IMG/VR virus record: IMGVR_UViG_2531839531_000008
Strand: one strand, 5' to 3'
Source of the DNA: a virus
Lineage: Duplodnaviria; Heunggongvirae; Uroviricota; Caudoviricetes
Length of the DNA: 55,149 nucleotides
Shown here: one piece after another, positions 1 to 55,149 of the stretch
Numbering within the stretch: position 1 is the stretch's first letter
Layout: the number at the start of each line of letters is the position of its first letter
Translations under genes and position numbers: made by a program
The notes under the pieces: model-generated
What the model was told of the DNA's origin: nothing
Database searches by the model: none
Seen by the model: only the letters and a program-made list of their open reading frames with translations

Positions 1-468
1 ATGCCAGATCAAAAAGAAAGTGAGAACACCAAACTCACTTGTGAAGAACAAAAGGATAATGAACTGGTTTCTCGAGTAATCGAAAATCCAGAGGTCTTAA
101 ACAGGGTTTTGGATAGTCCGCAGGTGCGGGCTATTGTTTGCCAGCATTTTCAGGGGCCTGTTCCGCCACCTTCAATGCTTAAAAAGTATGATCAACTGGT
201 GCCTGGGCTTGCAAATCGACTTGTTGAGTTGACCGAAAAAGAGCAGGCTCATCGCCATAAAACAGTGGCTGATAGCATTGATATTGCCAGAGATGGTCAA
301 ACAAAGGCTTTTTGGTTGGCAATATTGATCATCTTAGCTGCCACTGTCTTTGGCGTCATGGGGGAGACAGTTCTTGCCGGAACTCTCGTTTCAATAGATC
401 TTGTTGCATTGGTTACGGCATTTATTGTTGGAAAACATTATTCTAAGCAGGAACCTGATCAAGATTAG
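1..468 (+). CDS. DUF2335-like small membrane protein; prophage-end cargo or host gene
   Basis: 155-aa ORF from ATG at nt 1; hydrophilic N-terminus, two hydrophobic helices at C-terminus; terminator follows. Confidence 0.45.
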   Translation: MPDQKESENTKLTCEEQKDNELVSRVIENPEVLNRVLDSPQVRAIVCQHFQGPVPPPSMLKKYDQLVPGLANRLVELTEKEQAHRHKTVADSIDIARDGQTKAFWLAILIILAATVFGVMGETVLAGTLVSIDLVALVTAFIVGKHYSKQEPDQD

Positions 469-474
469 TCTCTG

Positions 475-500
475 AACCCCGGTTGATGCCGGGGTTTTTA
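475..500 (+). terminator. intrinsic terminator after first ORF
   Basis: ccccgg-ttgatg-ccgggg hairpin followed by TTTTT. Confidence 0.55.
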
Positions 501-544
501 CACTAGCAAAGCAATATCAACATTTTTCAGCTGTATTTATTTCG

Positions 545-1663
545 TCAAACAACCAATTTAACCCATTCCTGACCACGAGTATCGTTATAACGATCGGTGG
601 TTGCCTGGACTTTATGTCCCAGTAATGTTTTTGTATCAATACCCTGCGCGCGGTACAGTCGTTCTGACAGGGAGCGTTGTTCATGAAATGTTGGCGGAGT
701 TTTTCCTGCTGGTGGAGTTATCCCAGCCAGATCCCGTGCTTTGGCAAAGTAGTCGCTCAGGTTGTCTTTACTCATCGGCTTTGGTTGTTTCTGGTGCCGA
801 CTATGGATTAGATATGGACTTAATATTCTGTCTCGGCACCCATCAATAACTTCTTTTAACGTTATCCCAATGGCATCACAGCGTAGTGTAAGCGGTAACG
901 CCAGACGCATTCCGGTTTTCCCTTGGGTGATATGCAGGTGTTCGTTCCATACATCTGAAAAACGCATGTGGCAAATGTCATCTCGGCGCTGACCAGTAAC
1001 AATCGCAAGAAGCATTGCGTTACGGATAAAGTGTTTTTCAGGCGTTGCGTTGTAAATTTTTTGCCAGTCTTCCAGGGTGAGCCTGGCTCTGGTTACTTTA
1101 GGGATCGGTTTACGGGTAGCCTCCGGAGGATTCCATCCAGGAGGAACTTCCCCTGCATGCTGTGCTTCTTTATAAATATCAACCCATAATCCACGATTTA
1201 CTCTCGCTGTGCTGACCATGTCTTTATCCAGCCACTCATCCAGTATTAATGCAAAGTCTCTTACTTCCAGTTCTTTCAATGGGTGGTTTCCCAGACGGGA
1301 AACCAGGTATGCAGCCATTCGGGCTTTTTCTTTGTGAGTTGTAGTTGCAATATCCCCATTTTTCAGTCGCGTGTCCTGTATTTTCAGATATCGATCAACC
1401 CATGCCTTTAATCTGATACCCCGACGTTTTGTTGCTGACGGACTTTCATCAATTTTGCGCATGAAATATTCAGCTTCTGCTGCAGCTATTCGCTGATTGG
1501 CTGTGGAAGCGATTTTTTCTGCTTTGCCTTTGTCTGTTCCGAGACCGTGAAATTTTCCAGTCACAGGGTTTTTATACTGGTAGTAAACCCTGCCAGTTCT
1601 GCGATCAAACTTTTCGTAAAGACCGGTTACGTCAGTGCTGTTTTTTCGTGGCCTCGGTGACAT
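545..1663 (-). CDS. int: tyrosine integrase, lambda Int family
   Basis: 372 aa; N-terminal arm-binding region and C-terminal catalytic region align by eye with lambda Int (HxxR...LLGH...Y); sits at the prophage end next to xis. Confidence 0.9.
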   Translation of the reverse strand: MSPRPRKNSTDVTGLYEKFDRRTGRVYYQYKNPVTGKFHGLGTDKGKAEKIASTANQRIAAAEAEYFMRKIDESPSATKRRGIRLKAWVDRYLKIQDTRLKNGDIATTTHKEKARMAAYLVSRLGNHPLKELEVRDFALILDEWLDKDMVSTARVNRGLWVDIYKEAQHAGEVPPGWNPPEATRKPIPKVTRARLTLEDWQKIYNATPEKHFIRNAMLLAIVTGQRRDDICHMRFSDVWNEHLHITQGKTGMRLALPLTLRCDAIGITLKEVIDGCRDRILSPYLIHSRHQKQPKPMSKDNLSDYFAKARDLAGITPPAGKTPPTFHEQRSLSERLYRAQGIDTKTLLGHKVQATTDRYNDTRGQEWVKLVV

Positions 1664-1910
1664 GAGTTAAAATCTCCTTCAGTGCATCATCATCGCCAGT
1701 ATGAATTTCCGGCGCAATTCCCGTTTCACCAGGTCCAACAAATACTGCCCGGCGATCTATCAGCCAACGCCCACGAATTTTTTGTGGTCTTGGAACGATG
1801 TATCCTAGTTTTCCGTATTTCACCAGGGTAGTGTTTGTTATTGGGAGACTGAACCGTTTTGGTTTCCACTCATCGAGCGTTATCAGGTACTGTTCGCTCA
1901 TGGCTATCAC
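1632..1910 (-). CDS. xis: excisionase-like protein
   Basis: 92-aa ORF immediately upstream of and overlapping int start, same strand; small basic protein. Confidence 0.55.
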   Translation of the reverse strand: MIAMSEQYLITLDEWKPKRFSLPITNTTLVKYGKLGYIVPRPQKIRGRWLIDRRAVFVGPGETGIAPEIHTGDDDALKEILTHVTEATKKQH

Positions 1911-1962
1911 TCCGGAACGCGCCAGTTGCAGAATACCAACGACAACTGGCGACGGTTGAACA

Positions 1963-4434
1963 TTAAAAATCAGCCTGATTCGGAATCAGTTTTTGCCAGA
2001 TAGCTGAAACGTATTTTGCCTGGTAACGGGCGTCATCAAGTGCATTATGGCGCTCACCTTCGAATGGAATAGCCGTTCTGGCATCGAAGTCTATGGCTTT
2101 CCCCAGCTCAACGATTGTGCGTACATCGCGATCGTTGTAGTAACGCCACGGGCAGGGGATCCCCTGCCGTTCGTATGAACGGCGCAAAATCGTGTTGTCG
2201 AAGTTGGCTCCATTTCCCCAAACCTGAACAAAAAATTCACCGGAGTTTTCGTCGATAAATTCCCGCAATTGTAACAGTGCATCATCTAACGGGATTTCAT
2301 CGGTCATAATGGCAGATTGCGCTTCGCGTGATTGCTTAAGCCACCATTTAATGGTGTCCCGATCAATGACTCCGCCAGCAGTTTCCAGATCGATAGTCTT
2401 ACTAAATTCCGGTCCCATATCTCCGGTTTGCGGATCGAAAAATATTGCACCTATTGAGATAATCGGGGCATCAGGATTTTTTCCCATGGTTTCAAGGTCG
2501 ATCATTAGATGGTCACACGTCCTACTGGCGGATGTGATTTCGTGATGACTGTTCACCTTAATTGAGTGATCTGCCGTCTCGCCAGTTTCATTATCGCTAT
2601 TGTGATGCTGATTGCCGCCAGTGTTCTTCTTGTTTGGATGTTCAGCGCCTTCCATTTCCTCCGGATCATCTTCCTGAACTTCAACCTGATACTCTTCATC
2701 GAATGTTTCCTGGTATGTTGCGTCGCCCATCACCGCGCCACAATCAGGGCAGTTGCCGCCGCCGGTCTGACCGCAGGCGGTGCAGATCTTTTCCGGTTCC
2801 TGTTGCACTACTGGTTCAGGTTGTTTCGTTTCTGGCTCGTTTTGTAACGCATTTGGGCTGTTTTGTTCCGCTTTCTGGCCGTTCTGTTCCGTTTCTTGCT
2901 GGTTCTGGTTCACAGTATCGCGGGTCTGGATCCCCTTAACCCATTTCGGATCATTCGGGTCGCTAATCCCTTCAATAAATTCACCACGTGATGCAGCAAG
3001 CAACTTATCGGCGTCAGGCTGGCTGATATTGGCTGCCTGCATAATTTTGTTTACTTCGTCAGCGGTAACTTTTACCGGTTCTGGCTGTGCGGTCGTGTCA
3101 GATGCACCAGTATTTTGTTGTGAACCTGAGTATGTACTGTTTTTGCGGGCGAAATATTCTTCTTTCGTGATTTCAGTAGCCCCGGCAGCCAGCGCCTTAT
3201 CCAGACCAGAAAGTTTGTTTGCGCGACCGTATTTTTCGCCATCCTTGTCGGTGAAGAGGAAGTAGAACGGCCCCTCACGCTCTACAGATGGTTCGACTTC
3301 CACTTTGCATTCGGTTTTTTCGTTGTCCGGAATTGCCGTTTCCACTGCATCAGTTTCTGGTACTGGCGACGAGAGAGTATCAGTTGCGCTCTGATTTGTT
3401 CCTTCATCTTCAAACACGCCCTTTGTAGTCAGGTATTCAGTAATGTATTTGTTCAGTGCCACAGGATCTTTGTGAATGTCGATCGGACGTTCACGGACAA
3501 GGCCAAAAATAGTCTGGCGGTCGTAGCGAAGGGCATCAGGCTGTTTGCGCATCGATGCCGAGATACGCTTCCAGTCTTCGCGGTCGTTGTCGATAACTTC
3601 ATTTTTTGCCCAGCGATGGATGCTGCCGTCAATGTTTCCGGCATCCACATCACCAGGCCAGAGAGCGTAGGCCAGTTCGTCATCCAGTGTTTTCCATGTC
3701 TGCTTGTATTCGCGATGAGTGGCAGCAATGACCGGGTTGATTTTTCCTGTTGAATTTTCAGTGTTCTGTTGATTGGCTCTGGCGCGGGCGAGATCAACAA
3801 CAGACGTGTATTTTCCGGTTTCCTTGCGCTCACCTTCGCGACGTTTTTTCCAGATGCGCATCTCTGCCTGAATTTCGGGCCATTTGGCACCAGGCTTACA
3901 TTTATGCTTAACCCACCCGATGGCATGCAGCTTAAGCTCCGGATACATGGCGTTAACTTCTGGCATTTTCATCAACGCTTCAACGATATGTCCGTCGAAT
4001 GCTGCCATGTCTTCCTGCAACAATTCCTGCGCGCTAATCACCATATCAACGGTGATGTTTTCACATGTGTCGAACTTAACCATGACAGCGTTCTGTACTT
4101 CAGGGGCCAGCTTGTCAAAAGTGACGTTCATCGGATCTGATTCAGTCTCAACCGGGACAAAGGAAGCTGACTCCTCATCCCAGCGGTTTTCCTGCATATA
4201 TTCAGCATCCCAGGAATCGAGGGCAGGGCGGGGTATACCGGGTTTATCCTCGCAAACAAGAAATTTATAAGCGCAGTCCTGAGCAGCCGGATAATGCTCC
4301 AGGAATTGCCAGGTAAATTTGGCACGGGCGCGGCGTTCGTCGCCAGCTTCAATGGCAGTGGCTACAGCGACTGCACCTTCTTCCTTTATTGCCTGTTCGT
4401 CCGGAATAGCGGCGCAAATAAAGACTTTACTCAT
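1963..4434 (-). CDS. RecE-like exodeoxyribonuclease VIII family protein with C-terminal DEDDh-type 3'-5' exonuclease domain and internal Cys4 zinc ribbon
   Basis: 823 aa; central segment KLLAASRGEFIEGISDPNDPKWVKGIQTRD matches RecE as recalled; CxxC...CxxC motif; C-terminal DLET...NALDDARY exonuclease motifs. Confidence 0.75.
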   Translation of the reverse strand: MSKVFICAAIPDEQAIKEEGAVAVATAIEAGDERRARAKFTWQFLEHYPAAQDCAYKFLVCEDKPGIPRPALDSWDAEYMQENRWDEESASFVPVETESDPMNVTFDKLAPEVQNAVMVKFDTCENITVDMVISAQELLQEDMAAFDGHIVEALMKMPEVNAMYPELKLHAIGWVKHKCKPGAKWPEIQAEMRIWKKRREGERKETGKYTSVVDLARARANQQNTENSTGKINPVIAATHREYKQTWKTLDDELAYALWPGDVDAGNIDGSIHRWAKNEVIDNDREDWKRISASMRKQPDALRYDRQTIFGLVRERPIDIHKDPVALNKYITEYLTTKGVFEDEGTNQSATDTLSSPVPETDAVETAIPDNEKTECKVEVEPSVEREGPFYFLFTDKDGEKYGRANKLSGLDKALAAGATEITKEEYFARKNSTYSGSQQNTGASDTTAQPEPVKVTADEVNKIMQAANISQPDADKLLAASRGEFIEGISDPNDPKWVKGIQTRDTVNQNQQETEQNGQKAEQNSPNALQNEPETKQPEPVVQQEPEKICTACGQTGGGNCPDCGAVMGDATYQETFDEEYQVEVQEDDPEEMEGAEHPNKKNTGGNQHHNSDNETGETADHSIKVNSHHEITSASRTCDHLMIDLETMGKNPDAPIISIGAIFFDPQTGDMGPEFSKTIDLETAGGVIDRDTIKWWLKQSREAQSAIMTDEIPLDDALLQLREFIDENSGEFFVQVWGNGANFDNTILRRSYERQGIPCPWRYYNDRDVRTIVELGKAIDFDARTAIPFEGERHNALDDARYQAKYVSAIWQKLIPNQADF

Positions 4435-4514
4435 GTTGTTTTAACCTCATTACAGATTTAAGGGTGAACAAATCCCTGCCATTGCTGGCATATAAAAATG
4501 AAACCGGATATTAA

Positions 4515-4718
4515 TTACGGTGCTGTTTTAAGTCCTGCCGGGATTTCGTTATTATCCATGTGAATAACTTTATCGACCGGATAACAGTTACCGGGAATTT
4601 TCTGTTCCGCTGCGGCAGCCATGCATTCTTTCATTGAACCGTAAATGTCAATAACCATGTCAACAGGCTCACCAGTATTAAGAAAAACAGTCAGAGTGAG
4701 GGCAATAGTAGTATTCAT
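4515..4718 (-). CDS. hypothetical small early-left protein
   Basis: 67 aa from internal Met; ATGA overlap with upstream gene suggests translational coupling. Confidence 0.4.
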   Translation of the reverse strand: MNTTIALTLTVFLNTGEPVDMVIDIYGSMKECMAAAAEQKIPGNCYPVDKVIHMDNNEIPAGLKTAP

Positions 4719-4903
4719 TGCCAGTATCCTTTTTGCATCGGGCGTAAACGTGCCAGCATTGAAAGAATGCATATTTTATTTAATAGCTCCCGTTCGTATT
4801 TTCTCTTATTAATGGCATCTTCAGTAAATACAGGGTTACTGATTCTGACACCAATTTCAAAACAACCTTCAGACGTATTGACGTTTGGTAATAACGTTTC
4901 CAT
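4715..4903 (-). CDS. hypothetical small early-left protein (kil/cIII-position)
   Basis: 62 aa from internal Met with GAGGA RBS; preceded by 19-bp inverted repeat arm. Confidence 0.45.
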   Translation of the reverse strand: METLLPNVNTSEGCFEIGVRISNPVFTEDAINKRKYERELLNKICILSMLARLRPMQKGYWQ

Positions 4904-5470
4904 TATCGCGTCCTCAACAATGAATTTTGTGATGCGGTGCCTGGTGCCTCCAGGTGACGTTAACCAGTTAATAATTAACGCCGGATACAGAGAACCCACC
5001 CATAAGAACCAATACGGAAGTCAACTGGTCTTTTTAACTGTTCCGCGTGCGCTGAGCCGCATTCACCGCATCACAAAATTCACTTTAAAAGGGGCGGGTA
5101 TCATGGGAAAAACAAAACGGATACCCGCCAAAAGGTAATCAACATGGGCTGTTGCAGCGGGGTTGTCACTCAGGCGTATGGTCAACCTGACAACCCGGTG
5201 GACATTTGCGAGGAACGGAGAACCCCCGCCATACTTACCGCCGCGCCATTTCGCGGAGTGCCACAACCGGAAGCGCACGGTCGACGAAAATTTAACGACA
5301 GGCTATCTATGAACCAACAACTTCGCCGTGCGCTTTCGCGTTATGCCCTGACTTTTCAGGGAGATATCCTTTCAGTAAACTGTCAGTGCCGGATGCTCAC
5401 CCGTGTCCGGCGCACGCACTCCACCTCACCCGTGGAGAACTCCTTAATTACTAACCCTCAGGAGGATGAA

Positions 5471-5746
5471 ATGGGGTTTGATGTCAATGAAACTCTTAAC
5501 TCTCTTATACGGAAAATTAATGATTTTGATAAAACACTACAGCATGCTGCGGCGCGTAGTGATATAACATTGTTAGCAATTTCATACCTTGCATCTGCCA
5601 TGAATAAAGATGAAACGGTACGAAAGAATCTCGTTGATTATATCGACTCGCTTCAGCCGGGCACTTTCAACCCTGAGAGCTTCAATCATGAGAAAGAGCA
5701 TGTTAAATCTGTAATTAATTCTCTTGTTTTGAATCAAAAGAATTGA
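5471..5746 (+). CDS. hypothetical protein, AT-rich
   Basis: 91 aa; AGGAGG RBS 8 nt upstream of ATG; 3' end overlaps convergent gene. Confidence 0.45.
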   Translation: MGFDVNETLNSLIRKINDFDKTLQHAAARSDITLLAISYLASAMNKDETVRKNLVDYIDSLQPGTFNPESFNHEKEHVKSVINSLVLNQKN

Positions 5747-6056
5747 TGCTTCTTGTTACGAAGCAATTTTCAAGGGGTTCTATCCGAATCCCTTTCTTTT
5801 CCATTAACAAGCCAAACCCCTTATTAATGATGTCCATTAATTCCAGGAAGTATTTTTTATGTAAATCCTGGTTATCAGAGAGTTGCTTCTCTTCGTACAG
5901 ACCGATAAAGGCACGACGCACGTTACCGGATATATTATCGATGGTTTCTTTTTCTACGGTACTCAGGTCAAGAGTCGCCAATTGAGAATGAACTATATTC
6001 GCTGCCATTTCCTGGAATGGCATTGGTAAATCTTTAAATTCCATCGTCAACCTCAT
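5715..6056 (-). CDS. hypothetical protein downstream of cI on same strand
   Basis: 113-aa ORF, AT-rich, convergent overlap with 5471-5746. Confidence 0.4.
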   Translation of the reverse strand: MRLTMEFKDLPMPFQEMAANIVHSQLATLDLSTVEKETIDNISGNVRRAFIGLYEEKQLSDNQDLHKKYFLELMDIINKGFGLLMEKKGIRIEPLENCFVTRSINSFDSKQEN

Positions 6057-6286
6057 CAGTCAGTATTTCTGGCTAACCAGCGACGCGCGCCAGCTTCGGT
6101 TTTAAACGTTTTGCTTTTGGTATACGTCATCGCCGTGAACGTGCCGTCTTGGTTTGGAAACACGCCGTATACCAGAGACTCGTTGTTGCCAAGATCGATA
6201 GTATCCATGTTGACCTCATTTCCCCTTAACGCCGGGGTAGCGGAACAAAAACCTGCTGCATAGTTAAAGTTGAACCCTGCCGTCAT
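6056..6286 (-). CDS. hypothetical small protein downstream of cI (possibly YdaF/YdaG-like)
   Basis: 76-aa ORF (50 aa from internal Met); position matches Rac ydaF/ydaG. Confidence 0.35.
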   Translation of the reverse strand: MTAGFNFNYAAGFCSATPALRGNEVNMDTIDLGNNESLVYGVFPNQDGTFTAMTYTKSKTFKTEAGARRWLARNTD

Positions 6287-6497
6287 GTTCTTACGCCTCG
6301 GGCTGGCTACTTAACCCCTGACCACTGCCTGGTAACTCGAAGTATTGCCCTGCATTCTGTAGGATGGGGTGAGGGAATGAATGAAGTTTAGAAAAACGAA
6401 CTTTTCAGGTCAATGTTTTTTTATCAAAACATTTTAAGCAGGCAGCTGTTAAGCCATCACCACGATGGCATACAGTTAATCAAATAGATGAGGTTGG

Positions 6498-7136
6498 TTA
6501 AATATCTTGTTGAATTTTAAAGCATACGCCCAATATGCAAGATAGATCATCCAGCATAATTGAAGGGTAGCGAGGATTCGTGGGGACTAAAAGAATATCC
6601 GGCCCTTCTATCTCCAGTTTACGAATGACAGGTGTTGTGGTCCCTTTGGGTAAGGCAAGGACAATATTTCCTGGTTGTACGGTTCGATCGGGATCAACAA
6701 AAACTGTTGAACCATTTGGGATGGAAACTCCCCCACCAGATGTTGACATACTGTCACTCTCTAGAACAACTGCAAAGGTATTGACCGGGATTTCTCCGAC
6801 AAGCTGCACACAAGAGGTTATTGAGGAATTTTTCATATAATCACTCCAGCTTGCTGCCTGCTGAAGTGATAGTAGCGGAACCGTTTTTATCGGCGGTAAA
6901 GATAGATCAAGCGAATCACCTGTATTTAACTCTCCTCCATTAAGAAGCCAATTTTCGTTTACTTTCAATATTTTTGCCAGTGAACTTATGTAACGCGAGG
7001 ACGGCGCTCCTCCACCGTTCATCCATTGACTTACGGAGCCTTTTGATGCGCCAGTGCCATTGACAAGGTCTTTGCCTTTCAGGTTTAGCGCATGCATACG
7101 TTGGGTTATGCGTTCAGATATAGTTTGCTTGCTCAT
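6498..7136 (-). CDS. cI: CI-type prophage repressor (XRE HTH + S24 LexA-like peptidase domain)
   Basis: 212 aa; N-terminal HTH (SQWMNGG), C-terminal S24 fold; divergent from cro-like gene. Confidence 0.85.
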   Translation of the reverse strand: MSKQTISERITQRMHALNLKGKDLVNGTGASKGSVSQWMNGGGAPSSRYISSLAKILKVNENWLLNGGELNTGDSLDLSLPPIKTVPLLSLQQAASWSDYMKNSSITSCVQLVGEIPVNTFAVVLESDSMSTSGGGVSIPNGSTVFVDPDRTVQPGNIVLALPKGTTTPVIRKLEIEGPDILLVPTNPRYPSIMLDDLSCILGVCFKIQQDI

Positions 7137-7227
7137 GTTTTGATTTTAAAACACAGATGGTTTTGTTTCTTGACTTTCTTTGGTTTTGATTATTAAACTT
7201 TTGACGTTCAGTTTTATGGAGCGACTC
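7137..7227. promoter_or_regulatory. immunity operator/promoter region between cI and cro
   Basis: two near-identical sites GTTTTGATT-TTAAAAC at about 7138-7153 and 7184-7198, a related half-site in between, TTGACT/TTGACG -35-like hexamers. Confidence 0.5.
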
Positions 7228-7458
7228 ATGAAAAAATCAGAAGTATTAGGCTATTTTGGCGGAGTTGTTAAAACAGCCGCAGCTCTAGGAACGTCAAAAA
7301 CCACAGTCAGCATGTGGGGGGAAGAGGTTCCGTGGAAATGGGCGTTGCTAATTCAGGCAGTCACTGCCGGGGCGCTCAAATATGAGTTACACATACCGAC
7401 GGTTGTCATTCCCGGTTCTGATCATAATCCGCCTTCTAACCAAGGGGGGGATTCATGA
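7228..7458 (+). CDS. cro: Cro-like HTH regulator (YdaS-position)
   Basis: 77 aa; GGAG RBS 6 nt upstream; divergent from cI; HTH-like segment TAAALGTSKTTVSMW. Confidence 0.6.
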   Translation: MKKSEVLGYFGGVVKTAAALGTSKTTVSMWGEEVPWKWALLIQAVTAGALKYELHIPTVVIPGSDHNPPSNQGGDS

Positions 7459-7880
7459 AAATCAAGCATGAACACATCCGCATGGCGATGAATGCCTGGG
7501 CGCATCCGGACGGCGAAAAAGTACCGGCTGCGAAAATTACCAAAGCGTATTTCGAGCTGGGAATGACGTTCCCGGAACTGTATGACGACAGCCATCCGGA
7601 AGCCCTGGCTCGCAATACCCAGAAAATTTTCCGCTGGGTAGAGAAAGACACCCCTGATGCAGTTGAAAAAATTCAGGCGTTGTTACCAGCGATCGAAAAG
7701 GCAATGCCACCTTTGCTGGTGGCCAGAATGCGCAGCCACAGTTCAGCTTATTTTCGGGAGCTGGTGGAGACGCGGGAGCGACTGGTGAGAGACGCTGATG
7801 ATTTTGTCGCAGTGGCAATCGCCGGTTTCAATCAGATGAACCGTGGTGGCCCGGCAGGAAATGCTGTGGCAGTACATTGA
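7455..7880 (+). CDS. YdaT-like protein (CII-analog position)
   Basis: 141 aa beginning MKIKHEHI as Rac YdaT is recalled to; ATGA coupling to cro-like gene. Confidence 0.55.
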   Translation: MKIKHEHIRMAMNAWAHPDGEKVPAAKITKAYFELGMTFPELYDDSHPEALARNTQKIFRWVEKDTPDAVEKIQALLPAIEKAMPPLLVARMRSHSSAYFRELVETRERLVRDADDFVAVAIAGFNQMNRGGPAGNAVAVH

Positions 7881-7951
7881 CTGACAATAGCCATATCGAA
7901 TCGCTTCCGGCAACTCGTGAGTAAAAAGATTCGGTATCAGAAGAGGTGAGT

Positions 7952-9022
7952 ATGGCTAACGCCTGGCTCAGATTATGGCATGACATGCCAAATGACCCTA
8001 AGTGGCGAACAATTGCCAGGGTGTCAGGGCAGCCAATTGCAACAGTGATGGCAGTGTATATCCACCTCCTGGTGAGCGCGTCACGAAATGTCACGCGAGG
8101 TCACATTGATGTCACGACAGAAGATTTGGCAAGTGCGCTCGACGTGACAGAAGAGGTAATTGATTCAATTTTGCAGACGATGCAGGGGCGGGTACTTGAT
8201 GGTGATTTAATCACTGGATGGGAAAAACGCCAGGTGCTGAAAGAGGACAACGGCAATATTTCGCAAACCGCAAAATCTCCGGCAGAGCGCAAGAGGGCGC
8301 AGCGAGAGAGGGAAAGAAAGCGGGAACAAAATGGCGATTGTCACGGCGAGTCACGAAATGTCACGCACATGTCACGACGAGTCACGACAGATAAAGATAC
8401 AGATAAAGATACAGATCAAGAAGATCAAAACACTATGGTCCATGGCGTAAAAAACGCCACGAACCAGGCAGGGGATGTTCAGACCGTCACTCCTGGCCAG
8501 CCCGCAGGCACGACACCGGAAGCCGATTCAGCGTATGCGCTGAAAGCCGATTCGGGCGCTGTGCAGCAGGTGATGACCGCAAGGCAGGAGCAATCACACC
8601 AACTTCAGCAGCCTGAAGCCGATTCCGCCATTCAGCGGGAAGCCGATCGGGTAGTCCCGGAAAACACCGGGCAGCCTGTGGGACGAGTGGATTATCCTGA
8701 TGTGTTCGAACAGATCTGGCGGGAATACCCGTTGCGTGCTGGGGCAAACCCGAAGAAATCCGCTTTCAGTGCCTGGAAGGCCAGATTACGCGAGGGGGTG
8801 TCACCAGAGGCCATGCTGGATGGCGTGAGGCGTTACGCAAGATACCTTGCGGCTACCGGGAAAACGGGAACGGAATTTGTTCAGCGAGCGACGACGTTTT
8901 TTGGACCGGACCGGAATTTTGAAAACCCCTGGCTGCTCCCGGTAAGCGGCACGAACAACCAGCGTTGTGTGAATCATATTTCTGAACCGGATACCGAAAT
9001 TCCACCGGGCTTCAGGGGGTAA
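7952..9022 (+). CDS. replication initiation protein (O-like) with internal origin iterons
   Basis: about 356 aa; two GTCACG iteron clusters and an AT-rich tract inside the coding sequence; position after cII analog. Confidence 0.65.
   Translation: MANAWLRLWHDMPNDPKWRTIARVSGQPIATVMAVYIHLLVSASRNVTRGHIDVTTEDLASALDVTEEVIDSILQTMQGRVLDGDLITGWEKRQVLKEDNGNISQTAKSPAERKRAQRERERKREQNGDCHGESRNVTHMSRRVTTDKDTDKDTDQEDQNTMVHGVKNATNQAGDVQTVTPGQPAGTTPEADSAYALKADSGAVQQVMTARQEQSHQLQQPEADSAIQREADRVVPENTGQPVGRVDYPDVFEQIWREYPLRAGANPKKSAFSAWKARLREGVSPEAMLDGVRRYARYLAATGKTGTEFVQRATTFFGPDRNFENPWLLPVSGTNNQRCVNHISEPDTEIPPGFRG
8080..8116. repeat. iteron cluster 1 inside O-like gene
   Basis: GTCACG/GTCACA copies at 8080, 8090, 8100, 8111 with 10-11 bp spacing. 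Confidence 0.6.
8340..8433. repeat. iteron cluster 2 plus AT-rich tract: probable prophage ori
   Basis: five GTCACG copies at 8340, 8350, 8360, 8371, 8381, then ATAAAGATACAG x2 AT-rich tract. Confidence 0.65.
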
Positions 9023-9062
9023 GTGTTGATTTCTGGTCATGAGGTAATTTTCAGGAGGACTT

Positions 9063-9485
9063 GTGGCAAAAGTTTTTACACAAGAAGAGCGAGAAAAAAT
9101 TAAAGGGCAGGTTGTTGAACTCGTACGCCAGAGTGGGCGTGAGACGTTACGGCAACTGCAAGTCAAGACAGGTGCGACAAGATATCTGATGAGCGTTCTC
9201 GCAAGAGAGCTGGTTGCCAGCGGCGATGTATACAACTCTGGTTACGGGTTATTCCCGTCTGAACAGGCGCGTAAGGACTGGCAAAATGCCCGTAAAAAGC
9301 TCTCAAGGGCAAAGCTGAAGAAACCATCTGCGGTTGATCCGGACCTTATCTGGTCATTACCTGACGGAGAAATACGTCGCTACGACAGGCGTCAGAACAT
9401 AATCTGTCGCGAGTGCCGGAAGAGTGAGGTTATGCAGCGAGTGCTGGCGTTTTATCAGGGTAATTTTCAGGAGGTGATGGCGTGA
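9063..9485 (+). CDS. hypothetical nin-region protein
   Basis: 140 aa, GTG start with AGGAGG RBS. Confidence 0.5.
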   Translation: MAKVFTQEEREKIKGQVVELVRQSGRETLRQLQVKTGATRYLMSVLARELVASGDVYNSGYGLFPSEQARKDWQNARKKLSRAKLKKPSAVDPDLIWSLPDGEIRRYDRRQNIICRECRKSEVMQRVLAFYQGNFQEVMA

Positions 9486-18654: not shown

Positions 18655-19254
18655 GTAAAACAAAACCCCGGCTGGGGGAACAGTCCGGGGTTTTTAGTTT
18701 TCACGTCAAAGGGGAAATTGTGATTAGTGAGTAGGGAGAAAATCCTCGTGGGAAAGTATAAAAGATTCTTTTTGAGGTTGTCCATTATGAAAGGTATTGA
18801 AATGGAAACTCCCGCGAGCCTTGATTTGACAAGGGCTGCGGCCTTTGCAATTCGCCTTGTGGCGGTCGCTGTTCTGATTTGGGCTGTGCGTTGGTGGTGA
18901 TATGGCGCGAAAACACTGGACACACAGAATGCCGCGAACGGCGGTGAAACGGGCACTGGTAGCGATACTGGTGCTTTTTTATTGGTGGGGTGCGTCAGCC
19001 TGGATAAGGCGCGCCAGCTTTTCGATACCGCGTCTCAGGTCTGTGAAATTGTCGACGGTGTTCGGCAGTGTCTGCAGAACTGATCGCCTGTAAGAGCAGA
19101 ATATTTTGCTGAAAAATGAAGGATGCGCCAGCGTCCGGTAAGCATGAAATTCTGTGTTTGTGGCTACTCAATAAAATAAATTCTTTCTGTCGCCGCGAAT
19201 ACTCAAATGTTGATCAGTGCCCGGTGCGGCGACGGGCTTCGATATCAGGAGACG

Positions 19255-19650
19255 ATGATGGAAAAAACAGAAAACAAACCGATTGTAATTGGTGCTGATG
19301 CTGCTCCGTTTAAGTTTGAGTTGTCTCAACTGGTGGAGATGCGTATCAGTGATGAATGGGGTGAGGTTAAAGCCCGTGCGCAGTATGCGGATGGCGAAAA
19401 CCAGTACTTGATCCACTACAAAGCAGCTGATGGTCGCGCCACGACGGAGTGGTTTGGTGAGTCAATGCTGGAAGCAACAGAAGATGATCGTCATCCGGGT
19501 TGTCCGGTATTTGCCGGTATGAAATTACCGGAAGGTGCAGTTGAACTGCAGCCGGGTGAGGTGTTCGTAATGACAGACATCATTGATGGTAAACCGCAGT
19601 ATTCGCGTATTGAAATGAATAGTAAGAGTGCTCGCCTGATTCGTGAGTAA
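19255..19650 (+). CDS. hypothetical protein between lysis cassette and cos
   Basis: 131 aa, AGGAG RBS. Confidence 0.4.
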   Translation: MMEKTENKPIVIGADAAPFKFELSQLVEMRISDEWGEVKARAQYADGENQYLIHYKAADGRATTEWFGESMLEATEDDRHPGCPVFAGMKLPEGAVELQPGEVFVMTDIIDGKPQYSRIEMNSKSARLIRE

Positions 19651-20036
19651 CAGGCATTACAGCAGCCCTTCACTCTAAGGGGTTGCTGTAATGTGAGAAA
19701 TAAAAAACCGGTCACAGGGAGCAGCTACACAGAAGCGGCCGGCGAAGACCGCCAATACCACCCATGCATTGATGCAACATACTAATGACAATAGCCGCTA
19801 TTGATGTAAATGCAATGTTATGCATCGACGAAAATAAAAAACCGGCAGGGGAAATCCATTGAAGATTTGCCGGTGGCAAAAGAGGGCCATGTTTTTAACC
19901 TTAGTCGCAGAGTTACGGAGTGCAACTACGAATGCTGCCGGTATATGGCTGAATGGCGTTTCAATGATGTACGTCATCTTATCTGTAAATGTTAATGACA
20001 AACGCTCTCATTTGTGCGGGTCCTTCCGGTGGGGTG

Positions 20037-20116
20037 GCCTGCCACGGGGCGGGAGCGTCGCGGAAAAAGGCTAGTTTTTGAAATTTTATTCGTCATCACC
20101 ACCACTGTAATAGATT
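20037..20116. other. cos region of prophage (cosN about 20066-20077 plus flanking cosB-like sequence)
   Basis: CCACG-GGGCGGGAGCGT-CGCGG resembles lambda cosN ACG-GGGCGGCGACCT-CGCGG as recalled; lies just upstream of terS. Confidence 0.6.
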
Positions 20117-20232
20117 GATATTACAGTGGTTTTATTTTTATGGTGTCGATTTTGATTGTTTTTTGTTCATCACTAACACCGTTTGCCTAAAGTTGTTCGC
20201 GAGATGCATGTTTAAAACATTCTGGAGCGGGT

Positions 20233-20727
20233 ATGGATCGAGAGTTAAAAAATCTGACGCTGAATATCAGTCAACTGGCGGCACTGTCAGGTGTACATCG
20301 CCAGACTGCTGCGGCAAGGCTGCAAAATCTACCCGTTGCAGGGGGGCATGAAAGCAACCTCAAGCTTTATCGGGTGGTTGATATTGTGTCGGCATTTCTG
20401 GCATTGCCACCGCCGGTTGCAGAAGGCGAAATGGACGCGCATGAGCGCAAAGCCTGGTATCAGTCTGAACGTGAGCGTCTTAAGTTCGAACAGGAAACGG
20501 CACAACTCATTCCGGCCAGTGATGTCAGACGGGAGTTTGCCATCTGGGCAAAAGCGGTCGTGCAGGTGCTGGAGACATTACCGGATATTCTGGAACGTGA
20601 CTGCGGTCTGCAGCCTGCCGCTGTGAGCCGTGTTCAGTCCATTATTGATGATCTGCGCGATCAGATAGCCCTGCGGGTGACTGAAGCAGGTGCGGATGAT
20701 GAGGAGGAATTACAGCAGGAGGAGTAA
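20233..20727 (+). CDS. terminase small subunit (Nu1/Noh-like)
   Basis: 164 aa, N-terminal wHTH-like, TAATG coupling to terL, immediately downstream of cos. Confidence 0.75.
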   Translation: MDRELKNLTLNISQLAALSGVHRQTAAARLQNLPVAGGHESNLKLYRVVDIVSAFLALPPPVAEGEMDAHERKAWYQSERERLKFEQETAQLIPASDVRREFAIWAKAVVQVLETLPDILERDCGLQPAAVSRVQSIIDDLRDQIALRVTEAGADDEEELQQEE

Positions 20728-21722
20728 TGCTGAATCAGGAAACCGCAAAGGCAGCACGAACCGATTCAGGTTATATCCTTCGCGCACCGAGACGAATGCG
20801 GGTTGCTGATGCCGTTGCTCAGTATATGCGGGTGCCCATGGGGGCAGGGAACTCAGTCCCGTGGGATCCGCTGGTGGCACCGTATGTTATTGAGCCGATG
20901 AACTGCCTGGCCTCGCGTGAATACGACGCAGTGATATTTGTTGGCCCGGCACGAACCGGCAAGACTATCGGCCTGATTGACGGCTGGGTGATTTACAACG
21001 TGATTTGCGATCCTGCTGATATGCTGATCATTCAGATGACGGAGGAAAAAGCCCGCGAACACTCCAAAAAACGACTCGCCAGAACGTTTCGCGTCAGCCC
21101 GGAAGTGGTCAGTCGCCTGAGTCCGAACAAAAATGACAACAACGTTTATGACAGAACATTCCTTGCTGGTAACTACCTGAAAATCGGCTGGCCGTCAGTC
21201 AATATCATGTCCTCATCAGATTATAAATGCGTCGCGCTGACGGATTATGACCGTTTTCCGGAAGATATTGATGGCGAGGGGGATGCTTTCTCTCTTGCCT
21301 CAAAACGTACCACCACATTTATGTCCAGCGGTATGACGCTGGTGGAGAGTTCCCCCGGCAGGGATGTGAAGGATGTGAAATGGCGACGGACTTCACCGCA
21401 TGAGGCTCCACCAACCACGGGGATCCTGTCGCTCTATAACCGTGGTGATCGCCGTCGCTGGTACTGGCCCTGTCCACACTGTGGTGAGTATTTTCAGCCC
21501 TGCGGCGATGTGGTTGCTGGTTTCCGTGATATTGCCGATCCCGTGCTGGCAAGTGAGGCGGCTTATATTCAGTGTCCTTCCTGTTCAGGACGGATTATGC
21601 CTGAACAAAAACGTGAGCTGAACGGACGTGGGGTCTGGTTGCGGGATGGTGAATCCATCAATGCGGATGGCAGTCGTTATGGTGATCCCCGACGCTCACG
21701 TATTGCGTCATTCTGGATGTAG
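20727..21722 (+). pseudogene. terminase large subunit (lambda gpA-like), N-terminal part, interrupted by satellite insertion
   Basis: 331 aa matching gpA N-terminal ATPase region incl. PCPHCGE motif; ends at TAG created at insertion junction. Confidence 0.8.
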
Positions 21723-21725
21723 GGT
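21713..21725. repeat. left direct repeat / att core of inserted satellite (CTGGATGTAGGGT)
   Basis: same 13-mer with one mismatch at 32312-32324. Confidence 0.6.
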
Positions 21726-21883
21726 ACATTTCTTACCTGTTTTTATGTTCTGGTGTCGTTTTATAGTCTTTTCAATGAGTTGTGATTTTTTGAGTTTCCT
21801 CTCTTTACTTGATAATGAGTTAGTTTATCGCTTGTTATCGACTTGAATGGACTACATGACGGACTAAAAAATGAGGGCGACAG

Positions 21884-23122
21884 ATGTCGGTAAAGCCATT
21901 AACCGTGACTGAAGTTAAGGGGATGAAACCACGTGAAAGGGACTATGCCGTTTATGATGGGTTCGGTTTATTGCTGAATGTGAGTAAAGCAGGTGGGAAA
22001 GTGTGGCGTTTCCGTTATAGCCATCCGATAACGAAGAAACGGCAGACATACACGATAGGGCGTTTTCCTGAATTCTCACTCGCGGAAGCACGGGAAGTAC
22101 GTGATGAACTTCGGCGAATGATTGCGCGTGGAGTTGATCCAGTGACAGAGAAGAAAAATCGTAAAATTGAGATGGCGCTAAAAAATCTACAGACATTTGA
22201 AGTCGTTGCTAATGCATGGTTCGCTTTTAAAAAAGGATCGGAGTTGAGGAAACCTACGTTGTATAATATCGAATATGAAGTATATAAGTATCTTGTTCCT
22301 TTCTTTGGTAAATACAGCATAGATAAAATTACAGCACCATTAGCAATTAAGACACTGGATGCCGTATCTGATAAAAACGCGCTGCAAAAAAAATTAATAT
22401 CAAGATTAAATGAAATCATGAATTACGCTGTAAATTGTGGCGCATTGAAAATAAATCCATTGCTTAAAATAAAGACAGCATTCACTGGAAAGAAAAATAA
22501 ATTATTAGCCGCGTTACCTATAGAAAGATTACCTGAATTTCTGAGCTGGTGGGATAGTGTGCCTCATAAGTATCAAATAGCTCACAATGCGCTTTTATTC
22601 CAGATATTGACAATGGTCAGGCCAGGTGAGGCGATTAAAGCAGAGTGGCCCGAGATTGATTTTGATTCTGGCTTGTGGATTATCCCCGCGCATAAAATGA
22701 AATGCCATCGTGAACATGTTGTGCCTCTCTCATCACAGGCTATTAGAATCCTAAGAACAATGCAGGAAATAAAAAGAGGGCGTTATATATTTTTTTCCTC
22801 CAGAACAAAAGATGCTCCTATGGGAAAGAATACTATCAATACCCCAATTGCTGCCAGCAAGTTCAAAGGGATTGTAACGTTACACGGTTTTCGTTCGATG
22901 TGGAGTACGCTTTTAAATGAGGAGGGTTTTAACCCTGATGTTATTGAGGCTGCATTAGCACATAAAAGTGGTGATAAAATAAGAGATATTTATAATAGAA
23001 CTACTTATTTAGAACAACGCAAAATTATGATGCAATGGGTAGGAGATTTTTTTGATGAGGCGAGAAAAGGGGTAATTAATAGATCCGGTGGTAAGAAAGG
23101 TTTGAGAATAGTAAATGGTTGA
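21884..23122 (+). CDS. int: P4-type tyrosine integrase (DUF4102 arm domain)
   Basis: 412 aa; N-terminus LT..E..G.KP...DY.V.DG.GL.L.V...G.K.WRFRY typical of P4 Int family; adjacent to left junction. Confidence 0.9.
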   Translation: MSVKPLTVTEVKGMKPRERDYAVYDGFGLLLNVSKAGGKVWRFRYSHPITKKRQTYTIGRFPEFSLAEAREVRDELRRMIARGVDPVTEKKNRKIEMALKNLQTFEVVANAWFAFKKGSELRKPTLYNIEYEVYKYLVPFFGKYSIDKITAPLAIKTLDAVSDKNALQKKLISRLNEIMNYAVNCGALKINPLLKIKTAFTGKKNKLLAALPIERLPEFLSWWDSVPHKYQIAHNALLFQILTMVRPGEAIKAEWPEIDFDSGLWIIPAHKMKCHREHVVPLSSQAIRILRTMQEIKRGRYIFFSSRTKDAPMGKNTINTPIAASKFKGIVTLHGFRSMWSTLLNEEGFNPDVIEAALAHKSGDKIRDIYNRTTYLEQRKIMMQWVGDFFDEARKGVINRSGGKKGLRIVNG

Positions 23123-23134
23123 GGAGTTCAGCAA

Positions 23135-23338
23135 ATGAATACCAATGAAGATATTTTATTTACTAAAGACGTAATGAAAATTTTGCGCTATGGGGCAATG
23201 AGCGCATTCATCAATTTCTGGAAAGATGAAAATAATGGTTTTCCTCAACCGTTCAGAATTGGGCGGCGGCATACCTGGCACCGCAGAGATGTAGAGGCAT
23301 GGTTAGATAAACAACGAGAACAGGCCAATCCCCACTAA
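23135..23338 (+). CDS. alpA: AlpA-family transcriptional regulator
   Basis: 67 aa small HTH protein directly after P4-type int. Confidence 0.65.
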   Translation: MNTNEDILFTKDVMKILRYGAMSAFINFWKDENNGFPQPFRIGRRHTWHRRDVEAWLDKQREQANPH

Positions 23339-23351
23339 TAATATCTTTCAT

Positions 23352-23378
23352 ACCCCGCACGCAATGCGGGGTTTTTTG
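23352..23378 (+). terminator. intrinsic terminator after alpA
   Basis: ccccgca-cgcaa-tgcgggg hairpin followed by TTTTTT. Confidence 0.6.
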
Positions 23379-23396
23379 TATGTGAGGTAAAAAACG

Positions 23397-23978
23397 ATGA
23401 ATAAAAATATTGCCGTGACGGGCAAGGGGTACGCTCGTTCAGTAAAAAAATTCTGCGATATTCGTGATCTTGTCGTTCTGCGCTTTGATGGCGTGGATGT
23501 TCGTGTGGTGTATCTGAACGGCGATCCGTGGTTTGTTGCAAAGGATGTTTGTGAAGCTCTGGAAATAAGCAACTCACGCGATGCTCTAAAAGCTCTGGAT
23601 GTGGATGAGAAGAATACCGTCGCTTTAAGCTACGGTATTCGCGGAAATCCAAATCATAGCGTCGTTTCTGAATCTGGTTTTTACAAGCTGATCGCCAGAA
23701 GTCGCAAAGCTGTTACTCCTGGCACGTTCGCCCATCGTTTCAGTAACTGGGTATTCAGGAATGTGATACCAGGTATCAGAAAAACGGGGGCTTATGGTAT
23801 CCCGTGGGGTGCATTACAGGATTTTTCCCGCCGTAAAGAGCAATATCAAATAAGTGCCAGCGAGAAGGGGAGGGAGCTACAGGCATGTAAGCGCAAAAAG
23901 CGTGAGCTGGAGGAAGAAGAAAAAAGGCTGATACGTGAATACCAGCCTGAGTTTTACTTTGGTGAGCGTATTCAGTAA
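23397..23978 (+). CDS. BRO-N domain protein (antirepressor-like)
   Basis: 193 aa; N-terminal BRO-N-like segment, lysine/glutamate-rich C-terminus. Confidence 0.6.
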   Translation: MNKNIAVTGKGYARSVKKFCDIRDLVVLRFDGVDVRVVYLNGDPWFVAKDVCEALEISNSRDALKALDVDEKNTVALSYGIRGNPNHSVVSESGFYKLIARSRKAVTPGTFAHRFSNWVFRNVIPGIRKTGAYGIPWGALQDFSRRKEQYQISASEKGRELQACKRKKRELEEEEKRLIREYQPEFYFGERIQ

Positions 23979-24370
23979 CCACACGCGGTGTTGATTATAC
24001 GGTACATCGTGTTGACCGGGAAGCTACCCACCAGCAAGGCAAAATCTTCTGCTAAAAAATGACATATGACCAGTCGTCCGGAAAGCATGAAATTTTACAA
24101 AAATGGAAAATGAAGATTTTTATTGTGCTGGTGGGTAAAAACAAAAAGCGCCCCGTTGCCGGAGCGCCCTTGCGAACAATTAACCTACTGCGCAAAAAAT
24201 GAATCAGTGCAGTGGGATTATATCAACCGTGTAGCGAAGCGCCACAATTGCCGGATAACAGGCAAAACAAAGGCCACCCGCTACGGTGGCCCCTCGACAC
24301 AAGCTACACGTTATCCCCAACGCATGAGCATTACCAACAATGCCACATTTGCGGCTGGTGGGCAATGTGA

Positions 24371-24559
24371 TCAGTCAGATTTGGTTCGTTCCAAGGTTTG
24401 CAACGAGAGTTTTTTCCTGCGCTCTTTAAGGAATTTCTCAAGAGCAAACGAACAAGGTGCGAATCTTTCTGATTCATGCTCTATCTTTCTGCGCCGTCTT
24501 TTCCGTGCCGGTGATAATGTTTTGGTCAATTCTTTATCGGTCATTGTGTTGTCCTGCAT
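24371..24559 (-). CDS. hypothetical small basic protein
   Basis: 62-aa ORF; terminator-like hairpin plus T-run on minus strand near 24270-24300. Confidence 0.35.
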   Translation of the reverse strand: MQDNTMTDKELTKTLSPARKRRRRKIEHESERFAPCSFALEKFLKERRKKLSLQTLERTKSD

Positions 24560-24601
24560 AGCAATGCGCCGTAATACCTTACACCACGGCGCTGGTGATG
24601 G

Positions 24602-24907
24602 TTATTCCTGCTCTTTGGCCTTGCGACGCTGGAGTTCTTCACGCGCGACGGTGATGAGTTGCCCGATCTCCTCGGCTGCTTTGACTCCGATTTTTTCCAC
24701 CTGCGCCAGTGCATCGAGCGAAGAAACCAGGGGATTTTCTCCGCTTCCTTCTGCCTGGCGGCGGGCGATCTCACCGCGAACGGCTGTAATCACGAAAGCG
24801 GCTATTGTTTCCCCTTCCGTTTTCGAATTTTCCATTTCCTCGATTACATCATGGGGGAAGCGGATATTTTTCATTTGCGATCTGCTGTTGATATTTCCTG
24901 TTGCCAT
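24602..24907 (-). CDS. hypothetical protein, candidate satellite regulator
   Basis: 101 aa; divergent from rightward operon; intergenic region 24908-25103 holds GTGTGTA/TGTACA repeat motifs. Confidence 0.45.
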   Translation of the reverse strand: MATGNINSRSQMKNIRFPHDVIEEMENSKTEGETIAAFVITAVRGEIARRQAEGSGENPLVSSLDALAQVEKIGVKAAEEIGQLITVAREELQRRKAKEQE

Positions 24908-25103
24908 CAGAATGTCCGGTTATTTTGAGGTGTGCATACATTACATCAAAAGGTGTGTAAATAAAACACTTGACACTGTAGCGCACTTAAATTTAATCTG
25001 TACACACACCAATGATTGTGGTGTATGTACAGCAAAGCCCCGCAGTGCTGGAACACATGCAGGGCTTCTAACCACCAACGATAGCGAAAGTATCGAGGTA
25101 GCT

Positions 25104-25310
25104 ATGAGAAATTATACCAGACACCCGCAAGGGCGGGACTCGTACAACCTGAATAAATACATCTGGCGTTTTATCGCCCTGAGCACGGCACAACCGCGCG
25201 TGATTACCATTGAGGCCACCAGCGAACAGGAAGCGCGTCAGCAATCTCCTGATGGCTGCGTGATGGTATTCGCTGCCCGTATTCGCCAGGGGGAAACCTA
25301 TGCACAATAA
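25104..25310 (+). CDS. hypothetical small protein
   Basis: 68 aa with GAGG RBS; first gene of rightward operon. Confidence 0.4.
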   Translation: MRNYTRHPQGRDSYNLNKYIWRFIALSTAQPRVITIEATSEQEARQQSPDGCVMVFAARIRQGETYAQ

Positions 25311-25536
25311 AACCACACCGGACGCAGCCGCCGAAGCCATCAAAACGCTGATGCACGCGCTGATTGATATTTCTGTTATCGCAGACAAGGCGCATAAGCA
25401 CGCCACCAGCGAAACAGAATATGCCGGGGCTTTCGTTCCTCACTCACTGGCTCTTATGCAATTTAGTGCTGATATGGCGCTGAATGAGGCAGGCAAAATT
25501 CTTACCGCAGATATTCAGGGGGTGCACCATGCATGA
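25300..25536 (+). CDS. hypothetical small protein
   Basis: 78-aa ORF overlapping neighbours by a few nt. Confidence 0.35.
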   Translation: MHNKTTPDAAAEAIKTLMHALIDISVIADKAHKHATSETEYAGAFVPHSLALMQFSADMALNEAGKILTADIQGVHHA

Positions 25537-25756
25537 TGACTGTTATCTTAAATCAATGAGCCATGCAGAAAACGCACTGACTAACAGTGAATGTTTGAGG
25601 CAAATATTTCTTATCTGGCTTGATGGTTTAAGTGATGCGCCGGAAGATGAGCGTGAATCTAATCTTGCTGGTGCGTTTATTTCATTACTCGATACGGTAA
25701 TCGTCGAATTAAATAAAGCGATCGAAATTCACGATAAAAAAATAAACGCGGAATAA
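25529..25756 (+). CDS. hypothetical small protein
   Basis: 75 aa from internal ATG. Confidence 0.35.
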   Translation: MHDDCYLKSMSHAENALTNSECLRQIFLIWLDGLSDAPEDERESNLAGAFISLLDTVIVELNKAIEIHDKKINAE

Positions 25757-25761
25757 AAACC

Positions 25762-26049
25762 ATGAAAAATAAAAATTCTGGCTTTACTGCCAGCGGCCCC
25801 GCTCGGCCTGAAATCCGCCCCGGCGATATTTTCCGGGATAACTATGGCGGCACGGTAACGATAAAAGGCGTGGCAGAACGGCGCATCACTTACCGCCGTG
25901 ATGGCTACGAATATGACTGCGTGATGCCTGTTTATCAGTTCCGGCGTGATTTCACGCTGGTGGGCCATCGTAAAGCCGTAAATCAGAAACGTGCAGCAAG
26001 TCATATCCGCAAAATTCGTGAAATGCTGGTCGCAGGGGGTAAAAAATGA
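25762..26049 (+). CDS. hypothetical small protein
   Basis: 95-aa ORF, ATGA-coupled to primase gene. Confidence 0.4.
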   Translation: MKNKNSGFTASGPARPEIRPGDIFRDNYGGTVTIKGVAERRITYRRDGYEYDCVMPVYQFRRDFTLVGHRKAVNQKRAASHIRKIREMLVAGGKK

Positions 26050-27860
26050 AACTGGCACCGAACGTAAAACAGCAGTCACGCGGCATAAAACACAAAGAAA
26101 CAGAAGTCATTATTTTTGCGGGTAGTGATGCCTGGTCACACGCAAAACAATGGCAGGAACATGACGCGCGTATGGCCGGAGATAATGAGCCTCCTGTGTG
26201 GCTTGGGGAGCAGCAGTTATCTGAACTGGATAAGCTGCAAATTGTGCCGGAAGGCAGAAAATCCGTGCGCATATTCAGGGCCGGATATCTTGCGCCAGTA
26301 ATGATAAAGGCGATTGGTCAGAAGCTGGCGGCGGCAGGCGTACAGGATGCAAATTTTTATCCTGAGGGTATGCACGGCCAGGAGGTGCAGAACTGGCGCG
26401 AATATCTGGCCCGTGAGCGCCAGAATCTTTCTGATGGTCTGGTGATTCAGCTTCCTGTTAAGAAAAAAACAGAAGACAGCGCCGCACCACTGGCGCTTAA
26501 CCAGATGGGAGCAAGCCAGCGCGGCGAAGTTCTCCTGGCACATTATGGCGGTGAACTGGCGATTCATGCCGACTCTGACACTGTTCACCATTACAACGGC
26601 GTTGTATGGGAGCCGATTCAGGATAAAGAGTTACAGCGTGCTATGGCGCAGATTTTCATTGATGCGGAGATCAGCTATTCGCAGAACGCCATTAAATCGG
26701 CGGTCGATACCATGAAGTTAAGTTTGCCTGTAATGGGGAATACAGCCCGTAACCTGATTGGATTCAGTAACGGGGTATTTGATACCAGAACAGGTAATTT
26801 TCGGGAGCATAACAAAAACGACTGGTTGTTAATTGCCAGTGAATTACCTTTCAGCCCACCAGCAGAGGGGGAAACGCTGGCAACACATGCGCCGAATTTC
26901 TGGAAGTGGTTACGCCGCTCGGTGGCAGAGAATGACCGCAAGACGGATCGCGTGCTGGCTGCATTATTCATGGTGCTGGCGAACCGGTACGACTGGCAGT
27001 TATTCATTGAGGTAACAGGTCCAGGGGGAAGTGGTAAAAGCGTGATGGCGGAGATTTGCACTATGCTGGCGGGTAAGGCCAACACAGTATCGGCAAGCAT
27101 GAAGGCGCTGGAAGATGCAAGGGAACGCGCGTTAGTGGTTGGCTTTTCGCTGATTATCATGCCGGATATGACCCGCTACGCTGGTGATGGCGCAGGAATT
27201 AAGGCCATTACAGGCGGTGACAAGGTGGCAATCGACCCGAAGCATAAAGCCCCCTACTCAACACGCATTCAGGCGGTCGTGCTGGCGGTGAACAATAACG
27301 CCATGTCATTCAGTGACCGCAGCGGGGGGATCTCACGTCGTCGGGTGATATTCAATTTTTCGGAGGTTGTACCGGAGAACGAGCGCGACCCCATGCTGGC
27401 AGAAAAAATAGAAGGAGAGCTGGCGGTTGTGATTCGCCATCTGCTTACTCGTTTTTCTGACCAGGACGAAGCTAAACGCCTGCTGTATGAGCAGCGGAAA
27501 TCAGAAGAAGCTCTGGTGATAAAACGCGAGGGCGATTCGCTGGTGGACTTCTGTGGCTATCTCATGTCGTCGGTAATGTGTGATGGTCTGTTAGTGGGTA
27601 ATGCCGAAATTATTCCGTTCAGTCCGCGCAGGTATCTTTATCACGCCTATCTGGCATATATGAGGGCACACGGATTCGGTAAACCTGTAACACTGACGCG
27701 CTTCGGTAAAGATATGCCGGGGGCAATGGCGGAATATGGCAGGGAGTATATAAAACGGAAAACGAAGCACGGTTTGCGTTCAAATGTGACACTGACAGAG
27801 GATTCAGAAGACTGGATGCCATCATGTGCATCGGTCACAAATGACGACAGCAAAAATTAA
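26046..27860 (+). CDS. satellite replication protein: primase/SF3-helicase family (P4 alpha C-terminal-like)
   Basis: 604 aa; Walker A GPGGSGKS; followed by iteron array. Confidence 0.8.
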   Translation: MKLAPNVKQQSRGIKHKETEVIIFAGSDAWSHAKQWQEHDARMAGDNEPPVWLGEQQLSELDKLQIVPEGRKSVRIFRAGYLAPVMIKAIGQKLAAAGVQDANFYPEGMHGQEVQNWREYLARERQNLSDGLVIQLPVKKKTEDSAAPLALNQMGASQRGEVLLAHYGGELAIHADSDTVHHYNGVVWEPIQDKELQRAMAQIFIDAEISYSQNAIKSAVDTMKLSLPVMGNTARNLIGFSNGVFDTRTGNFREHNKNDWLLIASELPFSPPAEGETLATHAPNFWKWLRRSVAENDRKTDRVLAALFMVLANRYDWQLFIEVTGPGGSGKSVMAEICTMLAGKANTVSASMKALEDARERALVVGFSLIIMPDMTRYAGDGAGIKAITGGDKVAIDPKHKAPYSTRIQAVVLAVNNNAMSFSDRSGGISRRRVIFNFSEVVPENERDPMLAEKIEGELAVVIRHLLTRFSDQDEAKRLLYEQRKSEEALVIKREGDSLVDFCGYLMSSVMCDGLLVGNAEIIPFSPRRYLYHAYLAYMRAHGFGKPVTLTRFGKDMPGAMAEYGREYIKRKTKHGLRSNVTLTEDSEDWMPSCASVTNDDSKN

Positions 27861-27872
27861 ACTTATGGAATA

Positions 27873-28103
27873 ACTGTTCACCACTGTTCACCCTGTTATA
27901 AATATCTTTTATATCAGTACATTATAGGGTGAACAGTTATTTGTGAACTGTTCACCAAACTATTCACTGTTCACCTTTTTGATTATTTATTGAGCTTTAA
28001 GGGTGAACAGTGGTGAACAGTTGGTGAATAGTTTTTGTGAAACTATTCACCCCTTAACATTATGAATAAAAAGGGAAAATCTCAAAAGGTGAACAGGTGA
28101 AGG
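27873..28103. repeat. iteron array, probable satellite replication origin
   Basis: about 12 copies of CTGTTCACC / GGTGAACAG in both orientations in AT-rich DNA right after primase gene. Confidence 0.65.
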
Positions 28104-28147
28104 GTTAAAATGCAAAAATTTTATTTTATTGCTGTGAGGTAAAGCCT

Positions 28148-28393
28148 GTGACAACGAAGCACGCAAAAAAACCACAATCTCACGCCCTTGATTTGACAGA
28201 ACACTGGCTGAGGGTGGCGATAAAAATCATCGACCGCAACGCGGGAGAAGGGTACGCAAAAGCACATCCCGAACTGGTAAGCGCACTCATGACCACGGCA
28301 GCGGCAAACTTTGCCACGCTGACAGAACGGGAGATTGCCGAAGCGGAACAGGTGACAACCATCAACGTTAAAACCGGAGAGCAGACAGCATGA
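28148..28393 (+). CDS. hypothetical protein
   Basis: 81 aa, GTG start with GAGG RBS. Confidence 0.4.
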   Translation: MTTKHAKKPQSHALDLTEHWLRVAIKIIDRNAGEGYAKAHPELVSALMTTAAANFATLTEREIAEAEQVTTINVKTGEQTA

Positions 28394-28812
28394 CAGCACA
28401 GATAGCAGCTTACGGGCGGCTGGTGGCTGACCCGCAGTTAAAGACCACCAGCAAAGGGACACAAATGGCGATGGCGAGTATGGCGGTTCCCCTGCCGTGC
28501 AGCCAGGCCGATGACGGAACGGCGACGATGTGGTTATCCGTCCTGGCGTTTGGCAGACAGGCCGATGCACTGGCAAAGCACCACAAAGGCGAACTGGTGA
28601 GCGTGGCGGGTAACATGCAGGTAAGCCAGTGGACAGGCCAGAACGGCGAAACGCGGCAGGGCTGGCAGGTTATCGCAGACAGCGTAATCAGTGCGCGAAC
28701 GGCGCGACCGGGCGGCAAAAAAGGCCAGCAGGGCCAGGCTACTGACGCGCTGAACAGAGCAAAACAACTGGCGGGGAATGATGATCCGTACGGGGATAAC
28801 ATACCGTTTTAA
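28390..28812 (+). CDS. SSB-like single-stranded DNA-binding protein
   Basis: 140 aa; Gly/Gln-rich linker and acidic tail ending DNIPF, cf. E. coli SSB tail DDDIPF. Confidence 0.55.
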   Translation: MTAQIAAYGRLVADPQLKTTSKGTQMAMASMAVPLPCSQADDGTATMWLSVLAFGRQADALAKHHKGELVSVAGNMQVSQWTGQNGETRQGWQVIADSVISARTARPGGKKGQQGQATDALNRAKQLAGNDDPYGDNIPF

Positions 28813-28827
28813 GCAACGAGTAACAGA

Positions 28828-28850
28828 AGCCGGAGCAATCCGGCTTTTTT
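28828..28850 (+). terminator. intrinsic terminator after SSB-like gene
   Basis: agccgg-agcaat-ccggct hairpin followed by TTTTTT. Confidence 0.6.
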
Positions 28851-28852
28851 AT

Positions 28853-28924
28853 GGGTCCTTCCTGTGGAGCGGCCTTGCCACGGGGCGGGAGCGGCGCGGA
28901 AAACGGCTGATTTTTGCATTTTCA
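28853..28924. other. satellite cos copy 1 (cosN about 28883-28894)
   Basis: about 85 percent identical by eye to prophage cos element; cosN GGGCGGGAGCGG. Confidence 0.55.
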
Positions 28925-29410
28925 AGGCGGCGGCAGCATGTGCGGTAATTTATTGATAATTAAAAGTTATTTCTCTTTTCACCTGTACAATATTTTTTTC
29001 TCCCTGTCATTAGACCAGTTTTCAATTAATTGAAATATATAAATAAATCTGATTTTCACCTGCCGGATGGAGTTGCCTACACCAATTCAGGCCAGATTTT
29101 TGCGTCAGAATCTGATTAATCTGTTTTTGTGATAGAAATTTGTTTATCTACCACTTATATAGATCAATAATGTGCATAGTTTAGGCAGACATAGGGGGCT
29201 TACTGTGAGTTGTATTAATAACCTGAACACAGGCGACATCAGAGGCGGATCCGTTCATCTGGATGCGCAAACTGTTATGCGCCTTAAGCAATACAGAATT
29301 GACCATGTGAAGAATCACCCTGAACAACCGTTACCAGGTGTGGCGCAGATTGTCAGACATGCCGTAAACGCCTGGCTTAATCAGAATGGTTTGGCATCGG
29401 GGAATAAGCA

Positions 29411-31327
29411 ATGAATCGCTGGTACACCATTAAAGCGGCGGATGTTCGCGGGACGGCGGAGATATCCATCTATGAGGAAATTGGTGGCTTTGGTATTACC
29501 GCGAAGCAGTTCACGGAAGATCTGAAAGTCCTTGGCGATGTTTCACATATCAATCTGAGGATCCATTCACCAGGTGGCGACGTGTTTGAAGGTATCGCCA
29601 TCTATAACCTGCTACGGAATCATCCGGCAGACATTACGGTTTATATAGATGGCGTGGCGGCTTCAATGGCTTCGGTCGTTGCAATGGCTGGCGATCGCGT
29701 TGTTATGCCGGAGAACGCCATGATGATGATCCATAAGCCGTGGGGTATCTCTGGCGGAAATGCTGGCGATATGCGTGATTATGCTGATTTGCTGGATAAG
29801 GTGGAAACCGTGTTAATCCCTGCTTATGCCAGAAAAACGGGCAAATCAGCACAGGAAATTGCCACCATGCTGGAAGATGAAACCTGGATGGACGGGAAAG
29901 AATGCCTTAAGCACGGTTTTGCTGATGAATTGTTGCCATCTGTCAGAGCAATGGCGCGAATTGAATCGAAACGTACAGGAGATTTTTTACATATGCCGGA
30001 AACCATTAAGGGAATGATTACCCCGCCGAAATCACAGGCAAAAAACACCATTACAGGCGACCAGGAGCGCATTAACGGCATTAAAGAAATTTTTAGCGTG
30101 TTCGGCAACCAGTACGACGGGATCAAAATGTCGTGCCTTGAAGATGCGTCCTGTACGCTGGAAATGGCCCGTGAACGCCTGCTTAAAGAAATGGGTAAGA
30201 ACCACACACCAACCAATAAAAATATTCCGTCTCATATCTATGCCGGAAACGGGAACATAACAGGCGATGCGATTCGCCAAGGGCTTTATTCCCGTCTTGG
30301 GTATGAGCGTCCTGAGCGGGGAAATCCTTACGCGATGATGAGCCTTTTTGAAATGGCCCAGGCATCACTAACTGATCGTGGTATCAGTGTTGGCGGTTTT
30401 TTAAATCGCTCGCAGGTCGTTAATGCAGCTTTCACACACAGCAGCAGCGATTTTTCTCATATTCTGGCTGGCGGTGCTGAAAAATCAGTGCTGAAAGGCT
30501 GGCAGGACAGCGGCGAAACGTTCCAGAAATGGACGCGTACCGGTTCGCTTTCAAACTTTCATGAAGCAAAACGCGTTGGCCTGAATGGCTTTTCAAAACT
30601 AGATAAAGTACCGGAAGGTGCGGAATATAAATACATCACCACCAGCGATAAAGGTGTACCTATTGCGCTGGCCACGTACGGGAATATTTTTTCCGTTACC
30701 CGTCAGGCCATTATCAACGATGACCTGACCCAGTTAACTACAATCCCCATGGCGATGGGACGCGCAGCCGCCAGAACAGTTGGCAATCTGGTTTATCTCC
30801 TGTTAACCAGCAATGGCAAGTTTACGGATGGTAAAGCGTTATTCCATGCCGATCATAAAAATCTTATTGCGAAGGATATGGACATGGTGGGGCTTGATGA
30901 AGCCCGTAAGCTGATGCGCCTCCAGGAAGACGCTAACGGCGATTCCCTGAATATTACCCCTGCTTTTGTTCTGGTCCCTGCCGCGCTGGAGTCTGCCGCA
31001 CATCGCGCCATTCTGTCATCGTCATCACTCTTTCCGGTTGGTAATGAGAGCACTCTCAATCAGAACCCGGGCATCATTAACGTGGTGAAAGATATGGCAG
31101 AAGTAATTGTTGAGCCACGTCTTGATAAGGCCAATAGCAAGGAATGGTATGTAGCCGCAGCTAAGGGGATGGACACGATAGAGGTCGCTTATCTTGACGG
31201 TATTGATACGCCATATCTTGAGGAGCAGGAGGGCTTTACTGTTGATGGTGTCGCATGGAAGGTGCGCATTGATGCAGGTGTCGCGGCCCTCGACTATCGC
31301 GGATTACTGAAATCGAGTGGAGCATGA
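29411..31327 (+). CDS. satellite prohead protease (ClpP/S49-like) fused to major capsid protein
   Basis: 638 aa; N-terminal protease region HSPGGDVFEG...AASMASV; C-terminal HK97-fold capsid-like region; paralog of prophage gene 35159-37117. Confidence 0.75.
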   Translation: MNRWYTIKAADVRGTAEISIYEEIGGFGITAKQFTEDLKVLGDVSHINLRIHSPGGDVFEGIAIYNLLRNHPADITVYIDGVAASMASVVAMAGDRVVMPENAMMMIHKPWGISGGNAGDMRDYADLLDKVETVLIPAYARKTGKSAQEIATMLEDETWMDGKECLKHGFADELLPSVRAMARIESKRTGDFLHMPETIKGMITPPKSQAKNTITGDQERINGIKEIFSVFGNQYDGIKMSCLEDASCTLEMARERLLKEMGKNHTPTNKNIPSHIYAGNGNITGDAIRQGLYSRLGYERPERGNPYAMMSLFEMAQASLTDRGISVGGFLNRSQVVNAAFTHSSSDFSHILAGGAEKSVLKGWQDSGETFQKWTRTGSLSNFHEAKRVGLNGFSKLDKVPEGAEYKYITTSDKGVPIALATYGNIFSVTRQAIINDDLTQLTTIPMAMGRAAARTVGNLVYLLLTSNGKFTDGKALFHADHKNLIAKDMDMVGLDEARKLMRLQEDANGDSLNITPAFVLVPAALESAAHRAILSSSSLFPVGNESTLNQNPGIINVVKDMAEVIVEPRLDKANSKEWYVAAAKGMDTIEVAYLDGIDTPYLEEQEGFTVDGVAWKVRIDAGVAALDYRGLLKSSGA

Positions 31328-31333
31328 CAACAA

Positions 31334-31356
31334 GGGCGGCGAAAGCCGCCTTTTTT
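31334..31356 (+). terminator. intrinsic terminator after satellite capsid gene
   Basis: gggcggc-gaaa-gccgcc hairpin followed by TTTTTT. Confidence 0.6.
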
Positions 31357-31358
31357 AC

Positions 31359-31433
31359 GGGTCCTCCCGGTGGGGTGGCCTGCCACGGGGCGGGAGCGGC
31401 GCGGAAAAAGGCTAGTTTTTGCATTTTCATTCA
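31359..31433. other. satellite cos copy 2 (cosN about 31388-31399)
   Basis: near-identical to prophage cos element; homology continues into terS homolog. Confidence 0.6.
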
Positions 31434-31583
31434 TCATCATCATCTTTTCAATGCATTGAATTTAAACGAATTTTATTTTTAGTATGTTAATTTTGCGTGT
31501 TTTTTGGTCAACATATAACGCACTTTATAACGCTTTTTGAAAAGGTGTTCGCAAGATGCATGTTTAAAACGTCAGGAGGGGAT

Positions 31584-32069
31584 ATGGATCGTGAGTTGAA
31601 AAATCTGATGCTGAACATTAACCAACTGGCGGCAATAGCAGGTATATGTCGTCAGACTGCGGCGGCAAGGCTGAAAAACATCCAGCCAGCCGGAGGACAT
31701 GACAAGCTGAAACTCTATCGGGTGACTGACATTCTGACCTGTTTTCTTGATCTTCCCGTTCCGGCATCACTGGAAGAAATGGAGCCACATGACCGCAAGG
31801 CTTGGTATCAGTCTGAACGTGAGCGCCTCAAGTTCGAACAGGAAACGGCGCAACTCATACCCGCCGATGATGTGCGAAAAGAGATGGCTATATGGGGGGA
31901 AATCGTAAGCGAGGAACTGGCAAAACTCCCCAATATTCTGGCACGTGATGCAGGGCTTAAACCGATGGCAGTAAACAGAGTGCAGTCAATTATTGACGAT
32001 TTGTGTAATCAGATTATCAGCCGGATGGTAAAAAATGACGCAGTGAATGAGGATGTAAAACAGGCATGA
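31584..32069 (+). CDS. satellite terminase small subunit homolog
   Basis: 161 aa, roughly 60 percent identical by eye to prophage TerS; AGGAGG RBS; preceded by cos copy. Confidence 0.7.
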   Translation: MDRELKNLMLNINQLAAIAGICRQTAAARLKNIQPAGGHDKLKLYRVTDILTCFLDLPVPASLEEMEPHDRKAWYQSERERLKFEQETAQLIPADDVRKEMAIWGEIVSEELAKLPNILARDAGLKPMAVNRVQSIIDDLCNQIISRMVKNDAVNEDVKQA

Positions 32070-32311
32070 TAATGACCGACGCCGTGATCCGCCGTGCCAC
32101 CGGAATCAGACTACCAGAAGGTAAACAGAAGGCCACGCAGTCGGGCAGCGTCATCGTGTTAATGCATGGCGGCGTATTCAGCTTTTAATTAATATTGCTG
32201 CCTTTTTCTTTTTTTTATCGCTTAGGCAGGTACTAAATCTTGGACTATGTGAATGGGGTTACAACTAAATAGTACCTTATAATCATTTGGTTACCTTTTA
32301 TTTACTTCTTC

Positions 32312-32324
32312 CTGGATGGAGGGT
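32312..32324. repeat. right direct repeat / att core of inserted satellite (CTGGATGGAGGGT)
   Basis: matches 21713-21725 with one mismatch; lies at resumption of terL reading frame. Confidence 0.6.
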
Positions 32325-33428
32325 CCGGCAGCTGCTTACCAGACACTCTCGCAACTCGTTTACAAACTGCTTACTGCAGAACAGGAATACGAGACAACCG
32401 GAAGTGAAGAAACACTCAGGGCGGTTATCAATACCGACTGGGGATTACCTTATCTTCCCCGCGCCAGCATGGAGCAACGAAAAAGTGAACTGCTTGAGCA
32501 GCGGGCAGAGCCAGTTCTTTCCCGCAGTGTGCCGGATGGCGTTAATTTCCTTGTGGCGACAGTGGATGTGCAGGCGGGACGTCATCGCCGTTTTGTGGTT
32601 CAGGTAACGGGCTATGGCAGCCGTGGCGAACGCTGGATTATTGATCGTTACAACATCACGCAGTCATTGCGCGGTGACAGCGACGGGGAGAGCCAGCGAA
32701 TTGATCCGGCCAGCTATCCGGAAGACTGGGATGTCCTGCTGACGGATGTTTTTCATAAAAGCTGGCCGCTGGCCTCCGATCCTTCTCAACAAATGCGACT
32801 GATGGCAATGGCGGTGGACTCCGGCGGTGAAGACGGGGTCACTGATAATGCCTATAAATTCTGGCGTCGTTGCCGTCGTGATGGCCTTGGTAAACGTATT
32901 TACCTGTTTAAGGGCGACAGCATCCGGCGCGCAAAACTGATCACCCGTACATTCCCTGATAACACCGGACGAACGGGCCGACGGGCGCAGGCCGCAGGTG
33001 ATGTGCCGCTCTGGCTTCTTCAGACGGATGCACTGAAAGACCGGGTGAATAACGCGTTATGGCGTGACTCGCCAGGTCCAGGCTATGTGCATTTCCCTGA
33101 CTGGCTGGGGAGCTGGTTTTACGACGAACTGACGTATGAAGAGCGGAGCAGTGACGGGAAATGGAGTAAGCCGGGTCGCGGTGCCAACGAAGCTTTTGAC
33201 CTGATGGTGTATGCCGAGGCTCTGGTCATTCTGCATGGATACGAAAAGATCCGCTGGCCGGATGCACCGGAGTGGGCGAGCCGGGAAACCTGGCTGGAGT
33301 GTGTCCAGGACAGTACTGAACCGTCATCCTCACCGGAACCGGTATCCACGCCTGTTAAAAAACAAAAACGGAAGAAAACAGTAACTGACGATGTTAACCC
33401 CTGGCTGACTTCCGGAGGATGGTTATGA
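32316..33428 (+). pseudogene. terminase large subunit (gpA-like), C-terminal part downstream of satellite insertion
   Basis: 370 aa matching gpA C-terminal nuclease region; joins in frame with 20727-21719. Confidence 0.8.
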
Positions 33429-33637
33429 ACCAGAATGATATCGAAGCCATGATTCAGCGTTATACGGAAGCTGAAATGGCGGTGCTGGACGGAAAATCCG
33501 TCACCTTTAATGGTCAGCAGATGACCATGGAAAACTTATCTGAGATCCGGCAGGGACGGCAGGAGTGGGAGCGCCGCCTTGCGGCTCTGATTACACGACG
33601 ACGGGGGCATCCCGGGTACCGGCTGGCGAGGTTCTGA
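33419..33637 (+). CDS. head-tail joining protein W-like
   Basis: 72 aa, resembles lambda gpW in size and position. Confidence 0.6.
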   Translation: MVMNQNDIEAMIQRYTEAEMAVLDGKSVTFNGQQMTMENLSEIRQGRQEWERRLAALITRRRGHPGYRLARF

Positions 33638-35145
33638 TGGCAATTCTTGATGATGTGATTGGCGTTTTTTCACCAGGATGGAAAGCGGCAAGGCTGCGTT
33701 CCCGTGCGGTGATCCAGGCTTATGAGGCCGTAAAAACGACGCGGACACACAAAGCCCGGCGGGAAAACCGAACTGCCGACCAGTTAAGCCAGTACGGGGC
33801 CGTGTCGTTACGTGAGCAGGCCCGTTACCTTGATAACAACCACGATCTGGTTATTGGTGTATTTGACAAGCTGGAAGAACGGGTGGTGGGGAAAAACGGA
33901 ATTATTGTCGAGCCACATCCGGTATTACGCAATGGAGCCATTGCCCGTGATCTGGCAGCGGAGATTCGCACCCGATGGAGTGAATGGTCTGTCAGTCCGG
34001 AAGTCACCGGGCAGTTTACCCGTCCGATGCTGGAACGTCTGATGCTGCGTACCTGGCTGCGCGATGGTGAGGTGTTTGCCCAGATGGTTTCCGGGCGCAT
34101 AAACAGCCTGACGCCTTCTGCCGGTGTTCATTTCTGGCTGGAGGCGCTCGAGCCGGACTTTATTCCCATGACCAGTGATGAGAGCAACAGGCTGAATCAG
34201 GGCGTGTTTGTTGATGACTGGGGGCGTCCCGAAAAATATCTGGTGTATAAAAGCCGTCCCGTATCCGGACGGCAGATGGAAACCAAAGAAGTGGATGCAG
34301 AGCGAATGCTGCATCTTAAATTTGTTCGCCGTCTGCACCAGATGCGCGGGACGTCTTTGTTGTCCGGTGTGTTGATCCGCCTCAGTGCCCTGAAAGAGTA
34401 TGAAGATTCTGAGCTGACTGCAGCAAGGATCGCCGCTGCTCTGGGGATGTACATCCGCAAAGGCGACGGACAGAGCTATGAACCGGATGGTAATGGCAGC
34501 AAGGATAAGGAACGCGAGCTTACCATTCAGCCAGGCATTATTTACGACGATCTGAAACCCGGCGAAGAAATCGGAATGGTGAAGTCGGATCGCCCCAATC
34601 CTAATCTTGAAACTTTTCGTAATGGTCAGTTGCGTGCAGTGGCGGCTGGCAGTCGTCTGAGTTTTTCCAGTACTGCGCGCAACTATAACGGCACTTACAG
34701 CGCCCAGCGTCAGGAGCTGGTTGAATCCACTGATGGCTACCTGATCCTGCAGGACTGGTTTATTGGTGCCGTCACCCGCCCGATGTACCGTGCCTGGCTG
34801 AAACAGGCTGTGGCATCCGGTGTTATCAGGCTACCCCGCGATCTTGACCGTTCTTCACTGTATACCGCGGTGTATTCCGGACCGGTGATGCCGTGGATTG
34901 ACCCTGTTAAGGAGGCTGAGGCCTGGAAAATCCAGATTCGTGGTGGAGCGGCGACAGAATCAGACTGGGTACGTGCTGGTGGTCGTAATCCGGATGATGT
35001 CAAACGTCGGCGCAAGGCCGAAATTGATGAAAACCGCAAGCTGGATCTGGTATTTGATACCGATCCGGCCAGTGATAAAGGAGGTAGCAGTGCCGCAACG
35101 AAACGACAGGAGCCGCAGCACACCAACAACCAGTCCGAAGAATAA
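33637..35145 (+). CDS. portal protein (lambda gpB-like)
   Basis: 502 aa from ATG overlapping W stop; position after terL/W. Confidence 0.8.
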   Translation: MAILDDVIGVFSPGWKAARLRSRAVIQAYEAVKTTRTHKARRENRTADQLSQYGAVSLREQARYLDNNHDLVIGVFDKLEERVVGKNGIIVEPHPVLRNGAIARDLAAEIRTRWSEWSVSPEVTGQFTRPMLERLMLRTWLRDGEVFAQMVSGRINSLTPSAGVHFWLEALEPDFIPMTSDESNRLNQGVFVDDWGRPEKYLVYKSRPVSGRQMETKEVDAERMLHLKFVRRLHQMRGTSLLSGVLIRLSALKEYEDSELTAARIAAALGMYIRKGDGQSYEPDGNGSKDKERELTIQPGIIYDDLKPGEEIGMVKSDRPNPNLETFRNGQLRAVAAGSRLSFSSTARNYNGTYSAQRQELVESTDGYLILQDWFIGAVTRPMYRAWLKQAVASGVIRLPRDLDRSSLYTAVYSGPVMPWIDPVKEAEAWKIQIRGGAATESDWVRAGGRNPDDVKRRRKAEIDENRKLDLVFDTDPASDKGGSSAATKRQEPQHTNNQSEE

Positions 35146-35158
35146 TTCCTGGTTCAGG

Positions 35159-37117
35159 ATGCAGGCAGGTCACCAGAGTGACGCGGATATTTATATTTAT
35201 GACGAGATTGGTTTCTGGGGTGTTACGGCGAAGCAGTTTATCAGTGATCTGAATGCACTGGGCGATATCACCCACATTAATCTCCATATCAATTCACCGG
35301 GTGGCGATGTCTTTGAAGGCATCGCCATTTTTAATGCACTGAAAACACATGGTGCGTCCATTACCGTTTATGTCGACGGAGTGGCGGCATCAATGGCGTC
35401 GGTCATTGCGATGGTGGGAAACCCGGTCATTATGCCGGAAAACACTTTCATGATGATTCATAAACCATTTGGCTTTACGGGCGGTGATGCGGAGGACATG
35501 CGCACCTATGCCGACCTGCTCGATAAAGTTGAGGCGGTTCTCTTACCCGCTTATGCACAGAAAACCGGGAAAACCACCGATGAAATTGCTGCCATGCTGG
35601 CGGATGAGACCTGGATGTCCGGAGCCGAATGTCTGGCTCATGGATTTGCTGACCAGGTGACGCCAGCCGTTAAGGCAATGGCATGTATTCAGTCAAAACG
35701 TACAGAGGAATTTAAAAAGATGCCGGAATCTATTCGAAACATGATTACTCCGCCACGCAACAGTGCTCCACGCGTACCGGATGATGAACCAGCAGCCCCC
35801 CGGACGCCAGTGCAGGCAGCAGCACCCGTGGTGGATGAAAACAGCATCCGTGCGCAGGTACTGGCAGAGCAAAAAGCGCGTGTAAACGGTATTAATGATC
35901 TGTTTGCCATGTTTGGCGGGCGTTATCAGGCGCTGCAGGCTCAGTGCCTTGCCGATCCTGAGTGTTCGCTGGAGCAGGCCCGCGAGAAGCTGTTGAACGA
36001 GATGGGGCGAGAGTCCACGCCATCCAATAAAAATACCCCGGCTCATATTTATGCCGGTAACGGTAATTTTGTGGGGGACGGGATCCGCCAGGCGCTGATG
36101 GCGCGTGCCGGATTTGAAAAAACCGAACGTGATAATGTCTACAACGGGATGACCCTGCGTGAATATGCCCGTATGTCACTGATTGAACGGGGTATTGGGG
36201 TTTCCAGTTATAACCCGATGCAGATGGTCGGTGCGGCGTTCACACACAGTACGTCTGACTTCGGTAATATTCTGCTGGATGTTGCGAACAAAGCCATTCT
36301 GCAGGGCTGGGAAGATGCCCCTGAAACCTATGAACAGTGGACGCGGAAAGGCCAGTTGTCTGATTTTAAAATTGCCCATCGTGTGGGTATGGGGGGCTTC
36401 AGTGCTCTGCGTCAGGTGCGTGAAGGGGCGGAATATAAATACGTCACCACCGGAGATAAACAGGCCACTATTGCACTGGCGACCTATGGCGAGCTGTTCA
36501 GTATCACCCGTCAGGCCATTATCAATGATGATCTGAATATGCTGACCGATGTCCCGATGAAGCTGGGCCGTGCGGCGAAATCCACTATTGCCGATCTGGT
36601 TTATGCCATTCTGACGTCTAACCCGAAAATCTCCACAGATAATGTAAGCCTGTTCGATAAAGCGAAACATGCAAACGTACTGGAGAGCGCTGCAATGGAC
36701 GTGGCATCGCTGGATAAAGCCCGCCAGTTGATGCGCGTTCAGAAAGAGGGGGAGCGTCATCTGAATATTCGTCCTGCGTTCGTACTGGTACCGACGGCGA
36801 TGGAATCTGTTGCTAACCAGGTCATTCGCTCCTCAAGTGTCAAGGGGGCTGACATTAACGCCGGTATTATTAACCCGGTGAAAGATTTTGCGACCGTTAT
36901 TGCAGAGCCTCGTCTTGATGATAACAGCCAGACCACCTTCTACCTGGCTGCGTCAAAAGGCTCCGATACGATTGAAGTGGCTTATCTCAACGGTGTGGAT
37001 ACGCCATATATTGATCAGATGGAGGGCTTCAGTGTGGATGGCGTGACAACGAAAGTGCGTATTGACGCCGGTGTCGCGCCAGTTGATCACCGCGGTCTGG
37101 TGAAATGTACGGCGTAA
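35159..37117 (+). CDS. prohead protease (ClpP/S49-like) fused to major capsid protein
   Basis: 652 aa; same architecture as satellite gene 29411-31327; after portal. Confidence 0.8.
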   Translation: MQAGHQSDADIYIYDEIGFWGVTAKQFISDLNALGDITHINLHINSPGGDVFEGIAIFNALKTHGASITVYVDGVAASMASVIAMVGNPVIMPENTFMMIHKPFGFTGGDAEDMRTYADLLDKVEAVLLPAYAQKTGKTTDEIAAMLADETWMSGAECLAHGFADQVTPAVKAMACIQSKRTEEFKKMPESIRNMITPPRNSAPRVPDDEPAAPRTPVQAAAPVVDENSIRAQVLAEQKARVNGINDLFAMFGGRYQALQAQCLADPECSLEQAREKLLNEMGRESTPSNKNTPAHIYAGNGNFVGDGIRQALMARAGFEKTERDNVYNGMTLREYARMSLIERGIGVSSYNPMQMVGAAFTHSTSDFGNILLDVANKAILQGWEDAPETYEQWTRKGQLSDFKIAHRVGMGGFSALRQVREGAEYKYVTTGDKQATIALATYGELFSITRQAIINDDLNMLTDVPMKLGRAAKSTIADLVYAILTSNPKISTDNVSLFDKAKHANVLESAAMDVASLDKARQLMRVQKEGERHLNIRPAFVLVPTAMESVANQVIRSSSVKGADINAGIINPVKDFATVIAEPRLDDNSQTTFYLAASKGSDTIEVAYLNGVDTPYIDQMEGFSVDGVTTKVRIDAGVAPVDHRGLVKCTA

Positions 37118-37203
37118 ACGTCGCAGACAACAACTCTGATGGCCCGTAAGGGCTTTTTTTGTACCTGAAATCAGCCCCTGAACGGGGCTGTGCGGAGACA
37201 GTT

Positions 37204-37527
37204 ATGGCAAAGAATTTTGTAGAAGAAGGAAAAGCGGTGGCGATTGTTGCCAGTGCAGCCATCAGCAGCGGAGATCTGGTGCAGGTGGGCGATGTTTTTG
37301 CGGTGGCGCTGACCGATATTCCACAGGGTGAAACAGGCGACGGCATGACCGAAGGTGTGTTTATGCTGCCTAAGCTGAAAACGGATGACATGAAAACGGG
37401 TAAGAAGGTTTATCTGAAGGCCGGAAAAGTTCAGCTGACTAACAGCGGCTCTGATCCGCTGGTCGGGGTTGTCTGGGCAGATGCCGGAACCAGTGCAGAA
37501 GAAGTGCCGGTAAAACTCAATGTCTGA
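37204..37527 (+). CDS. DUF2190-like head protein (decoration/FI position)
   Basis: 107 aa Gly/Ala/Val-rich beta-type protein after capsid gene. Confidence 0.45.
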   Translation: MAKNFVEEGKAVAIVASAAISSGDLVQVGDVFAVALTDIPQGETGDGMTEGVFMLPKLKTDDMKTGKKVYLKAGKVQLTNSGSDPLVGVVWADAGTSAEEVPVKLNV

Positions 37528-37795
37528 TCCCTTTTCCCGGCTGGCAGCGCGTATGGATGCTATCACGGTCAGAAAGATGGGAAAGACAGCCTCGATTAAT
37601 GATGTCGATATGACTGTGATCCCGGGAGAAACACTGGCAGAGCTGAATGCTCTGTCCGGACCTGCGGTCTCTCTGGTGGTGTTTTCTTCGGGATACCGCC
37701 CACGGCGCGGGGATCGCGTTGTTTATGACGGACAACAATGGACGGTCACACGGCATGAACGCTTTAACGGTAAGCCAATGATCTTTATTGAGTAA
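37520..37795 (+). CDS. head-tail connector FII-like
   Basis: 91 aa; RRGDRVVYDG motif resembles lambda FII RRGD region. Confidence 0.5.
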   Translation: MSDPFSRLAARMDAITVRKMGKTASINDVDMTVIPGETLAELNALSGPAVSLVVFSSGYRPRRGDRVVYDGQQWTVTRHERFNGKPMIFIE

Positions 37796-37806
37796 AGAGG
37801 TGTGGG

Positions 37807-38385
37807 ATGAAGGGGCTTGAGAATGCCATCCGCAATCTGAACAGCCTTGATACCCGTATGGTGCCACAGGCCAGCGCATGGGCGATAAACCGTGTGGCAC
37901 AGAAAGCGGTCTCGGTTACCACCCGGCAGGTTGCCGGGAATACCGTTGCGGGAGATAACCAGGTGAAAGGGATCCCCCTGAAACTGGTACGTCAGCGTGT
38001 CCGGGTGTTTAAAGCCAGTCCGTCAGGAAAAATGACGGCCAGGATCCGCGTTAACCGGGGCAATCTGCCTGCCATTAAGCTGGGGACAGCCCGGGTCAGA
38101 CTGGCCCGGCGTGGTGGAAAACTGCAGTACCGTGGCAGTGTGCTGAAGGTGGGTAAATATCTTTTCCGGGATGCGTTTATTCAGCAACTGGCGAATGGTC
38201 GCTGGCATGTGATGCGGCGTATTGATGGCAAAAATCGTTACCCCATTGATGTGGTGAAAATCCCGCTGTCCGGACAGCTGACACAGGCATTTGAAGATGC
38301 CCGCGACCGCATCATTGCTGCGGAAATGCCGAAACAGCTGGGGTATGCACTGAAACAACAACTGAGGTTATGGCTGACCCGATGA
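37807..38385 (+). CDS. minor tail protein Z-like
   Basis: 192 aa, same length and position as lambda gpZ. Confidence 0.65.
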   Translation: MKGLENAIRNLNSLDTRMVPQASAWAINRVAQKAVSVTTRQVAGNTVAGDNQVKGIPLKLVRQRVRVFKASPSGKMTARIRVNRGNLPAIKLGTARVRLARRGGKLQYRGSVLKVGKYLFRDAFIQQLANGRWHVMRRIDGKNRYPIDVVKIPLSGQLTQAFEDARDRIIAAEMPKQLGYALKQQLRLWLTR

Positions 38386-38783
38386 ACCGACATACACAAA
38401 TCCGCCAGGCCGTACTGGCACGCCTTCGGGAACAGTGTGGAGACAGCGCCACGTTTTTTGACGGGCTTCCGGCATTTATTGATGCGCAGGAACTGCCTGC
38501 CGTGGCGGTGTGGCTGAGTGATGCTCAGTACACCGGAAAAATGACGGATGAAGATGACTGGCAGGCTGTTCTGCATATTGCTGTCTTCATCCGGGCACAG
38601 GCACCGGATTCAGAGCTGGATATGTGGATGGAGAGCACCATTTTCCCGGCCCTGAATGATGTACCAGCACTTTCCGGACTCATCGACACCCTGATCCCTC
38701 TCGGTTTTAACTATCAACGTGATAATGAGATGGCCACCTGGGCGATGGCGGAAATCACGTACCAGATCACGTACACGAATTAA
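38382..38783 (+). CDS. minor tail protein U-like
   Basis: 133 aa aligning by eye with lambda gpU (ATFFDG...AVAV...TG); ATGA coupling. Confidence 0.7.
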   Translation: MNRHTQIRQAVLARLREQCGDSATFFDGLPAFIDAQELPAVAVWLSDAQYTGKMTDEDDWQAVLHIAVFIRAQAPDSELDMWMESTIFPALNDVPALSGLIDTLIPLGFNYQRDNEMATWAMAEITYQITYTN

Positions 38784-38794
38784 AGGAGGTGGCA

Positions 38795-39538
38795 ATGACC
38801 ACACCAAATCCACTGGCAAAAACGAAAGGTGCGGGAACGACGTTCTGGATGTACACCGGCAAGGGCGATGCGTTTGCGAACCCTTTATCGGACACTGACT
38901 GGCTGCGTCTTGCGATGGTGAAGGATCTGCAACCTGGCGAAATGACCGCTGATGCAGAAGATGACACTTATCTCGATGATGAAGATGCAGACTGGAAAAC
39001 GACAACCCAGGGGCAGAAATCCGTCGGTGATACTTCGGCGACGCTGGCCTGGCGTCCGGGTGACAGCGGGCAGAAAAAACTGGTTCAGTTGTTCGACTCC
39101 GGTGAAGTCTGCGCGTTTCGTATCAAATATCCCAACGGCACTGTTGATGTTTTCCGTGGCTGGCTGAGCTCACTGGGTAAAACCATTGCCTCAAAAGACG
39201 TGATGACCCGCACAGTGAAAATCAGCGGTGTGGGGCGTCCGTATCTGGCAGAGGAAGGCACTGAAACAGTGAGCGTTACCGGGCTGACGGTGGCACCGGC
39301 ATCTGCCAGTGTAAAAGTGGGAGCAACCACCACGCTGACCTTTACAGTAAAACCTGACGGAGCCAGTGACAAAGCGATCAGTGTGCATTCGACAGATCCA
39401 CAGACTGCCACGGTGACCCTGAACGGGCTTGTGGCCACGGTGAAAGGCGTGAAGCAGGGCAGTGTCAGCATTGTGGGCATGACTTCTGACGGCGATTTTG
39501 TGGCAGTGGCTGCGGTGGCTGTCAGCGCCGCAGGTTAA
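38795..39538 (+). CDS. major tail protein V with C-terminal Ig-like domain
   Basis: 247 aa; AAGGAGG RBS; C-terminal Big_2-like repeat. Confidence 0.8.
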   Translation: MTTPNPLAKTKGAGTTFWMYTGKGDAFANPLSDTDWLRLAMVKDLQPGEMTADAEDDTYLDDEDADWKTTTQGQKSVGDTSATLAWRPGDSGQKKLVQLFDSGEVCAFRIKYPNGTVDVFRGWLSSLGKTIASKDVMTRTVKISGVGRPYLAEEGTETVSVTGLTVAPASASVKVGATTTLTFTVKPDGASDKAISVHSTDPQTATVTLNGLVATVKGVKQGSVSIVGMTSDGDFVAVAAVAVSAAG

Positions 39539-39559
39539 CAGGACGATACTCATCATTTG

Positions 39560-39583
39560 CCCCGGTTATCCGGGGCTTTTTTG
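39560..39583 (+). terminator. hairpin plus T-run after V (attenuator-like)
   Basis: ccccgg-ttat-ccgggg followed by TTTTTT. Confidence 0.4.
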
Positions 39584-39595
39584 CAGGTGGAGAAC

Positions 39596-39985
39596 ATGAT
39601 GTTTCTGAAACAGGGCACGTTTAATTATGAAAAGCAGTCCGTGGTGCTCAGTGAGCTGTCCGGGCTGCAGAGAATTGAATATCTGGCGTTTGTTCAGCAG
39701 CGAACGGCAAAGTTTGATGCCGAAGAGGGAGAACTGCCGGAGGCTGAACGACAGATTGCTTTTCTGCGGATGGGGATGGATATCAATGCCTGGCTGGTTT
39801 CCCGCTCACTGTGGAATGCGGAACAGTCTCAGGATGTTGAGACGCTTTGCGCATCCGTTATTACAACATGGTCGTATGATGCCCTGGGAGCGGGGGCGGA
39901 GATGGTTCTGTCGCTGAGCGGTATGGGAGTCATTGAGAATGCCGGGGATTTGGAGCATGAGGTGCTGACGCCGGAAAAGTCCTGA
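39596..39985 (+). CDS. tail assembly chaperone G
   Basis: 129 aa upstream of tape measure. Confidence 0.65.
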   Translation: MMFLKQGTFNYEKQSVVLSELSGLQRIEYLAFVQQRTAKFDAEEGELPEAERQIAFLRMGMDINAWLVSRSLWNAEQSQDVETLCASVITTWSYDALGAGAEMVLSLSGMGVIENAGDLEHEVLTPEKS

Positions 39986-39993
39986 CGCGGGAA

Positions 39994-40323
39994 ATGCAGT
40001 TTGTCATGCGGCTTGCCCGGGAGTTCCGGCGGGCAGACTGGCGGCGGATGCTGTCGGAAATGTCGGCCACTGAGCTTGGTGAGTGGGGCGATTATTTCCG
40101 GATGCAGAGCTTCAGTGATGTGTGGATGGATGCGCAGTTTGCCTCGCTGAAGGCATTGATCGTGAGAATGGTGTCCGGCAGCAGTGATGCTGCGGTGGCT
40201 GATTTCAGCCTTTTACCGGAAGAGAACGGGATACCGGAGCGAACGGACGAAGAACTGATGCATCTTGGGGAAGGTATTTCCGGAGGTGTGCGTTATGGAC
40301 CAGATAGCCAACCTGGTCATTGA
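39994..40323 (+). CDS. tail assembly chaperone T-frame (probable G-T frameshift product)
   Basis: -1 frame ORF open from 39961 overlapping end of G and start of H; slippery site not confidently identified. Confidence 0.45.
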   Translation: MQFVMRLAREFRRADWRRMLSEMSATELGEWGDYFRMQSFSDVWMDAQFASLKALIVRMVSGSSDAAVADFSLLPEENGIPERTDEELMHLGEGISGGVRYGPDSQPGH

Positions 40324-43300
40324 TTTGGGGATTGATGCGGCAGAGTTTAAAAATGAAATTCCCCGTATCAAAAACCTTCTGAATGGTGCCGCCAGCGATG
40401 CAGAACGGTCTTCTGCCCGTATGCAGCGTTTTATGGAGCGTCAGACTCAGGCCGCCCGGCAGACAACGCAGGCGGCTTCTTCGGCTGCAACAGCCGCCTC
40501 CGTCCATGCGCAGACGGTGGAGAAGAACGCACAGGCTCATGAACGCATGGCCCGCGAGGTGGAGAAAACCTGCCAGCGCATGGAGGCGCTGGGCCAGAAA
40601 ATGCGCGAGGAACAGGCGCAGGCCATGGCTCTGGCGGAGGCTCAGGATAAAGCGGCTGCTGCGTTTTATCGTCAGATTGACAGTGTGAAACAGGCCAGTG
40701 CGGGGCTGCAGGAATTACAGCGTATTCAGCAGCAGATCCGACAGGCCAGAAACAGTGGCGGGATTGGTCAGCAGGATTATCTGGCGCTGATTTCTGAGGT
40801 TACGGCGAAAACCCGTGTTCTTACACAGGCTGAGGAAGAGGCTACCCGACAGAAAGTGGCGTTTATCCGTCAGCTTAAAGAGCAGGCAACCCGCCAGAAT
40901 CTTTCTTCTTCTGAGTTGCTTCGTGCTAAGGCTGCCCAGCTGGGGGTAAGCAGTGCTGCAGAAGTGTATATCCGCAAAATGGAGCAGGCAGGAAAAGCCA
41001 CGCATTCGCTGGGTCTGAAAAGTGCAGCGGCCCGCCAGGAGATAGGCGTTCTGATAGGTGAACTGGCTCGCGGCAATTTAGGTGCGCTGAGGGGATCCGG
41101 GATAACGCTGGCTAACCGTGCCGGATGGATAGACACACTGATGTCACCGAAAGGCATGATGCTGGGCGGGGTTATTGGCGGTATTGCCGCGGCCGTCTAT
41201 GGTCTGGGTAAAGCCTGGTATGACGGTCAGAAGGAGGGGGAAGAATTTAACCGCCAGTTGTCGCTGACGGGGCATTATGCCGGAGTCACTGCCGGGCAGC
41301 TGTGGACGCTTAGTCGTGCTATTTCCGGGAATGGTATCACGCAACATGCTGCAGCCGGTGCGCTGGCTCAGGTGGTGGGGAGTGGTGCATTTCGTGGAAA
41401 CGATATCGGTATGGTGGCGAGAGCTGCCGCACAGATGGAGCGATCGGTTGGCCAGTCGGTCAGCGATACCATAAATCAGTTTAAGCGGCTGAAGGATGAT
41501 CCTGTAAATGCCGCGAAGGCTCTGGACAATGAGCTGCATTTTCTTACTGCCACTCAGCTTGAGCAGATACGTGTCCTTGGGGATCAGGGACGGTCCAGTG
41601 ATGCTGCACGGATAGCCATGTCTGCACTGGCAGAGGAAACCGGTCGGCGTACTGCGGATATTGATAATAACCTCAATGCGCTTGGCAGTACGCTGAAGTA
41701 TCTGTCTGATTTGTGGAGTCGTTTCTGGGATGCGGCCATGAATATTGGTCGTGAAGACTCGCTGGATGAACAGATTGCCGCTTTACAGGAGAAAGTGTCG
41801 CGGGCGAAAAGACTCCCCTGGACGGCATCATCTTCTCAGGTTGAATACGATCAGCAGCGTCTTAACGATCTTCAGGAGAAAAAACGCCAGAAGGATTTGC
41901 AGGATGCAAAAGAGCAGGCAGAGCGGAATTATCAGGAGCAACAGAAACGACGTAATGCTGAAAATGCTGCACTGAACCGGATGAATGAAACGGAAGCAGC
42001 ACGACATCAGCGTGAAATTGCGCGTATTAATGCCATGCAGTACGCCGATCAGGCTGTCAGGGATGCAGCGATACAACGTGAAAATGAACGTTACGAGAAA
42101 GCCCTGGCATCCGGTAAGAAAAAAACACGCGAAACCCGTAATGATGAGGCCACCCGGTTATTGCTGCAGTACAGTCAGCAACAGGCACAGGTGGAAGGGC
42201 AGATTGCTGCTGCAAGACAGTCAGCAGGCATTGCCACTGAAAAGATGACAGAAGCGCATAAACAGCTTCTGGCTCTGCAGCAGCGCATCAGCGACCTGGA
42301 CGGGAAAAAACTGACGGCAGATGAAAAGAGTGTGCTGGCCCGTAAAGATGAACTGATTCAGGCACTGATGCTGCTGGATGTAAAACAGCAGGAGCTTCAG
42401 AAACAGACGGCACTCAACGAGCTGAAGAAAAAAACAATTCAGCTGACCAGTCAACTGGCTGAAGAAGAGCGCGCTCAGCGTCAGCAACATGACCTGGATA
42501 TCGCCACGGTGGGTATGGGTGATCAGCAGCGGCAGCGATATCAGGTACAACTGAGTCTTCGCCAGAAATACCAGCAACAGCTGGAGCAGTTGAGGCGGGA
42601 TAGTGAGCAGAAAGGGACATATAACACGGATGACTACAGAAAGGCCGAGCAGGCGCTGACGGAGAGCCTGAACCGACAACTGAATGAGAATCGCCGTTAC
42701 TGGCAACAGCTTGAAATTGCTCAGGGTGACTGGAAAAACGGAGTCCTGCGTGCACTCCAGAATGTCACTGAGAATGCGGATAACACAGCCGGGACAGTGG
42801 AACAGTTGTTCACGTCTGCGTTCAGTAGCATGAGTGACTGGCTGGCGACATTCTGTACTACAGGCAAACTCAATTTCAAATCCTTCACCTCTTCTGTGCT
42901 GTCAGATATGTCCAGAATCATGGCTCAGATAGCTTTAATGAAAGCGGTAAAAGGCATTGCTTCCGCGCTGCCTTTTGATTTTGTAGCCAATGCTGATGGC
43001 GGTGTTTATCAGTCGGCTGATTTGAGTCGCTACAGTGGCACGGCGGTTAACCGTCCGACGTTTTTTGCTTTTGCAAAAGGCGCGGGTGTGATGGGGGAAG
43101 CTGGACCTGAAGCCATTCTGCCACTGCGTCGTGGTGCTGACGGTAAGCTGGGGGTTGTGGCGGATATTGGTGGTTCAGGTATGGCGATGTTTGCCCCGCA
43201 GTACAACATCGAGATCAATAACGATGGCACGAACGGGCAGATAGGTCCGGCTGCCCTGAAGGTGGTTTATGACCTTGGGAAAAAAGCGGCAGCGGACTTT

Positions 43301-43351
43301 ATGCAACAGCAGGCCCGTGATGGTGGTCGGTTAAGTGGAGCATATCGGTAA
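40295..43351 (+). CDS. tail tape measure protein H
   Basis: 1018 aa, coiled-coil-rich (Q/A/E/R), GGAGG RBS. Confidence 0.85.
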   Translation: MDQIANLVIDLGIDAAEFKNEIPRIKNLLNGAASDAERSSARMQRFMERQTQAARQTTQAASSAATAASVHAQTVEKNAQAHERMAREVEKTCQRMEALGQKMREEQAQAMALAEAQDKAAAAFYRQIDSVKQASAGLQELQRIQQQIRQARNSGGIGQQDYLALISEVTAKTRVLTQAEEEATRQKVAFIRQLKEQATRQNLSSSELLRAKAAQLGVSSAAEVYIRKMEQAGKATHSLGLKSAAARQEIGVLIGELARGNLGALRGSGITLANRAGWIDTLMSPKGMMLGGVIGGIAAAVYGLGKAWYDGQKEGEEFNRQLSLTGHYAGVTAGQLWTLSRAISGNGITQHAAAGALAQVVGSGAFRGNDIGMVARAAAQMERSVGQSVSDTINQFKRLKDDPVNAAKALDNELHFLTATQLEQIRVLGDQGRSSDAARIAMSALAEETGRRTADIDNNLNALGSTLKYLSDLWSRFWDAAMNIGREDSLDEQIAALQEKVSRAKRLPWTASSSQVEYDQQRLNDLQEKKRQKDLQDAKEQAERNYQEQQKRRNAENAALNRMNETEAARHQREIARINAMQYADQAVRDAAIQRENERYEKALASGKKKTRETRNDEATRLLLQYSQQQAQVEGQIAAARQSAGIATEKMTEAHKQLLALQQRISDLDGKKLTADEKSVLARKDELIQALMLLDVKQQELQKQTALNELKKKTIQLTSQLAEEERAQRQQHDLDIATVGMGDQQRQRYQVQLSLRQKYQQQLEQLRRDSEQKGTYNTDDYRKAEQALTESLNRQLNENRRYWQQLEIAQGDWKNGVLRALQNVTENADNTAGTVEQLFTSAFSSMSDWLATFCTTGKLNFKSFTSSVLSDMSRIMAQIALMKAVKGIASALPFDFVANADGGVYQSADLSRYSGTAVNRPTFFAFAKGAGVMGEAGPEAILPLRRGADGKLGVVADIGGSGMAMFAPQYNIEINNDGTNGQIGPAALKVVYDLGKKAAADFMQQQARDGGRLSGAYR

Positions 43352-43680
43352 TGGAGACGTTTCACTGGAAAGTGCGCCCGGATATGAATGTGGTATCAGA
43401 GCCGAAAGTGGTGACAGTGAAGCTGGGCGATGGTTATGAACAGCGTCGTGCGGCGGGACTGAATAACCAGTTGTCGACTTACAGCGTGACGATACGTGTT
43501 CGTAAATGTGAACACCCATCTTTGAAAGCCTTTCTGGAACGGCACGGTGGCGTCCGCGCATTTCAGTGGATGCCACCTTATGACTGGAAGCCGATCACGG
43601 TGGTTTGTCGTAAATGGTCGGCAAGCGTGGGGGCGCTGTGGGTAACCATAACGGCAGATTTTGAACAGGTCGTGGCATAG
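43351..43680 (+). CDS. minor tail protein M
   Basis: 109 aa, lambda gpM size and position. Confidence 0.75.
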   Translation: METFHWKVRPDMNVVSEPKVVTVKLGDGYEQRRAAGLNNQLSTYSVTIRVRKCEHPSLKAFLERHGGVRAFQWMPPYDWKPITVVCRKWSASVGALWVTITADFEQVVA

Positions 43681-43689
43681 GAGGCCCTG

Positions 43690-44388
43690 ATGCAGGATAT
43701 TCCACAGGAAACACATCATGAGACGACACGCCTTACTCAGTCAGCCCAGGTGGTGCTCTGGGAAATCGATCTGACAGAGGTCGGTGGTGAACGTTATTTT
43801 TTCTGTAATGAGCAGAACGAAAAAGGTGAGCCGGTCACCTGGCAGGGGCGGCAGTATCAGGCATACCCCATTCAGGGGACGGGATTTGAACTGAACGGTA
43901 AGGGCAGTGCTGCCCGTCCGACACTGACGGTCTCTAACCTGCACGGCATGGTCACCGGGATGGCGGAAGACCTGCAGAGTCTGGTCGGCGGAACGGTGGT
44001 CAGGCGTAAGGTTTACGCCCGTTTTCTGGATGCGGTGAACTTCGTCAACGGAAACAGCGACGCCGATCCGGAGCAGGAGGTGATCAGCCGCTGGCGCATC
44101 GAGCAGTGTAGCGAACTGAGTGCGGTTAGTGCCTCCTTTGTGCTCTCCACACCGACGGAAACGGATGGTGCTGTTTTTCCGGGACGTATCATGCTGGCCA
44201 ACACCTGCACCTGGACCTATCGCGGTGATGAGTGCGGTTATCACGGTCCGGCTGTCGCTGATGAATATGACCAGCCGACGTCCGATATCACGAAGGATAA
44301 ATGCAGCAAATGCCTGAGTGGTTGTAAGTTTCGCAATAACGTCGGCAACTTTGGCGGCTTCCTTTCCATTAACAAACTTTCGCAGTAA
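43690..44388 (+). CDS. minor tail protein L
   Basis: 232 aa with conserved Cys cluster near C-terminus. Confidence 0.75.
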   Translation: MQDIPQETHHETTRLTQSAQVVLWEIDLTEVGGERYFFCNEQNEKGEPVTWQGRQYQAYPIQGTGFELNGKGSAARPTLTVSNLHGMVTGMAEDLQSLVGGTVVRRKVYARFLDAVNFVNGNSDADPEQEVISRWRIEQCSELSAVSASFVLSTPTETDGAVFPGRIMLANTCTWTYRGDECGYHGPAVADEYDQPTSDITKDKCSKCLSGCKFRNNVGNFGGFLSINKLSQ

Positions 44389-44392
44389 TCCC

Positions 44393-45136
44393 ATGACACA
44401 GACAGAATCAGCGATTCTGGCGCACGCCCGGCGATGTGCGCCAGCGGAATCGTGCGGCTTCGTGGTGAGAACGCCGGAGGGGGAAAGATATTTTCCCTGC
44501 GTGAATATCTCCGGTGAGCCGGAGGCGTATTTCCGGATGTCGCCGGAGGACTGGCTGCGGGCAGAGATGCAGGGTGAGATTGTGGCGCTGGTCCACAGCC
44601 ACCCCGGTGGTCTGCCCTGGCTGAGTGAGGCTGACAGGCGGCTGCAGGTGCAGAGCGATTTGCCTTGGTGGCTGGTCTGCCGGGGTGAGATTCATAAATT
44701 CCGCAGTGTGCCGCATCTTACCGGGCGGCGCTTTGAGCACGGGGTGACGGACTGTTACACGCTGTTCCGGGATGCTTATCATCTGGCGGGGATTGAGATG
44801 CCGGATTTTCATCGCGGGGATGACTGGTGGCGTCACGGTCAGAATCTCTATCTGGATAATCTGGAGGCCACAGGGCTGTATCAGGTGCCGTTGTCAGCGG
44901 CGCAGCCGGGCGATGTGCTGCTGTGCTGTTTTGGTTCATCGGTGCCGAATCATGCCGCCATTTACTGTGGTGACGGCGAGCTGCTGCACCATATTCCTGA
45001 ACAACTGAGCAAACGAGAGAGGTATACCGACAAATGGCAGCGACGCACACACTCCCTCTGGCGTCACCGGGCATGGCACGCATCTGCCTTTACGGGGATT
45101 TGCAACGATTTGGCCGCCGCATCGACCTTCGTGTGA
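44393..45136 (+). CDS. tail assembly protein K (MPN/JAB + NlpC/P60 domains)
   Basis: 247 aa; HSHP metal motif and Cys/His peptidase segment. Confidence 0.7.
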   Translation: MTQTESAILAHARRCAPAESCGFVVRTPEGERYFPCVNISGEPEAYFRMSPEDWLRAEMQGEIVALVHSHPGGLPWLSEADRRLQVQSDLPWWLVCRGEIHKFRSVPHLTGRRFEHGVTDCYTLFRDAYHLAGIEMPDFHRGDDWWRHGQNLYLDNLEATGLYQVPLSAAQPGDVLLCCFGSSVPNHAAIYCGDGELLHHIPEQLSKRERYTDKWQRRTHSLWRHRAWHASAFTGICNDLAAASTFV

Positions 45137-45675
45137 AAACGGGGGCCGAAGCCATCCGGGCGCTGGCCACACAGCTCCCGGCGTTTAGTCAGAAACTGAA
45201 TGACGGCTGGTATCAGGTACGGATTGCCGGGCGTGATGCAGGCGAAACCGAATTATCATCCTGTCTTAATGAGCCGCTGGCAAATGGTGCAGTGATCCAC
45301 ATCGTACCGCGTCTTGCGGGAGCAAAAAGTGGCGGTGTGTTTCAGGCGGTGCTGGGTGCGGCGCTGATTGCTACGGCAATCTGGATGCCGGGGATCAGTA
45401 TCGCTTTTAGTGACATCCTCTTTTCAATGGGCGCGGCGATGACGCTTGGAGGTGTTGCACAGATGTTGGCACCGAAAGCCAGTACCGCAACAACGACCAG
45501 CACGGATAACGGTAAGCAGAACACGTATTTCTCGTCACTGGATAACATGGTTGCCCAGGGCAATGTTCTGCCTGTTCTGTACGGTGAAATGCGCGTGGGG
45601 TCGCGGGTGGTCTCTCAGGAGATCAGCACGGCAGACGAAGGGGATGGTGGTCAGGTTGTGGTGATTGGCCGCTGA
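45034..45675 (+). CDS. tail assembly protein I (start uncertain)
   Basis: 213-aa ORF, hydrophobic Gly/Ala-rich middle as in lambda gpI. Confidence 0.6.
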   Translation: MAATHTLPLASPGMARICLYGDLQRFGRRIDLRVKTGAEAIRALATQLPAFSQKLNDGWYQVRIAGRDAGETELSSCLNEPLANGAVIHIVPRLAGAKSGGVFQAVLGAALIATAIWMPGISIAFSDILFSMGAAMTLGGVAQMLAPKASTATTTSTDNGKQNTYFSSLDNMVAQGNVLPVLYGEMRVGSRVVSQEISTADEGDGGQVVVIGR

Positions 45676-45735
45676 TGCAAAATGTTTTATGTGAAACCGC
45701 CTCCGGGCGGTTTTGTCGTTTATGGAGCGTGACGA

Positions 45736-48700
45736 ATGGGTAAAGGCAGCAGTAAGGGGCATACCCCGCGCGAAGCGAAGGACAACCTGAAATCCACGCA
45801 GTTGCTGAGTGTGATTGATGCCATCAGTGAAGGGCCGATTGAAGGTCCGGTGGATGGATTAAAAAGCGTGCTGCTGAACAGTACGCCGGTGCTGGACACT
45901 GAGGGGAATACCAACATCTCCGGTGTCACGGTGGTGTTCCGGGCAGGTGAGCAGGAGCAGACTCCGCCGGAGGGATTTGAATCCTCCGGCTCCGAGACGG
46001 TGCTGGGTACGGAAGTGAAATACGACACGCCGATCACCCGGACCATCACGTCTGCAAATATCGACCGTCTGCGCTTTACCTTCGGTGTGCAGGCACTGGT
46101 GGAAACCACCTCAAAGGGGGACAGGAATCCGTCGGAAGTCCGCCTGCTGGTTCAGATACAACGTAACGGTGGCTGGGTGACAGAAAAAGACATCACCATT
46201 AAGGGCAAAACCACGTCGCAGTATCTGGCCTCAGTGGTGGTGGATAACCTGCCGCCGCGCCCGTTTAATATCCGGATGCGCAGGATGACGCCGGACAGCA
46301 CCACAGACCAGCTGCAGAACAAAACGCTCTGGTCGTCATACACCGAAATTATCGATGTGAAACAGTGCTACCCGAACACGGCACTGGTCGGCGTGCAGGT
46401 GGACTCGGAGCAGTTCGGCAGCCAGCAGGTGAGCCGTAATTATCATCTGCGCGGGCGTATTCTGCAGGTGCCGTCGAATTATAACCCGCAGACGCGGCAA
46501 TACAGCGGTATCTGGGATGGAACGTTTAAACCGGCATACAGCAACAACATGGCCTGGTGTCTGTGGGATATGCTGACCCACCCGCGCTACGGCATGGGGA
46601 AACGTCTTGGTGCGGCAGATGTGGATAAATGGGCGCTGTATGTTATCGGCCACTACTGCGACCAGTCGGTGCCGGACGGCTTTGGCAGCACGGAGCCGCG
46701 CATCACCTGTAATGCCTGGCTGACCACACAGCGCAAGGCGTGGGATGTGCTCAGCGATTTCTGCTCGGCGATGCGCTGTATGCCGGTATGGAACGGGCAG
46801 ACGCTGACGTTCGTGCAGGACCGGCCATCGGATAAGGTGTGGACCTATAACCGCAGTAATGTGGTGATGCCGGATGATGGCGCGCCGTTCCGCTACAGCT
46901 TCAGCGCCCTGAAGGACCGCCATAATGCCGTTGAGGTGAACTGGATTGACCCGAATAACGGCTGGGAGACGGCGACAGAGCTTGTGGAGGACACGCAGGC
47001 CATTGCCCGTTACGGTCGTAATGTCACGAAGATGGATGCCTTTGGCTGTACCAGCCGGGGGCAGGCACACCGCGCCGGGCTGTGGCTGATTAAAACGGAA
47101 CTGCTGGAAACGCAGACCGTGGATTTCAGCGTGGGTGCTGAAGGGCTTCGCCATGTACCGGGCGATGTCATTGAAATCTGCGATGATGACTATGCCGGTA
47201 TCAGCACCGGCGGGCGCGTGCTGGCGGTGAACAGCCGGACCCGGACGCTGACGCTCGACCGTGAAATCACGCTGCCATCCTCCGGCACCACGCTGATAAG
47301 CCTGGTTGACGGAAGTGGCAATCCGGCCAGCGTGGAGGTTCAGTCCGTCACCGACGGACTTAAGGTGAAAGTGAACCGGGTTCCTGACGGCGTTGCCGGA
47401 TACAGCGTGTGGGGGCTGAAGCTGCCGACGCTGCGCCAGCGCCTGTTCCGCTGCGTGAGTATCCGTGAGAACGACGACGGCACGTATGCCATCACCGCCG
47501 TGCAGCATGTACCGGAAAAAGAAGCCATCGTGGATAACGGGGCGCACTTTGACGGCGACCAGAGCGGCACGGTGAATGGTGTCACGCCGCCAGCAGTGCA
47601 GCACCTGACTGCCGAAGTCACCGCAGACAGCGGGGAGTATCAGGTACTGGCCCGCTGGGATACGCCGAAGGTGGTGAAGGGCGTGAGCTTCCTGCTCCGT
47701 CTGACCGTAACAGCGGATGACGGCAGTGAGCGGCTGGTCAGCACGGCCCGGACGACGGAAACCACATACCGCTTCACGCAACTGGCGCTGGGGCGGTACA
47801 CGCTGACAGTCCGGGCGGTAAATGCGTGGGGACAGCAGGGCGATCCGGCATCGGTATCTTTCCGGATTGCCGCACCGGTAGCACCGTCGCGGATTGAGCT
47901 GACGCCGGGCTATTTTCAGATAACCGCCACGCCGCATCTTGCGGTTTATGATCCGACGGTACAGTTTGAGTTCTGGTTCTCGGAAAAGCGGATTACCGAT
48001 ATCAGGCAGGTTGAAACCAGCGCGCGTTATCTTGGTACGGGGCTGTACTGGATAGCTGCCAGTATCAATATCAAACCGGGCCATAATTATTATTTTTACG
48101 TTCGCAGTGTGAACACCGTTGGCAAATCGGCATTCGTGGAGGCTGTTGGTCAGCCGAGTGATGACGCATCCGGCTATCTGGATTTTTTCAAAGGCGAGAT
48201 AGGGAAAACCCATCTGGCTCAGGAGCTGTGGACGCAGATTGATAACGGTCAGCTTGCGCCTGACCTGGCTGAAATCAGGACATCCATTACGGATGTCAGC
48301 AATGAAATCACACAGACCGTCAATAAGAAACTGGAAGACCAGAGTGCAGCGATCCAGCAGATACAGAAGGTTCAGGTTGATACAAATAATAATCTGAACA
48401 GCATGTGGGCTGTGAAGCTGCAGCAGATGCAGGACGGACGCCTTTATATTGCGGGTATCGGTGCCGGTATTGAGAACACCCCCGACGGCATGCAGAGTCA
48501 GGTGCTGCTGGCGGCAGACAGGATTGCGATGATTAATCCTGCAAATGGCAACACAAAACCGATGTTTGTTGGTCAGGGTGATCAGATATTCATGAACGAC
48601 GTGTTCCTGAAACGCCTGACGGCCCCCACCATTACCAGCGGCGGTAATCCTCCGGCATTTTCCCTGACACCGGACGGGCGGCTGACGGCGAAAAATGCCG

Positions 48701-49215
48701 ATATCAGCGGTAACGTGAATGCGAACTCCGGGACGCTCAACAACGTCACGATTAACGAGAACTGTCGGGTTCTGGGAAAATTGTCCGCCAACCAGATTGA
48801 AGGCGATCTCGTTAAAACAGTGGGCAAAGCTTTCCCCCGGGACTCCCGTGCACCGGAACGGTGGCCATCAGGGACCATCACCGTCAGGGTTTATGACGAT
48901 CAGCCGTTTGACCGGCAGATTGTTATTCCGGCGGTGGCATTCAGCGGCGCTAAACATGAGCGGGAGAATAACGATATTTATTCGTCATGCCGCCTGATAG
49001 TACGGAAAAACGGTGCTGAAATTTATAACCGTACCGCGCTGGATAATACGCTGATTTACAGTGGTGTTATTGATATGCCAGCTGGTCGCGGCCACATGAC
49101 GCTGGAGTTTTCGGTGTCAGCATGGCTGGTAAATAACTGGTATCCCACAGCAAGTATCAGCGATTTGCTGGTTGTGGTGATGAAGAAAGCCACCGCAGGC
49201 ATCAGTATCAGCTGA
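45736..49215 (+). CDS. host specificity/central tail fibre protein J
   Basis: 1159 aa, lambda gpJ size and position. Confidence 0.85.
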
Positions 49216-49282
49216 ATTTTATAACCCATATACGGGCGCCAGAAATGGCGCCTTTTTTATTGCAGAAAAGCGAGAGGTAATT

Positions 49283-49882
49283 ATGCGTAAAGTTTGTGCA
49301 GCCATTTTGTCCGCAGCCATCTGTCTGGCCGTATCCGGTGCACCTGCATGGGCGTCTGAGCAGCAGGCCACACTGAGCGCAGGGTATCTTCATGCCCGTA
49401 CGAACGCTCCCGGCAGCGATAATCTGAACGGGATTAACGTGAAATACCGTTATGAGTTTACGGATACGCTGGGGCTGGTGACGTCATTCAGCTATGCAGG
49501 AGACAAGAATCGCCAGCTGACCCGTTACAGCGATACCCGCTGGCATGAAGATTCCGTGCGTAACCGCTGGTTCAGCGTGATGGCGGGGCCGTCTGTGCGC
49601 GTGAATGAATGGTTCAGCGCGTATGCGATGGCGGGTATGGCTTACAGCCGTGTTTCGACTTTCTCCGGGGATTATCTCCGCGTAACTGACAACAAGGGGA
49701 AAACGCACGATGTGCTGACCGGAAGTGATGACGGTCGCCACAGCAACACGTCTCTGGCGTGGGGGGCTGGCGTGCAGTTTAACCCGACCGAATCCGTGGC
49801 CATTGATGTCGCTTATGAAGGCTCCGGCAGTGGTTACTGGCGCACTGACGGTTTCATCGTGGGTGTCGGTTATAAATTCTGA
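49283..49882 (+). CDS. lom: Lom/Ail/PagC-family outer membrane beta-barrel protein
   Basis: 199 aa with signal peptide, ends in aromatic residue (GYKF). Confidence 0.8.
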   Translation: MRKVCAAILSAAICLAVSGAPAWASEQQATLSAGYLHARTNAPGSDNLNGINVKYRYEFTDTLGLVTSFSYAGDKNRQLTRYSDTRWHEDSVRNRWFSVMAGPSVRVNEWFSAYAMAGMAYSRVSTFSGDYLRVTDNKGKTHDVLTGSDDGRHSNTSLAWGAGVQFNPTESVAIDVAYEGSGSGYWRTDGFIVGVGYKF

Positions 49883-49908
49883 TTAGCCAGGTAACACAGT
49901 GTTATGAC

Positions 49909-49936
49909 AGCCCGCCGGTTCAGGCGGGCTTTTTTG
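49909..49936 (+). terminator. intrinsic terminator after lom
   Basis: agcccgcc-ggttca-ggcgggct followed by TTTTTT. Confidence 0.65.
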
Positions 49937-49940
49937 TGGG

Positions 49941-52900
49941 GTGAATATGGCAGTAAAGATTTCAGGTGTACTGAAAGACGGCACAGGAAAACCGGTACAG
50001 AACTGCACAATCCAGCTGAAAGCAAAACGTAACAGCACCACGGTGGTGGTGAACACGCTGGCCTCAGAAAATCCGGATGAAGCCGGGCGTTACAGCATGG
50101 ACGTTGAGTACGGTCAGTACAGCGTTATTCTGTTGGTGGAAGGATTCCCGCCGTCACATGCCGGGACCATCACCGTGTATGAAGATTCCCGACCCGGTAC
50201 GCTGAATGATTTTCTCGGTGCCATGACGGAGGATGATGCCCGTCCGGAGGCACTGCGCCGTTTTGAGCTGATGGTGGAAGAGGTGGCGCGTAACGCGTCC
50301 GCGGTGGCACAGAACACGGCAGCCGCGAAGAAGTCAGCCAGCGATGCCGGCACATCAGCCCGTGAGGCGGCAACCCATGCGACTGATGCTGCAGGCTCAG
50401 CACGTGCAGCCAGCACATCAGCCGGGCAGGCCGCGACGTCGGCTCAGTCAGCGTCTTCCAGCGCAGGAACGGCATCAACAAAGGCTACTGAAGCATCAAA
50501 AAGTGCTGCCGCTGCAGAGTCCTCAAAAAGCGCGGCGGCTACCAGTGCCGGTGCGGCGAAAACGTCAGAAACGAATGCCGCAGCGTCACAACAATCAGCA
50601 GCCACTTCTGCATCCACCGCGACCACGAAAGCGTCAGAAGCTGCCACCTCAGCCCGGGATGCGGCGGCCTCAAAAGAGGCAGCGAAATCATCAGAAACGA
50701 ACGCATCCTCGAGCGCCAGTAGTGCCGCTTCCTCGGCAACGGCGGCAGGAAATTCCGCGAAGGCGGCAAAAACGTCCGAGGCGAACGCCAGGTCTTCTGA
50801 GACGGCTGCGGGACAGAGCGCCTCAGCTGCGGCAGGCTCAAAAACAGCGGCTGCGTCGTCTGCCAGTACCGCGTCAACAAGTGCCGGGCAGGCCTCAGCC
50901 AGTGCCACCGCCGCCGGAAAATCGGCAGAAAGTGCCGCATCGTCTGCTTCAACAGCCACAACGAAGGCTGGCGAAGCCACTGAACAGGCCAGCGCAGCAG
51001 CGAGGTCAGCTTCCGCAGCGAAGACATCCGAAACGAACGCGAAAGCGTCGGAAACCAGCGCAGAATCCTCAAAAACGGCTGCCGCATCGTCCGCCAGTTC
51101 GGCGGCGTCATCGGCATCATCTGCGTCTGCTTCAAAAGATGAGGCGACCAGACAGGCGTCAGCAGCGAGGGGCAGCGCCACGACGGCATCCACGAAAGCA
51201 ACAGAGGCGGCAGGCAGTGCGACGGCAGCATCTCAGAGCAAAACTGCTGCTGAATCCGCTGCGACCCGTGCGGAAGCTGCTGCTGATCGTGCTGAAGAGA
51301 TTGCCGGTGCAGTTGCGATGGAAGACGCAAGCCTTACAACTAAAGGTGTTGTGAAACTTAGCAGTGCTGTTGATAGCACCAGTGAATCGCTGGCCGCAAC
51401 GCCAAAAGCAGTTAAAGCAGCCAATGACAATGCGAATAGCAGGGTGCCATCTAACCGAAAAGTTAACGGTAAAGCACTGACTGCGGATATCACTTTAACC
51501 GCCGCGCATGTGGCTGCTTTTGCCAGAAGGGCAACGGATACGTATGCCGATGCGGATGGTGGCGTTCCCTGGAATGCCGAATCAGGCGCTTACAATGTCA
51601 CCCGCTCTGGCGACAGCTATATTCTGGTTAACTTCTATACCGGAGTCGGAAGTTGCCGGACCCTGCAGATGAAGGCGCATTACAGAAATGGTGGTCTGTT
51701 CTACCGTTCTTCAAGAGACGGTTATGGTTTTGAAAGTGGTTGGGAGCAGGTTTACACGACTGGATTTAGACCTCAGCCGGCTGATATAAACGCACCAACC
51801 GCTGCCGCCGGATGGTTAAATAGTGGTAACGGAACAGCATTTACGACTGCTCAGTTTATAACGTGGCTAAATAATCAGGGTGCATTTTCAAACAAATATT
51901 GGATTGCACGGTGCTCATGGGCTTACGCCAACAATAATTATATAGACGACACTGGTTGCGGTAGGATCGATCTATCTGGTTCCGTGATTGAGGTGTTTAG
52001 TAATAAGGCAACAAGCAATTACACTATTCGTGTTACAACGACAACAACATCGGGTCATGGTGGTGTTAATAATGCGGAATTTATTTATGTGTACAATGGA
52101 AGTGGTTATGCACCAGGCTGGCGTCGTTCTTATAACACCAGAAACAAACCAACAGCTTCTGATGTAGGAGCATTACCGCTTTCAGGTGGCACATTATCTG
52201 GGGGGGTAACGTCTTCTGGTGAGATCGTTTCAAAATATGCAAATGGTTTCCGCATTGCTTACGGTAACTATGGGTTCTTTATCCGTAATGACGGCGGCAG
52301 CACATATTTCATGCTAACAGCATCAGGAGATACGTTAGGTTCATGGAACAGTTTGCGACCGATTACAATTAATAATACCAGCGGTGTTGTGTCCATTGGT
52401 AATGGACTAAATGTTACTGGTGGCGTTAATGGTAGTTTGAACGGTAATGCTTCAACAGCTACGAAGTTGCAAACAGCGAGAAACATCAATGGTGTTAAGT
52501 TTGATGGCTCAGGCGATATCAACATTAATACATTGGTATCTCGTGGCCGAGTTACGGCGTTAAGCGGCTCTACTCAAGGCACTGCTGGCATTCAAATGTA
52601 CGAGGCGTACAACAATAGCTACCCGACCATGTATGGCAACGTATTGCACATGAAAGGTGCGAGTGCTGCTGGTGAGGGCGAGTTGCTTATTGGCTGGAGT
52701 GGTACGAGCGGTGCACATGCGCCAGTTTTCATTCGCTCACGAAGAGATAACACAGATGCGGCATGGTCGCCGTGGGCGCAGCTTTACACCTCGGCTCATC
52801 CTCCTGCAGAGTTTTATCCAGTCGGTGCACCAATCCCGTGGCCATCAGATACCGTTCCGTTTGGTTATGCCCTGATGCATGGGCAGACTTTTGACAAATC

Positions 52901-53519
52901 TGCATACCCGAAACTTGCAGCCGCTTATCCGTCAGGCGTGATCCCTGATATGCGTGGCTGGACGATTAAGGGCAAACCTGCCAGTGGTCGAGCCGTATTA
53001 TCTCAGGAACAGGACGGCATTAAATCGCACACCCACAGCGCCAGCGCATCCAGTACGGATTTGGGGACGAAAACCACATCGTCGTTTGATTACGGCACTA
53101 AATCCACGAATAACACCGGGGCGCATACGCACAGTCTGAGTGGCTCTACGGGGTCTGCCGGTGTTCATACTCATGGTAATGGTATTCGTTGGCCAGGAGG
53201 CGGCGGTTCTGCGTTAGCATTTTATGATGGCGGTGGGTTCACTTATGTCCAGAATTCACAGTATCAAGTAAGCCCGGAGACTTCTTCCTATAGATCGTAT
53301 TATCAACGTATTCAGACACAGTCAGCAGGTGCTCATACCCACTCGCTGTCTGGTACTGCAGCAAGTTCTGGCGCACATGCACATACTGTAGGTATTGGTG
53401 CGCATACGCACTCCGTTGCGATTGGTTCACATGGACACACCATCACCGTTAACGCTGCGGGTAACGCGGAAAACACCGTCAAAAACATCGCATTTAACTA
53501 TATTGTGAGGCTTGCATAA
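49941..53519 (+). CDS. stf: side tail fibre protein Stf with Ala/Ser/Thr-rich tandem repeats and GxHxH repeats
   Basis: 1192 aa; long low-complexity repeat tract 50280-51300; C-terminal GAHTHS repeats. Confidence 0.8.
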
Positions 53520-54103
53520 TGGCATTCAGAATGAGTGAACAAGCACGGACCATAAAAATTTATAATCTGCTGGCCGGAACTAATGAATTTATTGGTGAAG
53601 GTGACGCATATATTCCGCCTCATACAGGTCTGCCAGCAAACAGTACCGATATTGCACCACCAGATATTCCTGCTGGCTTTGTGGCTGTTTTCAACAGTGA
53701 TGAGGCATCGTGGCATCTCGTTGAAGACCATCGGGGTAAAACGGTTTATGACGTAGCTTCCGGCGACGCGTTATTTATTTCTGAACTCGGCTTGTTACCG
53801 GAAAATGTTACCTGGTTATCGCCGGAAGGGGAGTTTCAGAAGTGGAACGGCACAGCCTGGGTGAAGGATACGGAAGCAGAAAAACTGTTCCAGATCCGGG
53901 AGGCGGAAGAAACAAAAAACAACCTGATGCAGGTAGCCAGTGAGCATATTGCGCCGCTTCAGGATGCTGCAGATCTGGAAATTGCAACGGAGGAAGAAAC
54001 CTCATTGCTGGAAGCCTGGAAGAAGTATCGGGTGTTGCTGAACCGTGTTGATACATCAACTGCACCTGATATTGAGTGGCCTACGAACCCTGTCAGGGAG
54101 TAA
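53519..54103 (+). CDS. tfa: tail fibre assembly protein Tfa
   Basis: 194 aa, ATGA-coupled to stf. Confidence 0.75.
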
Positions 54104-54116
54104 TCATTGGGGTTAT

Positions 54117-54166
54117 GCCGCAGCACGTCTTAAGCAAAAACGTGCTGCGGTTGGATGCTATTTTTT
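54117..54166. terminator. bidirectional terminator between tfa and convergent methyltransferase gene
   Basis: 10-bp perfect stem ccgcagcacg/cgtgctgcgg, T-run on plus strand, A-run before stem. Confidence 0.6.
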
Positions 54167-54826
54167 CCCTGAAGCGGAAAACATTACTACAGTACCTTGA
54201 ACCTTGGTTTTAACATTCTCGAAATGCTCTGAGAGTATATGTGTTAAGCCTTCTTCGGAATCTTTTGTGTTTGAAAAGATGCCTTTCTGATTGTAAATGC
54301 GCATCAGTTTTTGACCGAAGCTATTGTGCACAACTCCATCGCCAAGAATTGTGGCTCCGTATAGAGTTCCATCGTCAGTTAAGGCCTGCGCCGCATTGCG
54401 TATTACACAGCTTTTTGTAGATATATTTCCAGGCAGGCAGTGAAGAAGGTAAAACATGGAAATGGAATCAAATTGACCATGTAACGCCGCGGGATAAGGT
54501 TCAAAAACATCATGGCTAATTTTATGTTTAATTTTTGATTCCCCAGCCCTTGTAGATGCCGCGTTCAGGCTAGCTTCGTTCAAATCCATTAAAGATATCA
54601 GACTACTCTCAGGTACGTGAGTAAGGTAAAACCCAGTTCCAACACCAATATCCAGATGGTTGTTACCTAAATGTTCCAGAAAGTGTGGAAGAAGGTGTTC
54701 CTTTGTAGGACATCCCCATGCAAGCCGATTTGATACTCCCAAAACCCACCAGTCATAAAGCTTTAGGGTAAGTGGTGTGTAAATTTTAGCCCCATCATCT
54801 GTGTTTTTTTTCATTGATTTCACCAT
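54158..54826 (-). CDS. class I SAM-dependent methyltransferase, moron (resembles e14 YmfD as recalled)
   Basis: 222 aa; motif I DIGVGTGF; AT-rich; convergent to tail fibre genes. Confidence 0.6.
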   Translation of the reverse strand: MVKSMKKNTDDGAKIYTPLTLKLYDWWVLGVSNRLAWGCPTKEHLLPHFLEHLGNNHLDIGVGTGFYLTHVPESSLISLMDLNEASLNAASTRAGESKIKHKISHDVFEPYPAALHGQFDSISMFYLLHCLPGNISTKSCVIRNAAQALTDDGTLYGATILGDGVVHNSFGQKLMRIYNQKGIFSNTKDSEEGLTHILSEHFENVKTKVQGTVVMFSASGKK

Positions 54827-54882
54827 GTTATAGTTTTATTTGTGAATTAAATCAATTATGGCGATGAATTACAAGGGGTTAA

Positions 54883-55149
54883 ATGCTGCCGCAGCATAGC
54901 GATATTGAAATAGCCTGGTATGCTTCGATACAGCAGGAGCCGAATGGCTGGAAGACCGTCACCACACAGTTCTACATCCAGGAATTCAGTGAGTATATTG
55001 CGCCACTGCAGGATGCTGTAGATCTGGAAATCGCAACGGAGGAAGAAAGATCGTTGCTGGAGGCATGGAATAAATATCGGGTATTGTTGAATCGTGTTGA
55101 TACATCAACTGCACCTGATATTGAGTGGCCGACTTCACCTGCAGAGTAA
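54883..55149 (+). CDS. short Tfa-like protein sharing only the C-terminal 45 aa with tfa
   Basis: 88-aa ORF ending in TAA at window edge; C-terminus [43 protein letters not shown] shared with 53519-54103. Confidence 0.5.

Follow-up and report, generated by a model that had tools for sequence, protein, structure and literature searches.

The Ala/Ser/Thr-rich tract of about 1 kb in the stf gene of a tailed-phage genome (IMG/VR record IMGVR_UViG_2531839531_000008; the whole 55,149-nt stretch was analysed, hereafter the window) is very probably the proximal α-helical coiled-coil rod of a lambdoid side tail fibre, in the length class of Rac StfR. It matches the proximal trimeric coiled-coil domain of Ur-lambda gpStf, and is in that respect already known and ordinary (PMC12617516). 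The original prediction had placed such a tract at 50280-51300 and had described it as degenerate low-complexity repeats. Its position holds to within a few bases (50277-51305 as measured) and the tract is indeed repetitive, but the description was incomplete: the tract is a phase-perfect heptad repeat.

As listed, the ORF spans 49941..53519 on the plus strand (1192 aa), with the true start probably at the ATG at 49947 (MAVKISG...) rather than at 49941; GGGGTGA lies upstream of this ATG, and homologues align from query residue 3. That the gene encodes a side tail fibre, as first supposed, is borne out in three ways: by its phage_tail_N domain (PF08400; Stf residues 3-136, E = 1.7e-71, 238.9 bits against a Pfam cutoff of 26.6), by a match in the PDB sequence search of its N-terminal collar domain, StfN, to residues 1-94 of the 'Tail fiber protein' of 9e7m/9mgh (E = 2.3e-51), and by the gene order J - lom - stf - tfa, a lambdoid tail module identical in order to that of lambda. 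J (45736-49215) carries six gpJ Pfam domains and lom (49283-49882) an Ail_Lom domain (E = 2.7e-118). Directly 3' of stf on the plus strand, tfa (53519..54103; Caudo_TAP, E = 1.1e-44) encodes the tail fibre assembly chaperone, the partner of the distal end of Stf.

Within stf, all on the plus strand, StfN (49947..50228; residues 3-96), which docks the fibre on the tail, is followed by a linker in which the predicted helix starts, at about residue 100 (50229..50276; residues 97-112), then by the tract itself (50277..51305; residues 113-455), which consists of 49 uninterrupted heptads, and then by the predicted end of the helix, at about residue 478, together with a conserved junction motif before the hinge (51306..51374). 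The remainder (51375..53519) is a mosaic distal fibre with the receptor-binding end: Mu S-like, T4 gp34-like and, at the tip, T4 gp37-like with HxH repeats. Pfam domains here are Gp34_trimer at Stf 711-810 and Collar at Stf 962-1009, and the PDB sequence matches are 8ju3 (query 615-744), 4uxe/5nxh (745-835) and the T4 gp37 tip 2xgf (958-1192, E = 7.6e-81). The N-domain, the gene order, a coiled-coil segment after the N-domain, and a gp37-type distal part with tfa, by which a lambdoid side tail fibre is recognized, are all present.

Between Stf residues ~120 and 450, the Ala+Ser+Thr fraction in 30-residue windows rises from ~0.2-0.3 to 0.63-0.83. Residues 113-455 contain 38% Ala, 23% Ser and 12% Thr, a sum of 73% against 31% in the remaining Stf; among these 343 residues are 13 Gly, three Leu/Ile/Val/Met, no Pro and no aromatic residue. 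The tract is GC-rich, as had been noted (0.62 versus 0.50 for the whole window). AAKTSETNA occurs twice, as the original prediction would have it, and TSE.NA three times; the other motif it named, SAAAS, is literally absent from the tract, which has only SAAA and AAAS (four times each). Such a composition, nearly without large hydrophobics, in a region (Stf 137-710) without any Pfam domain, could be that of an intrinsically disordered, low-complexity tether of flexible Ala/Ser/Thr sequence rather than of a structured rod. We consider this extremely improbable, on account of the strict phase of the repeat and the complete lack of Pro, together with the selective conservation, whole-heptad indels and continuous predicted helix described below. 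Residue autocorrelation is highest at lag 7 (z = 10.8 against composition-preserving shuffles) and peaks at all multiples of 7 through lag 56 (z = 7.8-9.5), and the register table has no stutter or phase shift across the 49 heptads. The consensus heptad is (T/S)-x-A-x-(T/S)-S-A, in which one position is all but invariably Ala (46/47, a), with Ser three residues on (37/47, d) and Ala at +4 (33/47, e); we infer the a/d/e labelling of these three small-residue positions over d/g/a.

The same three of the seven positions are selectively conserved, which is again unexpected of a tether. Among 71 alleles, a, d and e vary in 5-7 of the 49 heptads and the remaining positions in 17-25. In the same alleles, third positions of stf codons account for 231 of the 356 polymorphic sites, and the A/S/A signature is retained in homologues with N-domain identity of just 52-59%. 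Selection therefore acts on the heptad pattern, not on the sequence itself.

The structural prediction agrees with a rod. In an AF2 run of a 386-residue segment as a single-sequence monomer (mean pLDDT 71, pTM 0.29), DSSP assigned a single, continuous helix to segment residues 6-384, that is, Stf ~100-478, with confidence dipping near segment residues 170 and 290-305. The tract thus combines the heptad (lag 7) periodicity and the α-helical secondary structure of a coiled coil, but it fails to present canonical Leu/Ile/Val at the a/d core, the core-like positions being Ala, Ser and Ala. It behaves as an atypical coiled coil with a small-residue core, not as one of the canonical leucine-zipper type. 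With so few Leu/Ile/Val/Met residues (3/343), the stability of the isolated coiled coil is not self-evident, and flanking domains may contribute to it.

The PDB sequence search found no solved structure covering the rod, StfN alone being represented. For the Ur-lambda gpStf trimer, residues 1-91 form the collar, 92-101 a flexible linker, 102-393 the proximal coiled-coil domain and 394-422 a hinge (Yu et al. 2025, PMC12617516). In cryo-EM, 12 of its N-domains make a dodecameric collar at the gpV/gpM junction, and the proximal segment is a rigid body in cryo-ET, a further point against a disordered tether; the lambda rod itself is an AlphaFold3 model fitted into cryo-ET density, not an atomic-resolution structure (PMC12617516). 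By homology with lambda, the rod considered here would likewise be a parallel trimer and act as a spacer. Three Stf chains, anchored to the tail by their N-terminal collar domains, would form a parallel α-helical coiled coil of ~50-56 nm. In each heptad, the inward face would carry the invariant Ala at a and, in most cases, Ser at d and Ala at e, with the polar Ser/Thr/Lys/Glu residues pointing outward. The product would be a thin, soluble and fairly stiff spacer that keeps the exchangeable, receptor-binding distal part off the tail and makes adsorption faster.

The tract shares gene position, heptad phase and junction motif with that of Ur-lambda Stf (Yu et al. 2025, Sci Adv, PMC12617516), and the N-domain is 91% identical to those of lambda-derived loci. 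The two tracts align throughout except for one block; the extra 105 aa here are exactly 15 heptads, corresponding to ~15.5 nm of helix at ~0.148 nm/residue, and distal to Stf residue ~520 the two proteins are different mosaics. The length class is instead that of StfR of the E. coli K-12 Rac prophage, and DNA identity with annotated stfR genes is 93-95% over 983-1028 nt, although the distal domains of StfR, and of the E. coli 'prophage tail fiber N-terminal domain-containing proteins', are unlike those here.

Two further systems bear comparison. The proximal half-fibre of phage T7 gp17 is regarded as a triple coiled coil. Its shaft (~172-267) gave the sole PDB sequence match to the tract, a marginal one (E = 0.04) that does not establish homology; the match is ungapped, so that the heptad register is shared, and motifs such as SAGNSA.AA..SE.NA are common to both. 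The T7 shaft is far shorter and has more charged and large residues. In alanine-zipper and Alacoil structures (e.g., the Ala-rich part of E. coli Lpp-56), the small Ala core allows unusually close helix packing; Alacoils are antiparallel, and the Ala-rich segments of such coils run for just a few heptads. The tract, by contrast, keeps its Ala/Ser core through 49 consecutive heptads, its helices presumably form a parallel trimer, and it has no sequence relationship to these proteins. We found no publication that spells out the A-x-x-S-A heptad signature: Yu et al. 2025 (PMC12617516) do not use the word 'heptad' in their main text, and a literature search on alanine-rich coiled-coil tail fibres gave no match.

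Repetition far above chance exists at the protein level only, and the underlying DNA does not form a tandem repeat. TRF, the check proposed with the original prediction, found essentially no array in the tract, only 18 nt of a 9-mer array (51103-51121). The short repeat families picked up by a repeat search share 60-88% identity and mostly recur at multiples of 21 nt, and exact internal repeats reach 12 nt at most. By all three measures, head-to-tail DNA units of high identity are absent. An Rfam search of 49000-55149 returned nothing within the tract.

The second proposed check was of stf length among relatives, the tract having been called prone to recombination and length variation. For tract-length comparisons we used as distal anchor the motif KG[IV]V[KQ]LSS, which is kept in lambda, Salmonella and further family members. 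The anchor-to-anchor distance is 356 aa in 78 of 82 close homologues (DNA identity 86-99.9%), so frequent length polymorphism is not seen among close relatives. Length does vary among lineages, with anchor-to-anchor distances of 114-367 aa in the wider family, and it does so in whole heptads: the length classes of 150, 164, 255, 262 and 367 aa, equal modulo 7, hold 18 of the 21 family representatives in a comparison built on related loci and a representative library, the N-domain protein search having given only fragments of <200 aa.

This spread of length classes, the degenerate direct repeats at multiples of 21 nt, and a 4-aa TSAS duplication in one homologue (L009) are what might be expected of a contingency-type hypervariable repeat, in which slippage or unequal crossing-over often changes the length of the fibre. 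We judge that explanation very unlikely, because the tandem array is so limited, because RecA could not efficiently drive unequal exchange across exact repeats as short as these (≤12 nt), and because the close homologues are nearly all of equal length despite heavy recombination between alleles. Of 5426 complete E. coli genomes, 4117 carry the tract. At least 80% of it is covered at one place in 3730 of 4256 matching E. coli records, and among the E. coli matches listed each is a single ungapped piece; the tract is therefore not hypervariable.

The claim of recombination itself stands, since stf alleles are heavily shuffled (Rm at least 58), but the recombination is equal homologous exchange between alleles, not slippage inside the tract, and is joined by module swapping downstream. 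The similarity shared with other Stf proteins is interrupted at residues ~500-553 and ~716-776, and these breakpoints between conserved and swapped parts cluster just 3' of the tract. The full stf-tfa combination of the window was found at ≥80% coverage in one of 5426 E. coli genomes.

The tract is overlapped by several long ORFs on both strands, which had been considered spurious from the start. They lie at 50344-51354 on the plus strand (336 aa, +1 frame, Arg/Pro/Gln-rich) and, on the minus strand, at 50444-51193 (249 aa, frame -1), 50539-51330 (263 aa, frame -2), 50114-50416, 50170-50481 and 51233-51493. That one of the long ones, e.g., 50539-51330 or 50444-51193, is a real overlapping gene has two points in its favour. 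The reference annotation of lambda has orf206b (20147-20767, minus strand) within the corresponding tract, the counterpart of 50444-51193, and the stop-free run of frame -2 spans 254 codons, whereas synonymous shuffles give 89 +/- 28 and 0/2000 of them reach the observed length. The other two frames are as expected: the +1 frame is open in 100% of the shuffles, so that the amino-acid sequence itself forces its openness, and the 262 stop-free codons of frame -1 are close to the 258 +/- 61 expected from composition. For frame -2, the null took no account of codon-junction context, and genes of the window generally avoid CT|A at codon junctions (NCT before A-starting codons 11% versus 24%, odds ratio 0.39, p = 5e-11); the excess openness of this frame follows from that depletion. 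In a set of 75 homologous tracts, frames +1, -1 and -2 are interrupted by stops scattered over many positions, and the frame -2 ORF is broken at ~20 different ones. No ORF stays intact across homologues or has frame-specific constraint: polymorphic sites fall mostly at the third positions of stf codons, and the translations are Arg/Pro/Leu/Trp-rich nonsense. We accordingly rejected the frame -2 ORF as a gene, on the general CT|A avoidance and the scattered stops, and hold that any of these ORFs is almost certainly not a gene. They arise because GC-rich, T-poor codons for Ala, Ser and Thr leave the other frames stop-free by accident, and the three longest are spurious as first suspected.

These results leave current understanding unchanged. 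Annotations should describe the tract as the Stf proximal coiled-coil rod and should leave the nested ORFs uncalled, among them the one that corresponds to lambda's historical orf206b. A more speculative reading, which we think doubtful, is that the Ala/Ser/Ala stripe over 49 heptads marks a distinct, unusually thin, parallel trimeric coil that needs clamping at both ends to be stable, and whose length is tuned in whole heptads to how deep an O-antigen or capsule layer on the host the distal tip has to cross. If that were true, rod length would be a determinant of host range in addition to the receptor-binding tip. The N-terminal part of lambda STF retains its function in fusions with foreign C-terminal parts (PMC11338833), and the length classes, quantised in heptads, offer a simple design rule for chimeric fibres of varied reach. 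In E. coli prophages, the N-domain and rod together form a near-universal, recombining adapter module, onto which differing receptor-binding tips are grafted just 3' of the tract.

The window ends in a lambdoid tail module, comprising J (45736-49215, +; six gpJ Pfam domains), lom (49283-49882, +; Ail_Lom), stf (49941-53519, +; 1192 aa as listed) and tfa (53519-54103, +; Caudo_TAP). The true stf start is likely the ATG at 49947, rather than the GTG at 49941 of the ORF list, since alignments to homologues begin at residue 3 and GGGGTGA closely precedes this ATG. At 49920-49950, just after lom and directly before the stf ribosome-binding site, a G+C-rich segment leads into six consecutive T (GGCGGGCTTTTTTG). 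Pfam places a 'prophage tail fibre N-terminal' domain (N-domain) at Stf residues 3-136 (E = 1.7e-71), Gp34_trimer at 711-810 and Collar at 962-1009. The original prediction of an Ala/Ser/Thr-rich tract at 50280-51300 was accurate: the Ala+Ser+Thr fraction per 30-residue window climbs to 0.63-0.83 at Stf residues ~120-450, and residues 113-455 (50277-51305) are 38% Ala, 23% Ser and 12% Thr, totalling 73% vs. 31% in the remaining Stf. These residues include no Pro, aromatic residue or Cys and only three Leu/Ile/Val/Met; the DNA has a GC fraction of 0.62 vs. 0.50 for the window and is strongly A-over-T skewed. Of the two motifs that had been quoted for the tract, AAKTSETNA occurs twice and SAAAS has no literal occurrence.

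Residue autocorrelation of the tract peaked sharply at lag 7 (z = 10.8 vs. shuffles) and again at all multiples of 7 up to lag 56 (z = 7.8-9.5), with troughs between. With the tract arranged seven residues to a line, Ala fills one column in 46 of the 47 lines, the column at +3 from it is Ser in 37, and that at +4 is Ala in 33 and otherwise Lys or Glu; in this register there is no stutter or skip across the ~49 heptads. AlphaFold2 (Stf 95-480, single sequence) predicted one unbroken helix over residues 100-478, at a mean pLDDT of 71. The large hydrophobic core of a canonical coiled coil is lacking, the inward positions being Ala/Ser/Ala, which presumably resembles alanine-zipper or Alacoil packing. 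Tandem Repeats Finder, proposed as a check, returned only one 18-nt array, while a repeat search of the tract DNA found short families that are 60-88% identical, with intervals that are mostly multiples of 21 nt; the longest exact internal repeat is 12 nt. With strict heptads in the protein and irregular DNA, the repetition is a structural periodicity kept by selection, not recent DNA amplification. In relatives whose N-domain identity is as low as 52-59%, the tract sequence differs considerably, but position +0 is still at least 85% Ala (94-100% in every relative except one), and Ser is kept at +3 and Ala/Glu at +4. Among 71 distinct tract alleles of equal length (mutually 86-99.9% identical), polymorphism affects the three positions that face inward in 5, 7 and 5 of 49 heptads and the other four in 17-25 of 49, and 231 of the 356 polymorphic nucleotide sites fall at third codon positions of the stf frame.

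The N-domain matches residues 1-94 of PDB 9e7m/9mgh (E = 2.3e-51), the sole solved piece of Ur-lambda Stf. Ur-lambda gpStf is a trimer whose parts include a collar domain (1-91), a proximal coiled-coil domain (102-393), a hinge (394-422) and a distal part, and its proximal segment behaves as a rigid body in cryo-ET (Yu et al. 2025, PMC12617516). Every testable defining feature of the lambdoid Stf/StfR family was found here, and this Stf is a member. Lambda Stf aligns throughout the tract except for one extra 105-residue block in the window's tract, exactly 15 heptads or ~15.5 nm of helix. Among the matches listed, annotated stfR genes match the tract over 983-1028 nt at 93-95% identity without gaps. 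In the PDB, only the T7 gp17 shaft region matches the tract, in a weak but gapless alignment (E = 0.04). We identify the tract as the proximal coiled-coil rod of the side tail fibre; its length class is that of K-12 Rac StfR.

Long overlapping ORFs on both strands, at 50344-51354 (+), 50444-51193 (-) and 50539-51330 (-), are present as described. Relative to stf, frame +1 is open across the whole tract, as in 100% of synonymous shuffles, and the stop-free run of 262 codons in frame -1 matches the 258 ± 61 of shuffles. The 254-codon run in frame -2 exceeds the shuffled value (89 ± 28; 0 of 2000 reach 254), which raised the candidacy of this ORF as a gene. A stop arises in this frame only where NCT, NTT or NTC precedes an A-initial codon, and just two of the tract's 38 NCT, NTT and NTC codons stand in that context. 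A-starting codons follow NCT in 5% of tract cases vs. 31% after NCA/NCC/NCG, and in the window's other genes in 11% vs. 24% (odds ratio 0.39, P = 5e-11); TA occurs five times in the tract (rho 0.16 vs. 0.72 in the window). This avoidance of CT before A lengthens one antisense frame. Stops in frames +1, -1 and -2 fall at many differing positions across 75 distinct tract sequences from homologues. We therefore reject the frame -2 ORF as a gene, CT|A depletion being general in the window and stops scattered among homologues; all the overlapping ORFs are by-products of composition, spurious as had been proposed, although the lambda reference record still lists one as orf206b.

The suggestion that the tract varies in length holds between lineages but not among close relatives. 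Between the two anchors that flank the tract, the distal one being the junction motif KG[IV]V[KQ]LSS, the distance is 356 aa in 78 of 82 close homologues (IMG/VR and GTDB loci). The only non-heptad length change among these relatives is a four-residue TSAS duplication inside the rod at Stf residues ~222-225 (IMGVR_UViG_2850808358_000003, locus L009), a change that would offset the heptads as a coiled-coil stutter does. In the 21 family representatives with both anchors, distances were 114, 150, 164, 255, 262 or 367 aa, equal modulo 7 in 18 representatives and five of the six length classes; in more distant members the tract ends between ~residue 160 and ~455, largely in one phase. Length is thus heptad-quantised between lineages and stable among close relatives.

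Downstream of tfa, a minus-strand ORF (54158-54826) resembles class I SAM-dependent methyltransferases, and past it a second tfa C-terminal fragment (54883-55149; 80% identity over 60 aa to tfa residues 132-191 of 194) runs off the window; the ORF looks like a cargo gene inserted between one tail-fibre cassette and what is left of an earlier one, a layout also annotated in E. coli NCCP 13717. Rfam IS009 (RF02111) matches 53862-54060 (+; 225 bits, gathering score 117), wholly within the 3' part of the tfa CDS. Among proteins matching the N-domain (49941-50500; P0001-P0120), thousands are 'partial' Stf fragments of 100-200 aa ending soon after it (clusters of, e.g., 1804 and 1734 members); breaks in draft assemblies at or within this multi-copy tract are the evident cause. 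Lambda-like stf N-domains (91% identity) also occur on low-coverage contigs, some ~48.5 kb (loci L085-L102 and others), in assemblies of unrelated bacteria, e.g. Pseudomonas, Shewanella, Leeuwenhoekiella, Neobacillus, Kitasatospora, Bradyrhizobium and Vibrio; phage lambda control DNA has apparently contaminated these public genome assemblies.

Proneness to recombination, also predicted, proved intense: 11184 of 25200 informative site pairs among tract alleles fail the four-gamete test, and within 1068 nt the Hudson-Kaplan bound requires at least 58 events. Most points at which similarity to other Stf proteins is lost lie either shortly past the tract (residues ~500-553) or at 716-776; two lie inside it. 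The distal Stf (51375-53519) is a mosaic of a Mu S-like segment (residues 615-744), one that resembles T4 gp34 (745-835) and a tip (958-1192) that resembles T4 gp37 and carries HxH repeats. Of 5426 complete E. coli genomes, 4117 carry the tract, with as many as seven places in a single genome, and only one carries the whole stf-tfa combination at ≥80% coverage (NCCP 13717, 97.4%).

The tract is real and correctly located; as a feature it is already known in kind, and E. coli prophages very commonly have it. Our additions are descriptive: a strict heptad signature (A-x-x-S-A), length classes quantised in heptads, and the finding that none of the nested ORFs is a gene. Lambda side fibres accelerate adsorption (PMC12617516), and the N-terminal part of lambda STF tolerates foreign C-terminal parts (PMC11338833). 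By analogy with lambda, the tract may act as a thin spacer for the receptor-binding tip. Together, its prevalence, length stability, similarity breaks and the rarity of the full stf-tfa combination show that N-domain plus rod is a conserved adapter module of shared homology, the recipient of swapped tips.

Follow-up and report, generated by a model that had tools for sequence, protein, structure and literature searches.

At the right end of a lambdoid prophage, a tail fibre assembly gene (tfa), a methyltransferase gene and a short Tfa-like open reading frame (ORF) form an arrangement that, taken as a whole, is very probably best explained as a DLP12-type module in which (i) the methyltransferase is host-derived cargo; (ii) the short ORF, tfaX, is a chimera; and (iii) recombination has taken place at the conserved 3' end of tfa. 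The comparisons described below demonstrate the anatomy of the module, its breakpoints, its polymorphism and the purifying selection acting on the enzyme. The arrangement in itself is already known: it is the annotated tfa-ybcY-tfaX module of DLP12 type, found in most E. coli. What is new is the chimeric origin of tfaX, the exact breakpoints, the spread of the cassette across phage types, and the origin of the enzyme in a host family together with the selection on it. Little is at stake here for genome biology: thousands of genomes, that of K-12 among them, have the module annotated, and a mosaic joint at the conserved 3' end of tfa is what textbooks describe for phages.

Anatomy of the right end of the prophage

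The window, i.e., the whole stretch of 55,149 nucleotides that was analysed, is a lambdoid prophage with a lambda-type integrase gene on the minus strand (545-1663) and the genes J (45736-49215), lom (49283-49882) and stf (49941-53519). Its last 1.6 kb are occupied by three genes, all of them located where the original prediction had placed them: (i) tfa (plus strand, 53519-54103), a complete, lambda-type tail fibre assembly gene (194 aa); (ii) the methyltransferase gene (minus strand, 54158-54826; 222 aa as annotated ORF), an intact orthologue of K-12 ybcY that belongs to PHROG 2132; and (iii) the chimeric short ORF (plus strand, 54883-55149; 88 aa), an orthologue of K-12 tfaX that belongs to PHROG 2341. 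The stop codon of the 88-aa ORF is the end of the window and the prophage/host junction lies about 250 bp further on. In the closest genome (99.7% identity), potB is reached 233 bp beyond the ORF, with potA, pepT and phoQP after it; in genomes with an empty site, the match begins only about 250 bp beyond the window end, inside the 3' end of potB. In consequence, the module occupies the right, att-proximal extremity of the prophage, which corresponds to the lambda b region, and the locus is best explained as the terminal part of the right arm (b region) of a lambdoid prophage whose integration site is the 3' end of potB.

The 194-aa Tfa protein matches Pfam Caudo_TAP (PF02413) with 152 bits over profile positions 1-130 of 131, as well as PHROG 105 (E = 5e-100). 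The segment 53421-54152, which comprises tfa and the hairpin downstream of it, is 94.6% identical to lambda. This hairpin (54118-54150; an inverted repeat, 93% complementary, with a 14-bp stem) lies between the convergent tfa and methyltransferase genes, with folding energies of -26.3 kcal/mol on the plus strand and -25.6 kcal/mol on the minus strand (z = -4.0 and -4.6, respectively). It is the terminator-like element of lambda tfa, followed by a U-run on the plus strand only, with none on the strand of the methyltransferase. A consensus scan for promoters and terminators stayed at background level (3 found vs. 2.8 expected) and the hairpin at 54118-54150 was absent from its terminators. The tfa unit meets the methyltransferase unit at approximately 54146-54157: homology to lambda stops at 54152 and homology to Citrobacter begins at 54146. 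In another locus (L028), homology to the cassette begins at the hairpin itself, at 54118.

Between the methyltransferase gene and the 88-aa ORF there is an AT-rich divergent spacer (54827-54882; 56 bp, G+C 0.27) which carries a predicted minus-strand promoter: a -35 hexamer TTGTAA (54874-54869) and a -10 hexamer TTTAAT (54851-54846) separated by a 17-nt gap. Both hexamers are retained in the orthologues of Salmonella, Enterobacter and C. braakii, despite a gene identity of just 69-80%, and this conservation argues for a promoter-like site upstream of the methyltransferase gene. By genomic SELEX, the K-12 ybcY/tfaX spacer was found to bind H-NS and to have constitutive sigma-70 promoters pointing both ways, the hexamer pair listed being TTGATT-17-TATAAC (PMC3946193). 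This pair falls close against the coding start in both the K-12 and the window sequences. The consensus promoter scan pointed to a different, weak site (54882-54855). In the lysogen, the methyltransferase may be expressed from a sigma-70 promoter of its own that H-NS silences.

A moron, as defined by Hendrix, is an extra gene unit in a prophage. The methyltransferase gene had been predicted to be an AT-rich moron, and this description is borne out: (i) its G+C content is 0.41, and that of the spacer 0.27, vs. 0.50 for the window and 0.53 for stf; (ii) it lies on the strand opposite to tfa and the 88-aa ORF; (iii) it is preceded by the conserved promoter-like hexamers; and (iv) it is absent from the VG48B2 prophage, integrated at the same potB site, where stf-tfa is directly followed by the same 233-bp flank and potB. 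Lambda has ea47 at this place.

The short ORF and recombination at the 3' end of tfa

The tfa gene and the 88-aa ORF have a 158-nt direct repeat in common (87% identity, spacing of 1,049 nt), both copies on the plus strand: copy 1 (53927-54084) is the 3' coding segment of tfa, and copy 2 (54976-55133) is the Tfa-derived part of the 88-aa ORF. At protein level, 48 of 60 residues are identical (80% over 60 aa). The shared Tfa C-terminus of the original prediction is, then, real, with a length of about 52-56 residues instead of about 45. When the repeat was compared by BLAST with the whole window, neither a third nor an inverted copy was found; the sole extra match, of 20 nt on the opposite strand (E = 0.027), is taken as chance. 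As there are just two copies in the whole window, both of them direct, chance is excluded for the shared segment.

The Rfam family IS009 also matches this region, with 225 bits (gathering score of 117) at 53862-54060, overlapping copy 1 of the repeat, and with 112.5 bits, below the gathering score, on copy 2. These "sRNA" matches sit on the coding strand of the tfa 3' repeat, which advises caution regarding sRNA counts in prophage-rich genomes.

Residues 31-87 of the 88-aa ORF match only positions 75-131 of the Caudo_TAP profile (89 bits), so that the N-domain of Tfa proteins, variable and fibre-binding (profile positions 1-74), is missing; PGAP flags the ORF as incomplete, with its N-terminus missing, and PHROGs places it in a family of its own (PHROG 2341, E = 5e-61, positions 1-88 of 88). 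The first 33 or so codons (54883-54981, plus strand) are not derived from Tfa: they come from PHROG 3893. Thus, what had been predicted to be a Tfa-like gene is so in its C-terminal part alone. In Citrobacter freundii (L018/L020), the methyltransferase gene is accompanied by a divergent 79-80-aa ORF of PHROG 3893 (E = 8e-38) with the same N-terminus and no tfa part. Homology to C. freundii comprises the methyltransferase, the spacer and the first 29-33 codons or so, and it ends at 54969-54985, where Tfa homology starts. Within the 87 shared nucleotides, 76 are identical and the changes are 7 synonymous and 4 non-synonymous; pN/pS is 0.15 in the frame of the ORF, and near or above 1 in the other two frames. 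This frame-specific pattern indicates that 54883-54981 is the head of a once-real gene. The breakpoint, at 54978-54986, lies within a CAGG(A/T)A microhomology common to the three sequences. Judging from these alignments, the 88-aa ORF is a PHROG 3893 head fused to a tfa tail, and its annotation as "tfaX / tail fiber assembly protein" is misleading. In temperate siphophages that infect Klebsiella, Erwinia, Cronobacter, Pantoea and E. coli, a PHROG 3893 gene commonly comes immediately after the fibre genes, often beside DinI or ahead of a UmuD-like gene.

A second joint is found towards the end of the same ORF. The segment 54976-55095 (copy 2, of cassette type) is identical at 119 of 120 positions to the cassette of phage PhiR26_1, from which the sequence then diverges. 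From 55096 onwards, it is 100% identical to the tfa tail of VG48B2 (L016), the methyltransferase-free potB prophage, and so are 245 of 250 positions in the flank past the window; in other words, the last 14-18 codons or so of the ORF and about 250 bp beyond it match a methyltransferase-free prophage at the same potB site. The tfa 3' segment of VG48B2 itself is almost equal to copy 1 of the window from 53927 to about 54066 and is then equal to the tail of copy 2; the remainder of tfa is approximately 96-97% identical. The difference between the cassette-bearing and the plain state corresponds exactly to the 1,049-nt spacing of the repeat. Homologous recombination within the tfa 3' segment can turn one state into the other. 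Candidate routes are (i) unequal crossover between a donor tfaX and a resident tfa; and (ii) deletion between the repeats.

The cassette is also present in other contexts: (i) in P2-like prophages at smpB/ssrA, in the order baseplate J, gpI, fibre, tfa, methyltransferase, tfaX, DinI; (ii) adjoining gpD; (iii) after a tailspike gene, without tfa, where homology starts at the hairpin (54118); and (iv) in 2G7b and strain 98223, behind different fibre genes and with only a remnant of the tfa tail. The cassette travels between phage types (lambdoid, P2-like and tailspike prophages). Recombination at a tail-fibre-assembly hotspot, as originally proposed, is supported by this distribution, by the mosaic structure of the second copy and by breakpoints that lie inside the tfa 3' homology.

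Two other origins for the repeat have to be weighed. A tfa gene duplicated in tandem, with later entry of the methyltransferase gene between both copies and decay of the second one at its 5' end, would suit a direct repeat with a spacing of 1,049 nt. This scenario is, nevertheless, very improbable: the N-terminal third of the 88-aa ORF has its homologue in the unrelated gene found with the Citrobacter methyltransferase, with no tfa part there, and the cassette occurs without a complete upstream tfa in 2G7b, strain 98223 and L028. Less credible still, to the point of having practically no likelihood, is that the tfa copies are the leftover of an invertible tail-fibre segment (of the Mu G, P1 C or e14 P type) with its invertase just past the window. 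Tail-fibre and tfa duplications are typical of such segments, and in phage HK225 the PHROG 3893 gene adjoins a DNA invertase; here, however, the two tfa copies are direct with no inverted copy in the window, and the second one has a foreign N-terminus upstream instead of a fibre C-terminal exon. No invertase was found near the window end nor, in the closest genome, within the 233 bp between the 88-aa ORF and potB, which was the check recommended in the original prediction. Such a segment, of the Gin/Cin/Pin type, is refuted at this locus by the two direct copies and the lack of an adjacent invertase, and the original prediction had already discarded it.

Under the preferred explanation, that of a DLP12-type module assembled by recombination, the methyltransferase would be cargo of host origin, from a family of stand-alone chromosomal enzymes of Enterobacterales. 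It would have entered E. coli temperate phages as part of a short divergent unit, in which the methyltransferase gene lay on one strand and, on the other, the AT-rich spacer with its promoter and a small gene of PHROG 3893. Illegitimate joining at the CAGGAA microhomology would then have combined the first 33 or so codons of the PHROG 3893 gene with the last 50 or so codons of tfa, giving rise to the chimeric tfaX. The resulting cassette would be bracketed by tfa 3' sequence (tfa tail and hairpin on the left, tfa fragment on the right) and, in consequence, homologous recombination could bring it into a phage, remove it or transfer it between phages whose fibres differ. In the prophage studied here, a crossover at 55096-55107 would have linked a tfaX of cassette type with the kind of tfa tail and att-proximal flank that potB prophages usually have.

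As for the present status of the 88-aa ORF, its decay is visible as a nonsense codon in K-12 and as frameshifts in 2G7b and strain 98223, and its C-terminal variants (82, 88-89 and 101 aa) depend on the downstream sequence. These data suggest that tfaX is a decaying by-product and not a working chaperone. Alternatively, it might be a working mini-Tfa, consisting of the C-terminal helical trimerisation domain with a new N-terminus, that aids or poisons fibre assembly, e.g., that of a superinfecting phage. This alternative can point to a good Shine-Dalgarno sequence (AAGGGG, 5 nt before the ATG), to the frequency of the 88-89-aa form, to substitutions skewed to synonymous in both halves of the ORF, to its own family in PHROGs, and to the description of the conserved C-terminal region of Tfa as its trimerising part (PMC9608196). 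It is, however, unlikely, given the missing fibre-binding N-domain, the truncated or frameshifted copies and the dependence of the C-terminus on whatever lies downstream; the synonymous bias can come from the parental genes and gene conversion, and the SELEX -10 hexamer for the K-12 tfaX promoter (PMC3946193) overlaps the ATG in the K-12 sequence.

The methyltransferase: identity, origin and possible role

The methyltransferase passes the gathering scores of four Pfam families, i.e., Methyltransf_12, _23, _25 and _11 (PF08242, 37.6 bits with a cut-off of 30; PF13489, 28.8 with 27; PF13649, 27.7 with 27; and PF08241, 24.6 with 21.2), and it has the seven-stranded alpha/beta fold of class I SAM-dependent (Rossmann-like) enzymes. 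The SAM-binding motif I, (D/E)xGxGxG, is present as L58-D59-I-G61-V-G63-T-G65; across 46 homologues, residues D59, G61, G63 and G65 show little or no variation, and the same is true of D81, the acidic residue that closes strand 2. The match to PHROG 2132 (E = 8e-157) extends over positions 1-218 of 218, and the gene shares 99.1% nucleotide identity with K-12 ybcY. The true start is probably M5 (ATG at 54814), which gives a protein of 218 aa, because M1 is not conserved in the orthologues, M5 is invariant and PHROG 2132 begins there; GGTGA is found 5 nt upstream of M5. The gene is under purifying selection, with dN/dS values of 0.1-0.2 in every informative comparison.

At 95% identity or higher, the methyltransferase gene is present in 3,832 of 5,426 complete E. 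coli genomes (71%), with up to four copies per genome and about 4,900 E. coli copies in total. In the same set, the whole 1.75-kb arrangement (at least 80% covered) was detected in 1,495 genomes and the methyltransferase-tfa'-potB junction in 821. Homologues with 56-90% identity are distributed across Enterobacterales: the Salmonella, Yersinia and Enterobacter orthologues are lone genes in ordinary chromosomal surroundings, and the Citrobacter homologues lie amid prophage debris (DinI, sodC). Among phage records, the methyltransferase appears in 15 of 50,697, all of them from E. coli phages and at least 98.6% identical; these few, near-identical copies are as expected if phages captured a host-type gene recently. 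In every E. coli context inspected, the gene is inside a prophage or prophage remnant and, hence, behaves as cargo and not as a core gene. The original prediction had contemplated a ubiquitous core gene flanked on the right by host chromosome: the flank is indeed host DNA (potB), but the gene is prophage cargo, even though 71% of genomes have it.

For the methyltransferase, NCBIfam gave sub-threshold matches only, to CpaM and RquA (17 bits vs. cut-offs of 175-180). A sequence search of the PDB, which included a 46-sequence profile, returned weak matches only, to JHAMT and UbiG (E of approximately 5e-5 to 1e-3), and BFVD gave nothing specific for the methyltransferase. The top fold matches listed are small-molecule and lipid methyltransferases, with flat scores that single out no substrate. 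The gene neighbourhoods of distant orthologues gave no pathway hint, these genes being monocistronic and their neighbours unrelated. We infer a working enzyme, with roughly even chances that its substrate is a small molecule or a lipid. By comparison, it is scarcely believable that the protein is a DNA (or RNA) methylase that shields phage DNA from restriction: the catalytic motif IV, (D/N/S)PP(Y/F/W), is absent; the 218 aa make up one domain, and a target-recognition domain is lacking; DNA methylases do not figure among the top fold matches listed; the orthologues are lone chromosomal genes in non-phage contexts; and the only match to the PADLOC defence profiles is a marginal one, to mad2 (E = 0.003, 14 bits).

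The literature found on ybcY/tfaX consists of genome-scale mentions only (promoter and H-NS SELEX, a ybcY deletion without effect on Hha toxicity, and the ompT context), and no paper was found that treats moron, methyltransferase, tail fiber assembly and lambdoid together. One bolder proposal, to which we give a small chance, is that the intact YbcY-family enzyme is a lysogenic-conversion factor whose methylation target is either the head group of a membrane lipid (PmtA-like) or a small toxic molecule, and/or that the chimeric TfaX, as a trimerisation domain, has a dominant-negative effect on the fibres of phages that enter the cell. In the former case, envelope or chemical tolerance would be altered in roughly 70% of E. 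coli strains, and a factor of this kind would have escaped work on K-12 because this strain has only a pseudogene. In any case, the enzyme is conserved, most E. coli strains and also viable temperate phages have it in intact form, chromosomal orthologues exist across Enterobacterales and, since K-12 is a natural null, it offers a cheap target for substrate discovery.

Comparison with known systems

The original prediction had suggested the ymfD context of e14 for comparison. YmfD is also a putative SAM methyltransferase of about 220 aa from a K-12 prophage, but BLASTP of the 222-aa protein against it revealed no similarity, and the neighbours of ymfD are ymfE, lit and intE, at the opposite end of e14. 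The K-12 counterpart is tfaD-ybcY-tfaX of DLP12.

As with lambdoid morons such as lom and bor, the methyltransferase gene is an AT-rich accessory gene, here on the opposite strand. In lambda itself, the order is stf-tfa-hairpin-ea47: the window has a complete tfa and the same hairpin, and its methyltransferase gene starts exactly where ea47 starts. But while lambda carries ea47, the window carries the methyltransferase gene and the chimeric ORF, i.e., a cassette with its own tfa-derived right arm.

Regarding PHROG 3893, the Citrobacter member supplies the first 33-36 residues or so of the 88-aa ORF, and HK225 gp28 and Cronobacter phiES15 gp51 are more distant relatives (44-54% identical). In these systems, the gene likewise lies downstream of fibre genes and is divergent from a minus-strand cargo gene (DinI in HK225). 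The full PHROG 3893 gene encodes 79-99 aa with other C-terminal two-thirds and is often followed by a UmuD-like gene, whereas the window keeps its 5' end only.

The temperate coliphages 2G7b, ev243 and PhiR26_1/PhiR29/PhiR30/PhiR49 encode a methyltransferase that is 99.1-99.5% identical at protein level, within the same cassette from the hairpin to 55107. In them, tfaX runs into b-region sequence (in the 101-aa form, or frameshifted), followed by a hydrolase gene, ompT and int; 2G7b differs, in addition, in its fibre genes and in its upstream tfa, reduced to the tail.

The closest known system is tfaD-ybcY-tfaX (b0561-b0563) in DLP12 of K-12, with the same gene order and strands and 96.5% DNA identity over 53665-55129. 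The divergent spacer differs by one base and the first 61 residues of K-12 TfaX are identical. In K-12, however, a frameshift has made ybcY a pseudogene and codon 62 of tfaX is a stop, while both ORFs are intact in the window. Finally, the DLP12 module is followed by appY and ompT, and that of the window by about 250 bp and the attachment junction at potB.

Ends of the prophage and genes near them

The window ends on the stop codon of its last ORF, the chimeric tfaX-type gene, and the prophage runs about 250 bp further (positions 9751-10001 of the comparison locus L001). Its right junction lies inside the 3' end of the host gene potB and, since the prophage ends there, potB is the attachment site of this type of prophage. 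The same potB junction is found in 821 genomes. Near the right prophage end, a DinI pseudogene is annotated in some genomes; in strain 98223, which carries the cassette, a DinI pseudogene lies between the methyltransferase gene and the tfa fragment.

An ORF with a DUF2335 domain (1-468, plus strand), encoding a predicted membrane protein, occupies the extreme left of the window. It is placed beyond the integrase gene (545-1663, minus strand), on the attL side, and is possibly a further cargo gene. Upstream of tfa, the side tail fibre gene (49941-53519; 1,192 aa, GTG start) contains, especially at about 50250-51300, a long repetitive Ala/Ser/Thr-rich stretch with a G+C content of 0.60-0.64 and a strong AT skew. 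Its orthologue in the closest genome is annotated by PGAP as an incomplete pseudogene.

Rfam matches and gene calls around the tfa 3' end

IS009 (RF02111), which is listed in Rfam as gene/sRNA with a gathering score of 117, matches each of the two tfa 3' coding segments on the coding strand: (i) at 53862-54060 (plus strand), with 225 bits, above that score; and (ii) at 54906-55109 (plus strand), with 112.5 bits, just under it. The end of the second match coincides with the cassette boundary (55107-55109). In the tfa 3' segment under these matches, substitutions favour synonymous sites (pS 0.41 vs pN 0.076). Together, the coding-strand matches and this bias suggest that what the IS009 family models is a conserved piece of coding sequence and not a structured RNA.

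In related genomes, PGAP calls a 45-aa "hypothetical protein" (WP_001309429.1; window 54076-54213, plus strand). This gene call is probably spurious; the ORF overlaps the stop codon of tfa, the hairpin between the two genes and the methyltransferase gene's 3' end. The hairpin region (54086-54149, plus strand) also gives a weak match to Rfam CssrB (Shigella sRNA B), with 29.6 bits (E = 0.0012; gathering score 76), which probably reflects no more than the shared prophage hairpin.

Related gene arrangements in other phages

In Salmonella phage SPF_0923 (ON032529.1; L005 3417-5756), tfa is directly followed by sitD, sitC and sitB. These are host-type manganese/iron transporter genes and, in consequence, the record probably takes in flanking bacterial sequence or another set of cargo genes.

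Small genes of PHROG 3893 lie downstream of fibre genes in many temperate siphophages, as exemplified by HK225 gp28 (L029 3004-3303) and phiES15 gp51 (gp51-gp52, L031 3004-3572); members also occur in Citrobacter (loci L018 and L020). A UmuD-like gene often comes next, DinI often adjoins and, once, a DNA invertase does; in Erwinia phages, the PHROG 3893 gene is annotated as "DNA polymerase V". Together with their neighbours, these genes look like a putative SOS-related cargo cluster.
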